This document shows, one piece after another, positions 1 through 32,000 of a DNA stretch of 32,000 bases (position 1 is the first letter of the stretch; the number at the start of each line of letters is the position of its first letter). A program made the position numbers and the translations under genes. The notes beneath the pieces are model-generated. The model was not told the DNA's origin and made no database searches. It saw nothing but the letters and a program-made list of their open reading frames with translations. The stretch is from contig NZ_CP097762.1 of assembly GCF_023585745.1 (NCBI RefSeq), positions 360,001 through 392,000 on the forward strand, written 5' to 3'. The stretch is from Candidatus Saccharimonadota bacterium (GTDB taxonomy: Bacteria; Pseudomonadota; Gammaproteobacteria; Enterobacterales; Enterobacteriaceae).

Positions 1-1
1 A

Positions 2-550
2 TTTCAAAAAAATTATGGGATTAAACTAGGATTTATGTCTTTTTATGTGAAAGCAGTATTAGAAGGTTTACGGAATTTTCCTGAAATTAATGCCTCCATA
101 GATGGAGAAGAAATAGTATACTATAATTATTTTGATATAAATATTGCAGTTTCTACCCCTAGAGGATTAATAACACCAGTATTAAGAAACGTAGATACAC
201 TAAGTATCGCAGATATTGAAAAAGATATAAAATCTTTAGCAGAAAAAGGAAGAAATGGCAAGTTAACACTCGAAGAGTTAAGTGGAGGTAATTTTACTAT
301 TACTAACGGAGGAGTTTTTGGATCATTAATATCTACTCCTATTATTAATCCACCCCAAAGTGCTATTCTTGGAATGCATGCGATCAAAGATAGACCCGTA
401 TCATCAAACGGACAAGTAGTAGTGTTACCCATGATGTATTTGGCGTTATCATATGATCACAGATTAATAGATGGAAAAGATTCAGTAAGATTTTTAGTAT
501 ACATTAAAGAGTTATTAGAAGATCCAATACGTTTATTATTAAAAATTTAA
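2..550 (+). CDS. sucB: Dihydrolipoyllysine-residue succinyltransferase (2-oxoglutarate dehydrogenase E2), C-terminal part; the 5' end lies outside the window
   Basis: The frame is open from the window edge ([19 protein letters not shown]...), so the ORF-track ATG at 35 is internal. The catalytic-domain motifs [28 protein letters not shown] and [10 protein letters not shown] (DHRxxDG active site) align colinearly with E. coli SucB as I recall it. sucCD follow directly. Confidence 0.95.
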
Positions 551-605
551 TATAACACCAAATAAATATCACATGATAAAATCACAATAAATACGGTCGT
601 ATATT

Positions 606-1805
606 ATGAATTTATATGAGTACCAAGCAAAAAAACTGTTAAAAAAATATAATTTACCCATTCCAAATGGTTACAGATTTTCTGCAATAGATGATGTGAA
701 AAATCATATTTTATCAAACCAAATTTCTACTGGACCATGGGTATTAAAATGTCAAATCCAATCTGGAGGCCGAGGAAAAGCTGGAGGAGTACAAATAGTG
801 CACTCTAAAAAAGAAATATTATCATTTACTAATAAATGGCTTGGTAAAACACTAAAAACATACCAAACTGCCGATTCTGGCGAATTAGTACAATCCATAT
901 TAATAGAACCAGCGATCGAAATTATACAAGAATTATATTTAAGTATACTAATTGATAGAGAGAAAGCACAAATAACTTGTATGATCTCCAAACAAGGAGG
1001 CGTTAATATTGAACAGATTAGTCAAAAAACACCTCATTTAATTTATAAAATAAAAATTAACCCTATATCCGGGTTACAACCTTATCAAGGCAGAATATTA
1101 GCATGTAAAATTGGTTTATCAGACAAAAAAATCAATAAATTTGCAGAAATTTTAGTTAAAGCAACACAAATGTTTCTTGAAAAGGAACTTACATTAATAG
1201 AAATTAATCCACTAGCTATTACTAATGAAAATAACTTCATATGTTTAGATGCCAAAATTACTATTGATCCAAATGCTATATTTAGACAACCAGAATTGTT
1301 TTCAATATATACAGAAGACAACATACATACTCAACAGGAAGTCAATGACTTTAATTACATTCCCTTAACAGGAGGAAACATTGGTTGTATGATAAACGGA
1401 GCAGGATTAGCAATGGCTACTATGGATATGATTAAATCATTGGGAGGAACGCCTGCTAATTTTTTAGATATAGGAGGCAACTCTAATAAAAACAGTATCA
1501 TATCTGCTTTCCACGCTGTTTTAACAGATTCCAAAGTCAAAGCAATACTGGTAAATATCTTCGGTGGTATTATATGTTGCGATCTAGTAGCTGACAGCGT
1601 ACTCACAACTTTATCTAGATACTACAAATGCATTATTAAAAATAATATGATTCCTATTGTTTTCAGATTAGAAGGCAACAACGCTGAACTAGGTAAAAAA
1701 AGATTAATCAATAGTAACCTAAATATTTATGTCACAAATAATTTAATAGATGCTATTCAACAAGTTATAAAAATGGTGAAATTTAAAAATGTCAATATTG
1801 ATTGA
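606..1805 (+). CDS. sucC: Succinyl-CoA synthetase beta subunit
   Basis: The 399-aa product starts [12 protein letters not shown]. It carries the ATP-grasp motif [15 protein letters not shown] and the motifs [15 protein letters not shown] and VNIFGGI. It is colinear with E. coli SucC (388 aa) but has a short C-terminal extension that overlaps sucD. Confidence 0.96.
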
Positions 1806-2664
1806 TAAAAACACAAAAATAATCTGTCAAGGATTTACAGGTAAAAAAGCTACTCTGCATTCAAAACAAGCATTAAATTATGGAACACAAATAGTAGGAG
1901 GAGTAACTCCAGGAAAAGGGGGTAGCACCCATCTTGGATTACCAGTATTTAATACTGTTAATGAAGCATTATATCACACGCATGCATCCACTTCTATAAT
2001 TTATGTACCTGCTCCTATGTGCAAGGACGCAATTTTAGAAGCAATTCATGCAGGCATTCAATTAATAGTATGTATAACAGAAGGGATTCCAATACTAGAC
2101 ATGCTGATAATCAAACAACAACTCACAAAACATAATACATGTATGATAGGACCAAATTGTCCAGGAATTATTACTCCAGGAGAATGTAAACTTGGAATTA
2201 TGCCACATCATATACATACTCGGGGAACTATAGGAATTATTTCTAGATCAGGTACTTTAACATATGAAGTAGTAAAACAAATAACTGATTGTAAATTAGG
2301 TCAATCTACATGTGTTGGAATAGGAGGAGACCCAATACTCGGGTCTGATTTTATCGATATATTAACACTCTTTGAAAAAGACCCTAAAACATCATTAATA
2401 ATAATGATTGGTGAAATTGGAGGTAGATCGGAAGAAAACGCCGCAAAATATATTAGACAATATATTAAAAAACCAGTAGTAGCATATATAGCGGGATCTA
2501 CAGCTCCTAAAGGAAAACGCATGGGGCATGCTGGTGCTATTATCTCTGGACTTGGAAGTACTGTGCAAGAAAAATGTGCTATTTTATCAGAATCAAAAGT
2601 ACATGTAGTAAAAAATTTTGTTAATATTGGCCAATATATAAAAAACACTATAATGAAATCATAA
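1789..2664 (+). CDS. sucD: Succinyl-CoA synthetase alpha subunit
   Basis: The 291-aa product starts [18 protein letters not shown]. It contains [23 protein letters not shown] and the phosphohistidine-loop motif [10 protein letters not shown]. It aligns with E. coli SucD over nearly its full length and overlaps sucC by 17 nt. Confidence 0.97.
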
Positions 2665-2685
2665 AAATATTATACATATAAAATA

Positions 2686-2722
2686 AACTCAACCATATAC
2701 ATAGTTATATGGTTGAGTTTTC
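2686..2722 (+). terminator. Rho-independent terminator after sucD
   Basis: A perfect 14-bp stem, aactcaaccatata (2686-2699) with tatatggttgagtt (2706-2719), closes a 6-nt loop (catagt) and runs into a T tract (tttt, 2718-2721). It begins 22 nt after the sucD stop codon. Confidence 0.75.
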
Positions 2723-2917
2723 ATAAAAATGTATTTAAAAATTAATTTTAATTAAACATTATGTTTATGTTAAGTCAATATGTTTGTTATCAAAATAAAC
2801 ACTCTAATTATTACAGATAATTGCATTAAATTAACACCAATATTTGTTGCAACTATAAATTTCTACAACAATCACGCATTACATACTGATCACTCAATAC
2901 TTTAATTAATTAATAAT

Positions 2918-3655
2918 ATGAATATCTTTAATTTATTTTTAAAAACTAATATCCTAGTACAAATCAGCATTTTGATACTTATCATATTTTCTATACTCTC
3001 TTGGAGCATCATTTTTCATCGTATTTTTATAATTAAAATAGCAGAAAAAAAATCAAAAATATTTAGAAAAAAATTTTGGTCCGAAATTAATTTATCTAGT
3101 CTGTACCAGACCACTATAACTCATCAAAATACATTAAATGGAATAGAACATATTTTCTATACAGGTTTTAAAGAATTTTCTACACTATACCCAATGAAAA
3201 TATGCTCACCTGAAGTAATAATGACTAGAACTTTAGACACTATGCGCACTACAGTAAATATAGAACTAAAAACATTAGAAAATAATATTCCATTAATTGG
3301 AACCATTGGTTCTATAAGTCCATATTTTGGATTATTTGGAACTATATTAGGAATTATGCATATTTTTATTGAACTAGGCTCAATATCAAACAACACATCT
3401 AATCAAATAGTTCATATACAAATTATTGCACCAGGAATTTCAGAAGCATTAATTTCTACCGCTATAGGTTTATTCGTAGCTATTCCAGCAGTAATGGCAT
3501 TTAATTACTTGACGACAAAAATTAATAATTTAGAACAAAACTACGACAATTTTATACAGGAATTCATTACAATGTTATATCATCAATTTTTTTTCAATAC
3601 TAAAATTACCCAAAATCAGGAATATATACATGCGGAAACAAAATATCAGAAATAA
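2918..3655 (+). CDS. tolQ: Tol-Pal system protein TolQ (MotA/ExbB-family proton channel)
   Basis: The 245-aa product contains IFYTGFKEF, IPLIGTIGSISPYFGLFGTILGIMH and APGISEALISTAIGLFVAIPAVMAFN. It is colinear with E. coli TolQ (230 aa), with a C-terminal extension that overlaps tolR. Confidence 0.95.
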   Translation: MNIFNLFLKTNILVQISILILIIFSILSWSIIFHRIFIIKIAEKKSKIFRKKFWSEINLSSLYQTTITHQNTLNGIEHIFYTGFKEFSTLYPMKICSPEVIMTRTLDTMRTTVNIELKTLENNIPLIGTIGSISPYFGLFGTILGIMHIFIELGSISNNTSNQIVHIQIIAPGISEALISTAIGLFVAIPAVMAFNYLTTKINNLEQNYDNFIQEFITMLYHQFFFNTKITQNQEYIHAETKYQK

Positions 3656-4061
3656 AATTAAATCAGAAATCAATATTGTGCCGCTATTAGATATATTACT
3701 AGTATTACTAATTATTTTTATGACAATACCGATAAAATTAATACAAAAATTTGAAGTTAATCTTCCTAACAGCGATATAACAAAAAATTTTATAAAAAAT
3801 GAAAAAATTACAATTACCATTGAAATTTTAAACAAGGGACTATACAATTTGGTTCTTGATAATACAAAAATAGGACCAATGCCTCTAACACAACTATCAT
3901 CAGAAATAAATAGTCAAATACATTCTAACAAAACTGCAAATACGCTATGTTTGATAGCTGCATCAAGAACCACAACATATAATGAAATTGTTGTAATATT
4001 AAATTTATTACAAATAAATGGTATCCATTCCGTTGGAATATTAACTAATCCGTCTCATTAA
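3630..4061 (+). CDS. tolR: Tol-Pal system protein TolR (ExbD family)
   Basis: The 143-aa product carries KSEINIVPLLDILLVLLIIFM, which is near-identical to the E. coli TolR transmembrane segment including the conserved Asp. It sits between tolQ and tolA. Confidence 0.93.
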   Translation: MRKQNIRNKIKSEINIVPLLDILLVLLIIFMTIPIKLIQKFEVNLPNSDITKNFIKNEKITITIEILNKGLYNLVLDNTKIGPMPLTQLSSEINSQIHSNKTANTLCLIAASRTTTYNEIVVILNLLQINGIHSVGILTNPSH

Positions 4062-4084
4062 TAATATTTCTGAAAAACTTAAAA

Positions 4085-4840
4085 ATGACAAAAAAATTTT
4101 TTTATCCATCATACAAAACCAAATTTATATACTCTATGATAGCATCCATCATTATACATATGATTATATGTATCTTCTTATATACACGCATAATCGCAGA
4201 AAAAAAAAAATACGATACAGACAACAAAATTAATAACGAAAAACACTCAATGTACAATACATTAATCAATGACGAACCAAAAAAAATATTAACAGAAAAT
4301 AATAATGTTCTGTTATTAAACCAACCCAATCGATTCAAACTCACAGATACACCACAACAAAAACCATCCTCAGTCACACAAAAAAATACAGATCACAGCG
4401 ACACTACTACTCAAAAAAAACATGCACTAAAAAATAACGTAAAACAAAAAAATATAACAACTGACAATATCGGTCAAAAAAATACGCGTAACAATTCTAA
4501 CGAATTAGATAATTTATTAAATACATTCATCAATGATATCAAAATCCCTGCTAAAAATAATGCTATTAACAATGACGAAATTAATGCGTATAAAAAAATC
4601 ATTAGCAAATCAATACAGAATAAATTTTATAATGCTTCTAGTTACTCGGGAAAACAATGTACTATACGAATAAAATTCGCACCTGATGGCGCAATACTAT
4701 CAGTCTCCTCTATATCAGGAGATCCTGAGCTATGTCAAGCAGCAATAATAGCTGTAAAATCAGCAAAAATTCCGCAACCTCTAAATATAAATATTTATAA
4801 AGCTTTTGAAAACACAATATTAAATTTTGCCCCACAATAA
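4085..4840 (+). CDS. tolA: Tol-Pal system protein TolA, shortened (251 aa versus about 421 in E. coli)
   Basis: It has an N-terminal TM anchor (IASIIIHMIICIFLY). Its C-terminal domain, INAYKKIISKSIQNKFYNASSYSGKQCTIRIKFAPDGAILSV...GDPELCQAAIIAVKSAKIPQP, matches E. coli TolA domain III. The central region is N/K/T/Q-rich low complexity. The gene sits in the tolR-tolB position. Confidence 0.88.
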   Translation: MTKKFFYPSYKTKFIYSMIASIIIHMIICIFLYTRIIAEKKKYDTDNKINNEKHSMYNTLINDEPKKILTENNNVLLLNQPNRFKLTDTPQQKPSSVTQKNTDHSDTTTQKKHALKNNVKQKNITTDNIGQKNTRNNSNELDNLLNTFINDIKIPAKNNAINNDEINAYKKIISKSIQNKFYNASSYSGKQCTIRIKFAPDGAILSVSSISGDPELCQAAIIAVKSAKIPQPLNINIYKAFENTILNFAPQ

Positions 4841-4956
4841 ATAAAATATTTACATTTTTATAAATAGTAATAATATTTATATGTTAGACATAGTATAATA
4901 TACTTTGGTAGTACTTAAAAATACACTGTTAACATTTAGGAGAATTTGTTAAAGCT

Positions 4957-6306
4957 ATGCTGTCCTCATTATCGATGTTAATATATTCTTCCATTATACT
5001 TGTATGGACATCTATATTACTAGCAGATATGCAAATTAAAATTACTCAAGGTATAAATACAGCATATCCTATTGCTATAATACCTTTTAAATATATCAAT
5101 AATAATCAATATGATATATTTCAGCCTACTGAAGACATAGCATCAATAATAGCTAATGATTTACGTAATAGCAGTAAATTTAATACAATACCTGTAGAAC
5201 ATTTACCCCATCAACCCGATAACATATCAGATGTTATCCCAATGTTTTGGGAAAAACTGGGTATTAATATAATTGTAATTGGGACAATACAAGAAAACTA
5301 TGATGAAAGTTATATTATATCTTATAACCTAATAGATACTTCTAAAAATCCAGCATTAGTAATAACTGAAAATCAATTTTCAATAGAAAAAAAATGGCTT
5401 CGTTATATAGCTCATACTATCAGTAATGAAATTTTTGAAAAAATAACTGGTATAAAAGGAATATTTTGTACACGTATTGCGTACGTATTACACACTGATC
5501 ATGATAAATACCCTTTCGAACTATGCATTGCTGACTATGATGGACATAACCAAATATCAATATGTAAGACCCATGAACCATTAATGTCTCCGGCATGGAC
5601 TCCAGATGGTAATAAAATCGCCTATGTTACCTTCGATTCAGGTCACTCAAAACTTGTAATACAAACACTAAGTACAGGCACAATTAACAATGTTATTAAT
5701 TTCCCACAGCATAATGGAGCTCCTGCGTTTTCTCCAAACTCTAAAAAATTAGCATTTGCTTTATCAAAAACTGGTAGTTTAAATTTATATATTATGGATT
5801 TAGATTCTGGAGAGATTAAACAATTAACTAATAATAGAAATAACAATACTGAACCCAGTTGGTTTCCGGACAATAAAAATATAGCCTATACTTCCGATCA
5901 AAGCGGAAAACCACAAATTTATAAAATTAATATTGACACCTATAATAGCACACGAATATCTTGGTCACATACTAGTAACCAAAATCCAGCTGTAAGTTCA
6001 GACGGAAAATTTATAATGATGGTTAATAGACACCAAGGAAAACAAAATATAGCTAAAATAAACTTAACAAATAATCAGGAATATATATTAACAGATACTG
6101 TACTAGCTAATTCTCCTAGCATAGCACCTAATAATACAATGGTATTATATAGCGATACCAACACTAATATAACAAATAATGTAACAACTTCTACATCTAG
6201 TTTAGAATTGATATCTATTGATGGTAAATTTAGAGCTCATATTACAGGAAACAAAAATGACTTAAGATTTCCTACTTGGTCATCAGCATATTTTCATTCG
6301 CAATAA
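4957..6306 (+). CDS. tolB: Tol-Pal system periplasmic beta-propeller protein TolB
   Basis: The 449-aa product has a signal-like N-terminus. Repeated propeller motifs are present ([65 protein letters not shown]). It is colinear with E. coli TolB. An AGGAG at 4938-4942 lies 14 nt from the ATG, so the start is slightly uncertain. Confidence 0.93.
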
Positions 6307-6364
6307 AGTTTTATTGAAAAAATTAAATATAAATCTCATAAAATTAATAAAATAAATAACCTAT

Positions 6365-6898
6365 ATGCACATAAATATACTTTATAAAAAACTAACATTA
6401 ATGATTATTATCAGTGCAATAACTAGCGCTTGCACTACAACATTAAATAAAAAAAATAATACTAATTATATTGATTATGATAATGACACAAATTATCTAC
6501 AGAAATTAAATAGACAGAATACTCAAATAATTCACAAAAAATTAAACATACAAGAATTAAAAGTTAACAATACTATTTATTTTGATTTGAATCAATATGA
6601 TATTACACACCAATTCTTTAATATATTAAATAATCATGCTGATTTTTTAAGAAATCATCCTTCAAATTCTATACGAATAGAAGGACATACTGATGAACGA
6701 GGCACTGCAGAATATAATATTGCGTTAGGTGAACGACGAGCTAATGCTGTAAAATTATACCTTCAAAGCCAAGGGGTGCTACATGAACAAATTTCTACTG
6801 TCTCTTATGGCAGAGAAAAACCTGCAATGCACGGTCATAATGAAACAGCGTATTCTAAAAACAGACGTGCCGTTTTAATATACAATAAAACACCATGA
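6365..6898 (+). CDS. pal: Peptidoglycan-associated outer-membrane lipoprotein Pal
   Basis: The 177-aa product has a lipobox-like ITSAC followed by Thr at +2. Its OmpA-like C-terminal domain ([36 protein letters not shown]...SYGREKP) is colinear with E. coli Pal. Confidence 0.94.
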
Positions 6899-6901
6899 TT
6901 T

Positions 6902-7711
6902 ATGTGTAAAAAAATGATTTTTCTATCAAAATTTAATAATATGATAACTATCATATTATTTATATTTCTTACGTTTTTTGAAAGTAATATAATATATTCA
7001 CAAGATTTACACAAAAAAATAAATGAAAAAAATAAAAATATTACTCAATTACAACAAATATCCAATGCTCATAGTCAATATTTAATTCAAATACAAAAGC
7101 AATTAACCGAAAATCAACACGATATTGATATTTTACGAGGAAATATTCAAGATATTCAATATAATATATCAAACATTATCACTCAACAAGAATCCATGCA
7201 TCACCAAATAAATAATTTTTTAAAATCAAAAAATTTAAACTTACAATATCGTAATGAAAATAATTCTGATGATGTACCAAATACACAATTACAAAACCAA
7301 CAAACACATCAACATACTAAAAAATACACAGGTATTGATGCAGAACAACAATCTTATAAAGATGCAGTAAATTTGGTATTAAAAAATAAACAATATGACC
7401 AAGCAATACAATTGTTTCATAATTTTGTAAAAAATTATCCAAAATCAATATATCAAGCTAATGCACATTATTGGCTAGGACAATTATACTATCAAAAAGG
7501 ACAAAAAGATAATGCATCCCATCATTTCGCATTAGTTGTTAAAAATTATCCTAAATCCTCAAAAGCAGCAAATGCATTGTTGAAAATTGGTTTTTTAGTG
7601 CAAGAAAAAAAAGTAGACATGGCTAAAAAAATATATCAACAAGTAATAACACTTTATCCAAATAGTGAATCTGCTAAACAAGCTAAAAAGCTTTTATACA
7701 GCTTAAAATAA
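6902..7711 (+). CDS. cpoB: Cell-division coordinator CpoB (YbgF), TPR protein
   Basis: The 269-aa product has a signal-like N-terminus, then a Q/N-rich coiled-coil region, then C-terminal TPR repeats (YPKSIYQANAHYWLGQLYY, YPKSSKAANALLKIG, YPNSESAKQAKK). It occupies the last position of the tol-pal cluster, as in enterics. Confidence 0.88.
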   Translation: MCKKMIFLSKFNNMITIILFIFLTFFESNIIYSQDLHKKINEKNKNITQLQQISNAHSQYLIQIQKQLTENQHDIDILRGNIQDIQYNISNIITQQESMHHQINNFLKSKNLNLQYRNENNSDDVPNTQLQNQQTHQHTKKYTGIDAEQQSYKDAVNLVLKNKQYDQAIQLFHNFVKNYPKSIYQANAHYWLGQLYYQKGQKDNASHHFALVVKNYPKSSKAANALLKIGFLVQEKKVDMAKKIYQQVITLYPNSESAKQAKKLLYSLK

Positions 7712-7891
7712 TAAGTAAAGAATTTTAAAAATTATTCTTTCTATTAATAATAGAATAACTAAGTGAATCCGTACATAACATATTAAATAAATTTAAACTA
7801 ACTATACAAAATTCAGTATAGTCTAATCCGACATGGTAAAACTAAACAACATATTAAATATTAATATTTAATTAAATAAAACAAAAAAATT

Positions 7892-7930
7892 TATAATTTA
7901 AATATTTTAATAAAAAATATTTAAATTATA
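7892..7930. repeat. Perfect 17-bp A/T-only inverted repeat with a 5-nt loop; candidate bidirectional terminator between convergent cpoB and pgl
   Basis: The arms are tataatttaaatatttt (7892-7908) and aaaatatttaaattata (7914-7930), with loop aataa. An A7 run precedes it (7883-7889) and T-rich sequence follows (7931 onward). Confidence 0.4.
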
Positions 7931-8301
7931 TTATTTAATAATATTAAAATATTACTTATTTAAACTAATAACCACACTCGATATTATTTATTTGCATTAT
8001 ATCATTTAATTTTCTATTTTAAACACCGCAATTTTCTATGATTTCTTACTGTATATGATAAAAATTATTATCTAACTAAAATTCATACTATTCACTATGA
8101 ATGCATACAATACTACTAAATAGTTTTACATAAAATGTTTTCCAGTAAAACGTAATTTTTACGATACATTTTTAGTATTCTAAAATATTTTAGAATAAAC
8201 ATAACAAATTTTTATTTAAAATTAATTACCCTAATATACATTATAAACAAACCCTTACAAATTTTGTGCTATATCAGAACATATCGATTAAAACTTATAT
8301 A

Positions 8302-9318
8302 TCATCCATCCAACAATGTCACTGTACTAATCCATACAGGACCAAGACCTGAAAAATGACGAGATAAAAAATGCAATCTACCACTAATTAAATTAATACG
8401 ATATACAGATATATAATTTGATTTTTGACCTGCAACAATCAGAAAGTTCCCAGTATCATCAATCGTGAATCCTCTGGGTTGCGTTTCAGTAATTTGATAC
8501 CCAACAAATTTTAATTTTTTTGTACGCTGTATTATCTTGAAAAAACTAATAATATTAGTAACTCTATCAGAACAATATAACCAACGACCATTAGAAGTCA
8601 TATGTATATCAGAAGACCAAAATTGCTGCTTACTAATAAAATTTTTTGGTATCAAACTTATTGTTTGAATAATATTAGGAATACTACAATAATCATCATA
8701 TTTAATAATATCTATAGTACCCAATAATTCATTAATCACATATGCATAATCTCCAGTCTTATGGAAAACCATATGACGCGGACCCGATCCAATCACACTA
8801 GATTTAATACAACCTGGAGTCCAGGGCGTTAATTTCCCACATATATCTATCTTAAATAATTTAATCACATGCTCTTGCAAACAGGGCACCCAAAGCAATA
8901 CACCATGATTATCTATATTAGCAGAATGACAACCCGACAAATCCGGAATAATTTGTACAGCACAATCCAATACACCAAATTTATTAATAGGTATTACATA
9001 TACTGCACCTCTTTTGTAAGAGGTGCAGTATAAAAACGTACCATTTATATTGCTCATTAAGTGGGTTGGACTACCAGATAATTTTATACTGCTATTAATT
9101 ATTAAAAATCCCTCCGAACTTATAGTATAAGTGATGATTCCAAAATCTGGTCGTATCCCAACATATAAAAATTTTTTGTTTGAATTTACAACCATAGGAT
9201 AGACTTGTCCTGGAGTATTCACTACTTGAACTAATTGTAAAAAACCGTTAATACTGTCCAATTTCCAAACATAAATTTGACAACTATCAGGACTAGCTAC
9301 ATAAACAATTTGCATCAT
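8302..9318 (-). CDS. pgl: 6-phosphogluconolactonase
   Basis: The 338-aa product starts MMQIVYVASPDSCQIYVW. It contains LSGCHSANID, GSGPRHMVFH and ITETQPRGFTIDDTGNFLIVAGQKSNYISVY. It is colinear with E. coli Pgl/YbhE (331 aa). Confidence 0.93.
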   Translation of the reverse strand: MMQIVYVASPDSCQIYVWKLDSINGFLQLVQVVNTPGQVYPMVVNSNKKFLYVGIRPDFGIITYTISSEGFLIINSSIKLSGSPTHLMSNINGTFLYCTSYKRGAVYVIPINKFGVLDCAVQIIPDLSGCHSANIDNHGVLLWVPCLQEHVIKLFKIDICGKLTPWTPGCIKSSVIGSGPRHMVFHKTGDYAYVINELLGTIDIIKYDDYCSIPNIIQTISLIPKNFISKQQFWSSDIHMTSNGRWLYCSDRVTNIISFFKIIQRTKKLKFVGYQITETQPRGFTIDDTGNFLIVAGQKSNYISVYRINLISGRLHFLSRHFSGLGPVWISTVTLLDG

Positions 9319-9599
9319 AAATTTCCAAATACATATAAAATTATTTTATATAAATACTATATTCGCATAATATGCATTCATTTAAAATTCTATATCTCAA
9401 TAAGATATTTTTATAAATTTAAAGTAATAACATAACAATATAAATAGATAAATATAATTTATACAAAAACATGAATCTGCATTTTATACCAATTTTTTAA
9501 AAATAAAATTACTTAATTCATATATTGAATACTATTTAAAATTAATATAAAGATTTATATAATATATTCTTAAATATTTACATAACACATGAGGCAATT

Positions 9600-10313
9600 A
9601 TGACTACGACTAAACTAAGTTTAATAAGACATGGAGAAAGTCAATGGAATAAAGAAAATCGATTTACCGGATGGGTTGACATAGATTTATCCGAAAAAGG
9701 ACATACCGAAGCAATATTAGCTGGAAAAATATTAAAAAAAAATGGTTTATTTTTTGAACATGGATATACATCGGTCTTAAAAAGAGCAATTCATACATTA
9801 TGGTTAATACTAGAACAAATAAACCAAGTATGGTTACCCATCGAAAAATCTTGGAGATTAAACGAACGTCATTACGGAGCTTTACAAGGTCTTAATAAAG
9901 ACCAAATAATTCAAAAATATGGTTACAATACTGTGCAACAATGGCGACGAAGCTTTAACGCAATACCACCCAAAATCTGTCATCATGAAAATTCTCAATT
10001 TATAGCAACAAATGATAAACGCTACAATAACCTAACACCTGAAGAACTACCTAATAGTGAGAGTTTAGCAATGACTTTAAACAGAATACTACCCTATTGG
10101 AATTTATCCATACTACCAAATATTAAAAATAAAAAAAATACCATCATAGTAGCACATGGAAATTCCATACGCGCTTTAATAAAGCTTTTAAGCAATATGA
10201 ATGAATCAGAAATTTTTCAAGTTAATATACCAACAGGAATTCCTTTAATATATGAATTTGATAAAAATACAAATTTGGTTCAACACTACTACTTATATAA
10301 CGAACCAAATTAA
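9600..10313 (+). CDS. gpmA: 2,3-bisphosphoglycerate-dependent phosphoglycerate mutase
   Basis: The 237-aa product carries the catalytic motif LIRHGESQWNKENRFTGW plus YTSVLKRAIHTLW, NERHYGALQGLNK and AHGNSIRAL. A GAGG Shine-Dalgarno sequence lies at 9591-9594, 5 nt from the ATG. Confidence 0.96.
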   Translation: MTTTKLSLIRHGESQWNKENRFTGWVDIDLSEKGHTEAILAGKILKKNGLFFEHGYTSVLKRAIHTLWLILEQINQVWLPIEKSWRLNERHYGALQGLNKDQIIQKYGYNTVQQWRRSFNAIPPKICHHENSQFIATNDKRYNNLTPEELPNSESLAMTLNRILPYWNLSILPNIKNKKNTIIVAHGNSIRALIKLLSNMNESEIFQVNIPTGIPLIYEFDKNTNLVQHYYLYNEPN

Positions 10314-10504
10314 ATCACTTAGTATACCACTAATAATCAATGATTAATATCAACTAACTTGCTGCACTTTAAATCACATAAACAATCATAAAATAGTTAT
10401 ACGTACATTTTTAACACCAAATACAACATTTTGTTGCTCATATTTATTGCTTACTATATAATGCACGAAAAGTTATATGTCAATTATTTGTTAAGGTGAA
10501 ATTT

Positions 10505-11215
10505 ATGAATCGGTTTCCCCGCTTTCAAAATACTGTATCAGAACAAACTAGTAACACAATACAAACATACATACTCCAAGTCTTTGGCTGGATGTCATGC
10601 GGATTATTATTAACTGCATTTGTCGCATGGTTTGCTGCCCAAAACCCAGTAATATTGCAATTAATATTTTCTAATCAGATAATATTTTTTGGGCTTATTA
10701 TTAGCCAGTTAGCATTAGTATTTATTCTTTCTGGAATGGTAACAAGACTCAGTGGTTCTCTCGCAACTACATTGTTTATGTTATATTCCATGCTAACAGG
10801 TTTAACCTTATCTAGCATATTTATACTATACACGACCTCTTCTATAGCTAGTGCGTTTTTAGTAACATCTGGTATGTTTGGCGCAATGACATTATACGGA
10901 TACACTACCAAACGCGATTTAAGCAGTTTTGGTAACTTGTTGTTCATGGGATTAATAGGTATAGTATTGGCGTCATTAATAAATTTGTGGTTAAAAAATA
11001 CAACATTAATGTGGTTAATTACATATATTGGAGTTATAATATTTGTAGGACTCACAGCCTATGATATTCAAAAACTAAAATCTATCGGATTATCTGTATC
11101 TATAGATAATTCTGATCAATTTAGAAAATTATCCATTATAGGAGCGTTAACCTTATACTTAGATTTTGTTAATTTATTTTTAATGATGATTCGTATTTTT
11201 GGAAATCGCCGTTAA
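10505..11215 (+). CDS. ybhL: BAX inhibitor-1/YccA-family inner-membrane protein (YbhL-like)
   Basis: MNRFPRF...LQVFGWMSCGLLLTAFVAW...YGYTTKRDLSSFG...GALTLYLDFVNLFLMMIRIFGNRR is colinear with E. coli YbhL, which starts MDRFPRS. I prefer the ATG at 10505, which is preceded by AAGGTG at 10492-10497, over the ORF-track GTG at 10496. Confidence 0.88.
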   Translation: MNRFPRFQNTVSEQTSNTIQTYILQVFGWMSCGLLLTAFVAWFAAQNPVILQLIFSNQIIFFGLIISQLALVFILSGMVTRLSGSLATTLFMLYSMLTGLTLSSIFILYTTSSIASAFLVTSGMFGAMTLYGYTTKRDLSSFGNLLFMGLIGIVLASLINLWLKNTTLMWLITYIGVIIFVGLTAYDIQKLKSIGLSVSIDNSDQFRKLSIIGALTLYLDFVNLFLMMIRIFGNRR

Positions 11216-11241
11216 AATATATAAAATTTATTTCAACAAAT

Positions 11242-11290
11242 CACACCTAAATATTTTTAAAAATTATTTCATGTTAAATATCTAGGTGTG
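11242..11290. terminator. Candidate bidirectional terminator hairpin between convergent ybhL and ychF
   Basis: The arms are cacacctaaatattt (11242-11256) and aaatatctaggtgtg (11276-11290). That gives 15 bp with one mismatch, a G+C-containing base (cacaccta/taggtgtg) and a 19-nt loop. It lies 27 nt after the ybhL stop and 25 nt after the ychF stop. Confidence 0.5.
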
Positions 11291-11314
11291 TGTTGTTTAC
11301 TACAGCATATAATA

Positions 11315-12427
11315 TTATTTTTTTCTACTTCTTCTGTTAAACAGAAACTTTAAGACATCTCCGTCTCGGATACAGTAATTTTTGCCTTCATAAAATATTT
11401 TACCGAATTTCTTTGATCCTGATTCTCCCTTATACTTAATAAAATCATTATATTTTATCACTTGTACTTTAATAAAACCATCACTAAAATCACTGTGAAC
11501 CTTCTGAGAAGCCTCCAAAGCAGTAATTCCCGATTTACATACCCAAGCACGCGCCATGTTTGCATTTACAGTAAAAAAAACACACAAATCTAGCACAGAA
11601 AATATCTTACTTGTAATTTCATGTAAAAAATTATTTTTATATAAAATCAATTTATTTTTATTAAATAAAATATTATTTTTACTGTCTAAAAAAAGAGACA
11701 AAAAATTGCATAAAATAAATGAAGAGTTTTTAGCAGATAAAAATCTATATAGCTTATCCAAATAAATATTATTCAATCCAGTAGTAATATCATGAGGAGT
11801 GTTAATAATATAAATAGTAGGTTTTGCAGTCAAAAGATTAATTTTTCTAAAATACATTTTTTCTGAAACAGCAAACTGTACATTACTCAAAAAAATTCCA
11901 TCATATAAATAATGCAGACATTTTCTTAATACTGATAACTGTAACTTTATATCATTATTTTTAATAAAAGACTTAGACTGCTTTTCTAACGTAGATATTA
12001 TTTTTTCACACTGCAAAATATCAAACAAAATAAGTTCATCATTTACAATATTAATGTCCCTGCAGGGATCTATATTATTAAATATATGTGTAATTTTGTT
12101 ATCAATAAAACAACGAATCATATGAAACAATATCTTCGTTGTATTAATGCAAGAAAAAATTTTATTACCCATACCAATCCCTTGCGCAGCTCCCTTAATT
12201 AAACCAGCAACATCAACAAATCTTACTGTGCCCTGTACTACTTCATGAGATTGCGCAATGTCTGCTAACATGTATATTCTATTATCTGGAATATACATTA
12301 CTGCTACATTAGGTTGAATAGTACAAAAAGGAAAATTAGCAACTCTAACAGATGCATCAGTCAAAATATTAAATAAAGCAGACTTACCAGTATTAGGTAA
12401 ACCAATAATACTACAATCAATTTGCAT
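11315..12427 (-). CDS. ychF: Ribosome-binding ATPase YchF (Obg-like GTPase family)
   Basis: The 370-aa product has the P-loop IGLPNTGKSALFN. It also contains ANFPFCTIQPN, FVDVAGLIKGA and the C-terminal TGS-like region VRAW...HSDFSDGFIKVQVI...GKNYCIRDGDVLKFLFN. It is colinear with E. coli YchF and lies upstream of pth, as in enterics. Confidence 0.93.
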   Translation of the reverse strand: MQIDCSIIGLPNTGKSALFNILTDASVRVANFPFCTIQPNVAVMYIPDNRIYMLADIAQSHEVVQGTVRFVDVAGLIKGAAQGIGMGNKIFSCINTTKILFHMIRCFIDNKITHIFNNIDPCRDINIVNDELILFDILQCEKIISTLEKQSKSFIKNNDIKLQLSVLRKCLHYLYDGIFLSNVQFAVSEKMYFRKINLLTAKPTIYIINTPHDITTGLNNIYLDKLYRFLSAKNSSFILCNFLSLFLDSKNNILFNKNKLILYKNNFLHEITSKIFSVLDLCVFFTVNANMARAWVCKSGITALEASQKVHSDFSDGFIKVQVIKYNDFIKYKGESGSKKFGKIFYEGKNYCIRDGDVLKFLFNRRSRKK

Positions 12428-12513
12428 AAAATATTATTAAATAACTATAAACAATCTAGTTCTAGTGCTAGATCCACTACAGCGCAATTAGTTTTATTCT
12501 AAATACTATATCA

Positions 12514-13092
12514 TTAACGATGTAATATATTCATAACTTTTATAAAATTCCTAGCTACTATATCTTCAGTGCACGCAATAGCTTTATTAATTGCATTATC
12601 AATGCTAATACGATCATTAATACTCGGTTTATTTAAAACAAAATCACATACTTTATTTTTATTACCAGGATGTCCTATACCAATACGCAAGCGATAAAAA
12701 TTACATTTCCTATTTAAACGTAACACTAAATCTTTTACCCCATGATGAGTATCACTGTTTGCTCTGCTACCTAACTTAACACGCACAACACCGGGTAATA
12801 AATCAAGCTCATCATAAGCAACTAAAACTTGATCTACACACAATTTATAAAATTTAATACATCTATATACAGACAATCCATTGATGTTCATATACATAGC
12901 CGGTATTAATAAATACACAATACCAATATCTAAATTTAATACACCAACATATCCAGAAAGTATATTTTTTTTATTTAAAGAAACTTTATATTTTTTTGCT
13001 AAAAACTCAACATATCTAGCGCCAGAATTATGTCTAGTCTCCAGATATCTACATCCAAAATTTCCCAATCCAACTATAAGTTTAATTGTCAT
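12514..13092 (-). CDS. pth: Peptidyl-tRNA hydrolase
   Basis: The 192-aa product starts MTIKLIVGLGN. It contains TRHNSGA, AYDELDLLPG, HHGVKD and FYRLRIGIGHPGNKNKVCDFVLNKP, and is colinear with E. coli Pth (194 aa). Confidence 0.96.
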   Translation of the reverse strand: MTIKLIVGLGNFGCRYLETRHNSGARYVEFLAKKYKVSLNKKNILSGYVGVLNLDIGIVYLLIPAMYMNINGLSVYRCIKFYKLCVDQVLVAYDELDLLPGVVRVKLGSRANSDTHHGVKDLVLRLNRKCNFYRLRIGIGHPGNKNKVCDFVLNKPSINDRISIDNAINKAIACTEDIVARNFIKVMNILHR

Positions 13093-13258
13093 ATATTTTA
13101 CAATATACCAATTTAATCAGTTCTATATATAAACCTCATAACATCACTAATAACACAATTATATCAACACATATACACTAACTTTTATAAAAAAATTAAA
13201 ATACCTTTTTAATAATTAGAAAACTATATACCATTCATTTTAAAAAAAATAAATATTT

Positions 13259-14221
13259 TCAGTACGCAAACATAGCAGAAATTGATTCTTCATTACTAAT
13301 ACGACGAATCGTTTCAGCTAACATACCAGATAAAGTTAATATACGTACATTAGATAATGACTGAATTTTTGGTTTTAAAGGAATAGTATCACATACAACA
13401 ATCTCATCAATCATAGAACTTTGGATATTTTCATACGCATTGCCAGAAAAAATTGGATGAGTAATATATGCGAAAACACGACAAGCACCTTTTTCCTTTA
13501 AAACATCTGTAGCTTTACATAATGTTTCACCAGTATCAATCATATCATCTACTAATATACAATCACGATTATGTACATCTCCAATAATATGCATAATTTG
13601 CGCAATATTAGCACGCGACCTACGTTTATCTATGATAGCCATATCAGTATCATCAAGTAATTTAGCAATAGCACGCGCGCGTATCACGCCCCCAATATCT
13701 GGAGATACTACTATAGGATTATTAAAACTTTGTTGCATCATATCTTCTAACAAAATCGGGCTTCCAAAAACATTATCTACTGGAACATCAAAAAACCCTT
13801 GTATTTGTTCAGCATGTAAATCTACCGTTAAAATACGATCTACTCCTACGCTAGATAAAAAATTTGCTACTACTCTAGAAGTAATTGGAACTCTAGCTGA
13901 TCTAACTCTACGATCTTGTCTAGCATAACCAAAATAAGGAATAACAGCAGTAATCCTAGAAGCTGATGCGCGTCTTAACGCATCTATCATGACAATAAGT
14001 TCCATTAAATTATCATTTGTAGGAGCGCAAGTAGACTGAATAATAAACACATCTCCCCCGCGAACATTTTCATTAATCTGTACACTTACTTCGCCATCAC
14101 TGAAACGACCTACAGATGCTTTACCAAGATTAGTATATAATCTATTGGCAATAAGTTGAGCTAATTCTGGGATAGCATTTCCAGTAAAAAGTTTCATATT
14201 TAAATTATCTCGTAATTTCAT
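13259..14221 (-). CDS. prs: Ribose-phosphate pyrophosphokinase (PRPP synthetase)
   Basis: The product is very highly conserved. It contains [50 protein letters not shown] and the PRPP loop [11 protein letters not shown]. The E. coli-like N-terminus MKLFTGNA corresponds to an internal ATG at 14197, so the true start may be 14197 rather than 14221. Confidence 0.95.
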
Positions 14222-14313
14222 TATATAAAAGATTATAAATATAATATTAACGTACTAAAATATAAATAATAAACTTATTTCTACCCTGTTCTGCGCGGTG
14301 TATCTACACATAC

Positions 14314-15180
14314 TTATGTATATAATAGCTTTTGATATAATGGGGATATATTTGCCCCTCGGGTCACTATACTACTCATCCAAGTGGGTAAGTAACTTTG
14401 AACAAGATTAGCCAATTGTTTAGTATCAAATTCAGAAAATATACAAGATCCAGTACCTGTAAGTCTAGCAGTTGTATACTGTGACAGATATTTAAAATAA
14501 ATATTTATTACAGGAAAATATGATCTTACAATGTTTTCAAAGTCATTATAAAATGAACAAGATAACAATTCCCTTACAGAACGATGTGGAGAATAACAAT
14601 ATTTTCTTAATTTATACATCTGAAACACCCAACTAGTACTCACCATAACTGGCGGTATAAGTATAAGGTACCACTTCTCTGGCATAAAAAAAACAGGTGT
14701 TAAAATATTTCCAATGCCCTCTGCGATAGATGAATATCCTAATATAAAAACCGGAACGTCTGCGCCTAACATCTCACCTAATTTCATTAAAATCTTCTGA
14801 CTTAAACAACAACGCCACTTGCGATTAAGCACTACCAAAACAGTTGCAGCATCAGAAGATCCTCCTCCTAAACCAGCACCTATAGGCAACACTTTGTTTA
14901 AAATAATATCTGCCCCAAGGAATAAACTATTTTTAATATTTGACCAACAGTACTTTTGCAACAATCTAGCTGCTTTCATAACTAAATTATTTGAATGTAA
15001 TAAACTGCTGGTTTTAGTAAACAATCGAATTTTTCCATTATTTGTCACAGCTATCTCTATAGTATCGCCATAATTAATAAAATGAAAAAAAGTTTGTAAA
15101 AAATGATAATTATCATCCCGACGACCCGTAACATACAAAAATAAATTAAGCTTACCTGGAGCGGGCCAACAGCCACTCAT
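14314..15180 (-). CDS. ispE: 4-diphosphocytidyl-2-C-methyl-D-erythritol kinase (MEP pathway)
   Basis: The 288-aa product contains WPAPGKLNLFLYVTGRR, the GHMP-kinase motif PIGAGLGGGSSDAATVLV, and ARLTGTGSCIFSEF. It is colinear with E. coli IspE and lies upstream of prs, as in enterics. Confidence 0.94.
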   Translation of the reverse strand: MSGCWPAPGKLNLFLYVTGRRDDNYHFLQTFFHFINYGDTIEIAVTNNGKIRLFTKTSSLLHSNNLVMKAARLLQKYCWSNIKNSLFLGADIILNKVLPIGAGLGGGSSDAATVLVVLNRKWRCCLSQKILMKLGEMLGADVPVFILGYSSIAEGIGNILTPVFFMPEKWYLILIPPVMVSTSWVFQMYKLRKYCYSPHRSVRELLSCSFYNDFENIVRSYFPVINIYFKYLSQYTTARLTGTGSCIFSEFDTKQLANLVQSYLPTWMSSIVTRGANISPLYQKLLYT

Positions 15181-15960
15181 TATTGTCTCCCAATAATACC
15201 ATTAATATAAAACTAAAAAATTAACTTTTAGTAAATTTAAATATTAATGTATTTCTTTATAAGATATTAAAATTTGTATACATGCATATACTAATATCTA
15301 TATATTTAACAAATTTAAAAAAATAATAAAATGTTATTTCAATAATAAAAACTAAAAAATTAAATTTTTATCATTAATAAAAACTTATAATACAATTAAT
15401 TTATATTGTCTATAAGTATATTAATTGTAAATCACACAATTTATGACGAACACAATTTCTAATAATAAATAAACACATACTATATATAAAGCATAATATA
15501 CTGTATATTATAATTAAATAATAATAAAAAACTATGTAAAAATGGCAAATTTACAAAAATATTGATTGATTTTACTAAAAAATCGAATCAGTATGCAATA
15601 AAAATTATTTTGTAATATAAATACACTATGTTAGTAGTACCTAATATTAATCTGATTAAATAAAATTTTTGTTAATCTTTAAAAAATATTCATTAGTATA
15701 ATAAATACCTAATTTAACCTATTAATCAAAATTATTATTAATTAGCACCATTTAATGTTAATATAATAATATTAATATATAATATCTCTATTATTGTAGT
15801 TTTTATTTAAAATTTACATATGTTAAGAAACATATTCCAATATAATAAAAAATTATTATTCTTAATATTCCCAATATATATATAAACATATATACATAAT
15901 ATAATATAAAATTTATAAAACTATATTTTATTAACGCATAAATCTAATCTTAATATTCAT

Positions 15961-17043
15961 ATGGATCCTATTATTATAACAAAACTAATTATTTTAAAAA
16001 AACGCTTTGACGTTTTAAAAAAATTAATTAATACACCGAAAATACTCTATAACAAAAAAAAATTCCTCCTATTACATAAAGAACATACTCAATTATTTGA
16101 AATCGTTACTTGTTTCCAAAATTGGTTAAATACAAAACAAGAAATTAATAACATTAAAAATATGTTAACAGAAAAAGATATGTATGATTTAGTGCAAGAT
16201 GAATTAAAAATATTTAATGCAAAAAAAATTAATCTAGAAAATCAATTAACCATGTTGTTATTACCTGAAGATAAAAATGATAAACTTGGCTGTTTTATAG
16301 AATTACGCGCTGGTACAGGTGGAAAAGAAGCAGCAATATTTACTGCAGAGTTATTTCGAATGTATACTCGATATGCAGAATTACGCCATTGGAATATAGA
16401 AATAATCCACATTGCCGATAGTGAATACGAAGGGTATAAAGAAATTATTATTAAAATTCCTAATAAAGGAGCATATAGTCAATTAAAATTTGAATCTGGA
16501 GGTCATAGAGTTCAAAGAATACCTCATACTGAATCACAGGGTCGAATACATACCTCTACATGCACAATCGCTGTGATTCCTGAAATACCATATACTGATT
16601 TCCCTAAAATTAACTCAAACGATTTAAGAATAGATTCTTTTCGTGCATCCGGAGCTGGCGGACAACATGTGAATACCACGGATTCAGCAATTCGCATTAT
16701 TCACATACCCAGCGGTTTAACTGTAGAATGCCAAGACGAACGATCACAACATAAAAATAAAGCTAAAGCGTTATCAATATTAAATTCTAGATTACACGCA
16801 TTAGAAACTAAAAGACGCCAAAAAGAAGAATCTAATACCCGACGTAATTTATTAGGAACTGGAGACAGATCTGATAGAATTCGTACATATAATTTTCAAC
16901 AAGGCCGAGTTACCGATCACCGAATTTCATTTACGTCCCATAAATTGCATAATATAATGCACGGAGATTTAGATATTTTAATAAAACCTATTATTAATAA
17001 ATATAAATTTGATCAACTCAATAAATTATTACAATCAAAATAA
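15961..17043 (+). CDS. prfA: Peptide chain release factor 1
   Basis: The 360-aa product has the GGQ motif (SGAGGQHVNTTDSAIRI) and a PxT recognition tripeptide at residues 188-190 (PHT, 16522-16530). The motifs HRVQRIP.TESQGRIHTS and GDRSDRIRTYNF are also present. Its length is the same as E. coli RF1. Confidence 0.97.
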   Translation: MDPIIITKLIILKKRFDVLKKLINTPKILYNKKKFLLLHKEHTQLFEIVTCFQNWLNTKQEINNIKNMLTEKDMYDLVQDELKIFNAKKINLENQLTMLLLPEDKNDKLGCFIELRAGTGGKEAAIFTAELFRMYTRYAELRHWNIEIIHIADSEYEGYKEIIIKIPNKGAYSQLKFESGGHRVQRIPHTESQGRIHTSTCTIAVIPEIPYTDFPKINSNDLRIDSFRASGAGGQHVNTTDSAIRIIHIPSGLTVECQDERSQHKNKAKALSILNSRLHALETKRRQKEESNTRRNLLGTGDRSDRIRTYNFQQGRVTDHRISFTSHKLHNIMHGDLDILIKPIINKYKFDQLNKLLQSK

Positions 17044-17882
17044 TGCAATGGAATCAATGGTTATCTTGGGCAACTTCACAACTAAAAAACTCTGATACAC
17101 CTAAAAGAGACGCAGAAATACTATTAGAACAAGTTCTTAAAAAATCCCGCGCTCAATTACTAGCATTTGGTGAAACATTATTAGAACATAATAATATTAT
17201 CCAATTAAATCATTTAATTACTCGCAGAAAAAATAGAGAACCTATTGCCTATATTATTGGCTATAAAGAATTCTGGTCTTTAAATTTTAAAGTGTCACGG
17301 GGCACATTTATTCCCAGGCCAGATACTGAATGCTTAATCCAACATACATTAGATTTATTTAATAATACTGTAAACTTAAACGTCCTAGACTTAGGGACTG
17401 GAATTGGCACAATTGCACTATCTATTGCATCAGAACAACCAACCTGGAATATTACAGGAATTGATTGTCAAAACCAAGCGTTAAAACTAGCTGAAAAAAA
17501 TAAAGCATCATTTAACTTAAAAAATGTCAAATTTTTACATGGAAATTGGTTTCAAAAATTAATGAAAAAAAAATTTAATCTTATAATTAGTAATCCACCT
17601 TATATTAGTAAAAATGATCCATGTTTAAAAAATAGTGATTTAATCTTTGAGCCCCCGAGAGCACTGATATCACAAAAATCAGGACTATCTGATTTAACAA
17701 TTATTAGTAAATATTCTACTCAACATTTATGCCATAACGGATGGTTAATTATGGAACACGGATGGAATCAAGGAGAATATATACGCACATTACTTAAAAA
17801 AATTAAATTCACAAATATCTGTACAATTCGAGATCACAATCATCAAGAACGTATAACATGCGGTAAATGGATAATATATTAA
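17043..17882 (+). CDS. prmC: Release-factor glutamine N5-methyltransferase
   Basis: The 279-aa product has REPIAYIIGYKEFW, the SAM-binding motif VLDLGTGIGTIAL and the catalytic motif ISNPPYI (NPPY). Its ATG overlaps the prfA TAA by 1 nt (TAATG). Confidence 0.94.
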   Translation: MQWNQWLSWATSQLKNSDTPKRDAEILLEQVLKKSRAQLLAFGETLLEHNNIIQLNHLITRRKNREPIAYIIGYKEFWSLNFKVSRGTFIPRPDTECLIQHTLDLFNNTVNLNVLDLGTGIGTIALSIASEQPTWNITGIDCQNQALKLAEKNKASFNLKNVKFLHGNWFQKLMKKKFNLIISNPPYISKNDPCLKNSDLIFEPPRALISQKSGLSDLTIISKYSTQHLCHNGWLIMEHGWNQGEYIRTLLKKIKFTNICTIRDHNHQERITCGKWIIY

Positions 17883-18137
17883 ATATATATTTTCCACATA
17901 TATCAAATAAAATATTATAAAATTTAGAAAATTATTATTTAAGTATATAGACTCATATATTAATTGTTGTATATCAAATACATTTTTATATAAAATATAT
18001 TTGTATATATAATAAAAATTATATTTAATTATATTAAATTTAAACAAATTATATAGTTATATTCAAAATATTTACATCTATTAATGATTAACTTATATTA
18101 ATAATATATATTATATTACTAATTTATAGTGTAAAAC

Positions 18138-18971
18138 ATGAAAACTTTAACAGTAAATATTAAAGATATAAAAATATCAAACACATTACCATTTGTATTA
18201 TTTGGGGGTATGAATGTTTTAGAGTCACGAGATATAGTAATGCAAGTTTGTGAACATTATATTAACGTAACTCAAAAACTAAACATCCCCTATATCTTTA
18301 AGGCATCTTTTGACAAAGCAAATCGCTCTTCAATAGAGTCATATCGTGGACCAGGATTGCAACGAGGTTTATGCCTACTTGATGAAATACGGAAAAACTT
18401 CAAAGTTAAAATTATGACTGATATACATGAAATACATCAAATAAATGATGTTTCAAAGATAGTAGATGTCTTACAAATACCGGCATTCCTAGCAAGACAA
18501 ACCGATTTAATTATATCTGCAGCAAAAACTGGTATGGCAATCAATATAAAAAAACCTCAATATATGAACCCTACACAAATTACTCATATTGTAAATAAAT
18601 GTCGATCAGTTAAGAACAATAAAATAATTTTATGTGAAAGAGGCACTATTTTTGGGTACGACAACTTAATAGTAGACATGCTAGGTCTGAAAATAATGCA
18701 TCAAGTTTCTGGCGGATGCCCAGTGATAGTAGATGTCACTCATGCTTTGCAAAACAGACAACCACTTAGTAAAACCTCTGGAGGGAGGAACTCACAAATC
18801 TATGAACTCGCTAGAGCTAGTATTGCAATAGGTATTGCAGGGTTATTTTTAGAATCCCATCCAAATCCATACCAAGCTAAATGTGATGGTCTTTCTGCGC
18901 TTCCATTAAATAAATTAGAGTTTTTCCTAAAACAAATGAAAACTATCGATGAAGTAATCAAATCGTTATAA
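18138..18971 (+). CDS. kdsA: 3-deoxy-8-phosphooctulonate (KDO-8-P) synthase
   Basis: The 277-aa product contains [50 protein letters not shown] and [17 protein letters not shown]. It is colinear with E. coli KdsA (284 aa). Confidence 0.96.
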
Positions 18972-19638
18972 AGATAAATACTAATAATATTAGTACATAG
19001 TGTATGTATCAAAAAAATTAAAAAAATCAAATTTTATATAAAAATTAATATTTAATAAATAAAATAATATTAACTACATTTTGATTTTAAATAAAACATA
19101 AAACTTACTAAGTACTTTGATGCAAAAAGACATATATAACTATACATGATATTAAATATATATGTAAATATACAAAACTATCTAAAATACACTTTTATAC
19201 TTAAAACAAATTCAATTTAATTCAAAAAAACAATATAACAATTTATATTTTTGATGTAATATAACAATATTATCTGTCAAAAATTAAAAGTTCTACAAAA
19301 CTAATATATAATTTATGTGAGCGCTCCTATAAATAAATGACATGTTAATAGTAATAAAATTACACTGATATATAATATCATTAATAATAAAATTATTCTA
19401 AAATAGAATTTTTCTGATATTATCTGTGATAAATATATAATTATTTTGACTATACTAGTTTCATTTAATCTATAAAAAACAATGAAATTTCTTTAAGTTG
19501 TAAGAACTAGTAAACATATTTTATATACACATTATTAAAAATAATACAATAACAAGATCACACTCAAATTTATACCTATTTTAAATAATTTATATCAATA
19601 AAAGTACAATACGCACCCTAAAACATAGGGAACTATCA

Positions 19639-20261
19639 ATGCTTGTTATTATTTTGCACAATGAAAACTAATGCTAATAGCATCATATAAAATACCCTTT
19701 GAAATTTTTAACGATATAAATCTAAAATTATCCAAACATTGTATAATAACTCAAAATAACAGAAAAACTTATTAAGTTTATTAATACAATTACTGAAGAT
19801 AATATATTAAAATGTATCATTTTAACAAAAAATTGAATTATATTATAATAAATACCTTTTATGCACATTTATTGAAACATGCAATAAACAATTATGAAAA
19901 AACTAAAATGATGCTCATTACTGAAACAAATAAAAATTCTGTTAATCTACGAGACTCAATAATAACTTAATTACAAATGATCTAATGATCCCAGAACAAG
20001 ATATAGCTAAATCATAAAAATTATGATAATAAAAATAACCACATGTAAACATACTAGAAACACACTTGTTTTACTAAATAAAACATATAAAATATCTACA
20101 ATACATGAAAAAAATTAACTGCAATAAAGATAATAAATTTCATTATCATAAAAATACATAAATATATGCCGGGAACTGCATGATAAACATCATATCTTTA
20201 CAAAACTATAAACTACATAATATTTTATTGTTTAATTCAAATAAAAATTTACAACGTATTT
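19639..20261 (+). pseudogene. thrS: Decayed N-terminal half of thrS (TGS domain and N2 editing domain), broken by frameshifts and stop codons
   Basis: The ancestral ATG at 19639 keeps an AGGGA Shine-Dalgarno sequence (19626-19630). Short translated islands in shifting frames are colinear with E. coli ThrRS residues 1 to about 220:
- MLVIILHNEN* versus MPVITLPDGS
- PFEIFNDINLKLSKHCIITQNNRKTY* versus [26 protein letters not shown]
- ITEDNILKCIILTKN* versus LIENDAQLSIITAKD
- FYAHLLKHAINNYEKTKMMLITETNKN versus [28 protein letters not shown]
- LNHKNYD versus LAEKNYD
- NSNKNLQRIYEIT* versus DSNNKMLQRIYGTAW
I count about five frame changes and at least ten in-frame stops. Confidence 0.85.
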
Positions 20262-21533
20262 ATGAAATCACCTAGAATGAAAAAAAAAATTAGCACTCCT
20301 AAAAATACGTCGAAAATCTTAAACAAATATGACCATCGTATCCTAGCGAAACAATTAAATTTATACCATACACAAATAGATGCTCCAGGCATGATTTTTT
20401 GGCACCCAAATGGGTGGATTTTATTTCAAGAACTAAAAAAATTTATGCGAACACAACTAAAAATATATAAATACCATGAAGTTAAAAGCCCAATGATGAT
20501 TGATCAAAATCTATGGAAAAAAACTGGTCATTGGGACAACTATTACGAGCATATATTTACTACTGATTCGGAAAACCGAAACTTTTGCATCAAACCAATG
20601 AACTGTCCAGGACACATACAAATTTTTAATTACGGTATAAAATCTTATAAAGACTTACCATATCGTATTGCTGAATTTGGTGATTGTCATAGAAATGAAT
20701 CATCAGGATCTTTGCATGGACTCATGAGAACACGATCTTTTACACAAGATGACGGACATATTTTTTGCACAAAAACACAAATATTTGATGAATTAAACTA
20801 TTGTATTGAAATGATGTATAATGTATACAAAATATTTGGTTTTAAAACTGTACTGGTTAAATTATCTACTCGTCCATTAAAACGCATAGGGACAGATGCT
20901 ATCTGGGATGAAACCGAAAAATATTTATACCAAGCATTAAAACATAATAATATTAAATTTCAATACCAACCGAACGATGGTGCTTTTTATGGCCCTAAAA
21001 TAGAATTTATTCTATTAGATTCACTAAATAGAACTTGGCAATGCGGTACTATACAGTTAGATTTTTCTTTACCAAATTTATTGCACACACATTACATAAA
21101 TTCTGAAAATATCAAATTAGCACCTATAATGATTCATAGAGCAATATTAGGATCCATGGAAAGATTCATTGGTTTAATAATAGAAGAATATGGAGGTTTT
21201 TTCCCAACATGGCTAGCTCCAGTACAAGTTGTTATTATCAATGTTACAAAAAAACAAACCCAATATGTATCTGTAATAGAAAAAAAATTAATAAATAAAA
21301 AAATAAGAACTCAAGTAGACTTGAGAAACGAAACAATAGGATTTAAAATTCGGTATTATACCTTGTTACGTATTCCTTATATACTAATCTGTGGAAATAC
21401 AGAAATGGAAAAAAATACAATCACTATACGTACTTACAAAGGAAAAAACATAAAAAATTATGATATAAATAATTTTATTAAAAAATTACTATGTGAAATT
21501 AACAATTATAATTTGTATACAATGGAGGAATAG
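20262..21533 (+). CDS. thrS: Threonyl-tRNA synthetase, catalytic core plus anticodon-binding domain only (N-terminally truncated ORF of 423 aa, versus 642 aa in E. coli)
   Basis: From YDHRILAKQLNLYH onward the ORF is colinear with E. coli ThrRS from about residue 240 to 642. The zinc-ligand contexts are kept (KPMNCPGH, TQDDGHIF, IMIHRAILGSMERF), as are the class II motifs (FGDCHRNESSGSLHGLMRTRSFTQDD), and the C-terminus ends ...MEE. The first ~22 codons are out of the ancestral frame and there is no Shine-Dalgarno sequence, so the actual start is uncertain. Confidence 0.8.
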   Translation: MKSPRMKKKISTPKNTSKILNKYDHRILAKQLNLYHTQIDAPGMIFWHPNGWILFQELKKFMRTQLKIYKYHEVKSPMMIDQNLWKKTGHWDNYYEHIFTTDSENRNFCIKPMNCPGHIQIFNYGIKSYKDLPYRIAEFGDCHRNESSGSLHGLMRTRSFTQDDGHIFCTKTQIFDELNYCIEMMYNVYKIFGFKTVLVKLSTRPLKRIGTDAIWDETEKYLYQALKHNNIKFQYQPNDGAFYGPKIEFILLDSLNRTWQCGTIQLDFSLPNLLHTHYINSENIKLAPIMIHRAILGSMERFIGLIIEEYGGFFPTWLAPVQVVIINVTKKQTQYVSVIEKKLINKKIRTQVDLRNETIGFKIRYYTLLRIPYILICGNTEMEKNTITIRTYKGKNIKNYDINNFIKKLLCEINNYNLYTMEE

Positions 21534-21539
21534 CATATT

Positions 21540-22082
21540 ATTAAACTAGGAAAAAAAAACCAATTAATACGATCTCATCGTATTAATAACGAAATTAAAT
21601 CTAAAAAAATCCGATTAACCGGAGCAGATGGAAAACAAATCGGAGTGGTGAGTTTACATGAAGCACTTAATAAATCCGCAGAAATTGGTTTAGATTTAGT
21701 TGAAATTAGCCCTAATTCTGATCCACCAGTATGCAAGATTATGAATTATGGAAAATTTTTATATGAAAAGAGTAAATCTACAAAAGAACAAAAGAAAAAA
21801 CAAAAAACAATTCATATAAAAGAAATTAAATTTCGACCAAATACTGATGAAGGTGATTATCAAATTAAACTGCGTAACTTGATTAAATTTTTAACCGCAG
21901 GAAATAAAGTAAAAATAACTTTACGTTTCAGAGGAGGTGAATTAGTACATCACCAAATTGGCGCGCAAGTACTATACCGAATACGTCACGAGCTCAATGC
22001 ACTCACAATAGTAGAATTTTTCTCTAATAAAATTGAAGGCCGTCAAATGACCATGATTTTAGCCCCAAAAAAACTAAGATAA
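21540..22082 (+). CDS. infC: Translation initiation factor IF-3, with a non-canonical ATT (AUU) start codon
   Basis: The frame is open back to the thrS TAG (21531-21533). The product [45 protein letters not shown] is colinear with E. coli IF3 ([45 protein letters not shown]) and has the same 180-aa length. GGAGGA at 21524-21529 serves as the Shine-Dalgarno sequence. The ORF-track start at 21645 (GTG) would delete the conserved N-terminus. A second in-frame ATT lies at 21537. Confidence 0.88.
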
Positions 22083-22104
22083 CCATCTATGAGAATAGAT
22101 GGTT
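22081..22104 (+). promoter_or_regulatory. Stem-loop straddling the infC stop and lying upstream of rpmI; candidate attenuator or L20 translational-operator element
   Basis: A perfect 9-bp stem, aaccatcta (22081-22089) with tagatggtt (22096-22104), closes the 6-nt loop tgagaa. It lies 53 nt upstream of the rpmI ATG. Confidence 0.35.
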
Positions 22105-22157
22105 ATCTTAATAACTCTATATACAATACAAAACTCAATCAAAAGAGAAGAATATAT

Positions 22158-22355
22158 ATGCCTAAAATTAAAACACATCGTGCGTCTAAAAAACGTTTTA
22201 AGATTACTGCTTCGGGACAATTTAAATTCAAACACGCCTACATGAGGCACATTTTAACTAAAAAATCTACAAAAAATAAACGTTATTTACGTCAAAAATC
22301 TATTCTCTCTAAGATATATTGGTCCACTGTAAAAAAACAACTACCATATCTATAA
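22158..22355 (+). CDS. rpmI: 50S ribosomal protein L35
   Basis: [47 protein letters not shown] is colinear with E. coli L35 (MPKIKTVRGAAKRFKKTG..., 65 aa). The 23 upstream codons in the ORF track are a spurious extension. Confidence 0.93.
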
Positions 22356-22421
22356 ATATATACTTATATATAATATTTTTAAATAAATGGAAATTTTACA
22401 AATTTAGGAAGACTATTAAAA

Positions 22422-22781
22422 ATGACACGTGTTAAAAAAAGCGTATCAGCACGCGCCCGGCATAAAAAAATACTAAAAAAAACTGCAGGATATTACGGAG
22501 CTAGATCTAGGACTTATAAAGTTGCTTATCAAGCAGTCATAAAATCTGGTCAATACTCCTATAGAGATCGAAAACAAAAAAAGCGTTTATTTCGTAAATT
22601 ATGGATTAATCGCATCAATGCAGCATCGCGAAACTACGGGATTTCCTACAATAATGTAATAAATGGTCTACACAAATCTGATATTATCATAAACAGAAAA
22701 ATACTAGCCGACATAGCCATGCATGATAAAGAAAGCTTTTCTATATTAATAGAAAAAATTAAAACTAATTTAAAAAATTAA
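22422..22781 (+). CDS. rplT: 50S ribosomal protein L20
   Basis: The 119-aa product [55 protein letters not shown]...LWINRINAA is near-colinear with E. coli L20. An AGGAAG Shine-Dalgarno sequence lies upstream. Confidence 0.97.
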
Positions 22782-22952
22782 TTATTTTAAACATTAAAAA
22801 TTTTTTTAAAAATACTTAGTAATCTGTAAAAATTTACATTAACAAAATAAAATTTAATAAAATATGTAATTTCAGTAATTCTAATTTAATACAGGATTAC
22901 TGCATTGTATCAATTATATATAAACATATATGTATTCATATAAATCTATAGG

Positions 22953-23957
22953 ATGCTTATGTTATTAAAAAAAATCGATCAGTTGGTTATCCAAGCGAAA
23001 TCATCTATATTAGAATCTAATAATTTCTCTACTTTAGAAGAGACACGTGTTAAATTTTTGGGTAAAAAAGGACATATACATCAATATTTAAAAACTCTAC
23101 GTCATGTTCCCTCAGAAATACGAATAAAATTGGGAATAAAAATTAATCAAGCTAAAAAAGATATTTACATATTATACACACAACAAAAAAATACCCTAAA
23201 ATTAAATAATATAAAAAATACCTTAGCTCTAAATACATTAGATATTACTCTACCGGGTCGTTTTTCAGAAACAGGCAAAATTCATCCAATCACACATACT
23301 ATAGAGCACATGAAATTTTTTTTCAAAAAATTAGGTTTTTCTATAGAACATGGTCCGGAAATTGAAACAAACTATTTTAATTTTGATGCATTGAACATTC
23401 CTGAACACCACCCTGCAAGAGAAGAACATGATACTTTCTGGTTTGACGAAACACAATTATTACGTACGCATACATCCGGAGTACAAATACGCGCTATGAT
23501 GAAAAACGCTCCACCAATACAAACTATTTCTTTTGGAAAAGTATATCGAAAAGATTATGATCAGCATCATACGCCTATGTTCCATCAAATGGAAGGGTTT
23601 ATAATAGATACTAAAATAAATTTAAGTAACTTAAAAAAAATATTATATGATTTTCTGTATGATTTTTTTAATAAAAATATTATTCTACGCTTTAGACCAT
23701 CTTATTTCCCCTTTACAGAGCCATCTGCAGAAATTGATATTTTAGAAAACAACAAAAAAAAATGGTTGGAAATATTAGGATGTGGAGTAATACATCCCAA
23801 TATATTAGATCATGTTGGAATTAATACAAAACAATTTTCAGGAGTAGCTTTTGGCATTGGAGTAGAAAGAATAACCATGTTATTATACCACTTAAATGAT
23901 ATAAGAACTTTTTTTAAAAATGATTTACAATTTCTTAGACAATTTAAATACCCATAA
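22953..23957 (+). CDS. pheS: Phenylalanyl-tRNA synthetase alpha subunit
   Basis: The 334-aa product contains [76 protein letters not shown] and [11 protein letters not shown]. The second ATG at 22959 has better spacing from the AGGA at 22950-22953 and may be the true start. Confidence 0.95.
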
Positions 23958-23966
23958 AGGTATCTA

Positions 23967-26384
23967 ATGAAATTTAGTGAAATGTGGATACGTCAATGGA
24001 TTAATCCTCCTGTAAACAGCGCTGAATTAGGGGATCAGCTAACTATGGCTGGGCTTAAAGTTACTGAATTACAACCAGTATCTAACAAATTTTATGAAAT
24101 AATTATTGGCGAAATTATAGAATGTAAAACCCATGAAGCTTTACAAAATATATGGATAACAACAGTAAATATTGGAGATATAAAACTATTAAATATTTTT
24201 TGTCAAAAGAAAAATTGCAAAAAAAACATCCGAGTTGCTGTAGCTAAAATTGGAGTGATATTACCAAATGGTAACTACATAAAACCAATAACCATACAAG
24301 GAAAACAATCAGAAGGTATTTTATGTACTTTTGCAGAGTTAGGTATTACGAATATTACTGAAGAAATTATAGAACTACCGAACGATGCGCCCATTGGTCA
24401 AAATTTATTTAATTATTTAAATCTACATGATAATACACTAGAAATTAACATTACTCCAAACCGAGGAGACTGCCTTAGCGTTATTGGCGTATCTAGGGAA
24501 ATAGCAGTTATAAATCAACTTAAACTAAAAAAAATTAAAACATCTGCAGTTATTCCAACGATTAGTGATACTATCCCGATATTTATCGACGTACCAGAGG
24601 TATGCCCACAATTCTTCGGAAGAATTCTAAAAAATATTAATATAAATACCCCAACACCTGTATGGATAACAGAAAAACTACGACGATGTAATATTAATAC
24701 AGTTAATATAGTTATAGATACTATCCATTATGTATTACTGGAATTAGGTCAACCCATTTATATATTTGACTATGAAAAACTTGAAGGTCAACTAATTTGC
24801 ATAAGATTTTCTCAAATTGGTGAAGAACTAGTGTTATCTAATAAAAACAACAAAACATTAAAACTTTTTCCAAACACAATAGTGTTTTGTGACAAAAAAA
24901 AACCACTATCAATCGCTGGAGCAGCTATACCGGATACATATAGCGTTCAACCTACAACACATAATATTATTTTACAATCCGCTTTTTTTTATCCTATAAC
25001 TATAGCCAGACAATCTAAACAATATAATTTACATGATCCTTACTCTTTTCGTTACGCAAGAGGAGTTGATATAAAAATATCCGAAGAAGCTTTAAATCAA
25101 GCTACAAATTTATTAATAAATAACTGTGGAGGACAATCCGGTCCAATCATAAATATAACGAACCATAATTTTTTACCAAAAACAATAAAAATTACATTAA
25201 ATCGATCAAAATTAGATAAATTACTTGGATTTCATATACCTGATCAAAAAATCTCACACATTTTAACGCAACTTGGTTATAAATTTATATTTATAAATGA
25301 TACTTGGACAGTAACAATACCCACTTGGCGATTTGATATATCTATAGAAGAAAATTTAATAGCAGAAATAATACGTATTAATGGATATAATAATATTCCT
25401 AAAAAAACATTTTATCACTATCACTCCAGTACAAATCAAAAATATCATCATAACTTCTCCGATATATCATTATCCAGAGCAAAAACTTTACTTATCGATA
25501 AAGGATATCAAGAAATAATAACATACAGTTTTATAAATCCTAAAATTCAAAAACTATTACACCCAAAACAAACACCTTTAATTTTAAAAAATCCAATTAC
25601 ATCAGAAATGTCGGTTATGAGATTATCTTTATGGACTGGTCTCATAACAACGCTATTATATAATTATAATAGACAGCACAAACAAATTAAACTCTTTGAG
25701 AGCGGTATATGTTTTGTTCCCAAAAATCATTCTAATAAACAAGTAGAACAAAATCTTATGATATCTGGAATACGCTCTGGTCTCAGATTTAATAAACATT
25801 GGGATCTAGGAATATATCCTGTAGATTTTTACGATATAAAAGGTGATGTAGAAGCACTATTAAATATCACTATTAAAATGCATTGTGTAAAATTTAGGGA
25901 ATATACACATCCTGCTCTACAACTTGGACAGAGCGCTGCTATTTACGTAAAAAATATATGTATTGGCTATATTGGAATGATTAATCCTATGATACAAATG
26001 CAACTAAACATACGTCCCAAAATATTAATGTTTGAACTATCATGGAACATGATGAAGCAATGTACATTTTCTGAAGTTCATAATACTATCTCTGTTTCTA
26101 AATTTCCTAAAAATTACCGTGATATTTCCGTAATAATACCCGAAGATATCTGCATAGATTCTATTATTACTGCATGCAAATCGCTTTCTAAAAAAGATAA
26201 AATTATTGACATTCAATTATTTGATATCTATAAAGGCCAGAAAATACCAAAAGGTTTCAAAAGTATTACTATGCAATTATCCATACAAAGTAATACACAT
26301 ACTCTAGAAGAAACAGAAATTTCTGATATAATTAAAAAATGCGCAATAATTTTACAAACACATTTTAACGGCACTATAAGATAA
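23967..26384 (+). CDS. pheT: Phenylalanyl-tRNA synthetase beta subunit
   Basis: The 805-aa product starts [14 protein letters not shown]. It contains [73 protein letters not shown] and the [17 protein letters not shown] (FDX-ACB) domain. It is colinear with E. coli PheT (795 aa). An AAGG Shine-Dalgarno sequence lies 6 nt upstream. Confidence 0.96.
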
Positions 26385-26713
26385 ACGCACTAATAAATTA
26401 CAGTTTTAAAAGATAAATCAAACCCAAATAAATAAACTATATTATATTTAATTCAATTAATATTTAAATTTTATTAAAATCTTTAAATAGAATAGAACAC
26501 TAAACACGATAATTTAATTAAAACATTTTTACCAATCTACTAATAAATTAAAAATTTAATATATAAAATCTTTTAACCCATACATAATTTATTAATTTAA
26601 ACAAATCTATAAAATACTGCATTATCTATACCGTTAGATAAAAAACTTAAATTTCATAAATATTCATGCTAACATAATAAGTATGTTTTAAATATCTAAA
26701 ATAAAGGAAAAAA

Positions 26714-27733
26714 ATGTACTCTTTAAGATTATTACTATCTGATTCATATGATCCATGGTTTAATTTATCGTTAGAATCATATATATTCCAAAACATGCCT
26801 AAAAATCAAACTATACTATTTTTGTGGAGAAATCAAAACACAGTGGTTATAGGACGAGCACAAAATGCATGGAAAGAATGTAATACTCGCCGTATGGAAA
26901 GAGACGGCATTAAATTAGCTAGAAGAAGTAGCGGAGGCGGCGCTGTATTTCATGATTTAGGTAACACCTGCTTTACCTTTATGTCAACTCAAGAAAACCA
27001 TGATAAGAAAATATCTACAAAAATAGTGTTAGATGGATTAAATAATATTGGCATACAAGCTAAAATCTCTGGGAGAAACGATCTCGTAATATCTACAAAA
27101 GACGGAGAACGTAAAATTAGTGGTTCTGCCTATCGTGAAACATCTAATGGAGTATTTCATCACGGTACTTTATTATTACATGTAGATATTAATAAACTTA
27201 CTTATTATCTTAATCCAGATTTAAAAAAATTAGAAACTAAAGGTATCTCTTCTATACAATCAAGAATTACTAACCTAAATACAATTCAACCTGATATTAA
27301 CCATCAAAAAATTTGTCAAGGATTAATAGACGCTTTTTTCAAACACTATAAAACACGCACAATACCTGAAACATTGTCTATGAATAATGTTATGCATATA
27401 CCAGATTTCAAAAAACAATTCAATAAACAACAAGATTGGAATTGGAATTTTGGAAACGCTCCAGCATTTACACATCAATTAGATACACGTTTTCACTGGG
27501 GTAATGTAACATTACATTTTGATATAGAGCGCGGAATAATAAGTAGAAGTCATATTTTTACAGATAGTTTAAATCCAGATCTATTAGAAATATTAGCTAA
27601 AAAATTAATAAATACTCCATATAATACTAAAAGCATCAAACAATGTTGTAAACAATGGATAGAAGAAGCATCAACCAAAAATAAAATGGAAACATATGAT
27701 GTTTGCGATTGGTTAATAAAAAGTATATCTTAA
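26714..27733 (+). CDS. lplA: Lipoate-protein ligase A
   Basis: The 339-aa product MYSLRLLLSDSYDPWFNLSLE...LFLWRN.NTVVIGRAQN.WKECNTRRME.DGIKLARRSSGGGAVFHDLGNTCFTFM...KISGSAYRET...FHHGTLLL is colinear with E. coli LplA (338 aa). An AGGA Shine-Dalgarno sequence lies at 26705-26708. Confidence 0.95.
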   Translation: MYSLRLLLSDSYDPWFNLSLESYIFQNMPKNQTILFLWRNQNTVVIGRAQNAWKECNTRRMERDGIKLARRSSGGGAVFHDLGNTCFTFMSTQENHDKKISTKIVLDGLNNIGIQAKISGRNDLVISTKDGERKISGSAYRETSNGVFHHGTLLLHVDINKLTYYLNPDLKKLETKGISSIQSRITNLNTIQPDINHQKICQGLIDAFFKHYKTRTIPETLSMNNVMHIPDFKKQFNKQQDWNWNFGNAPAFTHQLDTRFHWGNVTLHFDIERGIISRSHIFTDSLNPDLLEILAKKLINTPYNTKSIKQCCKQWIEEASTKNKMETYDVCDWLIKSIS

Positions 27734-27893
27734 ACCAATATTACATCTAACATTTAATAGAATTACAATATTAACCTAGAAAGTTACACAAAATCTTATT
27801 CAACTTTATAATAGTATATCATCAACAATAAAATAACCAGTACTTATGATATAGTATACTCATCACACCTAATAAAACATATAATATTTCATT

Positions 27894-27920
27894 TTCCTTG
27901 AAATAAGGAATTTTCTTTTT
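27894..27920 (+). terminator. Candidate rho-independent terminator downstream of lplA
   Basis: The stem ttcctt (27894-27899) with aaggaa (27905-27910) closes the loop gaaat. It is followed immediately by ttttcttttt (27911-27920) and lies about 160 nt after the lplA stop. Confidence 0.45.
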
Positions 27921-28144
27921 AAAAAACACACGTTTCAATATCTATCTTCAAAAAATTTTTAATTATCTTAATAAAACAACCACAATTGTTTGTTTACATT
28001 ACTAAACTATAATATATTTAATAAAAATATTATCATGTAATTACTTCATAATATTACATATCAAATACTATAAATTTATCATCTGTGCACTATTGATAAC
28101 AACCAATAAAATTAATCAAAAAAATTTTTATAATCTTTCATAAC

Positions 28145-28158
28145 AAACCTATAGGTTT
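28145..28158. repeat. Perfect 14-bp palindrome aaacctataggttt immediately upstream of the sufA ATG, covering the only Shine-Dalgarno-like sequence
   Basis: I read it directly from the sequence: positions 28145-28158 are self-complementary. The AGGT at 28153-28156 lies 8 nt from the ATG at 28165. Confidence 0.6.
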
Positions 28159-28164
28159 AGTACC

Positions 28165-28551
28165 ATGAAAATTCAAAAAAGTGTAAAATACAACATATAT
28201 TCTGGGTTAAAAAAAAATACTGCCTGGAATGGGATAAAATTAACAAATTCAGCAATAAAACAAATTCTACATATAATAGAAAAAGATCCTACTATTTTAG
28301 GATTAAAAATTAATATAAAAAAATCAGGATGCGCAGGATTTACATATATCATGGAAACAGTTAAAACATTAAATGATGATGACTTAACTTACAAAATTAA
28401 TAGCATCAAACTATTTATACCACATGATAAAATGCCGTTTATTGACGGAACAGAAATAGATTATGTGAAAGAAGGACTAAATTATACATTTAAATTTAAT
28501 AACCCACAAGCACGAAATTTATGCGGGTGCGGTGAAAGTTTTAATATTTAA
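28165..28551 (+). CDS. sufA: Fe-S cluster A-type carrier protein SufA
   Basis: The 128-aa product has the three conserved Cys residues of the HesB/IscA family (SGCAGFTY and the C-terminal CGCGESF). It is the first gene of the sufABCD cluster. Confidence 0.92.
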
Positions 28552-28562
28552 AAGGCATTATT

Positions 28563-30059
28563 ATGAATAATAATAACTACAAAACACATGATTTTAATAA
28601 AAACTTAATAAAAAATAATAATTTACATTATAAAGAAGGATTTTTTACTGAATTAAACAATGATGAACTTAAAAAAGGTATAAATGAAACTGTAATTCAT
28701 GCCATTTCAAAAAAATTATCCGAACCAAAATGGATGTTAAATTTTAGACTATCTGGTTATCACGCTTGGTCTAAAATGCAAGAACCTCATTGGCTAAAAG
28801 GATATTACCAAAAACTTGATTATAATTCCTATAGTTATTTTTCTGCTCCAAAATGTTCTAATAACCATAAAAACACACAAAAAAATACAAATATCATTTC
28901 TCCTATAAATCAACCAAAATATCTTATTAAAGAGGTCCAAGATACCTTCAGTAAACTTGGCGTACCAACACAAGAATCAGGAAATGTAGCAATTGATGCA
29001 ATATTTGATTCAGTTTCTGTATATACTACTTTTCAAAATAAATTAGCAGAAAAAGGTATAATTTTTTGTTCATTGCACCATGCAATTCATAATTATCCAG
29101 ACTTGGTACGCCAATATTTAGGTACTGTGGTATCTTGCAAAGATAATTTTTTTGCCGCATTAAACGCAGCAGTAGTATCTGATGGTACATTTGTATATAT
29201 CCCTAAAAATGTACGATGTCCTATGGAGCTATCAACATATTTTCGCATAAACTCTAAAAACACTGGTCAGTTTGAACGCACTATTATAATTGCTGAATCA
29301 GGAAGTTATGTAAGTTATATTGAAGGATGTTCCGCTCCTATTCATGATCATTATCAATTACATGCAGCAGTTGTAGAAGTTATCGTACTAAAAAATGCGC
29401 AAGTAAAATACTCAACGGTACAAAACTGGTTTTCTGGAAATACACAAACAAAGAATGGAATTTTAAATTTTGTCACTAAACGTGCATTATGTGCTGGAAA
29501 AAACTCTAAAATGTCTTGGACACAATCCGAATCCGGATCTGCCATTACTTGGAAATACCCGAGTGTAATATTAAAAGGAGAAAATTCTATTGGCGAATTT
29601 TTTTCAGTTGCTGTAACAAATGGTATGCAACAAGCAGATACTGGAACTAAAATGATTCACATAGGTAAAAATACAAAATCCACGATTATTTCTAAAGGCA
29701 TATCTCTCGGAAGCAGTCAAAATACCTACAGAGGTCTAGTAAAAATTATGAACACTGCTTCAAACGCTCGAAACTTTACACAATGTGATTCTATGTTAAT
29801 AGGAGAAAAATGTAGTTCTCATACATTTCCTACAATTAAATCACATAATCATAATGCACAAATAGAACATGAAGCTACAACATCAAAAATAAGTGAAGAT
29901 CAATTGTTTTATTGTAGACAACGTGGTATCAATGAAGATAATGCTATTTCTATGATTGTTAGTGGATTCTGTAAAGATATATTTTCAAAATTACCTCTAG
30001 AATTCTCTGTAGAAGCGCAAAAATTACTAGCTATTACTTTAGAACACAGTGTTGGTTAG
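28563..30059 (+). CDS. sufB: Fe-S cluster assembly scaffold protein SufB
   Basis: The 498-aa product contains [116 protein letters not shown] and [10 protein letters not shown]. It is colinear with E. coli SufB (495 aa). Confidence 0.97.
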
Positions 30060-30102
30060 TAAGTTTACTCTATGTTTATATATAATAATAAAGGATAATT
30101 TA

Positions 30103-30843
30103 ATGTTATTAATAAAAAATTTGGATGTTACAATTAACAACACTTCCATCTTAAAACAATTAAACTTAAAAATTAATTCCGGAGAAATACATATAATTAT
30201 GGGACCAAACGGATCTGGAAAAAGCACATTATCCTCTGCTATATCTGGACATAAAGATTGTATTATCACTCATGGTGAAATTTTATTTAAAAACAAAAAC
30301 TTATTAACATTAAAACCAGAAGAGAGAGCTGGAGAAGGAATTTTTATTGCATTTCAACATCCAGTAGATATACCAGGAATCAGTAACCAGTTATTTCTAT
30401 ATACCGCAGTAAATGCTGTACGTGAATATCGTAAACAACCTCCTATAGACCGATTTGATTTTATTAAAATGGTTCAAAAAAAAATGACACTATTAAAAAT
30501 GCCCTTTGATTTTTTAAACAGATCAATAAACGTCGGATTTTCCGGTGGTGAAAAAAAACGTAATGATATTCTGCAAATGATGTTATTAGAACCATTACTA
30601 TGTGTTTTAGATGAAACTGACTCCGGATTAGATATAGATGCAATAAAAATTGTTTATGACAATCTAAAAACACTAAAAAATAAAACACGTTCATTTATTA
30701 TTATTACACATTACCAAAGAATACTAGAATACATTCAGCCAGACTATGTTCACATATTATATAATGGACAAATAGTAAGATCTGGTGGAATTTCTTTAGC
30801 AAAAAAACTTGAGGAAAAAGGCTATGGTTGGTTGTCCAAATAA
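30103..30843 (+). CDS. sufC: Fe-S cluster assembly ATPase SufC
   Basis: MLLIKNLDV... is colinear with E. coli SufC (MLSIKDLHV). It has Walker A (GPNGSGKST), the ABC signature (FSGGEKKR), Walker B (LCVLDETDSGLD) and the H-loop (IITHYQRIL). An AAGGA Shine-Dalgarno sequence at 30091-30095 lies 7 nt upstream. The ORF-track start at 30049 is a spurious extension that overlaps sufB. Confidence 0.95.
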   Translation: MLLIKNLDVTINNTSILKQLNLKINSGEIHIIMGPNGSGKSTLSSAISGHKDCIITHGEILFKNKNLLTLKPEERAGEGIFIAFQHPVDIPGISNQLFLYTAVNAVREYRKQPPIDRFDFIKMVQKKMTLLKMPFDFLNRSINVGFSGGEKKRNDILQMMLLEPLLCVLDETDSGLDIDAIKIVYDNLKTLKNKTRSFIIITHYQRILEYIQPDYVHILYNGQIVRSGGISLAKKLEEKGYGWLSK

Positions 30844-32000
30844 TGAAGACAGAGTATTAAATGAATGGTTTAAACTATTTAAACAAAAAAATCATACATA
30901 TTCGGATATAGCACATAAATATTGGAACTATATCAAAACATCAAAGTTAAACACTCTTAATAATAAAAATTGGAAAACTAATATATTTAATGAATTACTT
31001 ACATATAATTTGGAATTTTCTAAAAATGAAAAAATAGACATAGCCCAATACAAAAAATTAAGTCTACCCATAGACGCTTATAAATTAGTGTTTATCAATG
31101 GAAAATTTTCATATGAACTAAGTAATAAAAATATTAAACCATGGATAATAAAAATAAATCATAATCCTAATCGCTATGAAGTCCATACTGCTATAAAACC
31201 AAATACCTTTCTATATTTAACACAATGCTTAAGTGATGCGACAATACATATAAATTTGCCCCCAAATAATGCTACAACAAAACCATTATATTTAATATAT
31301 ATTACTGAAGGATCTAATATAAAAAATCAACTTATAACATCACATTATAACCACTATATAGAAATAGATAATAACTCCAAAACACATATTATAGAACATT
31401 TTGTCAATACTAATTCAAATAGTCATTTTAGTGGCTCATACATATCTATGGTAGTTAAAAATAATGCTACATTAAATCATATCAAATTAATATTCGAGAA
31501 TCGTGCAAGCTATCATATATCTCATAACGATATAAATATCGGAAAAAATTCCCAAGTAAAAAGTAACACTTTCGTAATTCTTGGTCCTAAACTCACCTAT
31601 AATAATACTTATGTAAAACTTAATTATCCACACACCTCTGTATCACTGAATAACTTATTTTTCTTATCAAAAAAAGACATTGGCACTATAAACTCATATA
31701 TTGAACATAATAATCAAGGGTATTCTTTAAGTAGACAATTACATAAAATAATAGCCTGTGAAAAAAGCACCGGCATATTTAATGGATTAATAAAAGTACA
31801 ACCAAATTCCACTCAAACTGATGGAAAAATGACCAATAACAATTTATTACTTAATAATAATGCTACCATTAACAGCACACCTAAACTTGAAATTTATTCT
31901 GATAATGTAAAATGTAGTCATGGAGCAACAATAGGTCAAATTAATAACGACCATTTATTCTATTTAAGAACAAGAGGTATATCACAGAAAAATGCATTAA
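30824..32000 (+). CDS. sufD: Fe-S cluster assembly protein SufD; the 3' end lies outside the window
   Basis: This ORF is absent from the ORF track because it has no stop within the window. My hand translation from the ATG at 30824 is open to position 31999. [19 protein letters not shown] matches E. coli MAGLPNSSNALQQWHHLF. The C-terminal part, [11 protein letters not shown]...[35 protein letters not shown], matches DGQMTNNNLLM...[35 protein letters not shown]. It overlaps sufC by 20 nt. Confidence 0.92.
   Translation, partial: [392 protein letters not shown]

Follow-up and report, generated by a model that had tools for sequence, protein, structure and literature searches.

We found that the locus studied here is very probably the thrS gene of Candidatus Blochmannia ocreatus deprived of its N-terminal half, encoding a threonyl-tRNA synthetase (ThrRS) that would charge tRNA-Thr and would lack editing. 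The surviving open reading frame (ORF) matches at 100% identity the threonine--tRNA ligase annotated for this organism (URJ24861.1 / WP_250222980.1), a host-restricted carpenter-ant symbiont with a reduced genome (746-kb contig, ~27% G+C in the window). B. ocreatus is represented by a single assembly in the collections searched, and the part of its genome read here is the window, that is, the whole 32-kb stretch of DNA analysed. Within it, thrS lies in the neighbourhood kdsA ... thrS-infC-rpmI-rplT-pheST, a position common to the truncated Blochmannia genes. The decay was judged against B. vicinus and the C. nipponensis symbiont, the closest relatives, in which thrS is intact at 642 codons.

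Decay of the 5′ half of thrS

DNA alignment to both relatives showed that the 5′ half is colinear with thrS nt 1-726, at 60.6% identity to B. vicinus and 59.6% to the C. nipponensis symbiont, and that it has decayed. The alignment placed 14 indels in this region, 13 of them frameshifting (net -34 nt), and six stop codons were left after frame correction; each raw frame carries 16-26 stops, and the longest open stretch spans 55 codons. A sequence-only reading of this DNA had proposed a pseudogene 5′ half followed by an intact catalytic ORF, and the alignment to the two relatives bears this out. Its figures need revision: the "about five" frame changes fall well below the number found against the intact orthologue, and its count of at least ten stops holds for every raw frame but not for the corrected one. 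Its view that nothing large had been deleted agrees with the net loss and with a thrS span of 1895 nt, versus 1929 nt in the relatives. The frame-corrected remnant agrees with B. vicinus at 78 of 242 residues, and the pairwise dN/dS of the 5′ half is 0.47 versus 0.26 for the intact pair. Homologous at the orthologous position, carrying disabling mutations and under relaxed constraint, the 5′ half is a unitary pseudogene remnant.

The ancestral start can still be recognized. Upstream of thrS in the relatives, the counterpart of the AGGGA motif is AAGGGAA (B. vicinus) or AAGGAAA (C. nipponensis symbiont), and the earlier assignment of ATG 19639 is confirmed. This ATG now opens a 10-codon frame, MLVIILHNEN*, where B. 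vicinus reads MLVIIVNNGN. Further downstream, one histidine of the HxxxH editing motif has been substituted (H73 to T) and the other, H77, is retained, as had been read from the letters. The islands of TGS and editing homology described earlier are colinear, and the DNA alignment settles their identity, although singly they are weak against E. coli ThrRS: with this query the islands reach E ~0.3 each, yet they are the three best matches in the 32-kb window after the main one. With Blochmannia ThrRS queries, the colinear set reaches E 6e-6. A Pfam search of the frame-corrected remnant returned no TGS or tRNA_SAD match even at E ≤ 10, whereas the B. vicinus N-half matches tRNA_SAD at 2.6e-12 in the same test. 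The homology of the remnant therefore rests on DNA alignment to close relatives and not on profiles.

Table 1. Features of the B. ocreatus thrS locus and its context, in positions of the window.
Feature	Coordinates	Strand	Basis or remark
Ancestral Shine-Dalgarno AGGGA of full-length thrS	19627..19631	+	7 nt upstream of the dead ATG
Decayed N1 (TGS) and N2 (editing) thrS remnant, untranslatable	19639..20261	+	DNA alignment to intact relatives
HxxxH editing-motif island, reads IINTFYAHLLKH (IINTFYAHLLKHAI)	19845..19916	+	tblastn, E. coli ThrRS aa 70-94, 48% identity; frame-corrected projection
N2 island (E. coli aa 134-186) with D-x-C-R-G-P-H relic NICRELH	20023..20181	+	tblastn; projection
Linker remnant NKNLQRIYEIT*, ancestral frame	20234..20275	+	tblastn aa 210-227; alignment
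Intact 423-aa ORF, N-terminally truncated ThrRS (catalytic core and anticodon-binding domain)	20262..21533	+	Pfam, homology, alignment
Alternative in-frame ATG 20277, then A10 homopolymer (20280-20289)	20277..20289	+	Sequence
Class II aaRS catalytic core, tRNA-synt_2b (PF00587), aa 99-310	20556..21191	+	Pfam, E 1.1e-51
Anticodon-binding domain, HGTP_anticodon (PF03129), aa 322-411	21225..21494	+	Pfam, E 1.9e-20
pheT, context gene	23967..26384	+	Residue list from PMC3553970

The surviving ORF and the selection acting on it

The 423-aa ORF carries only the tRNA-synt_2b and HGTP_anticodon domains in Pfam and shares 61% identity with residues 241-642 of E. coli ThrRS, which confirms that the frame beginning at 20262 is colinear with the catalytic and anticodon-binding domains. 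The TGS (N1) and tRNA_SAD/editing (N2) domains, with H73, H77, C182 and H186, are absent from it. In the alignment with E. coli, the zinc ligands C334, H385 and H511 are all kept, as are the catalytic residues D383, R363, E365, R520, Y462, K465 and Q484; the conservation of zinc-ligand and class II motifs asserted earlier thus extends to every residue checked. Judged by its catalytic core, anticodon-binding domain and zinc ligands, the predicted product would belong to the class IIa bacterial ThrRSs.

The first 23 codons of the ORF, ahead of the DHR motif, derive from the linker read out of its ancestral frame. Expression would begin at one of two ATG codons, 20262 or 20277, the latter preceded by the TAG of the linker remnant (20273-20275), which ends 1 nt ahead of it. 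We found no Shine-Dalgarno-like motif at either candidate start, and the A10 run right behind ATG 20277 could lower the in-frame yield. An Rfam scan of the whole window gave no match at gathering thresholds, and hence neither a tRNA nor a leader or operator RNA that could be recognised. Between 18900 and 20400, sigma-70-like hexamer pairs numbered 26 versus 19.2 ± 4.8 in shuffles, which is no clear enrichment, and we claim no promoter.

The catalytic half is under purifying selection. It shows no indel in 1203 aligned nt at 79% nucleotide identity to the relatives. Its dN/dS is 0.127 and 0.120 versus the two relatives and 0.097 between the intact pair, as estimated by NG86, which alone is quoted and probably underestimates dS; YN00 dS was unstable for most pairs, with synonymous sites saturated. 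These values are not near 1, in keeping with the continued selection on this half that the sequence-only reading had expected. Neither stops nor indels occur across 1269 nt of the 423-codon ORF. Since ~8% of random codons are estimated to be stops at this base composition, an open frame of 423 codons is not a product of chance.

Truncated thrS across Blochmannia

Comparison of the locus across species showed that thrS remains intact in B. vicinus and in the symbiont of C. nipponensis and that most sequenced Blochmannia are in the truncated state. The rarity suggested by the earlier reading was overstated, as truncated thrS genes are deposited for other Blochmannia, among them B. floridanus and B. 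pennsylvanicus (genomes reportedly published in 2003 and 2005). ThrRSs of 402-414 aa occur in B. floridana, vafra, pennsylvanica, chromaiodes, herculeanus/camponoti and modoc, as well as in the symbionts of Colobopsis nipponica, C. obliquus and Polyrhachis turneri. These forms begin 4-14 residues ahead of the DHR motif, versus 23 in B. ocreatus. For at least 10 other Blochmannia genomes, the truncated protein is the only ThrRS listed, and these proteins share ~64-90% identity with the catalytic half of B. ocreatus or B. vicinus, which indicates long-term maintenance. Decayed N-half remnants were detected at E 7e-21 in B. pennsylvanica and at E 8e-14 and 9e-8 in two Logan lineages.

The B. ocreatus gene shares its position and domains with these truncated genes (B. 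floridanus, 410 aa; B. pennsylvanicus, 408 aa, UniRef100_Q492V5; B. vafer, 411 aa; B. chromaiodes; Colobopsis/Polyrhachis symbionts), and like them it starts a few residues before DHR and has a non-coding gap in place of the N-half. Unlike them, it keeps the ancestral Shine-Dalgarno sequence and ATG, together with a 23-residue leader out of the ancestral frame.

In a tree of catalytic halves, truncated and full-length ThrRSs are interleaved, implying seven or more separate losses of the N-half. The sister group of B. ocreatus comprises B. vicinus and the C. nipponensis symbiont, both with an intact 642-aa protein, and B. pennsylvanica is nested beside B. vicinus. On these relationships, the B. 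ocreatus truncation appears as an event independent of those in other Blochmannia. The remnants of B. ocreatus and B. pennsylvanica have some gaps in common, for instance one where 2 nt are deleted at B. vicinus nt 558. We read these as alignment or hotspot coincidence, because B. pennsylvanica differs in 400 columns from intact B. vicinus at 38 and from B. ocreatus at 84, and so lies much nearer to the former.

The lineages may further be arranged by their state. The editing site is intact in the B. vicinus group, the C. nipponensis symbiont, P0007, P0012 and P0021 (stage 1). The protein is full-length with a mutated H73, C182 or H186 in P0005, P0006, P0009, P0011, P0015, P0016, P0018 and P0019 (stage 2). 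A readable pseudogene remnant persists in B. ocreatus, B. pennsylvanica, P0004 and P0008 (stage 3), and in B. floridana, where the gap gives weak, non-colinear matches only, the remnant is largely eroded (stage 4). We tentatively suggest, at slightly less than even confidence, that the N1-N2 module was lost at least seven times independently in Blochmannia, always at the same inter-domain boundary, and that the losses form a staged series. If true and unreported, the series would amount to a natural replicated experiment in which editing activity went first and the domain later, and in which a de novo internal start lacking a Shine-Dalgarno sequence was readily recruited each time. Our literature search found no paper describing truncation of Blochmannia thrS, an absence that does not equate to the finding being unpublished. 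Such a replicated series bears on the sequence of steps by which shrinking genomes give up proofreading, on the origin of new start sites inside a gene, and on the Ser-for-Thr (and, via PheRS, Tyr-for-Phe) mistranslation tolerated in an obligate symbiont.

Predicted charging without proofreading

We propose that frameshifts and stops killed the N1 (TGS) and N2 (editing) coding region, which would now drift as non-coding DNA, and that translation would start from a new ATG within the former linker. The product, of ~420 residues, would join the class II catalytic core to the anticodon-binding domain and would be the counterpart of E. coli ΔN-ThrRS (residues 242-642). It would form the usual dimer and charge tRNA-Thr; threonylation is predicted from the 61% identity to the active E. 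coli ΔN enzyme and from the purifying selection. Valine would still be excluded via the active-site zinc. Ser-tRNA-Thr would not be hydrolysed post-transfer, with some Ser-for-Thr mistranslation tolerated as a result, and residual proofreading would be limited to weak pre-transfer hydrolysis of Ser-AMP at most. Translational autoregulation of the E. coli type, which depends on the N-terminal domain, would be lost too. The probable driver is a genus-wide relaxation of aminoacyl-tRNA synthetase (aaRS) proofreading under genome reduction. An editing-deficient ThrRS in B. ocreatus, already suspected in the sequence-only reading, is the best-supported interpretation, given that the N-half is untranslatable, that selection still acts on the catalytic half and that relatives share this architecture.

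A close structural comparison is E. coli ΔN-ThrRS (PDB 1evk, 1evl, 1fyf, 1kog), whose boundaries agree with those of the B. ocreatus protein within a few residues and over the whole of which the 61% identity extends. ORF residues 24-423 align over their full extent with crystallised chains of truncated E. coli ThrRS (1evk, 1evl, 1fyf, 1kog, 4hwo and others) and also with yeast mitochondrial ThrRS 3ugq, at E 8.5e-83 versus 2.9e-179 for the E. coli construct. The latter is a laboratory construct, whereas the Blochmannia form is natural and known here from its sequence. E. coli ΔN-ThrRS is a dimer that activates and charges and cannot clear Ser-tRNA-Thr (PMC4267643), as Dock-Bregeon and colleagues reportedly showed in 2000. 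Deletion of bacterial ThrRS's editing domain leaves a dimer with full activation activity and reduced charging efficiency, and editing-less mitochondrial ThrRS makes Ser-tRNA-Thr despite pre-transfer editing (PMC4267643). The C182A editing mutant of E. coli ThrRS has little growth defect (PMC10057733).

Like the B. ocreatus protein, yeast mitochondrial ThrRS (MST1) is natural and has the catalytic and anticodon-binding domains only, but the two are only distantly related. The yeast enzyme co-evolved with an unusual tRNA-Thr1, and we know of no gene remnant of its lost domain. It is devoid of post-transfer editing and error-prone in vitro (PMC4267643).

The interpretation that survives best beside an error-tolerant enzyme, though we consider it unlikely, is that fidelity remains adequate in the absence of N2, with little mistranslation, owing to enhanced hydrolysis of Ser-AMP before transfer, to kinetic discrimination or to a low bacteriocyte Ser/Thr ratio. 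Amino-acid changes in the catalytic half number 46 on the B. ocreatus branch versus 23 on the B. vicinus branch, about twofold, while the same branch ratio is 1.1 in the pooled neighbouring genes (Fisher test of both ratios, p 0.04-0.07). This faster change makes some relaxation or compensation possible. However, the truncated gene of B. pennsylvanica is no faster than the intact gene of B. vicinus (14 versus 12 changes), and pre-transfer editing alone leaves Ser-tRNA-Thr synthesis by ScmtThrRS, EcThrRS and SccytThrRS (PMC4267643). In addition, the nearby pheT carries substitutions at all six editing residues of the E. coli PheRS beta subunit (R244N, H265Y, G318I, E334Q, T354D, A356Y), and PheT editing-site residues are substituted in the four sequences examined, from B. 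ocreatus and three relatives. Degenerate PheRS editing residues point to general error tolerance rather than compensation.

We regard it as very improbable that the entire thrS gene, the 423-codon ORF included, is a pseudogene and that tRNA-Thr is charged by another copy or by the host. The roughly doubled rate on the B. ocreatus branch and a new start devoid of a Shine-Dalgarno sequence would fit this idea, but a dN/dS of ~0.12, an ORF free of indels and stops, and the retention of all catalytic residues checked argue against it, as do the truncated forms kept in at least 10 other genomes and the unaccelerated B. pennsylvanica gene. No second B. ocreatus ThrRS appeared among the best 120 relatives of the ORF, although an acquired second ThrRS, or a distant trans-editing factor, may lie outside the 32 kb read.

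Less probable again is a functional split gene, with the N-half expressed as a trans-editing protein or rescued by slippage or programmed frameshifting. The intact ancestral Shine-Dalgarno sequence and ATG are compatible with it, and so is poly(A)-tract slippage, which was reportedly described by Tamas and colleagues in 2008 as rescuing frameshifted genes in Blochmannia and Buchnera. Against this, the ancestral ATG frame closes after 10 codons, six stops remain after correction, fewer than a third of the residues (78/242) match, and the TGS and tRNA_SAD signal is gone; the 13 frameshifts, mostly away from long homopolymers, lie beyond rescue by slippage. In crenarchaea, where ThrRS-cat is complemented by ThrRS-ed, a DTD-like free-standing protein edits in trans. 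In B. ocreatus, by contrast, the N-half is a dead remnant with no frame exceeding 55 codons, and we found no intact editing protein of this type encoded separately. A search with the B. vicinus N-half against a 5.8-billion-protein collection likewise yielded no free-standing Blochmannia N-domain protein among the best 120, a weak negative, as the matches were short, mostly partial proteins of free-living bacteria and did not include even B. vicinus itself, the selection being seemingly length-dependent.

An assembly or sequencing artefact, in which thrS is really full length and the frameshifts are homopolymer errors, can practically be dismissed: the genome is homopolymer-rich, AT-biased at ~27% G+C and known from one assembly, but a continuous frame would require the repair of 13 frameshifting indels (among them -5, -5, -4 and -2) and of six substitution stops, the 5′ half is ~40% divergent at the nucleotide level while the adjoining 1203 nt carry zero indels, and the same state recurs in many independently sequenced Blochmannia genomes.

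The B. ocreatus thrS is one more case of a known trend, the loss of aaRS editing in host-restricted bacteria. Degenerate aaRS editing sites were reportedly described in Mycoplasma by Li and colleagues in 2011. Blochmannia resembles these Mycoplasma-type cases in having point-mutated editing sites (in some full-length ThrRSs and in PheT), but differs in that B. ocreatus lost the whole ThrRS domain by in-place pseudogenisation, with the remnant still readable. Erosion of ThrRS, PheRS and LeuRS proofreading is documented for reduced genomes (PMC7373986, PMC10057733, PMC3553970), and the loss of aaRS editing by host-restricted bacteria is attributed to Melnikov et al. 2018 in papers citing it (PMC7373986, PMC10057733, PMC11020763). 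With respect to the editing domain, by which editing-deficient aaRSs of host-restricted bacteria are recognized, the B. ocreatus ThrRS belongs among them, as the domain is absent. The locus adds to the natural editing-less ThrRSs of other Blochmannia and yeast mitochondria and to the degenerate enzymes of the Mycoplasma type, and its value is comparative: B. ocreatus has sister lineages with an intact gene and a remnant that can still be aligned. For annotation, we suggest flagging 19639-20261 as a thrS pseudogene fragment and describing the product as N-terminally truncated.

Decay of the 5′ half of thrS and conservation of its 3′ half

The 423-aa ORF of thrS matches at 100% identity a protein annotated in Candidatus Blochmannia ocreatus as threonine--tRNA ligase (URJ24861.1 / WP_250222980.1) and encoded on a 746,321-bp contig. 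In the window (G+C ~27%), the genes run in the order prfA-prmC-kdsA, a 1290-bp gap without an ORF, thrS 3′ half, infC, rpmI, rplT, pheS and pheT, and the same order surrounds thrS in relatives. A tblastn search of the whole window with E. coli threonyl-tRNA synthetase (ThrRS) placed the three best hits after the main one in this gap, colinear with the N-terminal half and each in a different frame.

Features of the thrS region (window positions)
Feature	Position	Strand	Remark
288-aa ORF	14314-15180	-	perhaps ispE
Interval without ORF	15181-15960		780 bp
prfA	15961-17043
kdsA	18138-18971		called gene
kdsA-to-ancestral-thrS-start spacer	18972-19638		667 bp
AGGGA	19627-19631
Ancestral thrS ATG	19639
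Remnant island, E. coli aa 70-94	19845-19916	+	tblastn, E ~0.3
Remnant island, E. coli aa 134-186	20023-20181	+	tblastn, E ~0.3
Remnant island, E. coli aa 210-227	20234-20287	+	tblastn, E ~0.3
423-aa ORF	20262-21533	+	thrS 3′ half
Second in-frame ATG	20277
A10 homopolymer	20280-20289		within thrS ORF
GGAGGA	21524-21529		final thrS codons
ATT, infC start candidates	21537 or 21540
A9 run	21551-21559		first few infC codons
GTG, infC in ORF list	21645
pheT	23967-26384

The decisive test of 5′-half homology was alignment to the intact thrS (642 codons) of B. vicinus (protein P0002, locus L082) and the Camponotus nipponensis symbiont (P0003, L083), the closest relatives with a full gene among the matches listed. 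Positions 19639-20330 are colinear at the DNA level with nt 1-726 of both genes. The ancestral ATG encodes MLVIILHNEN followed by a stop (MLVIIVNNGN in B. vicinus), and the AGGGA preceding it matches the Shine-Dalgarno sequence of both intact genes. Against B. vicinus, the 5′ half shows 60.6% nt identity and 14 indel events (net -34 nt), 13 of them frameshifting, so that the approximately five frame changes counted in the sequence-only reading were an underestimate. The raw frames contain 16-26 stops each, the longest open stretch being at most 55 codons; after frame correction, six stops remain and 78 of 242 residues are identical to B. vicinus. The approximate NG86 dN/dS is 0.47, compared with 0.26 for the intact pair. 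In a Pfam profile search, the frame-corrected remnant gave no TGS or tRNA_SAD match at any E <= 10; the N-half of B. vicinus matched tRNA_SAD at 2.6e-12. The colinear alignment, the frameshifts and stops, and the lost profile match show that a decayed 5′ half beside an intact 3′ ORF had been correctly recognized.

The 3′ half (1203 nt) shares 79.4% nt identity with B. vicinus, with no indels or stops. Its NG86 dN/dS is 0.127 in the comparison with B. vicinus and 0.120 in that with the C. nipponensis symbiont, the two intact genes giving 0.097 between them; all values are approximate, with synonymous sites near saturation. The only Pfam domains in the ORF are tRNA-synt_2b (E 1e-51) and HGTP_anticodon (E 2e-20), and the alignment with E. 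coli ThrRS residues 241-642 is gap-free at 61% identity, retaining the zinc ligands C334, H385 and H511 together with D383, R363, E365, R520, Y462, K465 and Q484 (E. coli numbering). The further claim that this half is intact and under purifying selection is thus borne out by dN/dS, the lack of indels and the kept catalytic residues. In a relative-rate test, the catalytic half had accumulated 46 amino-acid changes on the B. ocreatus branch and 23 on the B. vicinus branch (p = 0.006), compared with 67 and 60 for four pooled neighbours (kdsA, pheS, rplT, infC), a borderline contrast (Fisher p 0.04-0.07). Since the truncated B. pennsylvanica gene is not accelerated relative to B. vicinus (14 vs 12 changes), we treat the faster change as a minor, lineage-specific effect.

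Recurrent truncation and erosion of editing sites

Truncated ThrRS of 402-414 aa occurs in B. floridana, B. vafra, B. pennsylvanica, B. chromaiodes, B. herculeanus/camponoti and the symbionts of C. modoc, Colobopsis nipponica, C. obliquus and Polyrhachis turneri. The truncation boundary is the same in the ThrRS of Schneideria nysicola, also an insect symbiont (P0096, 413 aa), and in a Logan protein (P0059, 430 aa). The Blochmannia truncated forms begin 4-14 residues ahead of the DHR motif (E. coli residue 243), compared with 23 in B. ocreatus and 31 in one Logan lineage. Full-length thrS is kept in B. vicinus, Blochmannia sp. SNP, the C. nipponensis symbiont, several 'Camponotus sp.' symbionts and a number of Logan-assembled lineages.

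A neighbour-joining tree built from 396 ungapped columns of the catalytic half, with 100 bootstraps, intersperses truncated forms among full-length ones. The sister group of B. ocreatus comprises B. vicinus and the C. nipponensis symbiont (88%), and three truncated proteins are sister to full-length forms at 100%: P0004 to five, P0020 to four and P0008 to P0011. B. pennsylvanica adjoins B. vicinus (38 differences in 400 columns), and the B. floridana/B. vafra group, P0014, and the Polyrhachis and Colobopsis symbionts are placed elsewhere. With domain regain implausible, this interleaving implies that the N-terminal half would have been lost independently at least seven times in Blochmannia. 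Decayed colinear N-half remnants lie upstream of truncated thrS in B. pennsylvanica (E 7e-21) and in the P0004 (8e-14) and P0008 (9e-8) lineages; the B. floridana gap gave only weak, non-colinear matches.

Eight full-length Blochmannia ThrRS proteins carry substitutions at H73, C182 or H186, as in P0011 (H73Y, C182L, H186Q) and P0016 (H73L, H77Y, C182S, H186N). Such forms include sisters of the truncated P0008 and P0020, which suggests that editing activity was lost first and the domain afterwards. Predicted ThrRS editing loss is not limited to Blochmannia, as the full-length protein of Buchnera aphidicola of Eriosoma grossulariae (P0081) carries H73N, H77Y, C182D and H186Q. The editing residues of the E. 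coli PheRS beta subunit are R244, H265, G318, E334, T354 and A356 (PMC3553970). None of the six is kept in B. ocreatus pheT (replaced by N, Y, I, Q, D and Y, in order), B. vicinus (L082 8452-9929) or the C. nipponensis symbiont (L083 8462-9929), and five are substituted in B. floridana (L002 13659 onward). PheRS proofreading thus looks degenerate across the genus, which makes the predicted ThrRS editing loss part of a genus-wide erosion. The pattern matches a generalisation on editing loss in host-restricted bacteria that three papers credit to Melnikov et al. 2018 (PMC7373986, PMC10057733, PMC11020763). B. ocreatus thrS is a further, unsurprising case of this trend; our literature search found no description of Blochmannia thrS truncation specifically. 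Of more interest is the replicated, staged loss across Blochmannia, possibly already described.

Predicted product and competing explanations

For residues 24-423, alignment is end to end with truncated E. coli ThrRS chains of known crystal structure (1evk, 1evl, 1fyf, 1kog; 401 aa) and also with later constructs of 410-411 aa; the naturally editing-less yeast mitochondrial enzyme (3ugq) aligns over the same residues but more distantly. Bacterial ThrRS lacking the editing domain is dimeric and fully active in activation, with less efficient charging (PMC4267643), and E. coli copes well with the Thr-to-Ser mistranslation that the C182A editing mutant causes (PMC10057733). Translational autoregulation of E. 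coli thrS requires the N-terminal region (PMC7373986), absent here, so on this analogy such control could not operate in B. ocreatus.

With the editing half dead and the catalytic half maintained, the finding is real, and its interpretation as a probably editing-deficient ThrRS is supported. Elsewhere in the genome there could be another thrS copy or a remote trans-editing factor, but only one B. ocreatus ThrRS appears among the best 120 relatives listed, and a search with the B. vicinus N-half returned no Blochmannia N-domain protein among the best 120 matches listed. Pre-transfer editing may leave some residual fidelity; this is the only editing that an editing-less ThrRS keeps, but Ser-tRNA-Thr is still formed, making it unlikely to prevent mischarging (PMC4267643). 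That the entire gene, including the 423-codon ORF, is dead is very unlikely given dN/dS, the kept catalytic residues and the gene's persistence in relatives over long periods. It is scarcely credible that a remnant with 13 frameshifts, six stops and no profile match still supplies a trans-acting N-domain or is rescued by slippage. An assembly artefact hiding a full-length gene deserves practically no credence, as every frameshift and stop would have to be an error beside 1203 error-free bases.

New start of the ORF and neighbouring observations

Over its first 23 codons, the ORF is shifted by one base relative to the ancestral frame. The ATG at 20262 derives from ancestral ...TAT GAA..., and two small deletions restore the frame immediately ahead of KYDHR. 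The second ATG lies 1 nt past the TAG closing the last ancestral-frame fragment and directly 5′ of the A10 homopolymer. Tamas et al. are said to have reported in 2008 that transcription slips on runs of such length in Blochmannia and Buchnera; by analogy, the run could lower in-frame yield. Neither ATG has a Shine-Dalgarno-like motif, nor do the starts of the other truncated thrS genes; a sigma-70-like site scan of 18900-20400 yielded no assignable promoter, and the window contained no Rfam match. Termination-reinitiation after a short upstream frame is a candidate contribution to translation.

The kdsA-thrS spacer measures ~1300 bp in B. vicinus (L082 2698-4000) and ~1500 bp in B. pennsylvanica (L084 815-2322). 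In L086 (Logan SRR32934495 contig, the P0008 lineage), no kdsA is called between prmC and thrS, unlike every other Blochmannia locus examined, and the 788-bp gap (2213-3000) contains the thrS N-half remnant; kdsA thus appears to have been lost there. The interval before prfA is very low in G+C (0.17 in the 15001-16000 bin) and may represent a further decayed gene, given that lolB and hemA occupy the matching position in E. coli. Downstream of thrS, infC appears to use an AUU start as in E. coli, preceded by the GGAGGA.

Follow-up and report, generated by a model that had tools for sequence, protein, structure and literature searches.

Degeneration of the phenylalanyl-tRNA synthetase editing pocket in Blochmannia, a sub-megabase symbiont of carpenter ants

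[quoted passage not shown] 2011 cited there). For the E. coli enzyme, six residues, R244, H265, G318, E334, T354 and A356, are given as involved in editing (PMC3553970), and the usual editing-dead mutant is G318W (PMC3553970, PMC12449066), in which, in E. coli and Salmonella, a bulky side chain narrows the Tyr pocket and makes editing about 80-fold lower (PMC3553970). The B3/B4 fold can also act on other substrates when it carries other pocket residues, as it does in the canavanyl-tRNA deacylase CtdA (PMC12449066). More generally, as far as Melnikov et al. [quoted passage not shown] A literature search for Blochmannia together with editing domain, with Melnikov et al. 2018 represented by those articles, returned no paper on PheRS editing loss.

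The stretch of DNA that we analyzed (the window, 32,000 nucleotides) covers bases 360,001-392,000 of a genome of 746,321 bp in one contig, with 27% GC. The PheT proteins of the same genus carry the names Blochmannia pennsylvanicus, herculeanus and vicinus or are assigned to symbionts of Camponotus modoc, C. nipponensis and Polyrhachis turneri, and the 15 same-genus genomes measure 0.70-0.79 Mb; these names and sizes place the source organism in Blochmannia, whose members live as obligate symbionts in the bacteriocytes of carpenter ants, and it combines host restriction with a reduced, AT-rich genome. The pheT gene, encoding the PheRS beta subunit (23967..26384, + strand), is an intact open reading frame of 805 codons in which all five Pfam domains score above cut-off. 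Its domain order, B1/B2 (tRNA_bind), B3/B4, B5, B6/B7 and B8 (FDX-ACB), is that of a bacterial PheRS beta subunit, and it sits behind pheS in a thrS-infC-rpmI-rplT-pheS-pheT cluster, as expected for bacterial PheT. The alpha subunit gene pheS (22953..23957, + strand) retains the FPFTEP motif and, at codon 23847-23849, the specificity residue that corresponds to A294 of E. coli. A lipoate-protein ligase gene comes next after pheT, and at the place of E. coli ihfA (window 26384-26714, + strand) there is no open reading frame of at least 50 aa. An exact look-up of the PheT protein, a related-locus search and blastn against E. coli genomes gave no match.

The B3/B4 editing domain (residues 213-388; 24603..25130, + strand; PF03483, E 4e-48) has kept its fold, and its pocket is degenerate. 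Residues were mapped with a MAFFT alignment to E. coli K-12 MG1655 PheT and with phmmer against E. coli PheT 3pco_B (E 1e-246); PMC3553970 and PMC12449066 were the sources for the roles of individual residues, and the set of six residues was fixed beforehand by the literature. A preliminary description of this DNA had proposed an alignment without gaps up to residue 265 with a 3-residue offset after it, which proved right, the extra 1+2 residues lying near E. coli 278 and 294. The four substitutions that it listed are likewise present at the codons it gave, in gap-free stretches under both methods: Tyr265 in place of E. coli H265 in the first signature motif (24759..24761, TAT), Gln337 in place of E334 (24975..24977, CAA), Asp357 in place of T354 (25035..25037, GAT) and Tyr359 in place of A356 (25041..25043, TAC), all on the + strand. 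It had also called A356W the standard editing-dead mutant, which has to be corrected: the papers cited above give G318W, and a literature search for A356W found no paper.

The decay of the pocket is broader than that description had it. Asn244 replaces R244, which contacts the tRNA C75 backbone (24696..24698, + strand), and Ile321-Pro322 replaces G318-G319 of the second signature motif (24927..24932, + strand), so that R244N and G318I complete the loss of all six editing residues of an E. coli-type competent PheRS. G319P is joined by A312S (Ser315; 24909..24911, + strand) and by N254H (His254; 24726..24728, + strand), a change private to this genome, Asn being found in 15/15 sister species. 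Neither signature motif, QPxHxFD or GVMGGxxS/T, is preserved: the His of the first is Tyr and the second retains only G315. D251, Y255, P263, G315 and Y360 are retained.

The loss exceeds what general divergence of the protein would give. As a background we used the 273 other PheT positions that are invariant in 14 large-genome gammaproteobacteria, 184 of which (67%) are kept here, as against 0/6 literature residues (Fisher P = 0.0014); the excess persists with a background restricted to B3/B4 (P = 0.005) and after matching by amino-acid type (P about 0.003). The domain itself is under purifying selection, with a pN/pS of 0.22 compared with 0.15-0.28 for the other PheT domains (four independent close pairs). 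In an AlphaFold model of PheT most of the B3/B4 block has a pLDDT of 81-95, and a fold search with this model returned E. coli PheT chains as its top matches; the model, of a monomer, has a pTM of 0.60 and differs from solved chains by a global rmsd of about 21 A, most likely because of how the domains are placed outside the tetramer.

Among the 16 Blochmannia genomes, none of the six residues is kept in 6, one in 8 and two in 2. On a tree of seven genes (FastTree), this genome is the sister of a ten-genome clade with which it has A312S, G319P, E334Q and T354D in common; the deeper lineages have different replacements, and E334 is still present in the two most basal genomes. Positions G318/G319 are occupied by Ile/Thr/Phe and Pro in Blochmannia. 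Over the whole genus, residue states average 4.8 at the six sites; the mean is 2.4 at the remaining invariant positions (permutation P about 0.0009 for 4.8 versus 2.4, for genomes that are kin and not independent) and 3.5 at ordinary variable ones. Purifying selection on B3/B4 together with free variation at the six sites fits relaxed constraint, that is, a scaffold retained for structure whose site has been freed from selection.

The same state is found outside the genus. For a wider survey, B3/B4 regions were drawn from another 80 genomes of the family, with each genus represented once. Among genomes below 1 Mb, this one included, 25/31 keep at most two of the six residues and 7/31 keep none, many of the small genomes being probably related so that 25/31 does not count independent events; all 23 genomes of at least 3 Mb keep 5-6, although they were chosen, conservatively, within the half of the large genomes that is more divergent. 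Retention follows genome size with a Spearman rho of 0.81 (82 genomes). A degenerate PheRS editing pocket is the ordinary state among sub-megabase symbionts of the family and is not special to this genome. One 2.0-Mb relative (G023, L020) has kept 2/6 PheT residues, and its LeuRS CP1 site is ruined, D345H being among the changes; its overall divergence is far lower, which indicates that editing can begin to decay at an early stage of genome reduction.

The preliminary description had further held that the rest of PheT is well conserved. The protein is intact, with its five domains, but its identity to E. coli PheT is 45%, and the B2 OB-fold tRNA-binding domain (24099..24401, + strand), although present, is without the HPNADKL loop and has lost the basic residues K109/R111. 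These substitutions, in the loop (24135-24149) and at the basic residues (about 24291-24299), occur in every Blochmannia; K61 and K109 are lost in 16/16 genomes and D60 in 15/16. B2 assists PheRS editing. A paper by Roy and Ibba, cited in PMC3553970, reportedly concerns such a role, going by its title. The B2 changes are possibly a co-decay with the editing site.

A genome-wide relaxation of proofreading had also been suggested, partly from a decayed ThrRS editing half upstream of pheT. That decay is real: thrS (20262..21533, + strand; 423 aa) has catalytic and anticodon domains and no editing domain, and in front of it lies an N-terminal remnant (TGS + editing; 19639..20272, + strand) with stops and frameshifts, detected by tblastn with a full-length sister ThrRS (E 7e-8). 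Five Blochmannia genomes have full-length ThrRS with intact editing residues; the editing domain is decaying in place, with stops, in G001, G008, G014 and this genome, and is gone in the remaining ones. If regain is excluded, it was lost at least five times independently in the genus.

We then ran the proposed survey of other synthetases, scoring the editing residues of IleRS, ValRS, AlaRS, LeuRS and ProRS against E. coli K-12. The residue numbers for IleRS, ValRS, AlaRS, ProRS and ThrRS are those we take to be the editing residues, and at these positions E. coli K-12 has the residues one would expect. IleRS (7/7), ValRS (7/7) and AlaRS (6/6) keep all 20 residues, compared with a background retention of 64-70%; these sites, which resist drift, serve as an internal control and indicate that the loss in PheT is specific. 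LeuRS keeps 4/9 and ProRS 2/4, a partial erosion. In LeuRS, for which T247, T252 and D345 are supported as editing residues (PMC3747510), we found T247M, T252I, D342N and loss of the GTG loop, with R344 and D345 retained; in ProRS we found T257D and H369Y, with K279 retained. Across the genus the LeuRS CP1 site (C1:334846-337464) is eroded at T247, T252, D342 and the GTG loop, D345 being present in 16/16, and the ProRS INS domain (C1:304118-305863) is partly eroded, with a changed GxxxP loop and, in G011, no PF04073 match. Shortened open reading frames occur in essential synthetase genes, namely ileS of G003 (L168) and valS of G014 (L181) and G005 (L187), probably through frameshifts in homopolymer runs, whether real or assembly errors. 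Free-standing YbaK/ProX and D-aminoacyl-tRNA deacylase (DTD) were not found in any of the 16 Blochmannia genomes, nor AlaX or a second B3/B4 protein in this 99.98% complete genome; a free-standing deacylase of the CtdA type was rejected here since the only B3/B4 match lies inside pheT. The suggested relaxation of proofreading stands for PheRS and ThrRS and in part for LeuRS and ProRS, and falls for IleRS, ValRS and AlaRS, whose intact sites reject a complete genome-wide loss; editing loss in this genome is selective.

The genome encodes enzymes of tyrosine and phenylalanine synthesis. Outside the window, a pheA open reading frame (C1:195969-196883, - strand) of 304 codons starts at the prephenate dehydratase part and is apparently without the chorismate mutase domain, and the adjoining tyrA-type frame of 374 codons looks full-length. 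The symbiosis is thought to supply the host with tyrosine (PMC9381600).

Our reading of these results, which we hold to be very probable from sequence comparison, is that PheRS works normally in charging but has a defunct site for post-transfer editing. In the alpha subunit, the A294 pocket would still discriminate Phe from Tyr by size, and B3/B4 would be retained for its structural role in the beta subunit but could no longer hold and hydrolyze Tyr-tRNA(Phe): the tRNA contact of R244 and the catalytic and substrate-binding roles of H265, E334 and T354 would be lost, and bulky side chains at the G318, G319 and A356 positions would fill the cavity. Relaxation of selection for editing may date from the origin of Blochmannia or close to it, after which drift would have swapped residues singly and differently in each lineage. 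A modest rise of Tyr (and m-Tyr) at Phe codons would be expected, bounded by the selectivity of the first sieve. The comparison establishes the substitutions, their excess over the background, how they are spread in the genus and the conservation of the fold; from these, loss of hydrolysis, mistranslation and drift as the cause are inferred. In six Blochmannia genomes, replacement of Phe by Tyr at conserved columns is about 3% and does not exceed that of Tyr by Phe, a genomic substitution rate that is no test of mistranslation.

Alternative explanations differ from this reading to various degrees. The one nearest to it, which we regard as possible although somewhat doubtful, agrees that editing is lost and departs only on the consequence: accuracy would be preserved by an alpha site, perhaps tuned allosterically by the remodeled B3/B4, that discriminates against Tyr. 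The A294 pocket and its neighbors are invariant in the genus and pheS is under strong constraint (pN/pS 0.13); lost editing need not raise errors, since mitochondrial PheRS compensates by higher specificity (PMC11415595); changes at the G318/G319 positions of the M. mobile enzyme shifted the Phe/Tyr discrimination of its alpha site 3- to 6-fold; and a genome that makes its own Tyr (the tyrA-type frame) should remain under some pressure for accuracy. However, the alpha pocket residues that we inspected carry no distinctive substitution, and the M. mobile PheRS turned less selective (about 480:1), not more. It is improbable, in our estimate, that the pocket is remodeled instead of dead, with Gln334, Asp354, Pro319 and Ser312 giving a residual or altered deacylase specificity or a role with another ligand, as the CtdA precedent would allow. 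E334Q, T354D, G319P and A312S are fixed in an 11-genome clade of Camponotus symbionts, some through changes that AT bias does not drive, and such fixation could mean constraint and count against a defunct site. Among the 58 invariant positions changed in all 11 genomes, however, 25 are equally fixed, throughout the protein, so the fixation of four pocket residues is not special; sites 244, 265, 318 and 356 vary even inside the clade, and other Blochmannia lineages have different residues. There is little chance that within this clade the dead Tyr pocket was rebuilt into a site of new specificity or an allosteric tuner of Phe/Tyr choice, which would let a tyrosine-producing symbiont remain accurate without editing.

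It is quite unlikely that there was no specific loss and that the changes merely sample a general AT-biased divergence with editing largely intact. One third of the invariant PheT positions are indeed changed, but AT drift alone is rejected by the 0/6 retention against the 67% background, also with amino-acid type matched, and by the 20/20 residues of IleRS, ValRS and AlaRS that withstood the same drift. We give equally little credence to adaptive mistranslation, in which selection for a statistical proteome removed editing, as reviews have proposed for Mycoplasma and other host-restricted bacteria, parasites among them; the parallel ThrRS losses would suit it, whereas a vertically inherited obligate mutualist presumably has no evident need for antigenic variation, and the heterogeneous, stepwise replacement and the correlation with genome size suit drift. 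That faulty sequencing or an alignment made by eye produced the pattern can be practically dismissed. The earlier alignment did rely on an unverified E. coli sequence, but homology to H265, E334, T354 and A356 holds under a proper alignment with real E. coli sequences, which reproduce the mapping, and independently sequenced sister genomes share the codons, which excludes sequencing error.

The value of the defunct editing site as a finding is modest and comparative, in that it adds one more case to a described trend. The 16 Blochmannia genomes reveal the order in which proofreading was dropped, PheRS genus-wide, then LeuRS and ProRS partly, and ThrRS repeatedly and still ongoing, as well as what is kept, namely IleRS, ValRS and AlaRS. 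As a supplier of tyrosine, Blochmannia is a good place to measure tolerated Phe-to-Tyr mistranslation or its compensation.

Compared with the systems described at the outset, the pocket loss in Blochmannia PheRS is a kind of decay already known from M. mobile and host-restricted bacteria. The fold of CtdA is the same and its pocket residues also differ from those of PheRS, but CtdA is free-standing, with inserts of its own and a conserved site, whereas the Blochmannia B3/B4 sits in its usual place within PheT and its pocket residues are unconstrained. G318W likewise puts a bulky side chain at 318; it is an engineered single Trp, and in Blochmannia the residue is a naturally occurring Ile, accompanied by five other key substitutions. 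The trend seen in host-restricted bacteria, as far as Melnikov et al. 2018 is quoted, is reproduced within this family, B3/B4 being retained with substituted editing residues as in naturally editing-deficient host-restricted PheRS. The likeness to Mycoplasma in the preliminary description is supported by the absence of all six residues and by the bulky G318/G319 positions, where M. mobile has Thr/Gln. Both are natural alpha2-beta2 enzymes that retain B3/B4 with a degenerate second signature motif, in AT-rich reduced genomes in which further synthetases are without editing. They differ in that M. mobile PheRS keeps H265 and has G315 replaced, whereas Blochmannia PheT loses H265 and keeps G315; the M. 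mobile enzyme has been assayed and that of Blochmannia is known from its sequence, and the Blochmannia case is of independent origin, in a gammaproteobacterial mutualist.
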